Virus record (IMG/VR): IMGVR_UViG_3300005263_000008
Coordinates: 1 to 35,181 of that record
Length of the DNA stretch: 35,181 bases
Source: a virus
Taxonomy: Duplodnaviria > Caudoviricetes
Strand: one strand, 5' to 3'
Part shown: positions 1-35,181 of the stretch, piece by piece
Numbering within the stretch: position 1 is the first letter of the stretch
Layout: every line of letters begins with the position of its first letter
Position numbers and translations under genes: made by a program
The notes under the pieces: generated by a model
What the model saw: only the letters and a program-made list of their open reading frames with translations
Told to the model about the DNA's origin: nothing
Databases searched by the model: none

Positions 1-1
1 C

Positions 2-49
2 GGGAAACTCCAGGGCGTCCACCAATCCCACGCCATCGAATCCAACTAG
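2..49 (+). CDS. 3' fragment of a small hypothetical protein (..GKLQGVHQSHAIESN*)
   Basis: Open frame 2-49 ending in TAG; may be the end of the ORF starting at 35124, but the two do not join in frame. Confidence 0.45.
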   Translation, partial: GKLQGVHQSHAIESN

Positions 50-72
50 CTTTTGTCCAGAACGAGGAACCT

Positions 73-531
73 ATGAGCATCGAACCGATCTATCTGAACG
101 ACTGGAAGGATGGCGGATTCATCGACATGGTTGGTGACTTCGAGGACATCCATCTGACCAAGGCCGAATACGAGGCCGAAGAAGCGCCCTACGCCAATGT
201 GGCCTACTGGCTGGAGAAGAAGGCCAAGATGAAGGCCGCGCTGGAAGATCCGAAATGGCAGGGCATCGAAGTCCTGCTGGCCAGCTACAACTACGAGAAC
301 TATTCCGGCGATGCCTTCGTTCTGTTCCGGCGCGATGGCAAGCTCTGGCGTGTCGATGGTGGCCACTGTTCTTGCTATGGCCTAGAGGGTCAGTGGACCC
401 CCGAGGAAACCAACATCGAGTTGCTGTTCAACGAACTCGACAAGGGAACGCTCGGCAATTCCGACTGGACCGAAAACCGCTTTGCAGGAGAACTGCGAGG
501 GGTTCTTACGGCCCTTCAAACCGTCAACTGA
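73..531 (+). CDS. Hypothetical phage protein (GHCSCYGLEGQW motif), accessory
   Basis: 152 aa, GAGGA RBS before ATG, natural amino-acid composition, visibly less GC-rich than the backbone. Confidence 0.85.
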   Translation: MSIEPIYLNDWKDGGFIDMVGDFEDIHLTKAEYEAEEAPYANVAYWLEKKAKMKAALEDPKWQGIEVLLASYNYENYSGDAFVLFRRDGKLWRVDGGHCSCYGLEGQWTPEETNIELLFNELDKGTLGNSDWTENRFAGELRGVLTALQTVN

Positions 532-567
532 TCTTGTCCATCCGCTGACCCTCCCAGGAGCCGCTCC

Positions 568-729
568 ATGCCCCCGATCTACGAATACCGCTGCCCGAAG
601 TGCAACCAGGTCGTCGAGCTCGTCCAGGGTTTCGACGCCCCGGACTCGACCGTCTGCGAGTGCGGGGAGGAGGCGCCTCGGATCGTGAGCCAGACCGGCC
701 CCTGGGCCTTCGGAGGTTCCGCCTCGTGA
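568..729 (+). CDS. FmdB-family zinc-ribbon protein (53 aa, absent from the ORF track)
   Basis: MPPIYEYRCPKC...VCECG...APRIVS fits the MPxYEYxCxxC..CxxC FmdB pattern; AGGAG RBS; GTGA overlap with terL. Confidence 0.85.
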   Translation: MPPIYEYRCPKCNQVVELVQGFDAPDSTVCECGEEAPRIVSQTGPWAFGGSAS

Positions 730-2609
730 GCTACGCCCTGGCCTCCCCCGAGCTCGCGGTCGCCGAGGCCGCTCAGATCCTCGTCCCCCCTCCGGACATG
801 ACCGTGACCCAGTGGGCGGAGACCTACCGCATCCTCTCGGCGGAGGACTCTGCGGCCCCGGGGCGGTTCTCCTGCGACGACCGCCCCTACCAGCGCGGCA
901 TCATGGACGCCTGTTCGATGCCTCGGATCCAGTTCGTCACCGTGGCCGGGCCCTCTCAGTTCGGGAAGACGCAGATCCTCAACAACATCACCGGCCACGG
1001 GATCCACCTCGACCCCTGCCCGATGATGGTCGTGAACCCGACGATCCTCGCGGTCGAGAAGTGGTCGAAGACCCGGTTCTCCCCGATGGTCCGCGACACG
1101 CCCGAGCTCTCCGCGCTCGTGGGCGAGGGGCGGAGCTCGTCGAACACCCTCACGGAGAAGACCTTCCCGGGCGGCGTCCTGGTCTGCGTGGGCGCGAACG
1201 CGCCGGCGGGCCTGGCCTCCCAGCCCATCCGGAAGCTCTTCCTCGACGAGGTCGACCGAATCCCGATGGGAGAGAGCGCTGGCGAGGAGGGCGACTTCGA
1301 GGACCTGGCCGAGGCCCGGACCGCAGACTTCGAGGGGCGGCGCCTGATCTACAAGACCTCGACGCCTGGGGTTCGCGGCCGCAGCCGCATCGAGGCCGCA
1401 CTCAAGGAGAGCGACTGGCGGCTCTGGCGCTGGGCCTGCCCCCACTGTGGTCACGTCCAGGTCTGCGACTTCCACCAGGTCCTCTACAAGGATCTCCCCG
1501 CGCCGGTCTACAGCTGCAAGGGCGGCGGCTGCGAGATTACCGAGACCGACCTCCGCCGCGCGATCAACCAGGCCGAGGAGCAGGGCCTGGGATGGACGGC
1601 TACGCGCCCCTGGGTTCTCGATCACGCCGGGTTCCAGGTTCACGGGCTCCAGGTCCGGAGCATGGCGAGCCTCGTCTCGAAGTTCCTACGGGCGAAGCGC
1701 AAGGGCCGCCAGGCCCTCCAGGTCTGGGTCAACACCCAGCTCGGCGAGTGGTGGGACCCGAGGGAGGGCGACGAGATCCAGGTCGAGGGCCTGCTCAAGA
1801 GGGCCCGGGAGGAGGCCTACAGCTCCAGAGAGGTCCCGGAGGGAGTCGGCGTCCTGGTTGCCTCGGTCGACGTCCAGACGTCGCCCCAGCGCCTCGAGGT
1901 GATGCTACTCGGCGTCGGCATCGGGCAAGAGACCTGGATGGTCCGCCACGAAATGATCCCCGGGAACCTGGCCCTCCCGGAGCCCTGGGACCGGCTGGAG
2001 ACGCTCCTCCTGCAGGACCATGGAGGCCAGCGGGTCCGCGCCGCGGCGATCGACATCGGCGGGCACTACACCCGCCAGGCCTACGCCTTCTGCAAGCGGC
2101 CCAGGCTTCGAGGCCTGGTCCACCCGGTCAAGGGCGCGACCACGCCCCAGCGGACGATGGTCCGCCGGTCATCGAAGAAGGGCGCCCTCCGCCTGGTCGA
2201 CACGGTCACGGCGAAGGACACGATCTTTGCCCAGCTGGGCATCGAGACCCCGGGCCCTGGGTTCGTCCACTTCCCGAACGACGTCGACCAGGTCCTCCTC
2301 GAGCAAGTCGTCTCGGAGCGGCCGGTCACGAAGGGCGGGCGCCGGGCCTACGAGAAGAAGGACGGACCCGACACCCGGAACGAGGGCCTCGACCTCCTGG
2401 TCTACGGCCTGGCGGCCCTGGACATCTTCGCGCCGCGGGATCTCGAGGCCCTGGTCGTGAAGAGCGTCGCGGCCCGGGCGGCGAAGGAAGCCTCGCCGGA
2501 TGCACCAGAGCCGGAGCCAGCAGCCCCGGAGGAGCCGCAGCCTGCGCCCCGCCGGCGCGTCCCGAGGGCCCCAAGGAGGCGCGGAGGCGGCATGGGCGGG
2601 GCATGGTAG
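726..2609 (+). CDS. terL: Terminase large subunit, lambda GpA family
   Basis: PPPDMTVTQWAE N-terminus, Walker A GPSQFGKT, LFLDEVD Walker B, STP motif, CPHCG, SVDVQ and NEGLDLLVY nuclease motifs. GTG726 is chosen as start because it overlaps the upstream stop. Confidence 0.96.
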   Translation: MSYALASPELAVAEAAQILVPPPDMTVTQWAETYRILSAEDSAAPGRFSCDDRPYQRGIMDACSMPRIQFVTVAGPSQFGKTQILNNITGHGIHLDPCPMMVVNPTILAVEKWSKTRFSPMVRDTPELSALVGEGRSSSNTLTEKTFPGGVLVCVGANAPAGLASQPIRKLFLDEVDRIPMGESAGEEGDFEDLAEARTADFEGRRLIYKTSTPGVRGRSRIEAALKESDWRLWRWACPHCGHVQVCDFHQVLYKDLPAPVYSCKGGGCEITETDLRRAINQAEEQGLGWTATRPWVLDHAGFQVHGLQVRSMASLVSKFLRAKRKGRQALQVWVNTQLGEWWDPREGDEIQVEGLLKRAREEAYSSREVPEGVGVLVASVDVQTSPQRLEVMLLGVGIGQETWMVRHEMIPGNLALPEPWDRLETLLLQDHGGQRVRAAAIDIGGHYTRQAYAFCKRPRLRGLVHPVKGATTPQRTMVRRSSKKGALRLVDTVTAKDTIFAQLGIETPGPGFVHFPNDVDQVLLEQVVSERPVTKGGRRAYEKKDGPDTRNEGLDLLVYGLAALDIFAPRDLEALVVKSVAARAAKEASPDAPEPEPAAPEEPQPAPRRRVPRAPRRRGGGMGGAW

Positions 2610-2614
2610 CAGAC

Positions 2615-2661
2615 CGTTCCATAAACAATGGAACGACCCGGCGGAGCCCCGGCCCGACCCT
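2615..2661 (+). promoter_or_regulatory. Putative activator-dependent late promoter 1: CGTTCCAT-N5-ATGGAACG plus GACCCT
   Basis: Perfect 8-bp inverted repeat at 2615-2635 and GACCCT at 2656-2661; the same layout recurs at 4200-4246. Confidence 0.65.
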
Positions 2662-2667
2662 TGGGCC

Positions 2668-3177
2668 ATGGAGCCGGTTCTATCCCCCCACTTCTCCCTC
2701 TCGGAGCTGACCCGCTCCGAGACGGCGACACGTCTCGGCATCCCGAACGATCCGCCCGAAGGCCTGGCCGCGAACGCGGTCCGGCTCTGTGAGCTCGCCG
2801 AGGAGGCCCGCGACATCCTGTGCCGGGCCGCTGGGCGCGAGGTCCGGATGGTCGTGAGCTCTGGCTACCGCTCGCCCGAGCTGAACGCGAACCCGGCCGT
2901 GGGCGGGGCAGGGGCGAAGCCAGGGGAGAAGCTCTCGGCCCACTGTGACTTCCGGGCCATGGACTTCCATCCGGAGGGGACGAATCTCGCGACGGCCTTC
3001 GATGTGCTGCGCCGGAGCGCCCTCCCGTTCGACAAGCTGATCTTCGAGATCGACTCGCGGGGCGCCGCCTGGCTCCACCTCCAGGTCGAGAGGGAGGGGG
3101 AACGCCCTGCTCGACTGGTCCTCCGCGGGATGAAGGGCCCCGACGGGAGCTCCTACCGGAGGCTGCCCGATGCTTGA
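2668..3177 (+). CDS. Endolysin, peptidase M15 family (Zn peptidase)
   Basis: LSPHFSLSEL start, SSGYRSxxLNxxxxVGGA, SAHxxxxAMD (H-x6-D) and WLH zinc ligands. ATG2668 has no SD and may be leaderless. Confidence 0.9.
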   Translation: MEPVLSPHFSLSELTRSETATRLGIPNDPPEGLAANAVRLCELAEEARDILCRAAGREVRMVVSSGYRSPELNANPAVGGAGAKPGEKLSAHCDFRAMDFHPEGTNLATAFDVLRRSALPFDKLIFEIDSRGAAWLHLQVEREGERPARLVLRGMKGPDGSSYRRLPDA

Positions 3178-3925
3178 GCGCCTGGTCGGACCGGATCGGG
3201 GCCGAGTGGCCGTCCTCGGCGCCTGGGCGCTGATCGCGCTGCTCGTGGTGGGCGGGTCTTCCTGGAAGGCCTACCACCTTGGGCGGCAATCGGTCGACAT
3301 GGCCCAGGAACGTCGGAGGGTGAGCGATGCCGAGGCGAGAGAGTCCCAGGCGAAGGCGTCGGCGAAGGCGTCCGGAGAGCTCGCCGAGGACCGTCTTCGC
3401 GAGGTGGAGCGCCTCCGGGGCCAGCTCGCCAGCCGGCCCACGCCGCCACCCGCTGAACCTGTCGCTCCCGACGCCTCGGCCGCAGACGTGGCCGCAGGCC
3501 TTTCGGGCCTGGGGCTCCGTCCTGTGCTCCTGGGAGGAGATCCAGCGCTGGGGCTGAACCTGCCCGACGGGCGAACGATCTTAGGCTGGGGCCGCGAGGT
3601 CCAGCGCGTCCCGCCTCTTGTCGCGAGACTCGAGACGCTGGAGCAGCTGGCCCAGGCCCAGGAGGGCGCGACAAGCGCCCTCCATCGACAGGCCGCCGAC
3701 CTGGCGGCCGCGCTCAAGGCTTCCGACGAAGGGCGAGAGGCAGAGCGAAGGATTGCGCGCCGGCTGGCGCCAGACCGGCCCTGGGCCGCGGGCCTCCTGG
3801 TCGGGGTGGATACGACGGGGACCCGGAGGCTGGGGGCCTATGCGTCGAGGTCCTGGGGCCCTGCACAGTTCCAGGTCGTGGTGATGGGCAATCAGGCCGC
3901 CATCGGAGGCGGGTTCAGGTTCTAG
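3170..3925 (+). CDS. Spanin-like lysis protein (N-terminal TM, coiled coil, C-terminal beta-strands ending GGGFRF)
   Basis: Rz position after the endolysin; hydrophobic segment about aa 13-30; Ala/Glu/Arg/Gln-rich helical middle; terminal Phe. Confidence 0.65.
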   Translation: MLERLVGPDRGRVAVLGAWALIALLVVGGSSWKAYHLGRQSVDMAQERRRVSDAEARESQAKASAKASGELAEDRLREVERLRGQLASRPTPPPAEPVAPDASAADVAAGLSGLGLRPVLLGGDPALGLNLPDGRTILGWGREVQRVPPLVARLETLEQLAQAQEGATSALHRQAADLAAALKASDEGREAERRIARRLAPDRPWAAGLLVGVDTTGTRRLGAYASRSWGPAQFQVVVMGNQAAIGGGFRF

Positions 3926-3946
3926 GGACACGGGGAGGAGGCCAAG

Positions 3947-4192
3947 GTGACCACCGAGCGAACGGAGTTCAAGCGGGCGAGCGATGCGTTGTTTAAGTGG
4001 GCGCTGGGCCTCGTGGGCCTGGGCCTCGTCGCGGCGATCGGCCTCCTTCTCGACATCCGCTTCCAGCTCGGCGTCTACCAGGCCGACGCCAAGGCGATGA
4101 AGGACCGGCTCGACAAGGTCGAAGCCTGGGAGCTCCGCCACGACCAGGAGGACCGGGCGCGGTTCCAGGCCCTGGCGAGGGAGCCGAAGTAG
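3947..4192 (+). CDS. Single-TM membrane protein, holin/antiholin candidate
   Basis: GGAGG RBS; WALGLVGLGLVAAIGLLL TM followed by a charged coil; last gene of the lysis cassette. Confidence 0.7.
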   Translation: MTTERTEFKRASDALFKWALGLVGLGLVAAIGLLLDIRFQLGVYQADAKAMKDRLDKVEAWELRHDQEDRARFQALAREPK

Positions 4193-4199
4193 CCGCGGT

Positions 4200-4246
4200 C
4201 GTTCCATCCCGAATGGAACGGGTCGGTCACCTTTGAGGCCGACCCT
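4200..4246 (+). promoter_or_regulatory. Putative activator-dependent late promoter 2 (head-tail operon)
   Basis: CGTTCCAT-CCCGA-ATGGAACG at 4200-4220 and GACCCT at 4241-4246, same spacing as the copy at 2615. Confidence 0.65.
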
Positions 4247-4263
4247 ATGCGCTGGGGGGGAAG

Positions 4264-4782
4264 ATGGAACCCGCGCGCATTGTGGCCGGAGACACCGCGA
4301 GCTGGACAGCCCAGCTCGGGGACTATCCGGCCAGCGCGGGCTGGGTCCTGACCTACTACCTCTCGAAGCTCGGCGCCACCGCGACCCCGATTGAGATCAC
4401 GACCAGCCCGAGCGGTTCCGACCACCTGGTCAGCGTCCCCGCCTCCGAGACGTCGACCTGGGACCCCGGGAGCTACCGCTGGACCGCCGTCGTCTCCAAG
4501 GGGACCGAGCGGCACTCGGCCGGGAGCGGGACGTTCCTGGTCATGCCCGATCCCTCCTCGAGCCACGATGCTCGGACCCACGCGGAGAAGTGCCTGGCCT
4601 CGATCGAGACGGCGCTCGTGAGCGCGGTCGGGACGGCAACGGTCGAGTGTGAGCTCGACGGCGTCCGCGTCCGCAAGAACCGGAAGGAGCTGCTCGAGCT
4701 CCGCGAATACTACCGCCGCGAGGTCAATCGTGAGCGCGGTCGGAGCCCGATCACCCGCTGGCCCGTGAGGCTCACACGATGA
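4264..4782 (+). CDS. Head completion protein, gpW-like C-terminus with beta-rich N-terminal domain
   Basis: Directly before the portal; C-terminal helix-hairpin-helix (AEKCLASIETAL..VECELDGVRV..ELLELREYYRREV) resembles gpW. Confidence 0.75.
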   Translation: MEPARIVAGDTASWTAQLGDYPASAGWVLTYYLSKLGATATPIEITTSPSGSDHLVSVPASETSTWDPGSYRWTAVVSKGTERHSAGSGTFLVMPDPSSSHDARTHAEKCLASIETALVSAVGTATVECELDGVRVRKNRKELLELREYYRREVNRERGRSPITRWPVRLTR

Positions 4783-6302
4783 ATTTCCGCACCCTCCTAC
4801 CCTGGAAGCGGGCAGCGGAGCCCAAGGCTGCAGATGGCAGGGCGCCAAGGGCCCGCACCTACGCCGGGGCCCAGCTCTCGCGGTTCGTCGACTTCTCGAT
4901 CGTCCTCGAGTCGGCCCACCGGGCCCGGCTTCGCGACCTCGCCAAGCTGCGGGCCCACTCCCGCGACCTGGCCGCGAATAACGTCTACCAGAAACGGTTC
5001 CTCGAGCTCGTCTCGACCCACCTGGTCGGGCCGGATGGCATCACCTTCGAGAGCGAGATCCTCGGCAACCTGGGGAAGCCGAAGGAGGACCTCAACGACC
5101 AGATCGAGGCCGCCTGGGAGGACTGGGGGAAGGTCTGCACGACGGACGGCCGCCTCTCCTGGCTCGAGTTCCAGCACCTGGTCGGCGAGACCGTGGCGGT
5201 CGATGGCGAGTGCCTGATCCGCAAGGTCCGCGGCTACCCGAACGCCTTCGGGTTCGCGGTCGAGATCATCGACGCGGACCGGCTGGATCATCGCCTCAAC
5301 ATCCCCGCCTCCAGATACACGAACCGGGTCGTCATGGGCGTCGAGCTGGACGACTGGGGCCGGCGCGTGGCCTACCACATCTGGACCGCTCACCCTTCCG
5401 ACCGGGAGGCAAACCCGGTCCTGGTTCGCGTCCCCGCCGAGGAGATTCTCCACGTCTACACGGAGGACCGTGTTCGCGCGACCCGCGGGCTCCCGTGGGC
5501 GACGCCCTGCATGGTTCAACTCAATATGCTCGGCCGTCTCTGGACGAGCGAGCTCGCCGCGGCGAATCACGAGGCGGACCGGATCGGCATCATCAAGAGC
5601 CAGCAGGGCGCGGATCCTGACCTCTTCGTCGGGGAGGGCGACAACGCTCCCACGACCGACGCGATCGCGAACGCCCAGGAGATCAGCTCGGAGATCGCCA
5701 CGTTCCTCGGCCTCGACCCCGGCCTCGACGTGGTCTTCCCCCAGCTGCAGCACCCGAACGGAGCCTTCCCGGAATTCTCGAAGTTCCTGCTCAAGGGGAT
5801 CTCGGCCGGGTTCGGCGTCTCCGCGCACAGCCTGACGGGCGACGTCTCCGAGGCGAACTTCTCCAGCCTTCGGGCCGCGCTCCTGGACGAGCGGGACCAC
5901 TGGCGGAAGCGCCAGGCCTGGTTCATCAAGAGCGTTTGCGCGCCGATCTACGCGGACTGGCTCCGCCTGGCGATCTTCGCCGGCAAGGTCCCCGCGATGC
6001 CGTTCGAGAAGGCCCACGCCCCGGTCTGGTGGCCGCGGAGCTGGGACTGGGTCGACCCCGAGAAGGACGCGAAGGCGTCGCTCCTGTCGATCCAGGGCGG
6101 CCTCTCGACCTACCAGCAGGAGCTCGGCGCCCGCGGCCAGGACTGGCGCGAGACGTTCCGCCAGCTGGCGGAAGAGAAGGCCTACGCGGAGGAGCTGGGC
6201 CTCGAGCTCGGCGACCACAAGGGCCAGCCGGCAACCGCGCCCAAGCCGGACCCCGCAACGACCACCACCCCGGACCCGGAGGCAGCTGATGGAAACTCGT
6301 AA
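4779..6302 (+). CDS. Portal protein, lambda family
   Basis: LRAHSRDLAANN, DGECL, GVELDDWGRRVAYH, RGLPW, LTGDVSEANFSSLR and WDWVDPEKD motifs. Confidence 0.96.
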   Translation: MNFRTLLPWKRAAEPKAADGRAPRARTYAGAQLSRFVDFSIVLESAHRARLRDLAKLRAHSRDLAANNVYQKRFLELVSTHLVGPDGITFESEILGNLGKPKEDLNDQIEAAWEDWGKVCTTDGRLSWLEFQHLVGETVAVDGECLIRKVRGYPNAFGFAVEIIDADRLDHRLNIPASRYTNRVVMGVELDDWGRRVAYHIWTAHPSDREANPVLVRVPAEEILHVYTEDRVRATRGLPWATPCMVQLNMLGRLWTSELAAANHEADRIGIIKSQQGADPDLFVGEGDNAPTTDAIANAQEISSEIATFLGLDPGLDVVFPQLQHPNGAFPEFSKFLLKGISAGFGVSAHSLTGDVSEANFSSLRAALLDERDHWRKRQAWFIKSVCAPIYADWLRLAIFAGKVPAMPFEKAHAPVWWPRSWDWVDPEKDAKASLLSIQGGLSTYQQELGARGQDWRETFRQLAEEKAYAEELGLELGDHKGQPATAPKPDPATTTTPDPEAADGNS

Positions 6303-8106
6303 GATCGAAGGCCCGCAGATCCGGACGCTCGTCCTCGAGCGCTCCACCGTCAACGAAGAAGCCCGCACCGTCGAGCTCGCGATCTCCTCGGAGGCCCCGG
6401 TCGAGCGCTGGTTCGGGACCGAGATCCTGGGCCACGGCCCCGGCGAGGTCGACCTCTCCCGCCTGCTCTCTGGGGCGCCCCTGCTGGTGAATCACGACAC
6501 GGGCGACCAGGTCGGCGTGGTGGAGGAGGCCCGGGTCGATTCCGACCGCATCCTCCGCGGCGTCGTGCGGTTCGGCCGCTCCACCCGCGCCGAGGAGATC
6601 TTCCAAGACGTGAAGGACGGCATCCGCTCGAAGGTCTCGGTCGGCTACCAGATCCTCCGTTATGAGCTCACCAAGGGCCAGAACGGCGCCCCGGACATCG
6701 TCCGCGCCACCCTCTGGCAGCCCATGGAAACGAGCCTTGTCGCCATCCCCGCCGACGACTCCGTCGGCGTCGGACGTTCCGCCTCTGCACCCGAGGCACC
6801 TCTCAACCCACCGGCCGCTCCGGCCGGCACCGCGAAGGAGGTCCGTATGGACCCCGTTATCACCCCCGCGGCCGCCCCGGCGGCCGACCCCCTGGCTGAA
6901 CGCCAGGAAGCCCTCACCCTCCAGGCCCTCGGCGACCAGCTGGGCATCGGCTCCCAGGTCCGCGAGATCCTCGCGACCGTCGCCGACCTCACCGAGGCCC
7001 GCCAGAAGGCCATGGTCGCTCTCGCCGAGCGCGCCGCGAAGCCTCTTCCGGCCGCTCCCATCGTCACCCTCGAGGGGAAGGAGCGGTTCAGCATCGGCCG
7101 CGCCATCGCCGCGAAGCTCGATGGCCGGAGCTGCTTCGAGCTCGAGGTCTCCCAGGAGATCGCCAAGAAGCTCGGCCGCGACACGAACGGGATCTTCGTC
7201 CCGACCGCGACCCGCGCCAACCCCCCCATGGACACCGCGACGGCCGCCTACGGCCAGAAGCTGGTCTTCACCGAGCAGGGCGAGTTCATCGAGCTCCTGC
7301 GGGCGAAGCTCACCCTCCTGGGTCTGGGCGCGCAGTTCCTGACCGGCCTCCGCGGTAACGTGAGCTTCCCCCGGCAGCTCACCGCGAACACCGCGAACTG
7401 GCTCCAGGAGAACGCGGCCTCCGGCGTGACCGCTGCGGCCTTCACGACCGACCTGGTCACCCTGACCCCGAAGCAGCTCGTCGCCCAGACCTCCGTGACC
7501 CGGAACCTCCTGGCCCAGAGCACCCCGGGCGTCGATGCCCTGATCAACAACGACCTCGCCGCGATCCACGCGATCGCGATCGAGGCCGCCGCGATCAACG
7601 GCTCCGGCTCCGGCTCCTACCAGCCCCTGGGCATCCTCGGGACCTCGAGCATCGGTGACGTCCCCGGCGGCACGAACGGCGCCCAGCCCACCTACGGCAA
7701 CATCGTCGACCTCGAGAGCGCGGTCGCCACGGCCAACGCCGACATGGGCACCCTGGCCTACCTGACCAGCCCCGGCATCCGCGGCCGCCTCAAGCAGACC
7801 CAGCAGTTCTCCAGCACGAACGGGGACTCCGTCTGGGACTACCTGATGGCCGCCTACCCGAAGAGCGCCGTCACCAACAACGTCCCCCAGACCCTCGTCA
7901 AGGGCGCGAGCGGCGCGGTTTGCCACGCGATCCTCTTCGGCAACTGGGCGGACCTCGTTCTGGGTGAGTGGGGAGCCTTTGAGTTGATTCCGGATCCCCT
8001 GACCCAGGCCGCCAAGGGCCTCGTGGTCCTGACCACGAACCAGCTGGTCGATTCCGCCGTCCGCCGTCCCGGCTCCTTCGCCGCGATGAAGGACGCCCTC
8101 AAGTAA
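6289..8106 (+). CDS. Prohead protease (HK97-type) fused to major capsid protein
   Basis: N-terminal SSEAPVER..EILGH..PLLVNHD..VSVGY..ETSLVAIPAD protease; Pro/Ala linker; C-terminal HK97-fold capsid (INGSG..QPLGIL, LFGNWADL, VRRPGSFA). Confidence 0.95.
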   Translation: METRKIEGPQIRTLVLERSTVNEEARTVELAISSEAPVERWFGTEILGHGPGEVDLSRLLSGAPLLVNHDTGDQVGVVEEARVDSDRILRGVVRFGRSTRAEEIFQDVKDGIRSKVSVGYQILRYELTKGQNGAPDIVRATLWQPMETSLVAIPADDSVGVGRSASAPEAPLNPPAAPAGTAKEVRMDPVITPAAAPAADPLAERQEALTLQALGDQLGIGSQVREILATVADLTEARQKAMVALAERAAKPLPAAPIVTLEGKERFSIGRAIAAKLDGRSCFELEVSQEIAKKLGRDTNGIFVPTATRANPPMDTATAAYGQKLVFTEQGEFIELLRAKLTLLGLGAQFLTGLRGNVSFPRQLTANTANWLQENAASGVTAAAFTTDLVTLTPKQLVAQTSVTRNLLAQSTPGVDALINNDLAAIHAIAIEAAAINGSGSGSYQPLGILGTSSIGDVPGGTNGAQPTYGNIVDLESAVATANADMGTLAYLTSPGIRGRLKQTQQFSSTNGDSVWDYLMAAYPKSAVTNNVPQTLVKGASGAVCHAILFGNWADLVLGEWGAFELIPDPLTQAAKGLVVLTTNQLVDSAVRRPGSFAAMKDALK

Positions 8107-8112
8107 CCGGTC

Positions 8113-8140
8113 GGAGGGAGGGGCGCGAGCTCCTCCCTCC
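8113..8140 (+). terminator. Stem-loop after capsid gene (terminator or mRNA stabiliser)
   Basis: GGAGGGAGGGGC-GCGA-GCTCCTCCCTCC: 12-bp stem with one G-U pair and a GNRA loop; weak U tract. Confidence 0.6.
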
Positions 8141-8160
8141 TTCCTACCCGGGGTGATCCC

Positions 8161-8328
8161 ATGAAAATCCGGATGCTGTTCGGGACCTTCGTCGAGATCG
8201 AAGGCAAGCGCGTCGAGCTCAAGAACGACGAGATCGTCGACGTCCCGCGCGAGGTGGCCGAGCCCCTTCTGGGGAGCCGCGCCGAGCTCGTGGAACCTGC
8301 TCCATCGACCCCGAAGAAGGTCAAGTAA
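8161..8328 (+). CDS. Small post-capsid protein (55 aa, absent from the ORF track)
   Basis: MKIRMLFGTFVEIEGKRVELKNDEIVDVPREVAEPLLGSRAELVE..; TAATG overlap with the next gene; typical small head-associated gene position. Confidence 0.8.
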   Translation: MKIRMLFGTFVEIEGKRVELKNDEIVDVPREVAEPLLGSRAELVEPAPSTPKKVK

Positions 8329-8621
8329 TGGACCTCTCCCAGGACCTCCGGGACGCGCTCGCCGAATTCGCCGAGCCCGTCACCCTCACGGGCGGCGCCG
8401 TGGTGATGGCCGCCCCCTCCGTCGCGTCCTCCCAGGACGCCTTGGGGGGGGAGACCATCGTCGCGGGGCGGACGCGGGTCCTCCGGTTCGTCACGGCGGA
8501 CATCCCTGACCTTGTGCCCGGGAACTCGCTCACCTGGGCCGGGAAGACCTGGCGCGTGATCAACATCCAGCTCGCGGCCATGGGGCAGCTCTCCCGCGTC
8601 TTCCTGGGGAGCTCCGCATGA
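8328..8621 (+). CDS. Head-tail joining protein (gpFII-like)
   Basis: 97 aa, beta-rich, FAEPVT..GNSLTWAGKTWRV pattern; neck position. Confidence 0.75.
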   Translation: MDLSQDLRDALAEFAEPVTLTGGAVVMAAPSVASSQDALGGETIVAGRTRVLRFVTADIPDLVPGNSLTWAGKTWRVINIQLAAMGQLSRVFLGSSA

Positions 8622-9037
8622 GCACCACGCAGAAGCTCCTCCGCGACGCCGTTGTCGCTTCCGTCCAGGCCGCACTCCCAGGGGTGAGCATTTTCCGCGC
8701 CCCTCGCCGCGAGCTGGCGGAGAGCGATCTTCCCGCTGTCTGCATCTTCGGCCAGCACGACCGGGCCCAGAACGCAGACGAGGACGACCACACGAAGGCC
8801 CACCAGCGCGTCTACACGCTCCGCGTCGAAATCCGCGCGAAGGGCCTCGTCGAGGACGACACGACGGACAGCCTGGCCGTCGCGGTTCGCCGCGCGGTCC
8901 TGACAGAGGACACCCTCGGCGGCCTGTGCGATCGGACGGTCTGGAGCGAACAGGTCTGGGACGGAGACGAGGGCGACCCCCCTCTCTCCGGAACGGCGCT
9001 CGACTTTTCCCACTTCTACCTCTGGAGGCCCGAATGA
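8618..9037 (+). CDS. Tail terminator (gpU-like)
   Basis: 139 aa, acidic, LPAVCIF and DTLGGL motifs; precedes the tail tube gene. Confidence 0.75.
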   Translation: MSTTQKLLRDAVVASVQAALPGVSIFRAPRRELAESDLPAVCIFGQHDRAQNADEDDHTKAHQRVYTLRVEIRAKGLVEDDTTDSLAVAVRRAVLTEDTLGGLCDRTVWSEQVWDGDEGDPPLSGTALDFSHFYLWRPE

Positions 9038-9219
9038 GCCCCAAGCCTGAGACGGCGAAGGTCGTCTCGAACGAAATGACCTGGATCGTCGCAGGCCTTC
9101 CGGAGCTCACCGCCGGGAAGGTCGTCGAGATCCCCTCCGACCGCCTGGCCGAGGTCCTGAAACTCCAGGGCGTCGTCCAGGTCACCACTCCCACCGCCAC
9201 CAACGCCCCGAAGGAGTAA
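9034..9219 (+). CDS. Small hypothetical tail-region protein (61 aa)
   Basis: ATGA overlap with the previous gene and GGAGG RBS; true start probably 9034 within the listed ORF 8926-9219. Confidence 0.7.
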   Translation: MSPKPETAKVVSNEMTWIVAGLPELTAGKVVEIPSDRLAEVLKLQGVVQVTTPTATNAPKE

Positions 9220-9222
9220 CCC

Positions 9223-9888
9223 ATGGCGCTCGCAACCTACAACTCCAACTTCCAGAAGGTCGGCACCGGCCAGCTCTACCTGTTCGCCGCCCCGTCGGTG
9301 GACCCCGGCTCCGCCACCTTCGCCTCCACGATCGACGGCTACTACGGCCTGTTCTACACCGACAGCGCCGGGAAGAAGACGCTCAAGGGCGGGATCCTGC
9401 CCTACGCGAACCTCACCGCCGCCGGCCTCACGATGAAGGTCAAGCCCGCCATCGTCGAGTTCGACTACAACAACGCCCCCAAGAGCAAGATGCTCGCGGG
9501 CATCGACGAAGCCTCGGTCGACTTCGAGTTCTTCGACGCGGACACCGCCCACCTGAAGGACATCTTCGGTATCGGCGCGGCCGACCTCCTCTCGATCTCC
9601 GCGGTCACCGGCAAGGCCGGTCGCAAGATCGCCGGCATCGGCGCCAACGCGAACTACAACAACGTCGTCGCCCTCTACCGCATGGCCTCGGTTCTGGTCC
9701 CCGGTGAGTTCGACCATTTCCTCTTCCCCCTGGCCTCCTTCAACCCCGAGATCGACGTCAAGCTCACGAAGAAGGACGCCTTCTCGGTCAAGGTCTCCCT
9801 GGGCCTCCGCCCGTCCCCGTTCGTCACGAACGCGGCCGGAAGCGGCGTGTTCATGGTGGCCGACACGGCTGACGCGGCCGGCCTGTAA
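9223..9888 (+). CDS. Major tail (tube) protein
   Basis: Strong AAGGAG RBS; 221 aa, beta-rich, VGTGQLY motif; lies before the chaperone and tape measure genes. Confidence 0.8.
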   Translation: MALATYNSNFQKVGTGQLYLFAAPSVDPGSATFASTIDGYYGLFYTDSAGKKTLKGGILPYANLTAAGLTMKVKPAIVEFDYNNAPKSKMLAGIDEASVDFEFFDADTAHLKDIFGIGAADLLSISAVTGKAGRKIAGIGANANYNNVVALYRMASVLVPGEFDHFLFPLASFNPEIDVKLTKKDAFSVKVSLGLRPSPFVTNAAGSGVFMVADTADAAGL

Positions 9889-10310
9889 TGCGCGCCGATC
9901 TACTCACCGTGCACATGGAACACGGCCTCCCTCTCCTGGCCGGTCTGGATCTGGGCGTCCTCATGGGCGCCCAGGACCGGCTGGGGAAGGGGGACCAGGC
10001 CGCCATCGCCGACGTCCTCGGCGCCCTCGGCAACGCCGGGAGCCTCCGGACCATCCGGAAGCTCTCCGCGGTCGTCAACGCCACCGCGGAGGAGCTGCTG
10101 GCCGCGGAGCTCGACCCCAAGAAGCTCGCCGCGATGGAGGGCGCCGCAGCCCTCCGGCCGTTCGGCGAGACCTTCCGGGATGCCCTGGGTTTTTTCTCAG
10201 CATGGGCGGCCTCTCTCGGATCGCTCCCCGGCTCTTCCGAGACCGAGGAGACGAAGGGGATGACGCCCGCCCCGGCCCTGGTGGGCGTTTCCCCCTCCGC
10301 CGGCTCCTAG
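9888..10310 (+). CDS. Tail assembly chaperone (gpG-like)
   Basis: Between tube and tape measure genes; contains an in-frame slippery site. Confidence 0.8.
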   Translation: MRADLLTVHMEHGLPLLAGLDLGVLMGAQDRLGKGDQAAIADVLGALGNAGSLRTIRKLSAVVNATAEELLAAELDPKKLAAMEGAAALRPFGETFRDALGFFSAWAASLGSLPGSSETEETKGMTPAPALVGVSPSAGS

Positions 10311-10501
10311 CGCCGCTGGCTGGCGGCTGGACTCAGGCCGCCATGTTGCCCGCCGACGTCGCGGTCTCCTGGACAGATCAGCACCTCCGGGAGAACGCAT
10401 GGAAGGCCCACCGGGACGCTCTCCAGGTTTGGGCCTCCCTTATGCCGGCCTTCGCCTACGGCGGCGAGCCCCCTGAACCACCCGAACCACCCGAGGACTG
10501 A
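9888..10501 (+). CDS. Tail assembly chaperone gpGT-like, -1 frameshift product
   Basis: G GGT TTT (10187-10193) and T TTT TTC (10190-10196) are in XXXYYYZ register; the -1 frame stays open to TGA at 10501, just before the tape measure ATG. Confidence 0.78.
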
Positions 10502-10505
10502 TCCC

Positions 10506-13500
10506 ATGGCGACGAACCAGGTCAAGGTCGAGATCACCGCCGAGACGAAGGCGCTCCTCGATGGCCTGGCTCAGGCAACCTCGGCAGTAAAGAACGCGAC
10601 GGGGCAGATCGAGGGCCACTTCGGGGCCCTCGCTTCTGTCATCGACAACCTCAAGGCCCCCATCGCTGCGATCGCCGCGGTCATGGGGGGAGGGAAGATC
10701 TTCGGTGACGCTGTCACCGAGACGGTCGCCCTCGCCAAGGAAACCGCCTCGCTCTCCCGCGCCCTGGGCACCACGGCCCGGGAGAGCGCGATCCTTTCGA
10801 CCGCCATCGGGGACGTCTACGGCAACGTCGACGAGTTCCTCGGCGGGGCCCAGAAGCTCGTGAAGACCCTCGTCGGGAACGAGGCAGCGATCAAGGGGAT
10901 GGGCGTCGCCACCCGGGACGCGAACGGGAACTTCCGGGCCATGCCCGACCTCCTGGCGGACATCAACGGCCGCCTCTCCCAGTTCAAGGAAGGCTCGGAC
11001 CGCGACGCTGCAGCCGCCACGGTCTTCGGCCGCGGCTGGCGCGAAATGCTGCGCTACATCCAGCTCACGCCGGAGGTCATGGACGAGGCCCGGCGCAAGG
11101 TCGACGAGCTCGGCCTCTCCCTGGGCCCTGAGCAGGCCGCCCGCGTGAAGGCCTACCGGGCAGCCATGAACGACGTCGGGGACTCCTTCCGGGCCCTCCA
11201 GGTCCGCGTAGGCGCCGAAGTGATGCCCGCCCTGACCTCGCTCGGCGAATGGTTCGTGAAGGTGGCCCCGGGCGCGATATCCGCGGTCGTGGGCCTCCTC
11301 CGGACGATGGCGGAGGTCCTGTCGATCAAGGTCGTCCAGATCGGCCTGGTCGTCGGGGCGCTCTACCTCATGCGGGGCGGCCTGGTCTCGCTCCTGGGTC
11401 CCATGAAGACCTTCGCCGACATGGTGAAGCTCCAGATCGCCCTGGGCGCGATGCAGGGCGTCACTGGCGTCCAGGCGCTCGGCGGGGCCCTCCTGTCCTT
11501 CGTGAACCCTGTTACCGCGACCATCGTGATCCTGGGAGGGGCGGCGATTGCGCTTGAGCGCTGGGCGACGGCTGGGGAACGGGCCCGGAAGTCCTTCCTC
11601 GATTCACTCCCCGCCCAGGTCCAGCAGGTTAAGACCGCCGAGTCCCTGGCGGCGAAGACGAAGGCCCTCGGCGAGGCCATGGACAAGGGGAACCTGTCCG
11701 AGGCCCAGAAGCGGACCACGCAGCGCCAGCTGGCCGACATCCAGAACGAGCTGATCGCCATGAGCCCGGCCTACGCCGAAGCGCTCAAGGGAGAGGCGAA
11801 GAACTACCGCGAGATCCTGGCCGCCATCGAGAAGGTCAACGCCGCGAAGAAGCAGGAGCTCCAGACCAAGCGGGACGCGATCGCCGCCGACCTGGCCGCG
11901 GGCGAGAAGGAGCTCTCCGGCTACCAGGCTAACCCGGTCACGACCCCGGTCGACGTCCGGACGGGCGCGGGCGCGGCGACGCAGTATCAGGCGAACCTCT
12001 CTCGGGCGACGGCGAACGTGACCGCGCTCCGCCAGGCCCTGGCCCAGGCCGACCTGGCGCTCTCGAAGCTGACCTCGAGCTCGTCGGCTGCGGCGCAGAC
12101 CTTCACGCCCAAGGACTCCGAGGGCCAGTTCTCGAAGCTCAAGGCAGATCTGGAAGCGGCGCGGTATGAGTTCGAGGCCACCACGGCGAAGGCGGGCCAG
12201 CTGGTCGAGTGGACGAAGACGATGGAGGTCGCCTGGCTCGAGGAGAACGTCGGACGCTACAACCTGAACGCGAAGGAGAAGGGCGCCGCCGACCGAATGG
12301 TCTTCGAGGCGAAGCGGGCGGTCTTGAAGGAGACCCACGAGGCCGAGATGGCCTCCTGGGAAGCCGCGACCGCCGACTACAAGCACGACGCCGAGAGCCG
12401 CCTCGCGATCGCCGAGTCGATCGCCTGGAAGGAGGCCCAGGTTCACGGCGAGGGCTCCGAGGCCGCGGCCAAGGCCCGAGGGAAGGTCGCGGTCGTCGAG
12501 GCCGAGATCGCGGACCAGCGCGCCAAGGTGGGCGACCTCCTGGTCGCGAAGAAGCAGGCCCAGGAGCTCGCCCTGGTGGACCTGGAGAAGGCTTCGATCG
12601 AATCCCGGCGCAGCCTCAACGAGATCAGCGGGGAGGAGGCGATCCGCGAGCTCCAGGCCCTCGAGGAGCGGAAGCTGGACATCGAGAAGGAGGGCCTTGA
12701 GGCTCGCCTGAAGAACGCCCGGCTCGAACCTGCGGCCCGCCAGGAGATCCAGAACCAGATCGACGCCATCGAGCTCCGGCGGACCGCCTCCCGGCAGAGC
12801 TCCGGGTCTGCGCTCAAGGCCGAGGGCCAGAAAACCAGCGTGGCGGGCGGGATGCAGGCCTACGTCAACGACGCGAGCCAGGCCCTGGCCCAGTGGGGGA
12901 CGACCGCCCGCGAGGTTCTGCAGGGCGTCGAGAACGCCTTCGCCCAGTCCTTCGCGAACATCTTCCGCCACGGGCAGACCGCCGGGCAGAAGGTCGACGC
13001 CATCTGGCAGGCCATCGCCGGGTCCGTCATGCAGGCGATCGGCCAGATCATCGCGAAGGAGCTCACCCTCTGGGGCGTCCAGAAGGCCATCGACACCTGG
13101 AAGGCTCTCTCGGCCACGAAGGACAAGGCCCGGGCTGGGGCGGAAGTCGCCGCGGCGGCTACGACCGCGACGGCCGTTGTCACCTCTGAGGCATCGAAGA
13201 CGACCGCCATGGAGATCGGCGCAGCTGCGGCCATGTCCTCGGCCGTGACCTACGTCGCCGCGGCGGTCCTCATGGCGACGGCAGCCCTCGACCTGGCCGT
13301 GGCCGAGACCTGGGCGGCCTACGCCTCGATCCCGTTCGTCGGGCCTGCCCTGGCGCTCGCCCAGACGGCCCTGATCTTCGGCGCCATGGAAGCGGCCATG
13401 GCCGCGAGCGAGGGGATCGGCGCCGCGATGGCCTTCGCGCAGGGCGGCATCGTCGACCGGCCGACCCTGGGGCTCCTGGGCGAGGCCGGCCAGCGTGAGC

Positions 13501-13790
13501 TGGTGGTCCCCGAAATGACCTTCCAGCGCTGGGCGACCAACCTCACCTCGAACATCCTCTCCGAGGAGCGGAAGACCCAGGAATACCGGGCCCAGGCTGC
13601 GAGCTACGCAGTCGGGGCCCAGGCGGGCGGTTCTGCCCCGGTCCACGTGGACCTCCGCGGCTCCACGATCCTCGACAGCTCCACGCGGGGCGTTCGTGGG
13701 CTGGGCCGCCTGGCGATGAACGGGATCCGGGAGGCCGCCCGGGAGACGGGCGTCGTCCTGCGGCCTGGAACGGTCCTGGGAGGGGTCTAG
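10506..13790 (+). CDS. Tail tape measure protein
   Basis: 1094 aa, Ala-rich and helical; GVATRDANGNFR repeat and C-terminal FAQGGIVDRPT..GEAG..ELVVP motif. Confidence 0.95.
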   Translation: MATNQVKVEITAETKALLDGLAQATSAVKNATGQIEGHFGALASVIDNLKAPIAAIAAVMGGGKIFGDAVTETVALAKETASLSRALGTTARESAILSTAIGDVYGNVDEFLGGAQKLVKTLVGNEAAIKGMGVATRDANGNFRAMPDLLADINGRLSQFKEGSDRDAAAATVFGRGWREMLRYIQLTPEVMDEARRKVDELGLSLGPEQAARVKAYRAAMNDVGDSFRALQVRVGAEVMPALTSLGEWFVKVAPGAISAVVGLLRTMAEVLSIKVVQIGLVVGALYLMRGGLVSLLGPMKTFADMVKLQIALGAMQGVTGVQALGGALLSFVNPVTATIVILGGAAIALERWATAGERARKSFLDSLPAQVQQVKTAESLAAKTKALGEAMDKGNLSEAQKRTTQRQLADIQNELIAMSPAYAEALKGEAKNYREILAAIEKVNAAKKQELQTKRDAIAADLAAGEKELSGYQANPVTTPVDVRTGAGAATQYQANLSRATANVTALRQALAQADLALSKLTSSSSAAAQTFTPKDSEGQFSKLKADLEAARYEFEATTAKAGQLVEWTKTMEVAWLEENVGRYNLNAKEKGAADRMVFEAKRAVLKETHEAEMASWEAATADYKHDAESRLAIAESIAWKEAQVHGEGSEAAAKARGKVAVVEAEIADQRAKVGDLLVAKKQAQELALVDLEKASIESRRSLNEISGEEAIRELQALEERKLDIEKEGLEARLKNARLEPAARQEIQNQIDAIELRRTASRQSSGSALKAEGQKTSVAGGMQAYVNDASQALAQWGTTAREVLQGVENAFAQSFANIFRHGQTAGQKVDAIWQAIAGSVMQAIGQIIAKELTLWGVQKAIDTWKALSATKDKARAGAEVAAAATTATAVVTSEASKTTAMEIGAAAAMSSAVTYVAAAVLMATAALDLAVAETWAAYASIPFVGPALALAQTALIFGAMEAAMAASEGIGAAMAFAQGGIVDRPTLGLLGEAGQRELVVPEMTFQRWATNLTSNILSEERKTQEYRAQAASYAVGAQAGGSAPVHVDLRGSTILDSSTRGVRGLGRLAMNGIREAARETGVVLRPGTVLGGV

Positions 13791-13791
13791 C

Positions 13792-16700
13792 GTGAGCACC
13801 TGGCACGTCCTCGCCATCGAGCGCCTCGGGGCGCCTGCACCCTCCTGGCCGTCGATCTTCGGCCCTGCGGAGGGCCCTGACCCCGTGGCCGCGAATGGGC
13901 TCCACACGCTCGACCTGACCCCGTTCCTCGCCCCTGTGGAGGAGCTCTCGACCCAGCTCGACGCCGACCTGGTCAAGGGGAGCACCTCCGAGCTACAGCT
14001 GGACCTGGTCGACGCCGACGCGAGCCTCTCGGCGGCCCTCGGGCCCAACGGGACCCTGGCGGCCGCGGGGCGCTACTTCGGGCCCTGGATCGAGGTCTGG
14101 GAGCGCTGGGGGGAGGACAGCTCGGCCCTGCGGTTCCGCGGCTACCTCGACGAGAGCTCCCTCCAGTGGAGCGAAGAAGAGGCTCTGACCCAGGCGACCG
14201 TGATCCACGCGAGCCAGCTCCTGCGGGAGCGCCTCGTGACGGACTTCGCGGAGCTCCTGCGGCCCTGGCCCAGCGTCCCGACGAATTCGAGCCAGTCCTT
14301 CAACCAGAGCACCGCGGACGACCTCCTGAGGGGCGCCGTGGGCTCCTACGTGCCCAGGGTCAACAAGAGCGCGATCGAGACGGCCCTCTGGGCCTCCGGC
14401 CAGCTCTCTTGGAAGGCTATGCCCCGTAGCCGGGAGACGTGGAAGACGATCGAGCGCCCGGACTTCTCCGACCCAACGAGGTATTTCGACTCTGAGTTCC
14501 AGCTCCCCGATGTCCCGGCTTCAACGCTGGTGATCGGGGGGACAAGCTACGCCGTGGCGAGGCTTGAATGGGATACAACGGTCTCCGCGGCGGCAGAGAT
14601 AGGCGACGTGCTGAACGGATCGAGGACCACCTACAACGTGGTCCGTGTCGTCCTGCAGGGGGCCCCTGACGTCTCCGCGGCGCTCCACGTGGGGGACACG
14701 GTCGTCTGGGGCGTCCCGGAGTCCCGGAGGACCCATTACGTGCTGGCAGGCGGGCCTGTGATTGTCCCGCCGGTCGATGGGAGCGACGGGGAGAAGTTCG
14801 TCAAGCTGACGACGGTGGAGCAGCTGGTCCCCGGCGACGTGCTGACCCTGGCCTTCGTGGACGCGACCAGCGGGGCCCCGCGGACCTTGACCGAGGACCT
14901 CCCGACGATCATCGACGTCGATGGGGAGACCGGGAAGGTCTACTTCGCCGAGCCACTCTCCAAGGGTTATTCCCATATCTCGAAGATCCGCAGGAACTCC
15001 CAGGACCCCGTCCTCTTCGATGGGCTGGCCTACGCGCAAGCTCTTACGGCGCCCTTCGGCCTGGACCTCTCGCAATTCCAGAGCGCCCCGACCGACGTCC
15101 CGGTCCTGACCTGGCTCCCCTACGACATGGCGACGCCTCCGCTTTACGGCGTTCACTGTATCCAGACGACCGCCCAGCGTGTGATCAGGGCAGGGCGCCG
15201 CGGCCCCGACAATGGGACCGGCGTCTTCCCTGTGGCCGGCGTCTGGGCGAGGAGCGTCGGGGAGACCTGGTCCTGGCTCGGCGCCGATACCGCCGACGCG
15301 ACCCACCGGGTCTTCGGGGACGTCAACCAGTGGCCGGATGGGACGAACGCCTACACCGCTCCTGTGATCTACATCGAGGGTGATCTCTCGGCCATGGCGG
15401 CCACCCCGCCGAACGGCTGGCGCCCGTGCTGGAGGACCTGGAAGAGCCTCTCGACGCTCACGCAGGACCCCGAGAGCAGCTGGGACGGGTCGGCCGTCGA
15501 CTGGGGTCCCGTGGCCGCCTCCGGGGACATTCCCGCGAAGCTCGTCGCGTTCGCGGCCAGCGCGCCCACGCCTGGGCGTTATGTCCGGCTGGCGGCCGGG
15601 GCATGGACATTCGAGGCGCACACCGGGAACGGAGTCCTCGGGGCTCCCGTAACGCCTACGATAACGGGTAGCCTGCCCACCGGTAACTGGATCGCCATGG
15701 GGCTCGGGATCTGGGGCTCGGCTGGGGACGACAAGGAAGCCGTTCTCGGCCTGGTGGTCACCGGAACCACGTTCCCCTTCGCGGCCGTTCGCGCGGTCAT
15801 GCTTTCCAGGGCCTCGGGTGGGAGCCTGACGCTCCTGCAGGACGCGGCGCTCTGGGCGACCGGAGGCGCGCCTGCGGGGCCCTGGGCCCTGGGCGGCGGC
15901 CTGGTGGTCCAGACCTACGCCCAGACCTTCGACGGGCTCACCTACCCGACGACCGTCCTTCACCGGCTCGACGGGGCCACGGTGAGTTCGGCCACCTTCC
16001 GGACCCTGGAGATCATCCCCCAGACCATCCAGCCCCTCCGCCAGATCCAGGTGGACGGGGAGCAGAAGATCGCCGGCTGGTATGCCCTGGCCCTGGAGAC
16101 CTTCGCCGATGACAACTACGCCCCGGCGCGGCGCCTTCGGTTCCTGCACCTCAACCGGGATCTAACCATCCTGAACGGGTCACCGGAAGCCGACCCGGCG
16201 AACCCGAACGACATCCTCTCCTGGTTCGTCCGCGGCGAGATCGTATCGAGCATCGTTCCGGATGGTTCGCTCCTGGCCTCCATGGTCCGCCTGGATCAGA
16301 CCTCGGACGACATGGTCGGGCTGTTCGGCGGGCGGCTCTTCCAGGTCGCCCGGTCCCTCCCGAAGACCGTCGAGCGCCTCGCCATCGGAGCCGAGATCCA
16401 GGCCGGCCAGTTCTCGATCGCCGGAAGCGGGGACGGGATCACCGTGGCGGACTACCTCGAGCAGCTGGCCGGCGCGCAGCTGGCGAGCGTGGTCCCCACC
16501 GCGGCCGGAGGGTTCCGCCTGGTCTCGCGCTCTGCGGGCGCCTTCCAGCTCCGGACCTTCGGGGCCGAGAGGGTGAGCGTCCGGGCGTCCGAGCGTGGGC
16601 CCAGGACGCAGAGCGAGGTCTGGGCCGGCTACATCCGGAAGGTCCGCGTCACCTACTCAGACCCCCTCGCTGGGAGCACCGCCACGATCGAGGTCATGAG

Positions 16701-17049
16701 CGGCCAGGCCGGAGGCAGGGTCCTCGAGGTGGATCACTCGACCGTCCTGACCTCTCCCACCATGGCCCGGGCCCTGGGCGTGGCCGCGGCCTTCTGGTTC
16801 GGGACCCCCGTCCAGAGCCTCCAGGAGACCTGGGTCGACCGCACCGGTGGTCTCTTCGCGGACCTTCCGCCGACCTGGTGGGCGGACTGGCAAGTCGGCG
16901 ACCTGGTCACCTTCGAGAGCTCGCCCTCCGGATCCCCGACCGACGTGACGGCCTGGAAGGTGATGGCGCTTAACCCAGGCCCTGAGACCCGCTCGGCACG
17001 TGTCGAGCTACGGAAGATGCCCAGCCTCATTTCCACGGGAGCCCCATGA
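13792..17049 (+). CDS. Large tail-tip (hub/central fibre-like) protein
   Basis: 1085 aa, beta-rich, directly after the tape measure gene; hub-like N- and C-termini (RFRGYLD; WQVGDLVTF..WKVMAL). Confidence 0.75.
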   Translation: MSTWHVLAIERLGAPAPSWPSIFGPAEGPDPVAANGLHTLDLTPFLAPVEELSTQLDADLVKGSTSELQLDLVDADASLSAALGPNGTLAAAGRYFGPWIEVWERWGEDSSALRFRGYLDESSLQWSEEEALTQATVIHASQLLRERLVTDFAELLRPWPSVPTNSSQSFNQSTADDLLRGAVGSYVPRVNKSAIETALWASGQLSWKAMPRSRETWKTIERPDFSDPTRYFDSEFQLPDVPASTLVIGGTSYAVARLEWDTTVSAAAEIGDVLNGSRTTYNVVRVVLQGAPDVSAALHVGDTVVWGVPESRRTHYVLAGGPVIVPPVDGSDGEKFVKLTTVEQLVPGDVLTLAFVDATSGAPRTLTEDLPTIIDVDGETGKVYFAEPLSKGYSHISKIRRNSQDPVLFDGLAYAQALTAPFGLDLSQFQSAPTDVPVLTWLPYDMATPPLYGVHCIQTTAQRVIRAGRRGPDNGTGVFPVAGVWARSVGETWSWLGADTADATHRVFGDVNQWPDGTNAYTAPVIYIEGDLSAMAATPPNGWRPCWRTWKSLSTLTQDPESSWDGSAVDWGPVAASGDIPAKLVAFAASAPTPGRYVRLAAGAWTFEAHTGNGVLGAPVTPTITGSLPTGNWIAMGLGIWGSAGDDKEAVLGLVVTGTTFPFAAVRAVMLSRASGGSLTLLQDAALWATGGAPAGPWALGGGLVVQTYAQTFDGLTYPTTVLHRLDGATVSSATFRTLEIIPQTIQPLRQIQVDGEQKIAGWYALALETFADDNYAPARRLRFLHLNRDLTILNGSPEADPANPNDILSWFVRGEIVSSIVPDGSLLASMVRLDQTSDDMVGLFGGRLFQVARSLPKTVERLAIGAEIQAGQFSIAGSGDGITVADYLEQLAGAQLASVVPTAAGGFRLVSRSAGAFQLRTFGAERVSVRASERGPRTQSEVWAGYIRKVRVTYSDPLAGSTATIEVMSGQAGGRVLEVDHSTVLTSPTMARALGVAAAFWFGTPVQSLQETWVDRTGGLFADLPPTWWADWQVGDLVTFESSPSGSPTDVTAWKVMALNPGPETRSARVELRKMPSLISTGAP

Positions 17050-17603
17050 GCCTCGTTATCTACGGATTGCAGGAAACCCAGATCATCCTCTACGAGGACG
17101 ACGGGATCACGCCGAAATATCGGATCACCCTACAGAAGGAGACGAAGGAAGGCCTCGAGCTCTCCTTCGCCGCCGAGGGCGTTTCCAGGGGGCTCGGAAG
17201 CGGGGCGAAGTGGGCCCGGTCCTGGTGCCAGCGCGGATGGCGGATGACGGTCTCCATCCGCTGGGACGCTGGGATCGAAAGCACCGCCGAGACCTGGGAC
17301 GGGTCGGCGTGGGTTGAGGCTCGCGCGGTCCCGACAGCCCAGGCCCTGAGTGTGATCCAGACCTGGGGGACCCGGACCCCCTGCAGAGTCTCGCCCCATA
17401 AGGACATGAACCTCGACTTCTTGGCTCAGCCGGACCCATCCAAACCCCTCCGCCTGCGGGACGTGAAGGGTGCAGCTCACACCGGCCTCGAGCTCGTGCT
17501 CGTCGCTTCGGACCTTCTGGGCAACATCCCCGACTGGGAAAACCTCAACAGTTACTTCTCCTCGGGCTACACCGAGGGCGTTTACGGAGCCTACACGCCA
17601 TGA
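17046..17603 (+). CDS. Minor tail protein (possibly Dit-like)
   Basis: 185 aa, ATGA-coupled on both sides, inside the tail cluster; function inferred from position only. Confidence 0.6.
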   Translation: MSLVIYGLQETQIILYEDDGITPKYRITLQKETKEGLELSFAAEGVSRGLGSGAKWARSWCQRGWRMTVSIRWDAGIESTAETWDGSAWVEARAVPTAQALSVIQTWGTRTPCRVSPHKDMNLDFLAQPDPSKPLRLRDVKGAAHTGLELVLVASDLLGNIPDWENLNSYFSSGYTEGVYGAYTP

Positions 17604-18004
17604 GCAGCCCCTTCGTCTTCATCGAGGCCCACCTGGGCCTTGTCTGCTGGTCCTTGGTGGGCCTGGTGCTCCTGGTGCTCTACCTGCGAGGGCAGGCCCA
17701 GGGCTTCTGGCCCTTCCTGCGCGACACCCTTTCAGAGTGGGACCTCACGGCCCAGCGGATGATCCCCAGCACCAAGCGGATGACCCTGCTACTGGCCCTC
17801 TGGGCCAGCCTTTGGGCCTTTACCAAGCTCACCCTGGCCGTATGCCGCTGGATCGACAAGGGCAACGACCCGACCGCCATCTACATCACCGTCGCGCTGG
17901 CCGTGCTGGGCCTCGCGGGCGGCACTTACTTGGGGGGCAAGTGGCTCGCCGGGAAGCTGCCACCGGGCCTAGGCCCCGACTCCACTGACACGCAGAGCAA
18001 ATAG
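17600..18004 (+). CDS. Three-TM membrane protein, holin candidate
   Basis: Three hydrophobic segments (LGLVCWSLVGLVLLVLYL; MTLLLALWASLWAF; IYITVALAVLGLAGG) and a polar C-terminal tail. Confidence 0.7.
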   Translation: MSSPFVFIEAHLGLVCWSLVGLVLLVLYLRGQAQGFWPFLRDTLSEWDLTAQRMIPSTKRMTLLLALWASLWAFTKLTLAVCRWIDKGNDPTAIYITVALAVLGLAGGTYLGGKWLAGKLPPGLGPDSTDTQSK

Positions 18005-18012
18005 GAGGCCCC

Positions 18013-19761
18013 ATGCTCAAGCGAATCCTAACCGCGTTCCTCTTCCCGCTCCTGGTTTTCGCCCAGGCGCCGAAGGTAACCGTCACCACGAGGCAGGCGG
18101 CGGGAGCTGCGCTCACCTTCGTCCAGGCTGACAAGAATTTCACCGATCTCCAGGCCGCGGCCAACGCCAGCCGAAGGGCCTGGGGCTGGAAGGAGTCGGC
18201 CACCTCTGGTCTCACCTGGGCCTATTACGGCGGGCCCGCCTGGAACGGGACCACCTGGACCATGATCTCGGATGGGACCCTCGCGCTGACCGCGAACGCC
18301 TCGAACTACATCGAGCGCACCGCGGGCGGCGCCGTCACCGTCAGCACCACCGGATGGACCGGGAACCTCCCTCTCGCTCTGGTGGTAACCGGCGCCTCCA
18401 GTGTCACGAGCACCACGGATTACCGGGGGAGCCTGGAGAGCGTGGCCCAGAGCCTCCCCAACGCTCCCGGGGGGCCACTCTTCGCTCTGAAGACAGCCTT
18501 GACCGAGGGGCTGACCACCGGCATCCAGATCCTCAGCGACAGCACGGGCAACGACACCACCGACTGGCCCTACATCCTGGCCCAGCAGATCGCGGCGTCC
18601 TACCCCAACTTCACCGTCGATCATCTGCTTTGGTCGGATGCAACCCAGACCTATGCAGCGCCCACCAGAATCCAGACCGGCACGGCTGGCGAGCGCTACC
18701 TGGATTGTGGGGCGGGGAACTACGCCAGCCTCACCGATCCCGCGACCTCAGTCGGCCCGACCACCACCACCACGCCGATCGACGTGCGCGCCAAGGTCTC
18801 GCTCACGTCCTGGACCCCTGCGGCCCTGCAATACATCATCATGCTCGACAAGGGCGCCGCTCCGGGCATTGGTTGGCGGTTCTACGTCAACACCGCGGGA
18901 ACCCTTGGGTTCCTTTGGTCTCCCGATGGAACGGCGGCTAATTCGGTCGCTTCCACCGTGGGAACCGGGTTCGCCGCCAATGACATTCGCTGGATCCGCT
19001 GCCTGTTCAACCCCAATGATGGGAGCGGGAACCGGGTCACAAAGTTCTACACCTCGACCGATGGCGCCACCTGGACCCAGCTCGGGACCACTGTCACCAC
19101 GGCAGGAGCGACCACTGTCTTCAACCCGCTCCCTACCTATGGTTACTGGATCGGTGGGGTCAACAACGGCCCGGCCATCTACACCAAGATCTATGCCGTC
19201 GACGTAAGGGATGGCGACACCGGGCCTTCCCTGGTCCCCATCATGCCGGATCTGTGGTCCACTCACGGCAGCGCGACCACGCCTCAGCCGCTGGTGGGAG
19301 CCCCGGTTCTAACTGTCGTCAACGGGTCCCACCCCGGCGCGAATATCTCCTACCTGGGCAACGCCACCCGGCTCCCGAAGATGGTCCCGAACTACGGGCA
19401 GGCCGTCACCTTCGCCTCTGACAACCACAACGAGGCCTACATCACCGGGGCGGCCTGGGGCGCCCTCTACAAGACCTGGACCGATCTGATCAAGGCTAAG
19501 CTCCCGAACGCTGGGATCGTGGCGATGACACAGAACCCCGAGACTTCGGCCGCCGTGCTCAATCGGACCCACGCCCGCCGCCGGCTGGACCTGCTCGGGT
19601 TCCGAGCGACTCAGGCCCTCGAGGTCATGGACATTTACAAGGTGTTCATGGACGCCGGATTCCCGGGGTCCCTGATGACGGACTCGGTCCATCCCAACAC
19701 GACGGGTTCGACCTTGTGGGCCACCTATGTAAAGCGGCGCATCGACCAGGCCACGCGCTAG
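18013..19761 (+). CDS. Tail fibre/spike-like protein with SGNH/GDSL esterase domain, inserted beta-sandwich and N-terminal signal peptide
   Basis: GGAGG RBS; SGNH blocks LSDSTG, NGSHPG, DNHNE and DSVHPN; Thr/Gly-rich beta insert between blocks I and II; last gene of the tail operon. Confidence 0.75.
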   Translation: MLKRILTAFLFPLLVFAQAPKVTVTTRQAAGAALTFVQADKNFTDLQAAANASRRAWGWKESATSGLTWAYYGGPAWNGTTWTMISDGTLALTANASNYIERTAGGAVTVSTTGWTGNLPLALVVTGASSVTSTTDYRGSLESVAQSLPNAPGGPLFALKTALTEGLTTGIQILSDSTGNDTTDWPYILAQQIAASYPNFTVDHLLWSDATQTYAAPTRIQTGTAGERYLDCGAGNYASLTDPATSVGPTTTTTPIDVRAKVSLTSWTPAALQYIIMLDKGAAPGIGWRFYVNTAGTLGFLWSPDGTAANSVASTVGTGFAANDIRWIRCLFNPNDGSGNRVTKFYTSTDGATWTQLGTTVTTAGATTVFNPLPTYGYWIGGVNNGPAIYTKIYAVDVRDGDTGPSLVPIMPDLWSTHGSATTPQPLVGAPVLTVVNGSHPGANISYLGNATRLPKMVPNYGQAVTFASDNHNEAYITGAAWGALYKTWTDLIKAKLPNAGIVAMTQNPETSAAVLNRTHARRRLDLLGFRATQALEVMDIYKVFMDAGFPGSLMTDSVHPNTTGSTLWATYVKRRIDQATR

Positions 19762-20060
19762 ATCCTCGAAGTCGCAATCGTCGGGCTCGACCGAAGCACC
19801 TGGTCGGGCCCGAAAACCATCGACACGATTTGCGACTCGCCACTCCCGAAGCTCGTCCCACGTGCCCAGGTCCAGGAGCACGTTGTCAGCTCTCCTTGGG
19901 AGACCATCGTCGTCGGGCGCCCCAGCTGGGCCTCGACCTGGGCCCGGGTCGTCACGCCTGGCCGGAAGGACTTCACGAGCTCCAGGTCGACCTTGGTCCC
20001 GCGCTGGACGACGCAGCCGGGGAGGATGACGAGCGCGGGGAGAATGGCGATTGAGCGCAT
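19758..20060 (-). CDS. Lipoprotein, SmpA/OmlA (BamE-like) fold
   Basis: MRSIAILPALVILPG-C lipobox; PGVTTRAQVEAQLGRP motif; GGAGG RBS and a TAGAAT hexamer upstream. Confidence 0.8.
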   Translation of the reverse strand: MRSIAILPALVILPGCVVQRGTKVDLELVKSFRPGVTTRAQVEAQLGRPTTMVSQGELTTCSWTWARGTSFGSGESQIVSMVFGPDQVLRSSPTIATSRI

Positions 20061-20223
20061 GGAACCTCCAGGATTGGGGACATTCTAGTCTGGTGGGGAG
20101 ACGGCCAGGTTTCGGATTGTCCGACTCTTTTTAAGCACCTTTGCGGAGTGCAATTATACTAGTTTTTGACTCCCTCTGTCGTGAACGGAGCGCTAGGATC
20201 AGGATTCCTTTGGTGAGGTCTTT

Positions 20224-20448
20224 GTGACAGTCCCGGTCTCTCTTCTGCTCCTCCGGCTTGCGCTGGCTGTCTCCAGGAAGGACCGAAACACGGTCGCGGG
20301 AATCGCGAAGGACCCCCGGCACGTGGTCGCCCTGGCCGCCCTGGAAGCGGCCGACGAGATCAGCGGGATCCACCCGGCCTTCAAGGAGGGCCCAGTGGAA
20401 CTCCAGTGGAACTCCGTCACCGATCAAGGCCGTATTATCAACAGTTAG
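20224..20448 (+). CDS. Possible small hypothetical protein overlapping the attP arm
   Basis: GAGGT RBS before GTG, 74 aa; the 3' end runs through arm-type repeats, so it may be spurious. Confidence 0.35.
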   Translation: MTVPVSLLLLRLALAVSRKDRNTVAGIAKDPRHVVALAALEAADEISGIHPAFKEGPVELQWNSVTDQGRIINS

Positions 20449-20667
20449 CACCGGACAAGACCGGACAAAACTGGTTGATTGGGCGCCGGTTATGCTTGCT
20501 TGGAATTTGCGAAGATCCAGCATTGGCGCGGGTTCAGCGCAGCAGCGCCGAGCGGAACTACAAGAGATTGCTCGCCAGCTCCGCCAGCTTGCAATCAACG
20601 TTAACAAGTCTTTTATCATAGTAAGTTACGAAGCCCTTTCGGTTTTCAGTGGAACTGTGCTGGCACT
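20392..20667. other. Putative attP
   Basis: Downstream of int. Tandem CCAGTGGAACT x2 at 20392-20413; CAGTGGAACT at 20647-20656 plus a degenerate copy at 20657-20667; IHF-like TATCAACAGTTAG near 20436; candidate core at 20571-20586. Confidence 0.65.
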
Positions 20668-21831
20668 CGGAGCGACTCCCATTGCCGCGGCCATCCCGCG
20701 AATTGCTTCGACCTGGTCCTTCTTGCGCTGGACGATGTAGCGCAGCGTCGTCTCCGATTTCGTGTGCCCCATCATCTGCTGGATCTGCGTGAGCGGCGTC
20801 CCGATTTCCCAGAGCGTCGTCGCGAACGTCGCGCGGAGCCTGTGAGGATGCAGGCCCACGAGGCCCACCTTTCGCCCTGCCAGGCGGACGGTCCGCGCGA
20901 TGTATCCCTTCTTGTGCGCCTCGCCCGTCTCTGAGTCGGGCATCACGAGACCGGAGTCCGGGCGACCCTGGGCCTCCCAGCGCACCCGGAGGCGGTCCTG
21001 CAGGCTCTCCTCGATGGGGACCTCGCGCGACTTCCGATTTTTCGTCTCGCCGACGATGTAAACGCCCCGCCTCCAATCGACCCACTCCCAGCGAAGGCCC
21101 AGCGCTTCGTGATCGCGGAGGCCGGCGAGCAGCTGCAGCCGAACCGCGAGGCGCTGGTCTTCGGAGCGCTCTCGCTCGACCTCGCGGGGCTCCTGGCTCT
21201 TCCGATTATACATCGGAGGGACGACGTCCACCGCATGGAGGAAGGCCGGGACGAGCTCGGGCCAGACGATCGCGCGGACGACCTCTTGAGGCTTGAGGCG
21301 CTGGACCTTCGGCATTTCCCCGACGATGTAGCCGCGCACCGCGGACCAGCCCCAGAGGTTGCCCAGCAGGCGGAAGATCGTGTTCACGCCTCCCTCGCCG
21401 CGGGGCCGCTCTCCGACGACCTTCCCGCCGCGGACGTAGAGAACCGGCTTCGCCAGGATCTCGACGCGGATCCGCTCGAGCTCGACGAGTGTCACGTCGA
21501 CCAGGCGCCGCGGGACGAGCTCGGCGAAGTGCTCCTCGATCGTGAACTGCATCTGCTTCCGGTGGGTCTCGCCCACGACCGGGCCGCGGATCTGAAGCCA
21601 GTCGTCGAGCACCTGGCCGAGCGTGGCGGGGAAGTCCTCGCGCTTGAGGCCCTGCTCCTCGAGGCCCCATCGATCGCGCTCCTTCGCGAGCCAGATCTTC
21701 GCCGCGTCGAAGCTCGTGCACCCCGTATCGCCGCGGCGGATCTTCCCGCGGAAGCGGACCAGGTAGAACCAGGTCGAGCCGCCGGGATACTTGACCAGGC
21801 CACCGCGGACCTTGGGCCTACGGTCGGCCAT
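20626..21831 (-). CDS. int: Tyrosine integrase
   Basis: AGLRDHE (R), K in ETKN, HRLRATFAT (HxxR), MGH, TLRY (Y); N-terminal three-stranded arm-binding-like domain. Confidence 0.96.
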   Translation of the reverse strand: MADRRPKVRGGLVKYPGGSTWFYLVRFRGKIRRGDTGCTSFDAAKIWLAKERDRWGLEEQGLKREDFPATLGQVLDDWLQIRGPVVGETHRKQMQFTIEEHFAELVPRRLVDVTLVELERIRVEILAKPVLYVRGGKVVGERPRGEGGVNTIFRLLGNLWGWSAVRGYIVGEMPKVQRLKPQEVVRAIVWPELVPAFLHAVDVVPPMYNRKSQEPREVERERSEDQRLAVRLQLLAGLRDHEALGLRWEWVDWRRGVYIVGETKNRKSREVPIEESLQDRLRVRWEAQGRPDSGLVMPDSETGEAHKKGYIARTVRLAGRKVGLVGLHPHRLRATFATTLWEIGTPLTQIQQMMGHTKSETTLRYIVQRKKDQVEAIRGMAAAMGVAPSASTVPLKTERAS

Positions 21832-22348
21832 GGAAGACCGCCGGCGCGAGTGCCTCGTGCAGCTGCTCGAGCGTGAGCCTGTCCGGGCTGTCCAGGCCCA
21901 GGCTCTCGCAGTAGCTGATCAGCGTCGAGGCCGCGTTGATCCGCTGGACGAGCGGTAAGTCCTGGTGGAGGAGCCCCAGGTAGCCCTCGACCGCGCGCAG
22001 GAACGGCGGGATCCGCTCCATGGTCTCCGGCATCACGAGCTCGGCCTCTTCGGGGAACGAGCCCGCGGCTGGGACGCCGTCTATGGCCTGCAGCGCTCGG
22101 CGGAGTTCCTCAGTCCCGACCATCCGGAGCGCCTTGCGGACCGTGGCGTCTTCACCTGTGCGAAGCCACTCCGCATCCACTTCCAGGGCCGCGGCGATCT
22201 TCAATCGATTGGCGCCTCGCGGGGACCAGGTCCCGTTCTCCCAGTCGCTCCACGAGGACTGTGAGACGCCAGCAAGTTCCGCGGCTTGGTAGGTGGTCAG
22301 GCCTTTTTTTTCACGGGCGGATCTAATCCTGGACGCGATTCCGGACAT
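21818..22348 (-). CDS. Immunity repressor, XRE-family HTH
   Basis: IRSAREKKGLTTYQAAELAGVSQSSWSDWENG..P...LKIAAALEV..EWL; divergent from the early operon; overlaps the int start. Confidence 0.9.
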   Translation of the reverse strand: MSGIASRIRSAREKKGLTTYQAAELAGVSQSSWSDWENGTWSPRGANRLKIAAALEVDAEWLRTGEDATVRKALRMVGTEELRRALQAIDGVPAAGSFPEEAELVMPETMERIPPFLRAVEGYLGLLHQDLPLVQRINAASTLISYCESLGLDSPDRLTLEQLHEALAPAVFHGRP

Positions 22349-22409
22349 TTTTCACCGCCCCTAAAAAAACCACTGGAAACCCGTTCAAACCCGGTTAACC
22401 TTTGATCAT

Positions 22410-22459
22410 CCGGTTTCAAACGGTATCACCCGAGATCAACCGGTTTTATCCGTTCCCAT
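22410..22459 (+). repeat. Five 10-bp-period degenerate repeats (CCGGTTTCAA-like) in the switch region
   Basis: ccggtttcaa acggtatcac ccgagatcaa ccggttttat ccgttcccat. Confidence 0.75.
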
Positions 22460-22552
22460 CCTTTCGGCACCCCACCAAAAACCATTAACCAGATCCCCGA
22501 AGTCAAGAAACCAGCCCCAACTGGGCGGCCTTTGGCCTACAGCGAGGTAAGT

Positions 22553-22933
22553 ATGGAACCAGTTTCGACCAGCGTCAACCAGTCCCAACAGGTTTCAACC
22601 AGTTTCGACCGGCTGGCACTTGCAAAAAACTGGCTGTCTGGCGACCGCTCCACCCCCGAGCCGACCCTCTACGCCCACGAGATCCGGGCCCTCCTGGTGG
22701 AGCACACCGGGAAGGGCAGGGCGGTCGAGACCCTGATCGCCATGGGCCAGTCCGGAGAAATCCCGGCCTATGAGGACCGCAGCCGGCGGACCCGGAACGG
22801 CGGCCACCCCACGGTCTTCCGCTGGTCCGAGGTCATGCCGATCCTCGTCGGCCGAGCTCGGAGCCAGGGCGCGGGCTCGACCAAGATCGTCCCCATCACC
22901 CCCGTCCGCACACCCGCCCGGCGCGCCCGCTGA
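22553..22933 (+). CDS. Cox/Xis-like DNA-binding protein (first early gene)
   Basis: GAGGT RBS before ATG22553; GEIPAY...TVFRWSEV resembles the winged-helix excisionase pattern; cro position. Confidence 0.6.
   Translation: MEPVSTSVNQSQQVSTSFDRLALAKNWLSGDRSTPEPTLYAHEIRALLVEHTGKGRAVETLIAMGQSGEIPAYEDRSRRTRNGGHPTVFRWSEVMPILVGRARSQGAGSTKIVPITPVRTPARRAR
22559..22608 (+). repeat. Five 10-bp-period repeats (CCAGTTTCRA-like) in the 5' end of the Cox/Xis-like gene
   Basis: ccagtttcga ccagcgtcaa ccagtcccaa caggtttcaa ccagtttcga. Confidence 0.8.
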
Positions 22934-22955
22934 TGGCCCCCGCTGGACATAACAA

Positions 22956-22976
22956 GGCCCGGTCGTGACCCGGGCC
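22956..22976 (+). terminator. Hairpin after the first early gene (attenuator or terminator candidate)
   Basis: GGCCCGG-TCGTGAC-CCGGGCC followed by CATTT. Confidence 0.4.
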
Positions 22977-23007
22977 CATTTCGCCGCCCTAGCGGCTTGG
23001 AGATTGC

Positions 23008-23565
23008 ATGGAAAATAATCACCCCACGAGCCCGGCCGGTCAAGGGCTCCATGAGGCCGAGATCGCGGCGAAGGCCGCGCTCTTCGGGACTGGCGGGGCC
23101 CAGGGCTACCTCCCGGCCACCCTGTCCCTCATGGCCGGCCACCCCACCGCGACCGAGCTGGAGGAGGCCTCCGAGCTCCTGGCCCTGGCGACCCTCGCGA
23201 TCCGCCGCTGGCGCCGCGCTGTCATCGATGCCGGGCCCAGGACCAGCCAGACCGGGCGGACGACCGAACAGGTCGCCCCGGAGATCCTCCGCCAGCTCCT
23301 CGACGACATGGCCCAGCTGACCTACGAGCAGCCCACGACGGACGAGATCGAGCGCGCCATCGGGTTCGTTCTCCCCGCCGTCCAGAAGCTCCTCCGGGAC
23401 TGGATTACCTCCCGCAACCTGATCCAGGCCCAGGCCATCCAGGCCGCCGAGTTCCGTGCCCGCCACCCCGAGGTCGCCATCGTGCTCGGGAACATGACCC
23501 CCCGGCCCGGCATCCACCCCGTCCTCCACGACCTCGTCCGTCCCTTCGTGCAGGGGGGGCGCTAA
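23008..23565 (+). CDS. Hypothetical protein
   Basis: GGAG RBS, backbone-like codon usage, TAATG coupling to the next gene. Confidence 0.8.
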   Translation: MENNHPTSPAGQGLHEAEIAAKAALFGTGGAQGYLPATLSLMAGHPTATELEEASELLALATLAIRRWRRAVIDAGPRTSQTGRTTEQVAPEILRQLLDDMAQLTYEQPTTDEIERAIGFVLPAVQKLLRDWITSRNLIQAQAIQAAEFRARHPEVAIVLGNMTPRPGIHPVLHDLVRPFVQGGR

Positions 23566-24080
23566 TGACCGGCCTCCGCCTCTACGACATCCCCGAGGTC
23601 TTCCGGAAGATCGAGGAGCACCTGCTGGAAACCGGCGGGGAGCTGACCCCCGAGCTCGAGGCCCTCATGACCGAGGCCGGGATCGCCAGCGCCGAGAAGA
23701 TCGAGAACGCCTGGGCGGTCGTGAAGCACCTCCAGGCCTTCTCCGAGGCTGCGAAGGCCGAGGCTGATCGGCTGTCCAGCCGCGCCAAGGCCGCGGACGC
23801 CGCCGCCGACCGGCTCAAGGCCCTGATCCTCCCGGCCGTGACGGCCCTCGGCGGGAAGGTGAAGACCACCAAGTGGACGGTCTACACGACCACGCGCAAG
23901 GGCCAGGCCATCGACCTCAAGCCGGGCCACCAGTTCTTCGAGCTCCCTGGCGACTGGATCCGCGTCCGCGAGCCCGAGCTCAACAAGACCGCCATCAAGG
24001 ACGCGATCGCGAACGGGGCTCAGATCCCCGACGCCCTGGTCGTCGTCGACACCGCCACCACCTTCGTCTCCGCGAGGTAA
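23565..24080 (+). CDS. Siphovirus Gp157-family protein
   Basis: LYDI..GELTPE..KIEN..AEADRL..LK..PELNKTAIKDAI..GAQIP pattern. Confidence 0.85.
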   Translation: MTGLRLYDIPEVFRKIEEHLLETGGELTPELEALMTEAGIASAEKIENAWAVVKHLQAFSEAAKAEADRLSSRAKAADAAADRLKALILPAVTALGGKVKTTKWTVYTTTRKGQAIDLKPGHQFFELPGDWIRVREPELNKTAIKDAIANGAQIPDALVVVDTATTFVSAR

Positions 24081-24083
24081 CCC

Positions 24084-25289
24084 ATGGGGTTCCTGTCTCA
24101 AGAGTCGCGCCCCATGGCGCCCTGCATCCTGGTCCACGGCCTCCATGGGAAGGGGAAGACCGAGCGCGCCGTGAAGGGCGGCAAGCCCTTCGTGATCACG
24201 ACCGAGCTCAAGGCGCGGAACCGCGTCCGCAAGCTCAACCCCCAGGCCGACGGGTTCTTCCCTGAGAACCTGGTCGAGCTCGAGCAGCTCCTCGAGGTCC
24301 TGGGCTCCGAGCGGTTCCTGGGCGCCGGGTTCGACCGGGTCGTCCTGGACTCCTACACGGAGCTCACGAACGCGCTTCCCGACTGGATCATCCTCCGGCA
24401 CTCGCCCGGACTCAAGCTCGACCCGGGCCGCCTGATCGAAAAGCAGGAATACGGCCCGATCATGAACTGGGCGCTCGCGATCGTCGATGCCCTCATGCTC
24501 ACCGGCCTCCCGGTGATCATCCTGTGCCGTTCCGAGATCAAGGAAGGCGCGACGGTCCTCATGAGCACCGGATCGAGCGCGAAGCACCTCTCGTCGAAGG
24601 TGAACGCTACCTTCGAGGCCGTCTTCGACCAGGAGCTCGGCCACCTCTGGACCTCCGAGCCCTCTGCCACCTCGCCGCGCTGCGGCCTGGAAGAAGTCCC
24701 GCAGAAGTGGAACGGGCCCGCGGCCGAGCTCCTGGCCCTTATCGCGGGGACGTCGGCTCCTCTCGCTGTCGCCCCGCCCCCCGCCGCGCTGACGGCTGCT
24801 CAGGAGGTGGACCATGGCACCGGCCCCGGTAACGCCGGGGCGCCTGGTCCGGCCGCCTCCTCCGAGCCGGCACCGCCCACCCGTGAAGAGGTCAAGGCCG
24901 CGGCCTACGCCGCGCCGGCCCAGACCCTCGGAGACGTCGCCGCGAACGTTCGCGAGGCCCAGGCCTCCGCGGCGCCGTCCGTCTCCCAGGCGGCTTCGGA
25001 CTTCGTCGACGGCGTCTCCCCCGAGGTCGCCAAGGGCGAGGAGATCCAGGCCCTGCTCCTGCTCTGCGAGGAACACCGTGAGGTCGATCAGTCCCGCCTC
25101 CTGCACTACCTCCAGATCCAGGGCGGCGTGGTCCCCGTGCCTGGCCGTGTCCCCTGCTACGCCGACCTCCGCCCGGCCTCCGTGGCCGCCGTGATTCCCA
25201 TCTTGCGCGACGAGAACCGCCGCCGCGCCTTCGTCGCCCACCTCAACAACGGTCGCTATTCCACCCCAACCCCCACCCCCACGGCCTAA
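24084..25289 (+). CDS. Sak4-like AAA ATPase (single-strand annealing recombinase) with C-terminal extension
   Basis: Walker A GLHGKGKT, Walker B VVLDSYT; between Gp157 and SSB-like genes; Ala/Pro linker and extra domain. Confidence 0.8.
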   Translation: MGFLSQESRPMAPCILVHGLHGKGKTERAVKGGKPFVITTELKARNRVRKLNPQADGFFPENLVELEQLLEVLGSERFLGAGFDRVVLDSYTELTNALPDWIILRHSPGLKLDPGRLIEKQEYGPIMNWALAIVDALMLTGLPVIILCRSEIKEGATVLMSTGSSAKHLSSKVNATFEAVFDQELGHLWTSEPSATSPRCGLEEVPQKWNGPAAELLALIAGTSAPLAVAPPPAALTAAQEVDHGTGPGNAGAPGPAASSEPAPPTREEVKAAAYAAPAQTLGDVAANVREAQASAAPSVSQAASDFVDGVSPEVAKGEEIQALLLLCEEHREVDQSRLLHYLQIQGGVVPVPGRVPCYADLRPASVAAVIPILRDENRRRAFVAHLNNGRYSTPTPTPTA

Positions 25290-25315
25290 CGGCCGCCCCG
25301 AAAGGACCCCGCACC

Positions 25316-25888
25316 ATGCGTATTCCCATCAACGGCATGAGCGCCGAAGCGCTCGCCAAGACCAGCGCCGAGGCGAAGAGCGTCCGCCGAGACTTCCCGG
25401 TCAACCCCTACAAATACACCCGGTTCACCGGCCTCGTTGAGAAGGTCGAGACCAAGACCATCGGCGACGATGAGAAGTTGGCGATCTACGCCCGGAACGG
25501 CGAGTGCGTCGCCGAGATCCTGGTCAACCTCGACGTTCGGAAGACCATCCCCGGTTCCAACAAGAGCGCCGAGGACCAGGCCCAGGAGAACCTCTCCCGC
25601 CTCCTGCTGGCCGTGAAGGTCCTCGACCTCGCGACCGAGGACGGAACGGGGATCGACGACAGCAAGTATGCGAAGGCCCGTGGGAAGGCCATCGCCTTCT
25701 CGGGCAAGCAGACCGGAACCCGCGTCTGGGAGGGCAAGGTCTTCCCGAAGACCAGCTTCTTCCTGGACGGCCTGGCCCAGGAGATGACCCCCGTCCAGCC
25801 CTGGACCGACGGCAGCCAGACCCACACCCCCGCGCCGGCCAGCTCTTCGGCCTCGGGTTCCTCCACTCCGCTCGACATCCCGTTCTGA
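25316..25888 (+). CDS. Single-stranded DNA-binding protein candidate
   Basis: Follows the Sak4-like gene; disordered tail ending LDIPF. Confidence 0.7.
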   Translation: MRIPINGMSAEALAKTSAEAKSVRRDFPVNPYKYTRFTGLVEKVETKTIGDDEKLAIYARNGECVAEILVNLDVRKTIPGSNKSAEDQAQENLSRLLLAVKVLDLATEDGTGIDDSKYAKARGKAIAFSGKQTGTRVWEGKVFPKTSFFLDGLAQEMTPVQPWTDGSQTHTPAPASSSASGSSTPLDIPF

Positions 25889-25896
25889 GGCGCGCC

Positions 25897-26835
25897 ATGA
25901 CCGACAGCACCCGCCGCAACGCCCTCGACACGGCCCTGATCAAGCTCAACCAGGCCCAGAGCTACCTGGAACTCCCCAGCCCCGGGAAGAAGGACTTCGA
26001 GCAGGCCCGGGACCACGCGAAGGACGGCCTCGATCTGATCAAGGCCTGCCTTGTGGCCCTCGACCACGATTGCTTCGAGATCATGGACCGGCCGCCCGTG
26101 AAGCCTGAGCCCGGGCCCGGCCTCTTCACCCCCACCGGCGCACCATCCGCGGAGGCCCAGGTGGAGACTCCCGAAGCGAAGCCTCTCCCCGCCCTCGGCA
26201 TGATCGACGTCGAGGTCGTCTCCAACGATGTCAGCGAGGAGGAGCTCGACAGCTTCAACGAGCTCGATCGGGAGCGTCAGGACGAAGTCTTCGAAGAGCT
26301 CCTGGCCGACGCCAAGGGGTCCTGTGAGGCCGTCGGGGCCCCGGACGCCTGGCCGCACCTCGAGGAGGACTGGCGCAAGGCCTACACCGCCCACGATGGC
26401 ATCGCCCGGGACGAGGCCTGGCAGGCCCTGACCAACCGCCTCCGCGCCGGCGGCGACCTGGAGCTCCCGAACGTCTGCACCGAGTGCGGGATCATCCTGG
26501 AGGAAGACGAGCTCGCGCAGAACGAGTGCATCCTCTGCGCCCGTGACCGTGAGGCCCGGAACCAGGCCGAGAAGAAGCCGAAGCGGGCCAGCAAGGGCAA
26601 GGCCGCCAAGGCCGCGCCGGTCCCCGAGCCCGAGCCCGAGCCTGAGCCCGAGGTCCCTTCCCGGAAGTTCAAGGTCGGCGACCGCGTCCGCCATCTGGAG
26701 GCCGGAACCATCGGCATCGTCCAGGAGGACGACGACTCCCCCGAGGACGAGAGCCCCTACTGGGTCCAGATGGAGGACGACCAGAGCCAGAGCGGCTACT
26801 GCAACGCCGCCGATCTCGAACTCGTCCCCGCGTAG
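25897..26835 (+). CDS. Acidic hypothetical protein with CxxC..CxxC and C-terminal SH3/KOW-like domain
   Basis: GAGG RBS before ATG25897; CTEC..CILC; (PE)n linker; FKVGDRVRH..GTIGIV. Confidence 0.75.
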   Translation: MTDSTRRNALDTALIKLNQAQSYLELPSPGKKDFEQARDHAKDGLDLIKACLVALDHDCFEIMDRPPVKPEPGPGLFTPTGAPSAEAQVETPEAKPLPALGMIDVEVVSNDVSEEELDSFNELDRERQDEVFEELLADAKGSCEAVGAPDAWPHLEEDWRKAYTAHDGIARDEAWQALTNRLRAGGDLELPNVCTECGIILEEDELAQNECILCARDREARNQAEKKPKRASKGKAAKAAPVPEPEPEPEPEVPSRKFKVGDRVRHLEAGTIGIVQEDDDSPEDESPYWVQMEDDQSQSGYCNAADLELVPA

Positions 26836-26844
26836 GCCGAACCC

Positions 26845-26979
26845 ATGCGCGCCGCTTACCTCCTGCATCCGCTCGCGGCGTTCGGGTTCGTCTGCCTGGT
26901 CTACCTCTCCCACCGGGCCCTCTCGGCCTGGTGGGCAGAGCGCCGGCGGCGTCGTTCAGCCCGCCGGGCCCGGAGGTGA
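26845..26979 (+). CDS. Small membrane peptide (44 aa, TM plus Arg-rich tail; absent from the ORF track)
   Basis: MRAAYLLHPLAAFGFVCLVYLSHRALSAWWAERRRRRSARRARR; fills the intergenic gap; GTGA overlap with the next gene. Confidence 0.6.
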   Translation: MRAAYLLHPLAAFGFVCLVYLSHRALSAWWAERRRRRSARRARR

Positions 26980-27173
26980 CCGTGGCGAAGCGCCCTCTCG
27001 TTGACCGTGTCGCGTTCGCTGCAGGCCAGAAGGCCGGGACCTCGAACGCGAACCCTGCAGACAACCCCTTCCGGGTCGAGCCGGCCCGCAGCTCCTGGAT
27101 GAACGGATGGCGCCAGGGCCAGATCGACCGCCAGAAGACCCCCCGAACCCCGCAGCCCGAGACCGCCCCATGA
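26976..27173 (+). CDS. Ribosome modulation factor (Rmf)-like small protein
   Basis: AFAAGQKAG...NPF....RSSWMNGWRQG fits the Rmf-like pattern; start at GTG26976 or GTG26982. Confidence 0.65.
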   Translation: MTVAKRPLVDRVAFAAGQKAGTSNANPADNPFRVEPARSSWMNGWRQGQIDRQKTPRTPQPETAP

Positions 27174-27514
27174 GCATCCGCAAAGTCTACATTTCTGGCC
27201 CCTACACCGCGCCCACGCCGGAACTCGTCCAGGCGAACGTCGACGCAGCCGTCGCGGTCGGCCTGGAGGTCAGGGCCGCCGGCTACGTTCCCGTCGTTCC
27301 CCATGTCGCCATCGTCCCGTCGCCCTCCCTGTCCTGGAACCAGGCCATGGACGAGTGTCTGGCCCTTCTGTCCGACTGCCACGCCTGCCTGATGTTCGGC
27401 GACTGGCACCGCTCGAAGGGCGCCCTCGCCGAGCTCGACTTCGCCCAGGACTCCGGGATCCCCGTCTTCCACTCGCTCGCCGAGCTCGCCTCGGCCATGG
27501 AGCCCAGGCCATGA
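27170..27514 (+). CDS. Nucleoside 2-deoxyribosyltransferase-like protein (DUF4406/DUF1937-type)
   Basis: KVYISGPY..G..PVVPH..CLALLSDC..W..SKGALAE..A...GIPV. Confidence 0.8.
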   Translation: MSIRKVYISGPYTAPTPELVQANVDAAVAVGLEVRAAGYVPVVPHVAIVPSPSLSWNQAMDECLALLSDCHACLMFGDWHRSKGALAELDFAQDSGIPVFHSLAELASAMEPRP

Positions 27515-27882
27515 ACTCCGACGTTCTCATGTTCCTCTCCGTGTTCCTGGCCTTCGGGGCCGGGTTCCTGATCCCCTACGATGCGAACCGTCGGCTCCGC
27601 GGGCGGCTCCACATGGCCGAGCGCGGGGAGTGCGATTCCCACCGCAAGGCCGCGGTCCTCCGCGTGAAGCTCGCCGAGCTCCAGCGGAAGCTCCACCAGG
27701 CCGAGCACGAGCTCGCCACCCGCCAGACCGCCTCGGAAGACCAGGCGCGTCTGGGCGCCCTCCTCCACGAGCTCGCCGCGATCCTGGGCGTCCCCGAGGA
27801 GCCCTGGGGCGGGATCGCCGAGATCGAGATCCTCGCCGCGGCGAAGACCGCCGCCCGCCGGGCCGCCGAGGTGGCACCGTGA
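27511..27882 (+). CDS. Hypothetical protein (N-terminal TM, coiled coil)
   Basis: ATGA overlap at 27511; VLMFLSVFLAFGAGFLI TM. Confidence 0.7.
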   Translation: MNSDVLMFLSVFLAFGAGFLIPYDANRRLRGRLHMAERGECDSHRKAAVLRVKLAELQRKLHQAEHELATRQTASEDQARLGALLHELAAILGVPEEPWGGIAEIEILAAAKTAARRAAEVAP

Positions 27883-28013
27883 GCCGGCCCTTCCGTTCCC
27901 GCCTTCGCTTCTGGGACCCCCAGAGCGGCCTGCTCGGCGGCCTGATCTTCGGCGCCCTGATCCTGGCGGCCTGCCAGCTGCTGGCCCGCCTCGCCGTGGT
28001 CCTGTTCCCATGA
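27879..28013 (+). CDS. Small membrane peptide (44 aa)
   Basis: GTGA/ATGA coupled on both sides; GLLGGLIFGALILAACQLLARLAVVLF. Confidence 0.6.
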   Translation: MSRPFRSRLRFWDPQSGLLGGLIFGALILAACQLLARLAVVLFP

Positions 28014-28675
28014 GCCCCGTCGAGTCCGCCGCCGTCCGCGAGAAGCGCCTCGAACTGCAGGAGCTGGAGCAGGCCAAGGACTTCTGGGGCCCCGCTGCAT
28101 ACGAGGCCATGCGTCAGGCCCTCCAGGACGACCTGGCCGAGCTGCAGGGCGAGGCGACGAAACCCACCACGACCCCGAAACCGGAGCTCCCCATGCCGAA
28201 GATCACCCTCAACCCTACCGACCCGAGCAAGCGTATCGCCCACCTGGTGGGCCTCATCGACGAGGCCGCGCAGAAGGGCGAGAAGCTCTACTGGGCCCAG
28301 CAGGAGGTCCGGAAGCTCTGTGAAGTCCACCGCCTGGAAGTCCCGGCCTGCGCCCAGAAGGTCGACCGCGCGAAGGCCCCCGCCAAGTCCACCCCGGCGC
28401 CGAAGCCTCCCCCGCCTGCCCGCGAGGGGCTGGAAGGCCACCTGGAGGCCGCCATCGACCTCGGCCGGGCCATCGAGCGGCACGTCACCACCCCGAAGAA
28501 GCTCGACGACGTGCGGACCCATGTCCGGGGCATCCGGCGCCAGGTCTGGAGCCTGCTGGCCGACCTGGAGAACCTCAGCCCCGACCAGCTGCGGGAGATC
28601 GAGCCCGACCTGGCCCTCCTCGACTCGGCCTCGGCAACCGCCTACCAGATGGCCCAGAAGGTGGTGAAGCCGTGA
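28010..28675 (+). CDS. Hypothetical protein
   Basis: 221 aa, coupled on both sides, backbone-like codon usage. Confidence 0.8.
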   Translation: MSPVESAAVREKRLELQELEQAKDFWGPAAYEAMRQALQDDLAELQGEATKPTTTPKPELPMPKITLNPTDPSKRIAHLVGLIDEAAQKGEKLYWAQQEVRKLCEVHRLEVPACAQKVDRAKAPAKSTPAPKPPPPAREGLEGHLEAAIDLGRAIERHVTTPKKLDDVRTHVRGIRRQVWSLLADLENLSPDQLREIEPDLALLDSASATAYQMAQKVVKP

Positions 28676-29235
28676 GCGCGCGAATGCACCCTGAAGACCT
28701 TCGGGCCATTGTGGCGGCGCTCGATGCCCACGCTACCGACCTGTGCCGCGCCATCATCGCTCAATCCGCGGTCCTCATGGTTGCCATCCGACCTGATGCC
28801 CATGAGGCTTCTGTGGAAATGATGAATCAGTTCAAGGATCGAAGCGTAGGCCTCATGGTCAGAAGCGCCGACGACCTCCTGGCCGAGCTGGAGCGCACCG
28901 CCAAGCCCGAGCCCATGCCCACCGTCACCGTCTGCCCGGCCTGCCACGCCTCCGTCCGCGAAGGCGAGCCCCTGACCCACGGCCAGCGGTGCCCGGTGGC
29001 GCCGGGAGCGGTGGACATGCCCGAGCAGGCCACCCCCTTCACCATTATCAACCGGGACAACACCCGGCGAATGATCGTCCCGAAGTGGCTCTATGACGAA
29101 TGGACCGAAGCCCGTGCCGAGGCCGCCCGTGAGGAGCGGGAGCGCATCATCGCCTACCTCAATGCCGGAATGTGCCCCGACATCGGCTGCATGGATGAGG
29201 CTTCCATCCGCGCCGCGCTGGAGCCCAAGCCATGA
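28672..29235 (+). CDS. Hypothetical protein, mosaic (CPAC..H..C motif)
   Basis: 187 aa, coupled on both sides; 5' part visibly less GC-rich. Confidence 0.75.
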   Translation: MSARMHPEDLRAIVAALDAHATDLCRAIIAQSAVLMVAIRPDAHEASVEMMNQFKDRSVGLMVRSADDLLAELERTAKPEPMPTVTVCPACHASVREGEPLTHGQRCPVAPGAVDMPEQATPFTIINRDNTRRMIVPKWLYDEWTEARAEAAREERERIIAYLNAGMCPDIGCMDEASIRAALEPKP

Positions 29236-29609
29236 GCGGCCAGGTTCCCCTGCGCTCAGACGAGCCCTGCTCCTGCCGTGGAATCCATGGCCTCATCCTC
29301 AAGTGCCAACGCTGCGGATCCCTGCACCGGAACCAAGAGAACGCCAGCCCGACGATCGAGGCCACACCTCTCACCGTCGATCAGGCTGACAACCTCCGGC
29401 GGGGCCTCCCGCTCGACCTCACGCCCCGCCTCATGGACCTCCAGGCCCGCGTCCAGGAGCTCGAACACCTCGCCTTCATGTCCCTGATCGGGTTCGAGCT
29501 GATCCTGCAGCACCCCGACACCCCGCACAAGGTCGCCCGCAAGGCGATCGCACGGCTCGAACGGTCTGGAATCGACCGGATCGACCGCTGGAAGGAGTTC
29601 TCGCTATGA
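29232..29609 (+). CDS. Hypothetical protein with N-terminal CxC..CxxC
   Basis: 125 aa, ATGA-coupled. Confidence 0.7.
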   Translation: MSGQVPLRSDEPCSCRGIHGLILKCQRCGSLHRNQENASPTIEATPLTVDQADNLRRGLPLDLTPRLMDLQARVQELEHLAFMSLIGFELILQHPDTPHKVARKAIARLERSGIDRIDRWKEFSL

Positions 29610-29818
29610 AGCGGATCGCACTCTTCGGCCTCGGGGCCGCGCTCCACCTGGCCGGCTGGGCCCTCTGGTTCCTCTGGAGCTGGCTGAACCGGTTCGCCGA
29701 CCCCTACCACATGACCGGCTACCACTGGACCGCCTGGCCGATGGCCTTCGGGTTCGTCTTCCTCTGGCTCGGCGGGGCCGTCCTAGCCGGCTGGGCTGTC
29801 GTCGAGGTCAAGCCGTGA
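29606..29818 (+). CDS. Small two-TM membrane protein
   Basis: 70 aa, two Trp-rich hydrophobic segments, coupled on both sides. Confidence 0.7.
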   Translation: MKRIALFGLGAALHLAGWALWFLWSWLNRFADPYHMTGYHWTAWPMAFGFVFLWLGGAVLAGWAVVEVKP

Positions 29819-32196
29819 ACCGTATCCCTTGCCCGGTCTGCAACCGCGAGGACGCCATCGCGGCGAAGGACGAGCCCCGCTTCTACCGCGATGGGCGCCT
29901 CCTGGCTGTCTGCTTCCACGGCCACGAAGGCCGCGGGCGGGTCACCTTCGACGCCGAGACCGGGGCCCTCCTCCAGCTGCAGGAGCTCCAACCCCACGAG
30001 CTGCTCTACCGGGCCGCGGAGGCCGACGGCGCCCGCGGGTTCGGCGCCCAGTTCCTGGCGGAATACTGCGGGACCTACGTGGTGACCCGGAAGGCGATCC
30101 AGCAGGTTCTCCCCCTGGTCCCGACCGAGAAGGACTGGATCCGAGCCGAGGGCCAGGACGCCGCGGTCACCGCCTCGCCGCTCTACCTGGGCGCGGACCT
30201 GGTCGGCCTCGAGCTCCGCATGATCGAGCGCAAACCCGGCGCGAACGTGTCCAAGTGGACCCGGATCCTCGGCCAGAAGGGCGTCTTCATCGCCCGGCCC
30301 TCCCTCCAGCCCCAGCTCGTGATCGTCTTCGAGGGGACCTGGGACGCGATCACCGCGGCCTGGGACGCCTTCGAGCACGACGAGCCTCTCCGCTACGCCT
30401 TCGCCTCCATCACCGCCGGCACGTCCGCCCAGGACCTCCGGAGGACCCTCGAGGCCCACTTCCCGGGCGTCCCTGTCCTCCTCGTCTCCGACCAGGACCC
30501 GGCGGGGAAGGCCGCCCGGGTTCGCCTGGCCTCCGTCGCGACACCGGCGATCCTCCCCGGGACCGGCCTCGCCAAGGACTACCGGGCCGCCGAGCCCTCG
30601 AAGCGCTGGGAGGCCCTCCTGGCCGCCGTGGAGCGGGCCCTGGAGGCCCCGGCGCCCGGAACCGAGCATGGCCTCGCCAAGATCGCCCGACGCGCCCTGG
30701 AGGGCGCCCTGCGGGCCAAGGCCTCCGGCCAGCGCGACCTGGAGGCCTGGCGGTTCGGCCAGCGCTGCGCTGGGATCTGCGGGACCAGGTCGGGGAAGCG
30801 CTACTTCGCCATCCGGGCCCGGGTCAACGGCCAGATGCCCGTCGCCGAGGGCCAGCACGAGTTCACCGCCATCCTGACCCATCGCCTCATGCGTCAGGTC
30901 CGGGAGATCTACCACGACCTGGCCGCCGTGATCGAGGGCGGGCCGACCGAGTCCCACGTCTCGACCGCCTGGCTCCCCCCCCAGTTCGTGGAGGGAGGCC
31001 GACACTGGACCGAGATCCCGGCCGCAAACCGGACCGCCTTTGCGCGGGAGCAGGGCTGGGAGCCCTGGAACGGTCGTGACCCAGGCTCACCCCGCCCGGA
31101 GGACCTTCCGGCCTTCCTAGGGGCCGTTTCGGCGGCTTACACGTTCGCCAGGATCCCGGGCGTCCCCGATTCGGAGGTCGGGACCCGCGTCGCGGTCTTC
31201 GCGATGGCGACCGCCCTGTCTGCCCTCTGGGCCGAGGAGCGCTGGCAGGCAGGGGATCCCATGGGGTTCCTGCCCTGCACCTGGTTCTACGGCGGCCCGA
31301 ACAGTGGCAAGGGCACTGCGGCGAAGCTGATCGCCCTCCTGACCTCCGGCGAGCTCCGGACCTACGGCTCCCAGAGGTTCGACGGCGCCGATGGGACCTG
31401 GCTCACGGAGAGCGTCCTCCACCTCCCGGTCTGCTTCCGGGACGAGCTGGACCAGTTCCTCCCGTCCAGCTCCCTCGAGGACCTCAAGGCCTACCTGGCC
31501 GGCGAGCCCCTGCAGCTGCGGAAGAAGTTCGGGGCCGACATGACCATCGCGCCCAAGCCGGTCGTGATCAGCAGCAACCAGCTCAAGATCAACGAGGACG
31601 ACGAGGCCACCCGGGACCGGATCAACCTGGTCCAGCTCGAGGCGAACCCCCTGAGCACGAAGACCGACCGTAACCGGGCCTTCGACTCGTTCTACGCCTG
31701 GGTCGAGGCAGGCGGCCGGCTGACCGCCCAGCGCTCCGGGATCCTGCTCTACCGGGATTTCCGCCAGGCACCCAGGGGGACGGCCCGCTGGACCCGCTCC
31801 GTCGTGTTCGACGCGGCCATGGCCTTCGTGTGCGCCCGCCTGGGCGTGAACCCGGACGTCGTCATGGCCTCGGCTGCGGCGGGGAAGGAGTCGGCGATCC
31901 GGGCGAGCCTGCCCTGGTTCGTCGCGATGGAGGAATACGCCCACCACGAGCTCGGAGGCGGGGCGGCCTACCACGAGAACACGGCCGCGAACGTCTGGGG
32001 GATCTCCTCCGGGGACGAGGCCGCGGTCAGGAAGCTCCGCCGCTGGCTCGACCAGATGGACGGCGCTCTGTCGAAGGGCCCTCTTGTGGTCTGCGGCTGG
32101 GAGGTTTCCCTCGGCCCTCGCTCCACGTCCACCACTCGGAAGCTTATCTTCCGCGCTGTCAGCGATTCGCCCGTGGAGGTCGACCATGCCTTCTAA
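29815..32196 (+). CDS. Primase-helicase (Zn finger + TOPRIM + SF3 helicase; P4-alpha-like architecture)
   Basis: CPVC..CFHGH; FEGTWD and DQDPAG TOPRIM motifs; Walker A GGPNSGKGT, Walker B FRDE, motif C ISSN. Confidence 0.88.
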   Translation: MNRIPCPVCNREDAIAAKDEPRFYRDGRLLAVCFHGHEGRGRVTFDAETGALLQLQELQPHELLYRAAEADGARGFGAQFLAEYCGTYVVTRKAIQQVLPLVPTEKDWIRAEGQDAAVTASPLYLGADLVGLELRMIERKPGANVSKWTRILGQKGVFIARPSLQPQLVIVFEGTWDAITAAWDAFEHDEPLRYAFASITAGTSAQDLRRTLEAHFPGVPVLLVSDQDPAGKAARVRLASVATPAILPGTGLAKDYRAAEPSKRWEALLAAVERALEAPAPGTEHGLAKIARRALEGALRAKASGQRDLEAWRFGQRCAGICGTRSGKRYFAIRARVNGQMPVAEGQHEFTAILTHRLMRQVREIYHDLAAVIEGGPTESHVSTAWLPPQFVEGGRHWTEIPAANRTAFAREQGWEPWNGRDPGSPRPEDLPAFLGAVSAAYTFARIPGVPDSEVGTRVAVFAMATALSALWAEERWQAGDPMGFLPCTWFYGGPNSGKGTAAKLIALLTSGELRTYGSQRFDGADGTWLTESVLHLPVCFRDELDQFLPSSSLEDLKAYLAGEPLQLRKKFGADMTIAPKPVVISSNQLKINEDDEATRDRINLVQLEANPLSTKTDRNRAFDSFYAWVEAGGRLTAQRSGILLYRDFRQAPRGTARWTRSVVFDAAMAFVCARLGVNPDVVMASAAAGKESAIRASLPWFVAMEEYAHHELGGGAAYHENTAANVWGISSGDEAAVRKLRRWLDQMDGALSKGPLVVCGWEVSLGPRSTSTTRKLIFRAVSDSPVEVDHAF

Positions 32197-32215
32197 TAAC
32201 CCGAACGGAATACTC

Positions 32216-32475
32216 CGGACATTCGGACATCGCGCGCGTATACACGAGGGGAATAAAAAGGCCCTATTAATTACAAATAAGGGACATTTTATCAGACAAC
32301 GTTCAAGTGTCCGAATGTCCGAATTGAATGTAAGTAATTCAAATTACACCATGTATTACCCCCCATGTCCGCGTGTCCGGTCGTGTCCGGTTTTCGCGCA
32401 TCCCAAGCAGGGCCAGCGTTTAAGTTTTGCGATTCCGGACATGGGCACCGAATGTCCGGAATGTCCGAATGTCCG
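32216..32475. repeat. Putative replication origin: 11 TGTCCG/CGGACA iterons around AT-rich DNA
   Basis: CGGACA at 32216, 32224, 32436; TGTCCG at 32308, 32316, 32366, 32374, 32384, 32453, 32462, 32470; AT-rich about 32250-32360; directly after the primase-helicase gene. Confidence 0.8.
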
Positions 32476-32499
32476 GTTTGGCCGGGGCGGGGTGCGCTC

Positions 32500-33009
32500 A
32501 TGATTCCCGACGCCGGAATCTGGGCCCGGATCACCGCGGGCTCCGACCTCAAGCCCCGCCGCAAGGGGCCCACCCCCGAGGGCGCCTTCCAGAAGGCCGC
32601 GGTCGCCTACTTGCGGGCCTGCCGCATCGGCGAGGTCAAGCGGGTCAACGTCGGGCAGGCCTGGATGGGCGCCCGGCCCGACGGCTCCTACCGCGGCCGG
32701 CCGGTGAAGTTCGGCGAGAAGGGCCACTCCGACCTGGTCGTCGAGCCCGAGTCCTCGACCCGCTATGTCTACGTCGAGACCAAGCGCCCCGGCTGGAAGC
32801 CGCCCCAGCCTCCCCGCCCAGGAGCTGCGGCCTCGACCGTGAAGCGCTACCAGAACCACCTCGACCAGGTCGCGTTCCTCGAGCGCAAGCGCGCCCAGGG
32901 CCACGTCGCCACCTTCGCCCAGAGCCTCCAGGACATCCACGACGCCCTCAAGGCCGCCGGCTACTCCCACCTCCCCGACCCGACAACCTACCGACAGGGG
33001 CGCCGATGA
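32500..33009 (+). CDS. VRR-NUC-type (PD-(D/E)xK) endonuclease / Holliday junction resolvase
   Basis: EGAFQ..RVNVG..FGEKGHSDL..YVETKRPG..DQVAFL. Confidence 0.85.
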   Translation: MIPDAGIWARITAGSDLKPRRKGPTPEGAFQKAAVAYLRACRIGEVKRVNVGQAWMGARPDGSYRGRPVKFGEKGHSDLVVEPESSTRYVYVETKRPGWKPPQPPRPGAAASTVKRYQNHLDQVAFLERKRAQGHVATFAQSLQDIHDALKAAGYSHLPDPTTYRQGRR

Positions 33010-33287
33010 CGTCCTTCTCGCACCTCTCCGAACTCCCGGACCAGGTCCGCCAGGCGCTCAAGAACGCCGAGCGGCCGTTCCTCCAGGAGGACGCCCAGCT
33101 CGAGTCCTCGATCACCTACCTCCAGGCCATGCGGCGCGAGCGGACGGCCCTCCGGATCGCCTGCCTCGTCCATGCAGCCCTCGAGGCCGGGCTCACCACC
33201 CGGAAGGCGCTCCGCGTCGTGGAGCTCCACACCGGGCTCTCGTCCGGGGCCGTCCGGACCCACTTCTACAGGAGGCGCAAGAAATGA
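33006..33287 (+). CDS. Small protein with C-terminal HTH, late regulator candidate
   Basis: ATGA-coupled; GLTTRKALRVVELHTGLSSGAVRTHFYRRRKK; position equivalent to late regulators. Confidence 0.65.
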   Translation: MTSFSHLSELPDQVRQALKNAERPFLQEDAQLESSITYLQAMRRERTALRIACLVHAALEAGLTTRKALRVVELHTGLSSGAVRTHFYRRRKK

Positions 33288-34033
33288 GCGGGATCCGTGT
33301 TCGTATCGACCCCAGGGCCGTCCTCGGCTGGCTCTCCGACGCCCAGGAGCGCCAGCTCCCCTTCGCCGTGAGCCTCGCCCTCAACCGGACGGCCAACAAG
33401 GCCCAGGCCGCCGAGCGCGAGCACATGAAGCAGGCGTTCAAGCTGCGCCGCGAGTCGTTCGTCCTCCGGGGCGTGAAGATCGCGAAGCAGGATCGGGCCT
33501 CCAAGTCCTCCTGGCGCGTCGTGATCCAGCTCGCCTACCCGGATGATCGGCCCTTCCTCGACCAGCACGAGGAGGGCGGCTACCGCACCCGCTACACCGG
33601 GAAGCGCCTGTGGCAACCGAACCCCGAGGTCTTCCAGTCCAAGGTGATCGGCCGTGGCAACCCGCTCCACCCGAAGAACCTCAAGCTCGCAAAGGACAAG
33701 GGCGGCCGGATCGTCGGCGAGAATCGCACGTTCCTCGTTCGCGCCAAGTCCCAGGTCCTGGTCCTGCAGCGCGTCGACAGGCGCCTCACCAAGACCAGCG
33801 CCCGGCGCCTGCGGGGACTGACCCTCGACAACGTGGCCGTAGGCATGGGCCCGCACACGAGGAAGACGAGGAGCATCAGTCGCACGGGCGGGACGCGCCT
33901 GCTCTACCGCCTGGTCGAGCGCGTCCGCATCCCTGCTGACCTCAAGTTCGTGAGCACGATCTCGGGCTCAGCCATGGCCGAGTTCCCTGCCACTCTCCGA
34001 GCCGCCATGCTCGACGCCCTGCGTCCGAGGTGA
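33284..34033 (+). CDS. Tail completion protein, lambda gpZ-like
   Basis: RQLPFAVSLALNRTA N-terminal motif, very basic; no other gpZ-like gene seen in the neck cluster. Confidence 0.7.
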   Translation: MSGIRVRIDPRAVLGWLSDAQERQLPFAVSLALNRTANKAQAAEREHMKQAFKLRRESFVLRGVKIAKQDRASKSSWRVVIQLAYPDDRPFLDQHEEGGYRTRYTGKRLWQPNPEVFQSKVIGRGNPLHPKNLKLAKDKGGRIVGENRTFLVRAKSQVLVLQRVDRRLTKTSARRLRGLTLDNVAVGMGPHTRKTRSISRTGGTRLLYRLVERVRIPADLKFVSTISGSAMAEFPATLRAAMLDALRPR

Positions 34034-34083
34034 CATATGCGAACAAGAGTATATATACGCGTGTTGAATATGCCGATCGTTTT

Positions 34084-34132
34084 GGGTCCTTCCCGGGGCG
34101 CCCCCGGGAGGGTATCGCGGCAACCCGCCCGG
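34084..34132 (+). other. Putative cos packaging site (cosQ-like plus cosN-like dyad)
   Basis: GGGTCCT (identical to lambda cosQ) at 34084-34090; dyad CCGGGAGGGT-N9-ACCCGCCCGG at 34104-34132; about 50 bp before terS. Confidence 0.7.
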
Positions 34133-34183
34133 TTTATCTAGTTAGTCCATTTTAACTCGTGTCGCCGCTCATTTAGGACCCGT

Positions 34184-34669
34184 ATGACAGCTGTTAAGGA
34201 CATAAATCGACTATCTCAGGCCGAATTTTCGGCACTTCTGGGCGTTTCAACCCGCACAATTCAGCGGAATCCGCGCCTCGAAGCCCTGCGACACGGCTCC
34301 GGGCAAGGCTGCTACTACGTCTGGCCCGAGTTCTGGAAGGGGCTGGACCTGGATTTGTCGCAGCCTGTCGGGGCTCAGAAGGTCACGAGCCGGGCCCGTA
34401 AAGACGACGCGGAAGCTGATATGGCAGAAATGGACCGCGACCTGGCGGCCGGGAAGCTCCTGGATCGGGCCGAGGCGGTCGCAGCCTGGACCTCGCTGCT
34501 CTCCCGCATGAAGCAGAACCTCCTGGGCCTCGGCGGCCGGCTGGCGCCCCGCCTGGTCGACGGGCTGACACTGGCCGAGCGCCAGGACCTCCTGGACCGG
34601 GAGATCAAGGCGTCCCTCCGCGAGCTGGCGGAAGAGGCTCAGCGCCAGGCCGAGGAGGTGGATGCTTGA
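34184..34669 (+). CDS. terS: Terminase small subunit (Nu1-like)
   Basis: LSQAEFSALLGVSTRTIQ winged HTH; RARKDDAEADMAEM..GKLL..LLGLGGRLAPRL pattern; next to the cos-like site. Confidence 0.9.
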   Translation: MTAVKDINRLSQAEFSALLGVSTRTIQRNPRLEALRHGSGQGCYYVWPEFWKGLDLDLSQPVGAQKVTSRARKDDAEADMAEMDRDLAAGKLLDRAEAVAAWTSLLSRMKQNLLGLGGRLAPRLVDGLTLAERQDLLDREIKASLRELAEEAQRQAEEVDA

Positions 34670-35106
34670 GCGAGACCAGGAAGTGCAACCCCGCCCGGAT
34701 GGAGTTCTGTCTCCCGATGCTCAACCGGATCCTCGGGAAGTTCTCCGATGGGACCCTCCAGATCGTCTCGGCCGTCGATGGCAGGACGGGCCGCGAGCGG
34801 ATCGCCCAGGGGATCTACCTCCACCAGGCCGTCGATCGAAGGCCGCGGCCGCTCCCCCTGCGGCTCAACTTCTGCCCGTGGTGCGGGGCGGAGCTCGTCG
34901 AGCCTCAAGCGTCCGCGGAACCTCGGGAGCAGACACCCGAGCACTTGCCTCATCCGAGCTGCGCGAGAGGGGCGACCGTGCTCCTAAACCTGCCTGGGTT
35001 CCTGGAAATTGCCCAGGTCGTAAACCCCACCCTTCCGGCCGGGACCATCGAGGTCTGGCAGGACGGGAAGCGCCTCGGCCGAATCGACAACATCGGGCTC
35101 CGTTGA
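34666..35106 (+). CDS. Hypothetical protein with NFCPWCG motif
   Basis: 146 aa; TTG start overlapping the terS stop; GGAGG upstream. Confidence 0.7.
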   Translation: MSETRKCNPARMEFCLPMLNRILGKFSDGTLQIVSAVDGRTGRERIAQGIYLHQAVDRRPRPLPLRLNFCPWCGAELVEPQASAEPREQTPEHLPHPSCARGATVLLNLPGFLEIAQVVNPTLPAGTIEVWQDGKRLGRIDNIGLR

Positions 35107-35123
35107 GCCTGTCCAGGAGCCCT

Positions 35124-35181
35124 ATGCGAGTCCTTCATTTCATAGCCCACCTGTTCAAGCTGAACGAGGGGAAGGTCGAGT
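35124..35181 (+). CDS. 5' fragment of a small hypothetical protein (MRVLHFIAHLFKLNEGKVE..)
   Basis: AGGAG RBS; frame is open to the window end. Confidence 0.6.
   Translation, partial: MRVLHFIAHLFKLNEGKVE

Follow-up and report, generated by a model that had tools for sequence, protein, structure and literature searches.

The gene at 3170..3925 of a temperate phage genome is a real, conserved lysis-cassette gene belonging to an undescribed family. Its product, P0001, is best read, with a probability of about 0.55, as a reversed-topology spanin made of one chain, with a stalk that folds up into a hairpin; topology, use of BAM, oligomer number and membrane fusion are what we infer from the data presented below. 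Because a membrane helix and predicted outer-membrane-type strands are combined in one protein, and because no lipoprotein partner was found in the loci scanned, P0001 is likely to tie and fuse the two membranes alone. It would work like a spanin, likely as a new design for a type of machine already known.

Phage, host and lysis block

The window, i.e. the whole stretch of DNA analysed, consists of 35,181 nt of virus DNA, is about 90% complete and has a G+C content of 68%. Family profile matches identified genes for terminase, portal, a protease-capsid fusion and integrase, as found in a temperate tailed phage. The fusion gene (6289-8106; phrog_617) joins the prohead protease and the major capsid protein in 605 aa, an arrangement already known. 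The host is likely a member of the Holophagaceae (Acidobacteriota). A close relative of the candidate gene is carried by a Holophagaceae bacterium, the candidate profile matched 28 of 133 Holophagaceae genomes, and 20 of the 30 loci inspected in this family were judged to be true members. Capsid relatives (47-60% identical) were present in two of the matched genomes. BamA above the cut-off and LolA-like genes were found in all five Holophagaceae genomes tested, and these hosts therefore possess an outer membrane together with the two pathways leading to it.

The lysis block (2668-4192) is placed between the terminase and the head-tail genes, and a holin-like gene lies apart, in the tail region. 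The following genes were distinguished:

2668..3177, + strand: M15 peptidase endolysin gene (PF08291 E 1.4e-7; phrog_894 endolysin E 3.6e-19; inferred start)
3170..3925, + strand: candidate one-chain spanin gene (P0001), 251 aa, with 44 relatives at E<=0.001
3947..4192, + strand: small membrane protein of 81 aa with one helix and a coiled tail, perhaps holin-like or accessory, no family match
17600..18004, + strand: multi-helix holin-like gene, no family match, other holin-like genes weakly similar (E 0.09)

The start of the candidate overlaps the stop of the endolysin gene by 8 bases, and its ATG is preceded by GGAGG. At locus L003 (386-4790), the same tail block leads straight and contiguously into endolysin and candidate; at L036, gene order is that of the window, with an extra two-helix gene within the block.

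Relatives were collected by phmmer against 1.84 billion representative sequences (E<=0.001). Of the 44 retrieved, 25 possess the four-strand end of P0001 and 19 end in a short Gly-rich hydrophobic helix followed by a basic end, as judged by eye. Among 17 loci with the beta-tail, a family-matched endolysin (M15-like, GH19, amidase_2 or GH108) was located one or two genes upstream in nine and a putative one in three (DUF5675 twice, Tlde1); two stop at a contig edge and three are without endolysin within about 1.5 kb. The seven helix-tailed loci comprised five with a matched enzyme (GH19 three times, M15, SLT), one with a putative enzyme and one at a contig edge. The candidate gene thus stays put while unrelated lytic enzymes swap around it. 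Rz-like spanins accounted for eight of the 13 PHROG families matched by members at E<=0.01. At a single locus, L022, the same slot is occupied by a pair, of which one gene is Rz-like (phrog_214 E 1.4e-6) and the other is a Pro-rich ORF with a lipobox and without family match, so that the candidate family stands where Rz/Rz1 stands at this locus. In L022 (131-2631, - strand), a secreted-looking 198-aa gene of no known family separates the Rz-like gene from the lipobox ORF.

Downstream of the candidate, most loci carry a gene built like 3947..4192, and one is likewise present after the Rz/Rz1-like pair of L022, both by-eye judgements. Small single-helix genes with a coiled coil are retained downstream of all three spanin-slot types.

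Architecture of the stalk and its two tails

P0001 contains no Cys and ends in Phe (GGGFRF). Its AlphaFold2 model (12 sequences; mean pLDDT 76.6, pTM 0.49) displayed two predicted helices (H10-87 and H148-199), separated by a Pro-rich hinge, in which a small alpha/beta element was modelled at low confidence (pLDDT 52-69), and four predicted strands (206-213, 219-229, 232-239 and 242-249). The parts of the protein are listed below:

3206..3265, + strand: N-terminal hydrophobic helix, residues 13-32, with a 20-residue uncharged core
3266..3430, + strand: first long helix CC1, residues 33-87, within AlphaFold2 H10-87, with weak Rz-like matches
3437..3610, + strand: Pro-rich hinge and conserved hinge element, residues 90-147, with a Trp/Arg-Val-Pro motif at its end, conserved in both tail types
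3611..3766, + strand: second long helix CC2, residues 148-199 (AlphaFold2 H148-199), with the RhxxhE motif at 153-158
3782..3922, + strand: four-strand C-terminal module, residues 205-251 (AlphaFold2 strands), with a beta-signal-like octamer at 3899-3922

The earlier note had described a gene in Rz position with an N-terminal hydrophobic helix, a long helical region and a Pro-rich hinge, a description that the ORF, the endolysin overlap and the AlphaFold2 model bear out. It had also distinguished four C-terminal segments; these correspond to residues 205-214, 220-229, 232-240 and 242-251, where four strands are predicted and Phe is last.

The N-terminal helix is likely an uncleaved signal anchor, judging from its composition. 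Among 33 beta-tailed proteins, the hydrophobic core measured at least 18 residues in 30 and ended in an aromatic residue in 30; a heuristic check for cleavage found Ala-x-Ala in three of the 33 and loose -3/-1 sites in 26. Residues 18-87 are weakly Rz-like (phrog_89 E 0.0017; TIGR03495 E 0.006), the score against the curated Rz model TIGR03495 (16.9 bits) being below its cut-off of 92.75. CC1 and CC2 cover about 58 and 57 residues in P0001. Their lengths co-vary, with rho values of 0.61 in 20 beta-tailed and 0.51 in 19 helix-tailed proteins, uncorrected for kinship and with one row mis-assigned, and the hinge has a length of 47-64 residues in 38 of the 39 proteins measured, the remaining one being mis-assigned. 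When extended, the two helices of P0001 reach about 17 nm, hinge extra, and the periplasm is 20-25 nm wide; the extended stalk is thus near the periplasmic width. The P0001 model weakly matched some of the hairpin structures that a helix-tailed model, described below, also matched (7nna, 8tzl and 4cgk).

Conservation of the C-terminal module was evaluated on 45 aligned rows selected for having the beta-tail. The last aligned column holds F in 40, W in four and L in one of these rows, six of which extend 2-5 residues beyond it. A hydrophobic residue at -2 together with F, W or L at 0 occurs in 45 of the 45 selected rows, and Gly at -5 in 28, the beta-signal consensus being that of PMC10945584 and PMC13067283. 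Over all loci, a hydrophobic-x-F/W end was encountered in 12 of 222 gene-like ORF ends, ten of which belong to the candidate family. G208 and G222 are kept in 42 of 45 rows, and five inward Gly are conserved at 67-93% across the same 45. Insertions are confined to the first and third loops and the turn between strands 2 and 3 is constant in 43 of 45 rows, a pattern that would fit outer loops and a periplasmic turn. The strands are only 8-11 residues long, large hydrophobic residues occupy the inward positions 210, 224, 237 and 239, and Arg is found at the outward position 227 in 28 of 45 rows. These large inward residues, outward Arg and short strands count against a textbook barrel; of the four amphipathic segments proposed earlier, the strands stand as predicted ones, but clean amphipathicity does not.

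Four strands can close a barrel only with partners, so a small homo-oligomer would be needed. A trimer would be slightly favoured over a dimer: it is hinted at by the RhxxhE motif (strict in 18 of 45 beta-tailed rows), as defined in PMC5940361, and by the precedent of autotransporters (PMC3297439). Without a plug, a 12-stranded barrel would be leaky, and the large inward residues would be compatible with an 8-stranded dimer, too. The same four-strand tail was observed on a Pro-rich, non-coiled stalk at L018 (1498-2136, - strand) and L024 (about 1070-1671, + strand), where endolysin was not seen nearby and toxin-antitoxin-like genes lie downstream.

Both tail types are carried by the same stalk. 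P0001 and the helix-tailed P0026 share 38% identity over residues 24-187 (173 aligned residues), and a profile built from the 19 helix-tailed proteins only matched beta-tailed stalks at E 5e-39 to 2e-27. In a quick tree built from 45 tail-trimmed stalks, tail type had to change six times, though strongly supported branches force only one change. A single clade for helix tails was rejected (AU test, LG+G4, p 0.0011) on a set with long branches present and five short beta-tailed forms excluded. Since the single origin of the helix tail is rejected, tail types have likely been exchanged more than once, and since 19 of the 44 relatives share the stalk and end in a helix, the tail is a swappable module. 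A barrel would accordingly be one of two interchangeable ends and not a family-defining feature. Likewise, the terminal F/W that the earlier note expected to be conserved in homologues is so among beta-tailed forms (F 40, W 4, L 1 of 45), but 19 of 44 relatives possess neither beta-module nor terminal aromatic, and the terminal Phe is therefore not family-wide.

No beta-signal is present in the helix tail, whose length falls short of a typical membrane span. One helix-tailed relative yielded an all-helical AlphaFold2 model (pLDDT 85.9, pTM 0.62), which superposed on the antiparallel hairpins of dynein stalk, YscO and FliJ over 131-157 residues with rmsd values of 2.1-2.7. Both tail types are hydrophobic, which would fit a membrane anchor. 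As helix-tailed forms exist, BAM and a terminal Phe cannot be the sole way of working of the family; these forms support an anchor role of the tail, yet they also feed the readings of unaided insertion and of both ends in the inner membrane, which are weighed below.

Lipoprotein partner and alternative readings

Lipobox scans were heuristic and run on all frames; the stricter of two settings overlooked one lipoprotein whose box contains Pro. No lipobox ORF was detected in any frame in or near 3170..3925, and across the 35,181-nt record the sole credible lipoprotein of the permissive all-frame scan was a BamE-domain gene, 16 kb off and on the opposite strand. No separate Rz1-like lipoprotein was recovered in the 16 beta-tailed loci scanned (of 17, L046 not among them) or in the seven helix-tailed ones, in agreement with the earlier statement that no lipobox-bearing Rz1 is nested in the gene or follows it. 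As a positive control, the permissive scan recovered the lipoprotein of L022. Matches of the scan in relatives consisted of Cys residues encoded in holin-like genes or in genes for small membrane proteins, Cys residues of the candidate's own first helix, and short off-frame ORFs. In 21 loci, alternative frames of the candidate gene contained no 12-residue stretch exceeding a Kyte-Doolittle value of 1.6.

The BamE-domain gene (19758-20060, - strand) encodes a 100-aa lipoprotein with a weak BamE/SmpA match (PF04355 E 6.7e-5, just under cut-off). It sits between tail fibre and integrase genes and is likely a moron, a curious neighbour for a candidate BAM substrate. Several Holophagaceae members of both tail types (L011, L012, L013, L016, L017, L019 and L025) have a Cys preceded by Ser/Gly after the first helix, which could mark an unusual lipobox or serve in a disulfide.

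Comparison with known systems placed P0001 close to several of them. With lambda Rz (PMC6139136) it shares the slot after the endolysin, the order of N-terminal membrane helix, CC1, linker and CC2, and a proline-rich stretch; unlike Rz/Rz1, no Rz1 lipoprotein was found for it in the window, it is longer (251 aa), lacks Cys and has a four-strand end. In the same source, the T1 gp11 unimolecular spanin is likewise a single lysis-cassette gene with a likely anchor at each end, but with an N-terminal lipid anchor, a beta-rich middle and a C-terminal membrane helix, whereas in P0001 this order is reversed, no lipobox is present and the middle is helical. The YadA/Hia anchor (PF03895; PMC3297439) shows the same passage from a coiled coil to four C-terminal strands, with inward Gly and a terminal aromatic BAM motif; in contrast, the P0001 stalk would face the periplasm, tethered and not exported through a pore, and several of its inward residues are large. 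PF03895 gave no match for P0001 at E<=0.1 and was absent among the families listed (25 of 31) for 45 members. P0001 does not fit any of these three systems, since no o-spanin was found for it in the window and it falls below the TIGR03495 cut-off, has neither Cys nor a predicted C-terminal helix, and does not match PF03895 at E<=0.1. Clusters of DUF6808 (PF20647) look alike by ESM Atlas features (0.85 for the whole protein, 0.89 for the tail), the family being found on 33-38% of their members; as these scores are below 0.9, the likeness is a lead only. PF20647 did not match P0001, was absent among the families listed (25 of 31) for 45 members, and no mention of DUF6808 was found in the literature search.

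Several other readings of the tail and of the N-terminus were considered. P0001 may be a one-chain fusing lysis protein whose tail, acting like a fusion peptide, enters the outer membrane at its inner leaflet independently of BAM, perhaps not before the wall is lost, strands and short helix being two solutions. Interchange of tails on one stalk (E 5e-39 to 2e-27; p-AU 0.0011), short Gly-rich strands and a helix tail lacking a beta-signal and too short for a typical span would agree with such an insertion, which we nevertheless regard as unlikely: the near-invariant terminal aromatic, the hydrophobic residue at -2 and the loop/turn pattern are traits of BAM substrates and would be needless for spontaneous insertion. 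It is improbable that P0001 is i-spanin-like and docks its last strand on a host outer-membrane protein (e.g. the first strand of BamA), the host providing the outer anchor with no phage barrel. Conservation of all four strands and not just of the last (G208, G222, Y224, W229) argues against this, and the route would be closed to helix-tailed forms, even though four strands alone cannot close a barrel, a BamE-domain lipoprotein gene is also present on the phage, and lectin-like bacteriocins are described as mimicking the C-terminal beta-signal of BamA substrates (bioRxiv 10.64898/2026.09.25.754295).

A cleaved signal peptide at the N-terminus would turn the protein into an outer-membrane subunit or a surface fibre resembling trimeric autotransporters, with the small downstream membrane protein as inner partner. 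The loose -3/-1 sites (26 of 33), the small membrane gene downstream in most loci and the resemblance of coiled coil and four strands to autotransporter anchors (PMC3297439; Atlas TM 0.61-0.63 to YadA-anchor clusters) point in this direction. However, the hydrophobic core is long and aromatic-ended, with Ala-x-Ala in only three of 33, and the helix ahead of strand 1, with its bulky charged residues and the prolines that terminate it, does not resemble one that plugs a pore; a same-build small gene also follows the Rz/Rz1-like pair of L022, and it is therefore not the missing i-spanin. We consider this reading very unlikely. Equally little weight is given to an ordinary i-spanin whose C-terminal domain is soluble and whose o-spanin was missed or is distant, or to a protein with both ends in the inner membrane and a holin-accessory role. 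Annotation often misses o-spanins (PMC6139136), the lipobox scan is heuristic and missed one lipoprotein at its stricter setting, the record is about 90% complete, and a hairpin having both ends at the inner membrane fits the helix-tailed model; the permissive all-frame scan, however, gave only the BamE-domain gene on the other strand, yet recovered the L022 control.

Proposed mechanism and significance

For the one-chain spanin of reversed topology, the following course may be envisaged. Its N-terminal helix would remain anchored in the inner membrane, from which the helical stalk would span the periplasm, and BAM would set the four predicted C-terminal strands into the outer membrane as a small homo-oligomeric barrel. 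After clearance of the peptidoglycan by the endolysin, CC1 and CC2 would close onto each other at the Pro-rich hinge and draw the membranes together until they fuse, and a collapse-and-fusion model has been proposed for lambda Rz/Rz1 (PMC6139136). Autotransporters encounter BAM at a stage when an inner-membrane tether still holds them (PMC3297439), which makes a BAM substrate tethered in this way plausible. The interpretation offered by the earlier note, a unimolecular spanin anchored through an oligomeric barrel, was partly upheld, namely as to lysis position, absence of a detectable Rz1, weakly Rz-like N-terminal half, predicted strands, beta-signal-like end and BamA in the likely hosts, but the barrel had to be abandoned as the feature defining the family.

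The literature search, at title and abstract level and with most subscription journals outside it, returned no description of a beta-strand-anchored one-chain spanin. In PMC6139136, an outer-membrane protein serving as separate o-spanin is raised only as an unconsidered possibility. If the proposed reading is true, P0001 would be a fusogen with a beta-barrel as its membrane anchor, as well as a BAM substrate kept tethered to the inner membrane. More tentatively, and at somewhat less than even odds, the family may represent a third spanin class, made of one lipid-free chain with an inner-membrane helix and a BAM-built oligomeric mini-barrel, its outer anchor being a plug-in that a short hydrophobic helix has replaced more than once while the fusogenic stalk was kept; such a class could account for the disruption of the outer membrane in some phages listed as spanin-less. 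About 13% of the phages in a 2018 survey were without identifiable spanin, and searches begin at the lipobox (PMC6139136), so that a lipid-free one-chain design would be invisible to them. Such a design would supply a concrete candidate for the missing step in spanin-less phages. With P0001 and P0026, both tails occur naturally on one stalk, which separates the function of the stalk from the grip on the outer membrane and makes the question directly testable.
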